A DNA stretch of 13,075 nt from Myxococcales bacterium (GTDB lineage Bacteria > Myxococcota_A > Polyangia > Polyangiales > Polyangiaceae), in assembly GCA_013297655.1 (NCBI GenBank), contig JAAFHV010000255.1:1-13075 (forward strand), given 5' to 3'. Within the stretch, counting starts at the first letter, position 1, and each line of letters opens with the position of its first letter. The notes below the pieces were generated by a model, which worked only from the letters and a program-made list of their open reading frames with translations, ran no database searches and had not been told where the DNA came from. A program made the translations under genes and the position numbers. Positions 1-13,075 of the stretch are shown one piece after another.

Positions 1-425
1 ACGAAGTGGGCATCTTGTGCGACGAAAAGACGGGCCGTAAGGGCACGCGCGGCGACGACGATCCGCTCGACATCTGCATCCTCACCGAGCGAAACATCCC
101 CCACGGGAACATCCTCGTTCAGGCGGTCCCGATCGGGGGCCTCCTCATGGTCGACAAGGACGAGGCGGACGACAAGATCATCGCCGTCCTTCAGGGCGAC
201 GACGTGTACGGCCACATGCGCGACCTCTCGGAGTGTCCGAAGGCGCTCATCGATCGGCTCCACCACTACTTCCTCACGTACAAGCAGCCCCCGGGCTCGC
301 AGGAGCACGTGGTCGAGATCGCGAGTGTTTACGGCCGCGACGAGGCTTACGCCGTCATCGAGCGGAGCCAAAACGACTACGAAAAAGCCTTCTCGATGAT
401 CACGGGCCGTCTCCGCGCCCGCTGA
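1..425 (+). CDS. ppa: Inorganic pyrophosphatase, C-terminal ~140 aa (5' end lies upstream of the window; frame begins at nt 3)
   Basis: Translation GDDDPLDICILT...DKDEADDKIIAV...HYFLTYKQ matches family I soluble pyrophosphatase motifs (E. coli Ppa GDNDPVDVLV...EAGEDAKLVAV...HFFEHYKD). High GC3. The open frame continues to the window edge. Stop TGA at 423-425. Confidence 0.85.
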   Translation, partial: EVGILCDEKTGRKGTRGDDDPLDICILTERNIPHGNILVQAVPIGGLLMVDKDEADDKIIAVLQGDDVYGHMRDLSECPKALIDRLHHYFLTYKQPPGSQEHVVEIASVYGRDEAYAVIERSQNDYEKAFSMITGRLRAR

Positions 426-516
426 TCGCGGCCGAGGCACGCGCGCGAATGGCCATCGTCGGGCTCTGTCGGCGGGCGATGTGGCCGCGGGCGACCGTCC
501 GCGGTAGTGTCGCGGC

Positions 517-954
517 ATGGCGACGAGCGAAACCATTGGCCTCCCCGAACGTCTCTCGCGCGCGCTCTCGTCGTTCGACGTCGCGCGCCTCGACCCCTTC
601 CTGAGCGCGCTGCGGGACCTCTACGCCGACGACATGACGTTCCGCGATCCGATGCAGTCGTGCCGCGGGCTCGACGCCTTCATCGAGCTCAATCGGCGTT
701 TGGCCAAGATGGCGCGCGAGATTCGCTTCGACGTGAACGACACCACCGGCGACGATAGCCGGTTTTACCTCCACTGGGTGCTCCACATGAAGCCCAAGCT
801 CGGCCCCAAAGTGGCAGTGGAGGGAGTGTCTCGAATCATCGCGCGCGACGGGCGGATCGTGGAGCACGTGGACTTCTGGGATCTCGGGGAGCTCATCGCT
901 TCGCCCTTCGGCGGGCAGCGCCTCGTGCATACCCTGTTTCGTCCATTCGTGTGA
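517..954 (+). CDS. NTF2/SnoaL-like fold protein (ketosteroid-isomerase-like), 145 aa
   Basis: ATG at 517 with GC3-rich codons. The size and pattern (D..F.....Y..D..F.DP......G...F......W.......V..HV..WD) are typical of SnoaL-like/NTF2-like domain proteins. Assignment is by pattern recognition only. Confidence 0.6.
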   Translation: MATSETIGLPERLSRALSSFDVARLDPFLSALRDLYADDMTFRDPMQSCRGLDAFIELNRRLAKMAREIRFDVNDTTGDDSRFYLHWVLHMKPKLGPKVAVEGVSRIIARDGRIVEHVDFWDLGELIASPFGGQRLVHTLFRPFV

Positions 955-1030
955 TCGCCGGCCCCCACGCTCGCTTCCTGTTCGGCGTGCTTTCGTCGAG
1001 CAGAGTCGCGAGCGCGTTGGCAGCTTCGGT

Positions 1031-1567
1031 CTACCCTTGCACTTCACCGTGCGTGCCGCGGACGTCGGCCATCGGGGCCCCGGTGACATAGGCCTTCGCC
1101 GCTTCGAGCATGAGCTTGACCCCTAGGATGCCCGACCCGTCCCAATACTCGGCGTGCTCGGGCTGGAAGTGAACCAGCGCGACGTTCGGATCCTCGACGC
1201 CGAAGGGGAACGTCGCGTCATGGGCCGTCGTCCACAAAGAGCTCAGCTTGGCCCGATCGAGCACGACCGAGGCGCGGCCCGTCAAGTAGATCCATTTTTT
1301 TCCTTCGTGCCCCGTCACGGACGCGCGCGGAGTGGCCTTCACGTGATTGGCGACTGCCGAATCGAGCGGCACGACGAACCAGAGATCTCCGTCTTCCTCG
1401 AGCGAGCTCACGTGGAGCGGCCGCGCGTCCATTCCCGTCGCCGGAGCGCTGGCGTCGATCGAGTGGAACATGACGTTCGGCATCGACGCGAGGATCTCGT
1501 GGGTGTGGAGCTTTCGTTCGAGGCTGGTTTCGACGTTGGAGTTGGGGGATGAGGTTCGTTCGGTCAT
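1031..1567 (-). CDS. Pyridoxamine 5'-phosphate oxidase-like FMN-binding protein (general stress protein 26 family)
   Basis: Translation ...GDLWFVVPLDS...YLTGRASVVLDRAKLSSLWTT...FPFGVEDPNVALVHFQPEHAEYWD closely parallels B. subtilis YdaG/GSP26 (…GTASIVDDRAKIDELWSP…PEGKDDPNLALLKVTPERAEYWD). Start is placed at the internal ATG (1567, MTERTSS). The ORF's first codon at 1597 is an alternative that would add 10 aa. Confidence 0.7.
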   Translation of the reverse strand: MTERTSSPNSNVETSLERKLHTHEILASMPNVMFHSIDASAPATGMDARPLHVSSLEEDGDLWFVVPLDSAVANHVKATPRASVTGHEGKKWIYLTGRASVVLDRAKLSSLWTTAHDATFPFGVEDPNVALVHFQPEHAEYWDGSGILGVKLMLEAAKAYVTGAPMADVRGTHGEVQG

Positions 1568-1601
1568 GGTGAACCGGCATTGCAGGACACGGGCCAACCC
1601 T

Positions 1602-1638
1602 GCCGATGGGACCGCTCCGACGTTCCGGGCCCATCGGC
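1602..1638. promoter_or_regulatory. 9-bp perfect inverted repeat GCCGATGGG-N19-CCCATCGGC in the divergent intergenic region between the GSP26-like gene (-) and the small lipoprotein gene (+)
   Basis: Read directly: 1602-1610 GCCGATGGG and 1630-1638 CCCATCGGC are reverse complements. A second small hairpin GTGGC-GCGAT-GCCAC follows at about 1651-1665. Candidate operator or 5'-UTR structure; the role is unknown. Confidence 0.2.
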
Positions 1639-1764
1639 ATGAAAGCCGGTGTGGCGCGATGCCACGCTCGGGGCGCCCATGTGTGCTCGGCCAGGACCAG
1701 ACCGCCTTAGAATGGCCCCCATCGCCGATAATCCGAGGGGCACGAAGATTGCCAATGAGCAGGC

Positions 1765-1950
1765 ATGAACGGACCTCTCTACGCCCTGGCCGTCACGGCA
1801 ATCGCGATTGGTGCGGTCGTCGCGTGCAAGCCCGCAGACTCCCCGGTCGACACGGACGCGATGAAAGATTCGATGCGCAAAGCGGGGGAGGTCGTGAAGG
1901 AAAAAAAAGAGCAGCTCGACACGTCCGATGGCGCGGCGCCTGCTCCTTGA
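1765..1950 (+). CDS. Small putative lipoprotein/secreted protein (61 aa)
   Basis: ATG at 1765. The N-terminal hydrophobic stretch LYALAVTAIAIGAVVAC ends in a Cys (lipobox-like VVAC), followed by a charged K/E/D-rich tail. Codons are GC3-rich, and a hairpin plus T-rich tract lies just downstream. The short length keeps confidence modest. Confidence 0.35.
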   Translation: MNGPLYALAVTAIAIGAVVACKPADSPVDTDAMKDSMRKAGEVVKEKKEQLDTSDGAAPAP

Positions 1951-1975
1951 AGAGCGTCCCGAAAACGCCAAAAGA

Positions 1976-2005
1976 CACATCCCGCGAGGGACGTGCCTTC
2001 TTTGG
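1976..2005 (+). terminator. Candidate intrinsic terminator after the small lipoprotein gene
   Basis: CACATCCC-GCGA-GGGACGTG (8-bp stem, one mismatch, GNRA-type loop) is followed by CCTTCTTTGG, 26 nt after the TGA at 1948-1950. Confidence 0.35.
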
Positions 2006-2544
2006 ACTGGCGTAGCTCGAGTGGCTCAGCCACGAATCGGACTGGGGTAGATCAGGTCGCTCACCCACGAACGTGGGGCCGGGGCGGCGGAACCGGGCAC
2101 ATGCCCTCGCCGTCGGCGCGCTCGATGTCCTCCGCGGTCGTGGAGCGGAGCGGATCGCGGACCGGATCGATCGGCGGGGTCGGCAGGGCGCGGCGCCGGA
2201 GCGGTGTGGTGCGTCGTAGTGGCGTTTGATCCGAGCTGTAGGATGCGTCTCCCGTGGCTCGGCCGCCGGTCGTGGGGAATTCCGTGTCGTCGCGCTGGAT
2301 GCGGTCGGTCATTGGCGTGCCCTCCTGAGGATTGGAGTGTGCGTCACGGCGCCCCTCGACTCGGTGTCGATGCTCGCGCATCGAGCTGGGGCCTCGAGAG
2401 AGGGAGAGCACTCGGCATGCCGCTTTTTCTCGCGTGATGACGCCGCGCGCGAGCCGAGGATCATTGACCATTTTGATTGACCACCGCGACGTCGGTGCCA
2501 CGGCGTGGCGAATTGCCCCGTGATGGCCGCTCCCGCGGGGCGCC

Positions 2545-3207
2545 TCATTCGTCAGGTCGAGCGGTCGCGGCGGCTTCGGCGAGCGTGACGAGCTCGTCGG
2601 CCTCGAGCCAGGACATGTCGAGGGCGACCCCCTCCGTCGCCGCGCGCTCCGTCGAGAGCTCGACCGCGCAGCATCGCACCGTGTCCCAGAGGTCGTCGCC
2701 GAGGCCGAGCGCTCCCCGATTGAGGCGGAGCCATACGAGCGCGCTCACGTCGCACTGCAGCTCGGTGGCGGCGACCTCCTCGAACGGCCCGTGGGAGTGA
2801 AAATGAGCCCAGTCGTGGAGGCCCCAGTACACGGCCGCGAGGCTCGTCGTCGCGAGAAAAAGGGCGTCGTTCGGGGCGGTGCGGTTCTCGTAGAGCAAGT
2901 CCGTCGCGTCGTCGATCGCCCACGGCGCGAGCATGTCGGCGTCGCGGGCGAGCTCCACCCTCGGAAGATGCAAACTGCAACTTTCGCGCGGGAGGAACGG
3001 GAAGGCGCCGCGGGGGCCTCGGATCACGAAGCCGAGCCCGGGAGGGTTCGAGCTCGTCGGCAGCGTTGGCTCCCCCGCGGCCATGTTCGACGCGTCCGCG
3101 CGGTGCTCCGGGCACCAGCCTAGGGTGGTGCTCTTCGCCCATCCGAACGCGTCGAACACGGACGCGTGCACGATGCACCGAATGGGTGGAACGAACAGCG
3201 CGCGCAC
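2545..3207 (-). CDS. Conserved hypothetical protein (~220 aa, Trp/His-rich; function not recognised)
   Basis: Minus-strand frame has essentially 100% GC3 over long stretches (checked by hand at 2581-2640 and 3085-3207). Its composition has W/F/H/Y typical of real proteins (…AVYWGLHDWAHFHSHGPFEEV…). Stop is TGA at 2545-2547. The 5' end is uncertain between GTG at 3207 and internal ATG at 3084. Confidence 0.55.
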   Translation of the reverse strand: MRALFVPPIRCIVHASVFDAFGWAKSTTLGWCPEHRADASNMAAGEPTLPTSSNPPGLGFVIRGPRGAFPFLPRESCSLHLPRVELARDADMLAPWAIDDATDLLYENRTAPNDALFLATTSLAAVYWGLHDWAHFHSHGPFEEVAATELQCDVSALVWLRLNRGALGLGDDLWDTVRCCAVELSTERAATEGVALDMSWLEADELVTLAEAAATARPDE

Positions 3208-3294
3208 TCCGCCACCGTACCAAAAAGCGAATCGTCGCGAAGGCGTGCGGGCCGGGTGAGCCTTTCATCCTGGCGCCGCGACGGCCCTCGCGCT

Positions 3295-4248
3295 ATGAGC
3301 CCGCCTCGGATGTCGTCGCCGCTGCCCCCAAAGAAGGACGTCGCTCTCGCTCTCCTCGAGCGCTCGAGCGTGTTCGTGTACCTCGATCCGAGGCGCGATG
3401 GTGTGGTCACCCCGCTCGGCTTCAAGAAGGACCCGAAGCTGGTGCTCCAGGTCGGCCTGAACATGGCGGTCGCGATCCCCGACCTCACGTTCGACGACAA
3501 GGGAATGAGCTGCACGCTCAGCTTCTCCCACACCCCGTTCTTCTGCATCATCCCGTGGCACGCCGTCTTCGCGCTCACCGACGAGAGCGGGCAGGGCATC
3601 GTGTGGCCAGACGACGTTCCGCGCGAGCTCGTGGAGGCCCAGGCGCAGGCGCAACGTCGCGCCTCGCTCCGCGTGGTCCGCGACGAGGAAGCCGCGCCCC
3701 CTCCCGAGGCTGCGCCCGCTCCCGTAGAGCAGAAGGCCGAAAAGGCCGAGAAGACCCCCAAGAAGCCGTCGAAGAAGGCGCCCAAGCAGGCGGAAGCTTC
3801 GTCGGAAGCCCCGAAGCGCGCGAAGAAGAGCAACGCGGTCGCCGAGGCCGAAAAGAAGCCCGCGAAGAAGGCCGAGAAGCCGTCGAAGGCCGAGAAGCCC
3901 GCGAAAGCCGAGAAGCCCTCGAAGGCCGAGAAGCCCTCGAAAGCCGCGAAGCCTTCGAAAGCGACACAGGCAAAGCCCGCAAAGGCCGAGACGACGGAGA
4001 AGCCCGCGAAAAACGCGGCCGCGGTGGCCAAGGGGCCTTCGCGCGAGGCGGAGCAGGCACCCAAGCAGCCCGGCCTCTTCGATGCGAACGCGGCACCCAA
4101 GCCTGTCGCCCCGTCGGTGCCGGCGGCTTCGGTCCCGGCGCCTGCGCCGTCGGCGCCGTCTGCTCCGGTGAGCCCGCCCGCCCTTCCGCGGCCCACCGCT
4201 GGAAAGCCGAAGCGCGAGCTCCCGCCTTACCTCCGCGTCGTGAAGTGA
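3295..4248 (+). CDS. sspB: SspB-like ClpXP specificity-enhancing adaptor with a ~200-aa Lys/Ala/Pro/Glu-rich linker and C-terminal ClpX-binding tail ...LRVVK
   Basis: N-terminal 110 aa align position-by-position with E. coli SspB (LTPRRPYLLRAFYEWL.../LPPKKDVALALLERSS...; IVLNIAPRAV/LVLQVGLNMAV; the Y/F..E.G core). The extreme C-terminus LPPYLRVVK* matches the E. coli SspB XB motif RPALRVVK*. ATG at 3295 (alternative ATG 3310), stop TGA at 4246-4248. Confidence 0.8.
   Translation: MSPPRMSSPLPPKKDVALALLERSSVFVYLDPRRDGVVTPLGFKKDPKLVLQVGLNMAVAIPDLTFDDKGMSCTLSFSHTPFFCIIPWHAVFALTDESGQGIVWPDDVPRELVEAQAQAQRRASLRVVRDEEAAPPPEAAPAPVEQKAEKAEKTPKKPSKKAPKQAEASSEAPKRAKKSNAVAEAEKKPAKKAEKPSKAEKPAKAEKPSKAEKPSKAAKPSKATQAKPAKAETTEKPAKNAAAVAKGPSREAEQAPKQPGLFDANAAPKPVAPSVPAASVPAPAPSAPSAPVSPPALPRPTAGKPKRELPPYLRVVK
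3871..3960 (+). repeat. Five tandem 18-bp repeats (GCCGAGAAGCCNTCGAAR) encoding (AEKP[S/A]K)5 inside the sspB linker
   Basis: Read directly: units at 3871-3888, 3889-3906, 3907-3924, 3925-3942 and 3943-3960 differ at 1-3 positions each. The flanking sequence encodes further KKPxK/AKKAEK variants (histone H1/AlgP-like low complexity). Confidence 0.8.
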
Positions 4249-4265
4249 CGCGAAAAAACCGCCGC

Positions 4266-4299
4266 CGCGGTGGCGAAACATGCCGTCGCGGTGGCGAAA
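4266..4299 (+). repeat. 13-bp direct repeat CGCGGTGGCGAAA x2 with 21-bp periodicity, flanking the livM-like ATG
   Basis: Copies at 4266-4278 and 4287-4299. A third, partial GCGAAAAAAC lies at 4250-4259, immediately after the sspB stop. The copies could also pair locally (CGCGG...CCGCG). Candidate regulatory or RNA-structure element between sspB and the transporter genes. Confidence 0.25.
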
Positions 4300-5677
4300 A
4301 CCGCGCCCCGATCGTGCTAAGACCGGCCCTTCGATGATGCCAGCGTCGGGGAAAGGCGTGGCTTCCGTGGGGAAAAAAGCCCGCGAGCCGAGCAAACGGG
4401 GGTGGGCGTTCGCGGCCGCTGCGCTCGTCGTCGTCGTCGTGCTCGAGCTCGGTCTCGAGCGCATGATCCCGGACAGCTCGATTCGTCAGCTTCTCATGCT
4501 GGCGGCCTGCAACGTGCTCGTCGCGCTCTCGCTCAACGTCATCAACGGCATGGCGGGGCAGTTCTCGATTGGGCACGCGGGCTTCGTCGGCCTCGGTGCG
4601 TACACGAGCGCGGTGGTGAGCGCGCACCTCCACGAGGCGATGGGCGGCGGCGAGGTCACGTTCGCGAAGTCGTTCGTCGTGGTGCCGATCGCGCTCCTCG
4701 CGTCGGCGGTCGTCGCGGGCACGTTCGGCTACCTCGTAGGACTGCCGAGCCTGCGCCTCAAGGGCGACTACCTAGCGATCGTGACCCTCGGTTTCGCGGA
4801 GATCTTCCGGCTCCTCATCGCCACGGCGCAGCTCGGCGAAAAAGAGACCATCGGCGAGGCGGCGGCGAAGATAGGCAAAGACGGGGTGGTCGGGCCCTTC
4901 TTTCATATGCTCCAAGTGGGCATTACCAGCCTCGGCGGCCAGAACGGCTACGCGGGCCCGAAGAACCAGGGGCTGCCCCTTTACGCTGGGCCTTTTTGGG
5001 TATTCGGGCTCGCCCTCGTGCTCGGAGTCCTCGCGTATCGATTGAAGTTCTCGGGTTGGGGGCGCGCCCTCAGGGCCCTCCGGGAGGACGAAATCGCGGC
5101 CGCCGCGGTCGGCGTCGATCCAACCCGCTACAAGGTGCGAAGCTTCGTGATCGCGGCGGTAGGCGCCGGAATCGCCGGTGGGCTCATGGCGATGAACCGC
5201 GACGGCACGCCCACGGTGCAACCCGATAATTACAATTTCCAAGCGTCGTTCGACGCGATCACGATGGTGATCCTCGGCGGCTCCGGGAGCGTCACGGGCG
5301 CCGCGATCGGCGGCGTGCTCATCACGTTCACCGTCAAGGCGATCGAGGCCGTTCAGTCGACGCGCGTCGTGCAAGATTTGAAGAGCTCGGTCCCCTGGCT
5401 CGACCTCAACGCGCTCCGCATGATGCTGTATGCCGCGGTCCTCATCGCGCTCATGATCTGGCGCCCGGAGGGTTTGCTCGGCGAGCGCGAGCTGTTTCAA
5501 AAGCAGAAGCTGCGACCGCTGAAGTTGCCAAAGCCATCGCCCGATCACCCGAAGCCAGACGAGCCGGACCGAGCGCCGGCCGCAGCAGCGAACGAGCCCG
5601 CCAAACCGGTCGTCGCAGCGGCGGACGAGCCCGCCAAGTCGGACGGCGACGAGCCCGAGAAGGGGGCACCTCCGTGA
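4280..5677 (+). CDS. livM: Branched-chain amino acid (LivM/UrtC-type) ABC transporter permease with N-terminal basic leader and C-terminal Pro/acidic low-complexity tail
   Basis: Core [29 protein letters not shown] matches the LivM signature (G..S.GHAAF.G.GAY), and the remainder is multi-TM hydrophobic sequence. ATG at 4280, with alternative in-frame ATGs at 4334/4337. The ~60-aa tail [16 protein letters not shown]...[16 protein letters not shown] has imperfect GACGAGCCCGCCAA repeats. Stop TGA 5675-5677 overlaps the next start (GTGA). Confidence 0.8.
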
Positions 5678-6543
5678 GCGATCTCGTCCTCGAGGGGGTC
5701 TCGAAGAGCTTCGGCGGTCTTCGTGCCGTCGCCGATGTCTCGTTCTCGGTGAAAGCGGGCCGCATTTTTGGCCTCATTGGGCCGAACGGCGCCGGCAAGA
5801 CCACCGTGTTCAACCTCGTCACCGGGGTCTACAAACACGACGTCGGGAGCATTCGTTTCGGGAGCACGAACCTGCTCCCGCTCGCTCCGGCGAAGGTGGC
5901 CGAGGTCGGCATCGCGCGAACCTTCCAGAATATCCGCCTCTTCACGCAGCTCACGGTCCTCGAGAACCTGCTCGTCGCCTGCGAGCTGCAAAAGCGGGCC
6001 CACCTCGCCGCCGCGTTCTTCCGCACGAAGGTGCACTACGAGGACGAGGAGCTCATGCACCATCGCGCGATGGAGCTCCTCGAGGTGTTCGGCCTCCAAG
6101 ACGCCGCGGACGAGCCCTCCACCTCGCTCCCGTATGGCAATCAGCGTCGCCTCGAGATCGCGCGCGCGATGATGCTGAAGCCCAAGCTCCTCCTCCTCGA
6201 CGAGCCCGCCGCGGGCATGAACTACGGTGAGGCCGAGGGGCTGAAGACGCAGATTCGCTGGCTCCGCGACAAGTTCGATCTGACGGTGGTGCTCGTCGAG
6301 CACAACATGCAAGTCGTCATGGGCGTCTGCGAAGAGATCCACGTCCTCGACCACGGCGAGACCATCGCGCACGGCACGCCGGCCGAGGTTCAAAACCACC
6401 CGAAGGTGCTCGCGGCTTACCTCGGCGGTGACGACGACGACGACGACGACGACGAGGCCGGCAAGGCTCCGCCTGGGGCAGAGGCCAAAAAAACGGGCCC
6501 TGCGTCGACCGCGACGGCGAAAGACGCGGGGTCCGAGCCGTGA
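5674..6543 (+). CDS. livG: LivG-type ABC transporter ATP-binding protein with C-terminal poly-Asp/Ala-Lys tail
   Basis: Walker [10 protein letters not shown], the LivG-type insert (…[17 protein letters not shown]…), signature region and Walker [13 protein letters not shown] are all present. GTG start at 5674 is preceded by AAGGGGG. The ~38-aa tail [23 protein letters not shown]... lies beyond the conserved ...AYLGG end. Stop TGA 6541-6543 overlaps the livF start. Confidence 0.85.
6430..6453 (+). repeat. (GAC)8 trinucleotide microsatellite encoding Asp8 in the livG tail
   Basis: Read directly: GGT then 8 consecutive GAC codons, then GAG. An in-frame triplet repeat, so length slippage would not shift the frame. 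Confidence 0.9.
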
Positions 6544-7298
6544 GGGTCAATCATCCCACCCGCGCAAAAGCGGTATTGCCCGAAGGCGCGCCCCTCCTCG
6601 AGATCGCCGACGTGCGCGTCAGCTATGGGGGAATCAAGGCGCTCAAGGGCATTTCGATGAAGGTCATGGCGGGGGAGGTCGTCGCCATCATCGGCGCGAA
6701 CGGCGCCGGCAAGACCACGACCTTGAAGATGCTCGCGCGCCTCCTCCCGGTCGACTCCGGCACCGTGCGCTTTCGCGGCGAAGACGTACGCGACGTGCCT
6801 ACCGAGGAGATCGTCGCGCGCGGCATGTCCCTCGTCCCCGAAGGCCGCGCGATCTTTCCGAACCTCACCGTCCGCGAAAACCTCGAGCTCGGCGCGTACC
6901 TCCACCGCGACAAAGTCACGATGGCCGAGACGATGGCCGACGTCGTCGAGCTCTTCCCCCGTCTCGGCGAGCGCATGGTGCAGGAGGGCGGCACCCTTTC
7001 CGGCGGCGAGCAGCAGATGCTCGCGATCGGGCGCGCGATGATGGCGCGACCGGAGCTGCTCCTCCTCGACGAGCCCTCGCTCGGCATCGCCCCCAAGCTC
7101 GCGGCGCAGATCTTCAAGGCCATTCGCACGATCGCCAAATCGGGAGTCACCGTCGTCGTGGTCGAGCAGAACACACGAATGGCTCTCGGCTCCAGCGAGC
7201 GTGCCTACGTGCTCCGCACCGGCGAGGTCGCGCTCGAGGGCGTCTCGGCCGTGCTCGCGGAAGATCCCGAGATTCAAAAGGCATACCTAGGCGGCTGA
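6540..7298 (+). CDS. livF: LivF-type ABC transporter ATP-binding protein
   Basis: Walker A GANGAGKTT, Q-loop, signature LSGGEQQMLAIGRA, Walker B LLLLDEPSLG and the typical LivF C-terminus ...KAYLGG*. GTG start at 6540 overlaps the livG stop (GTGA). Stop TGA at 7296-7298. Confidence 0.85.
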   Translation: MRVNHPTRAKAVLPEGAPLLEIADVRVSYGGIKALKGISMKVMAGEVVAIIGANGAGKTTTLKMLARLLPVDSGTVRFRGEDVRDVPTEEIVARGMSLVPEGRAIFPNLTVRENLELGAYLHRDKVTMAETMADVVELFPRLGERMVQEGGTLSGGEQQMLAIGRAMMARPELLLLDEPSLGIAPKLAAQIFKAIRTIAKSGVTVVVVEQNTRMALGSSERAYVLRTGEVALEGVSAVLAEDPEIQKAYLGG

Positions 7299-7363
7299 GA
7301 TCGTGCTCGCGACGAATCGGCTCGTTTCGTATCTTCGTAGCCCGCGTCCGCAGGTATGGCGCG

Positions 7364-7403
7364 CCAAAAAAGGCGCGGGTCGCTCGTGAACGAACGACCC
7401 GCG
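7364..7403 (-). terminator. Rho-independent terminator for the MVP-like gene (minus strand); the same region also holds a plus-strand hairpin CGCGCC-A6-GGCGCG
   Basis: On the minus strand, 31 nt after the stop: 9-bp GC-rich stem CGCGGGTCG (7403-7395 pairing 7382-7374) with a 12-nt loop, immediately followed by CCTTTTTTGG (complement of 7373-7364). Lies between convergent livF and the MVP-like gene. Confidence 0.5.
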
Positions 7404-7434
7404 TTACGCTGTCATGCCGTCCGATGACGCGTGG

Positions 7435-13075: not shown

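Follow-up and report, generated by a model that had tools for sequence, protein, structure and literature searches.

A probable SspB-family ClpXP adaptor with a long, lysine-rich disordered linker in a myxobacterial genome

A 13,075-nucleotide stretch of DNA from an uncultured, Polyangiaceae-type Myxococcales bacterium (termed here the window) encodes what is probably a genuine SspB-family adaptor of the ClpXP protease, in which an N-terminal substrate-binding domain and a C-terminal ClpX-binding (XB) tail are joined by an expanded, disordered tether of drifting sequence within which certain short islands are conserved. Among tethering adaptors of AAA+ proteases, SspB is the textbook example; work on its linker has, to our knowledge, dealt almost exclusively with that of E. 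coli, a short and acidic one. Reviews describe SspB as restricted to certain proteobacteria (PMC8138137), and a literature search found no paper on SspB in myxobacteria. The analysis presented here extends SspB firmly into Myxococcota. Because a long tether is found in hundreds of soil myxobacteria related to this one, the gene is no isolated curiosity but an ordinary representative of a variant class not yet described. The features discussed below are as follows (aa, residues of the encoded protein; AF2, AlphaFold2; TRF, Tandem Repeats Finder; L001, the closest relative).

3260..3299, + strand: upstream block of about 40 nt, nearly identical in L001 (alignment)
3310..4248, + strand: sspB-like coding sequence, 312 aa plus stop (ORF list, ortholog N-termini, alignment with L001)
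3310..3621, + strand: SspB-type substrate-binding domain, aa 1-104, an N-terminal helix and then a beta-sandwich (AF2, Foldseek, profile search)
3622..3672, + strand: predicted post-domain alpha-helix, aa 105-121, RELVEAQAQAQRRASLR (AF2 models, helix at 105-119/121)
3667..3681, + strand: internal XB-like LRVVR in the context RRASLRVVRD, 17-18 aa past the domain (regular expressions with shuffle controls)
3673..4209, + strand: linker predicted to be intrinsically disordered, aa 122-300 (full-length AF2 model, homolog alignment)
3730..4029, + strand: Lys/Ala/Pro/Glu-rich linker core, aa 141-240, with 29 Lys, 12 Asp+Glu and net charge +18
3874..3963, + strand: five imperfect in-frame 18-bp units encoding EKPSKA, EKPAKA, EKPSKA, EKPSKA and AKPSKA (TRF)
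4030..4209, + strand: Pro/Ala/Ser-rich distal linker, aa 241-300, nearly neutral (net charge +3)
4066..4083, + strand: QPGLFD, resembling a beta-clamp-binding motif, a conserved island in the window's subclade
4210..4245, + strand: putative C-terminal ClpX-binding (XB) module, KRELPPYLRVVK, near-invariant in homologs, with LRVVK common to E. coli SspB

The gene, its N-terminal domain and its C-terminal tail

A preliminary description, made from the sequence alone, had placed the gene at 3295-4248. The end stands, being that of the open reading frame in question within the window's ORF list, but the start does not: all close orthologs begin with MSSPLPPKK, which corresponds to an ATG at 3310, and alignment of the window with L001 puts the upstream ATG at 3295 out of frame in that relative through a 1-nt indel. 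The ATG at 3295 was rejected on these grounds, and a GTG at 3166 likewise, given the ortholog N-termini and the L001 alignment. Four overlapping long ORFs (3066-4337 on the + strand; 3120-4196, 3265-4464 and 3575-4633 on the - strand) are dismissed as artefacts of high G+C content, since homologs exist only for the SspB frame. The exact protein is absent from a collection of 15 billion proteins, which was searched with three alternative starts; hence the repeat comparison given below is based on orthologs, not on strains. A single metagenome scan returned just one distant relative.

The identity of the N-terminal domain rests chiefly on its predicted fold. When an AlphaFold2 model of this domain (about 105 aa; pLDDT 86) is compared with the PDB using Foldseek, all of the top 19 matches are SspB structures--from E. 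coli, H. influenzae, Caulobacter and Agrobacterium--with E-values of 7e-6 to 2e-4, the next match having an E-value of 0.34. Family profiles give a fainter signal: the Pfam model PF04386 matches the window protein with E=7.7e-5 and 23.2 bits, below its gathering score of 27, and the NCBIfam 'ClpXP protease specificity-enhancing factor' models (PRK11798 equivalogs) with E=4.7e-7 and 29.8 bits versus a cut-off of 191. A profile built from the domain alone detects E. coli SspB at E=0.013 and has SspB as 10 of its 11 top PDB matches; the best single-sequence PDB match is 2NYS (Agrobacterium AGR_C_3712). Most of the orthologs carry a precomputed PF04386 match. The window protein is a divergent member of the SspB family and not an equivalog of the gammaproteobacterial protein; nevertheless, the SspB domain proposed in the preliminary description was found, and its model matches SspB structures exclusively. 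The domain is followed by a predicted alpha-helix, the pLDDT of which is about 91-94 when the full-length protein is modeled and lower, at 76-92, when the domain is modeled alone.

At the other end of the protein, the 12-residue tail KRELPPYLRVVK is near-invariant both in 120 homologs and in 68 species genomes, so that the terminal LRVVK is no chance match. The E. coli sspB gene, when fetched and translated, ends in ...GRPALRVVK, the last five residues of which are identical to those of the window protein; a search of the 25-aa C-terminus against the PDB returned no match. The E. coli XB peptide has been reported to bind ClpX's zinc-binding domain (PMC12373786). With substrate-binding domain, tether and C-terminal LRVVK (putatively ClpX-binding) all present, the SspB assignment as a whole holds.

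The genomic setting differs from that of E. coli, where sspA lies immediately upstream of sspB, in that the window gene stands outside any sspA-sspB operon; this operon is a hallmark of gammaproteobacteria, though not strictly a defining one. Upstream, an unannotated ORF of 220 aa runs on the opposite strand; downstream come livM, livG and livF. L001 shows the same arrangement. LivM and LivG themselves carry low-complexity, charged tails rich in Pro, Lys and Asp, including a poly-Asp run, which suggests a genome-wide tolerance for low-complexity sequence. Within the window there are no clpX, clpP or tmRNA genes, and no Rfam families or tRNA. The block at 3260..3299, conserved as it is in L001, may serve sspB as a promoter or 5'-leader element; near the gene, a consensus scan revealed no promoter of sigma-70-like type. 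Terminator-like matches, all of which lie on the opposite strand and within or adjoining G+C-rich coding sequence, were not treated as real.

The linker and its variation across Polyangia

Measured from the WPDDVPRE motif up to KRELPPYLRVVK, the linker comprises 193 aa, and about 180-190 residues are predicted to be disordered; in the full-length AlphaFold2 model residues 122-300 are without secondary structure (pLDDT 41-63). Lys, Ala and Pro make up 17%, 26% and 18% of its residues, respectively. Its net charge is +19 and its pI 10.1 (versus 9.8 for the whole protein), yet it also contains 21 Asp+Glu (11% of the 193 aa): the linker is a polyampholyte, with a net charge per residue of +0.10 over its whole length and of +0.18 within the K-rich core. 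Lys accounts for only 4.1% of residues in the other ten ORFs of the window, and the ratio K/(K+R) is 0.83 in the linker versus 0.36 elsewhere; because the window is 67% G+C, this enrichment opposes mutational bias. Among 121 homologs no positional conservation is seen within the linker.

The preliminary description likened the linker to histone H1. This is apt as to composition, which is indeed K/A/P-rich, but not as to charge density, which is much lower, or descent: searches of Pfam and NCBIfam (E<=1) gave no H1-type, Hc2 or AlgP family match for the window protein. Two orthologs (P0005 and P0006), and only these, have KPAAKK-type repeats with a precomputed match to Pfam HC2 (PF07382, histone H1-like nucleoprotein). 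The positive charge would likely let the linker associate weakly and non-specifically with polyanions, be it ribosomes/RNA, the nucleoid or polyphosphate.

Great length is not special to this gene, but rather is a clade-wide trait of Polyangia SspB. Linker length runs from 88 to 204 aa among the nearest 120 homologs and from 87 to 280 aa across 68 species genomes; with representatives clustered at 50% identity it spans 53-412 aa. The shortest sampled family member thus has 53 aa, medians are 125-140 aa, and none is short like that of E. coli. Charge behaves differently. Of the sequences at least 65% identical in the domain, 97-100% have linkers with a net positive charge, but in 33 of 85 more distant representatives the net charge is zero or below (-20 in L072). 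The first list of 120 homologs was ranked by the full-length query and therefore favored similar linkers; it suggested that basic linkers are universal in the family, a notion that was overturned by later searches, which used the domain alone. Inasmuch as related SspBs have equally long acidic linkers, the long-linker design does not depend on basicity. The long Lys-rich linker was seen here in the Polyangia family only, the comparison with alphaproteobacterial SspB being one of the domain.

Part of the linker core consists of short tandem repeats, for which Tandem Repeats Finder reports a period of 18 bp at 3867-3959 (5.2 copies, score 144, 89% matches). These had been called perfect; in fact the five units differ pairwise at 1-4 nt. 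That such repeats render linker length labile is supported indirectly by the comparison of orthologs. In L001--whose domain is 90% and whose tail is 100% identical to that of the window protein--the linker is only 47% identical, is 174 aa long and lacks the EKPSKA array, and 17 of 74 orthologous genes feature in-frame arrays of their own, unlike that of the window gene. The EKPSKA array is lineage-specific.

Conserved islands within the linker

Against this background of turnover two short islands stand out. The first adjoins the domain: the pattern L[RK].V occurs at the same fixed position in 68 of 121 homologs versus 3.4 expected from shuffling, and internal XB-like motifs occur in 70 of 109 representatives (50% identity clusters) versus 6.2 expected--that is, more than 10-fold over shuffled linkers--though with patterns set after inspecting the data and with sequences that are phylogenetically related. 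(Regular expressions with shuffle controls were used because, for so short a motif, the scores from an HMM of the C-terminal 10-mers were too small: the median was -3.4 for linkers versus -6.7 for shuffled ones, few sequences exceeding 2 bits.) RRASLRVVRD resembles the E. coli XB sequence GRPALRVVK, and this island would likely act as an additional, weaker site at which ClpX docks. In favor of this, engineered fusions that carry an XB peptide at an internal position still recruit ClpXP (PMC12373786). Against it, the AlphaFold2 model has the window's internal LRVV where a confidently predicted helix ends, while the XB peptide of E. coli is bound in the form of an extended strand.

The second island, QPGLFD, harbors the sole aromatic residue of the linker. 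The pattern Q.[GST]LFD is present in all 8 of 8 distinct members of the window's subclade, whose linkers are only 36-47% identical. The beta-clamp-binding motif is defined as Q-aliphatic-x-[L/M]-[F/L] (PMC11139829); the window's QPGLF has Pro at position 2, and QVGLF, found in orthologs P0003 and P0004, fits that definition exactly. GLFD was also considered as a family-wide motif and rejected, as it is confined to this subclade.

Possible roles of the tether and relation to known systems

From what is established for the family, the N-terminal domain presumably dimerizes as does E. coli SspB and captures a degron, which would be the tmRNA/ssrA tag and, possibly, anti-sigma factor fragments. 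The tail KRELPPYLRVVK, given its near-invariance and its identity to the E. coli XB pentapeptide, would dock on the N-terminal zinc-binding domain of ClpX. Between these ends about 180 residues would form a disordered, expanded polyampholyte tether, the sequence of which presumably drifts freely and is remodeled as short in-frame repeats slip during replication; a recent, lineage-specific case of this would be the EKPSKA array (18 bp x 5). Bulk properties would nevertheless be kept: great length throughout the Polyangia SspB family and a net positive, Lys-rich charge within the window's subclade. The likely functional elements would be the islands RRASLRVVRD and QPGLFD rather than the repeats, and the internal motif would offset the loss of effective concentration incurred by a very long leash.

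How much of this design reflects function may be judged by weighing other explanations. It is highly improbable that the protein is not a ClpXP adaptor at all, the SspB fold having been reused for some other purpose and LRVVK being coincidental or differently used. The match to characterized SspBs is admittedly weak (about 20% identity, with HMM scores below cut-offs) and, unlike in E. coli, there is no sspA neighbor; but the fold matches SspB exclusively, the domain order is that of SspB, the near-invariant 12-residue tail has as its very last residues precisely the XB pentapeptide of E. coli, and orthologs already are named SspB by NCBI. A more serious contender, possible though doubtful, is that the linker is a neutral spacer generated by replication slippage and relaxed constraint, whose length, charge and repeats merely connect the two ends and whose basicity is phylogenetic inertia. 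This would account for the lack of positional conservation, for an 8-fold variation in length and charge sign flips among more distant relatives, for repeat units that differ from lineage to lineage, and for the Pro/Lys/Asp-rich tails and poly-Asp run of LivM and LivG alongside. It fits poorly with the lack of any sampled member having an E. coli-like short linker (minimum 53 aa, medians 125-140 aa), with a Lys enrichment that runs counter to the G+C bias, with the net positive charge of 97-100% of subclade linkers despite about 50% sequence turnover, and with the conserved short motifs inside the linker.

The opposite reading, which goes back to the preliminary description, is rather unlikely: here the basic linker would be a genuine module for binding polyanions, akin to histone H1 or AlgP, and would bring the adaptor, and with it ClpXP delivery, to the nucleoid, to ribosomes or to granules of polyphosphate. 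Its K/A/P-rich composition, pI of 10.1 and net charge of +19 point that way, as do the KPAAKK-type repeats of P0005 and P0006 that are flagged as Pfam HC2 and the likeness of QPGLFD to a beta-clamp-binding motif, which would also place the protein on DNA; moreover, the KPAA tail of AlgP binds DNA and localizes to polyphosphate granules (PMC9239181). Yet the linker is not densely charged (+0.10 per residue, 11% of residues being acidic), the EKPSKA unit contributes a net charge of only +1, no H1, Hc2 or AlgP family match is found for the window protein, and related SspBs presumably work with acidic linkers. Bolder still, and correspondingly speculative, is the proposal that SspB in Polyangia acts as an adaptor that is both multivalent and targeted in space. 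Every subunit would have two ClpX-docking sites--an RPxLRxV-type motif adjoining the domain and the canonical C-terminal LRVVK that ends the roughly 180-residue leash--and the polycationic leash together with, in the window's subclade, QxxLFD would park it on nucleic acid, the replisome or polyphosphate. This combination of both elements is improbable; if true, ClpXP delivery would be concentrated at particular sites in the cell, or one dimer would link at least two pairs of ClpX N-domains.

The reading favored here remains that of an SspB-family adaptor with an expanded, drifting tether and conserved islands. If the linker is a passive spacer, the finding reduces to a correctly identified, ordinary adaptor gene. 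There exists a large natural family whose linkers are 2-8 times longer than that of E. coli, of opposite charge in one subclade and furnished with an extra XB-like motif; this constitutes a natural experiment on tether length, charge and valency in ClpXP delivery, and bears as well on adaptor localization through disordered regions and on the speed of evolution by repeat slippage.

Among known systems, the window protein resembles E. coli and Haemophilus influenzae SspB (PDB 1OX9, 1OU8, 8ET3) in its domain fold (Foldseek E of about 1e-5, TM 0.6-0.7), in being organized into three parts, with a disordered linker between the domain and a C-terminal XB peptide, and, in the case of E. coli, in an identical terminal LRVVK. 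It differs from them in that domain identity is only about 20%. The E. coli linker, moreover, is about 49 aa long with a net charge of -17 (protein pI 4.4), whereas that of the window protein is basic (+19) and, at about 180-193 aa, roughly four times longer; E. coli SspB also lacks the extra internal XB-like motif and the QPGLFD island. It was originally reported as a ribosome-associated protein. The Caulobacter crescentus SspB ortholog (2QAS/2QAZ) and Agrobacterium 2NYS are likewise divergent SspBs that are recognizable chiefly by fold: these alphaproteobacterial proteins match the window model (E of about 2e-5) no less well than those of E. coli, and with similarly low identity (18-21%).

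Two further systems resemble parts of the linker. Like beta-clamp-binding motifs, QPGLFD (QVGLFD in P0003 and P0004) is a conserved island within a disordered region, but it has Pro instead of the usual aliphatic residue at the second position and is limited to one small subclade. The KPAA tails of AlgP and PhaF and the C-terminal domain of histone H1 are, like the window linker, disordered and rich in Lys, Ala and Pro, and the AlgP/PhaF tails follow the same building plan of short tandem repeats, the number of which is altered by rearrangement (PMC9239181). AlgP, however, is about 25% Lys, with repeats all but free of acidic residues and a net charge of +55, as against 17% Lys, 11% Asp+Glu and +19 for the window linker; and whereas the AlgP and H1 sequences are terminal tails, the window linker, which is not homologous to them, is an internal tether between two functional modules.

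Gene limits, setting and assignment to SspB

The reading frame of the sspB-like gene is open from a GTG at 3166 to the stop codon at 4246-4248 and contains in-frame ATG codons at 3295 and 3310. All close orthologs share the N-terminus MSSPLPPKKDV..., which corresponds to ATG 3310, and in L001 (the syntenic locus of the closest relative) the counterpart of ATG 3295 lies out of frame owing to a 1-nt indel, the flanking DNA being otherwise nearly identical. Hence the gene spans 3310-4248 and encodes a 312-aa product, rather than starting at 3295 as the preliminary description had it. Just upstream of this start, the window and L001 share a nearly identical block of about 40 nt (3260-3299; GCCTTTCATCCTGGCGCCGCGACGGCCCTCGCGCTATGAG), beyond which the upstream DNA diverges; the block may be a promoter, operator or leader element, and a consensus scan found no sigma-70-like site near it. 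Several long ORFs that overlap sspB in other frames (G+C of the window, 67%) lack homologs and are regarded as high-G+C artefacts.

In L001 the pyrophosphatase, PNPOx-like gene, sspB, livM/G/F, major-vault-protein (MVP)-like gene and epimerase occur in identical order; the window gene is not in an sspA operon.

ORFs near sspB in the window
2545-3207 (minus strand): 220-aa ORF without a Pfam match; L001 has a counterpart of similar size and position, likewise without a Pfam hit
4280-5677: LivM-like, with a charged, low-complexity C-terminal tail rich in Pro, Lys, Asp and Glu
5674-6543: LivG-like, with a charged, low-complexity C-terminal tail in which eight consecutive Asp precede an Ala/Lys/Gly-rich stretch
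7435-10317 (minus strand): 960-aa ORF matching the Pfam MVP families MVP_shoulder (4.4e-17), Vault_3 and Vault_4; syntenic in L001 (955 aa)
10550-11695 (minus strand): 381-aa ORF without a Pfam match; L001 counterpart of similar size and position, likewise without a Pfam hit

Bacterial MVP homologs have been described previously (bioRxiv 10.1101/872010). The source genome seems to encode many proteins with disordered extensions. Other repeats in the window are a perfect GAC repeat (8.7 copies) at 6430-6455; a 13-nt direct repeat, CGCGGTGGCGAAA, at 4266-4278 and 4287-4299 (spacing 21 nt), between the stop of sspB and the livM-like start; and, where the window has no convincing gene, a 35-bp tandem duplication called by TRF at 2004-2071 (1.9 copies, 81% matches).

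The Pfam SspB model (PF04386) matches the product at E 7.7e-5 and 23.2 bits, under its gathering score of 27; three NCBIfam 'ClpXP protease specificity-enhancing factor' models match far under their cut-offs; and a domain-only profile searched against the PDB recovers chains of E. coli SspB (E 0.013-0.04), with SspB accounting for 10 of the 11 top hits. Taken on its own, such sequence evidence is weak but consistent. It is the predicted structure that settles the question: for an AlphaFold2 model of residues 1-125 (mean pLDDT 86; input alignment of 40 sequences), the top 19 Foldseek hits in the PDB are all SspB (E. coli, H. influenzae, Caulobacter and an Agrobacterium homolog; E 7e-6 to 2e-4, probability 1.00, TM ~0.6-0.7), and the next hit has E 0.34. 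The product ends in KRELPPYLRVVK and translated E. coli sspB in ...RGGRPALRVVK; the 12-residue tail of the window product is essentially invariant across 120 homologs and 68 species-representative genomes, more distant relatives having the conservative variants LRVIK, LRIVK and LRLVK. Both an SspB domain and a conserved LRVVK, the two points on which the preliminary description had made its assignment depend, are thus present, and the assignment stands. By fold, layout and ClpX-binding (XB) motif the protein is a member of the SspB family, though a divergent one that falls under curated HMM thresholds; the gene had been correctly identified, and some orthologs are already labelled SspB by NCBI and JGI.

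Composition and remodelling of the linker

The linker comprises about 193-194 aa if measured between the conserved WPDDVPRE motif and the tail. AlphaFold2 models predict a confident helix at residues 105-121 and no secondary structure at residues 122-300 (pLDDT 41-63). The linker includes 33 K, 7 R, 21 D+E, 50 A and 34 P (net +19, pI 10.1), and by composition its disordered part divides as follows.

Compositional segments of the linker
aa 122-140: short acidic, Pro-rich stretch, net -4
aa 141-240: K/A/P/E-rich core, net +18
aa 241-300: nearly neutral Pro/Ala/Ser segment, net +3

Lys accounts for 17% of linker residues versus 4.1% in the ten other window ORFs, and K/(K+R) is 0.83 versus 0.36; because Lys codons are A-rich and the genome is 67% G+C, this enrichment opposes mutational bias. 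The likeness to histone H1 proposed earlier holds for composition only: H1, Hc2 and AlgP family models in Pfam and NCBIfam do not match the protein. At +0.10 per residue, and with acidic residues forming 11% of the sequence, the charge density of the linker is far below that of AlgP, whose net charge of +55 is due to its KPAA-repeat tail (PMC9239181). The E. coli SspB linker, in contrast, has ~49 aa and net charge -17, so that the window linker is far longer and positive.

Within the core, TRF calls an array of period 18 at 3867-3959 (5.2 copies, 89% matches, score 144), which it also calls at period 36 (score 157). The in-frame units at 3874-3963 read EKPSKA, EKPAKA, EKPSKA, EKPSKA and AKPSKA. 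The array is genuine, standing well clear of chance; the units are not the five perfect repeats first described, inasmuch as they differ pairwise at 1-4 nt, mostly at synonymous sites. Between the window and L001, identity is 90% in the domain, 100% in the tail and 47% in the linker (174 aa in L001), and the EKPSKA array is absent from this closest relative. Comparison of linker length and repeats among orthologs, which the preliminary description had proposed, reveals varying lengths and in-frame arrays in 17 of 74 orthologous genes (TRF), each with a different unit (AKKPAAKKPA..., APVAAPK, DADAG, ASRAAEGEGRD and KGAEKD, for example). Repeat slippage is therefore a recurrent means of remodelling the SspB linker, of which the EKPSKA array is one lineage-specific case. 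The exact protein is absent from a collection of 15 billion proteins, and a metagenome scan found no close relative.

A full-length search finds over 1,500 homologs, 208-342 aa long, many of them encoded by Polyangiaceae MAGs; a one-genome-per-species scan finds relatives in 275 genomes, the 80 loci retrieved all being from Polyangiaceae, Labilithrix or 'Myxococcales' MAGs and cultured Labilithrix luteola; and an exhaustive domain-only profile search yields 2,940 cluster representatives at E<=1e-3.

Linker length among relatives
120 nearest proteins (ranked by full-length query and hence biased to similar linkers, so that domain-only searches were relied on): 88-204 aa, median 140
68 species genomes: 87-280 aa, median 125
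85 representatives at 50% identity: 53-412 aa, median 125

No sampled member has a linker of E. coli length. Net charge is positive in 67 of the 68 species genomes and <=0 in 33 of the 85 representatives; among relatives with domain identity to the query >=65%, 97-100% of linkers are positive, versus 52-76% below 65%. Great length is thus a trait of the family, and a basic, Lys-rich linker a trait of the window's subclade. The one charge-reversed exception in the basic group of 68 is the strongly acidic linker (net -20) of locus L072 (Polyangiaceae MAG JAWKRD010000022.1), which is built on a (DADAG)n array (period 15, 97% matches).

Conserved islands within the linker

Two islands, which as far as searches show are previously unreported, are embedded in the linker. 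The first resembles the E. coli XB sequence GRPALRVVK. A pattern L[RK]xV occurs 17-18 residues past the domain in 68 of 121 sequences (3.4 +/- 1.8 expected from composition-preserving shuffles), as RRASLRVVRD in the window and RxHLRSVG in many relatives; subclades without it often have RKRPxLxAVP or RPVLVAVP in mid-linker. Either pattern is found in 106 of the 121 sequences (6.5 expected) and in 70 of 109 less redundant 50%-identity representatives (6.2 expected, maximum 13 in 300 shuffles), counts for which the patterns were written after the data were seen and the sequences scored are mutually related. Enrichment among the representatives is independent of linker charge sign; instances include RKKPALRAVS, RPSLRAVP, RRPSLKVVS and GPGLRVVE. 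A further caution is that the window's motif sits at the end of the confidently predicted helix. ClpXP recruitment persists when XB is placed internally in engineered peptides (PMC12373786), so an internal docking site is mechanistically plausible.

The second island, QPGLFD (aa 253-258), carries the sole aromatic residue of the window linker; any aromatic residue occurs in just 65 of 302 linkers. All 8 distinct members of the window's subclade carry Q.[GST]LFD even though their linkers are just 36-47% identical. Relative to the beta-clamp-binding motif, Q-aliphatic-x-[L/M]-[F/L] (PMC11139829), QVGLF in two orthologs fits exactly, whereas the window's QPGLF departs from it by a Pro at position 2; QPGLFD as a putative beta-clamp-binding motif is a lead, not a finding. 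A separate subclade (proteins P0009, P0012, P0025, P0026, P0036, P0051, P0061 and P0100; loci L028 and L029) has islands of its own, RKRPHV[AS]LV and then KP[TI]LFKV.

The linker as a proposed tether, and comparison with characterised SspB

The analysis establishes an SspB fold and an invariant XB tail joined by a fast-evolving, always-long disordered linker with lineage-specific repeats and embedded conserved motifs. By analogy with its family, the protein would be a dimeric adaptor that binds a degron and is tethered by its tail to the ClpX N-domain. On a polymer estimate of our own, a tether of ~180-190 residues would roughly double the reach of that of E. coli and would leave bound substrate at a roughly tenfold lower effective concentration at the pore, so that an extra docking site near the domain would be useful. 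The positive charge might, more speculatively, confer weak affinity for polyanions; E. coli SspB was originally described as ribosome-associated.

The main rival explanation sees the linker as a passive spacer moulded by slippage, as the flips in charge sign among relatives and the low-complexity tails of the neighbouring LivM and LivG would suggest. A mere spacer does not, however, account readily for the lack of short linkers across the sampled family, for a Lys enrichment that runs against G+C bias, or for conserved islands within otherwise divergent sequence. An adaptor that is multivalent or localised seems rather unlikely all the same. Long disordered regions rich in K, A and P are frequent among high-G+C bacteria. 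Specialists would find the protein interesting but hardly astonishing.

Reviews limit the distribution of SspB to certain proteobacteria (PMC8138137), and no paper was found on SspB in myxobacteria. From every characterised SspB the window protein differs in linker length, in the sign of the linker charge, in its internal XB-like motif and in its QxxLFD island.
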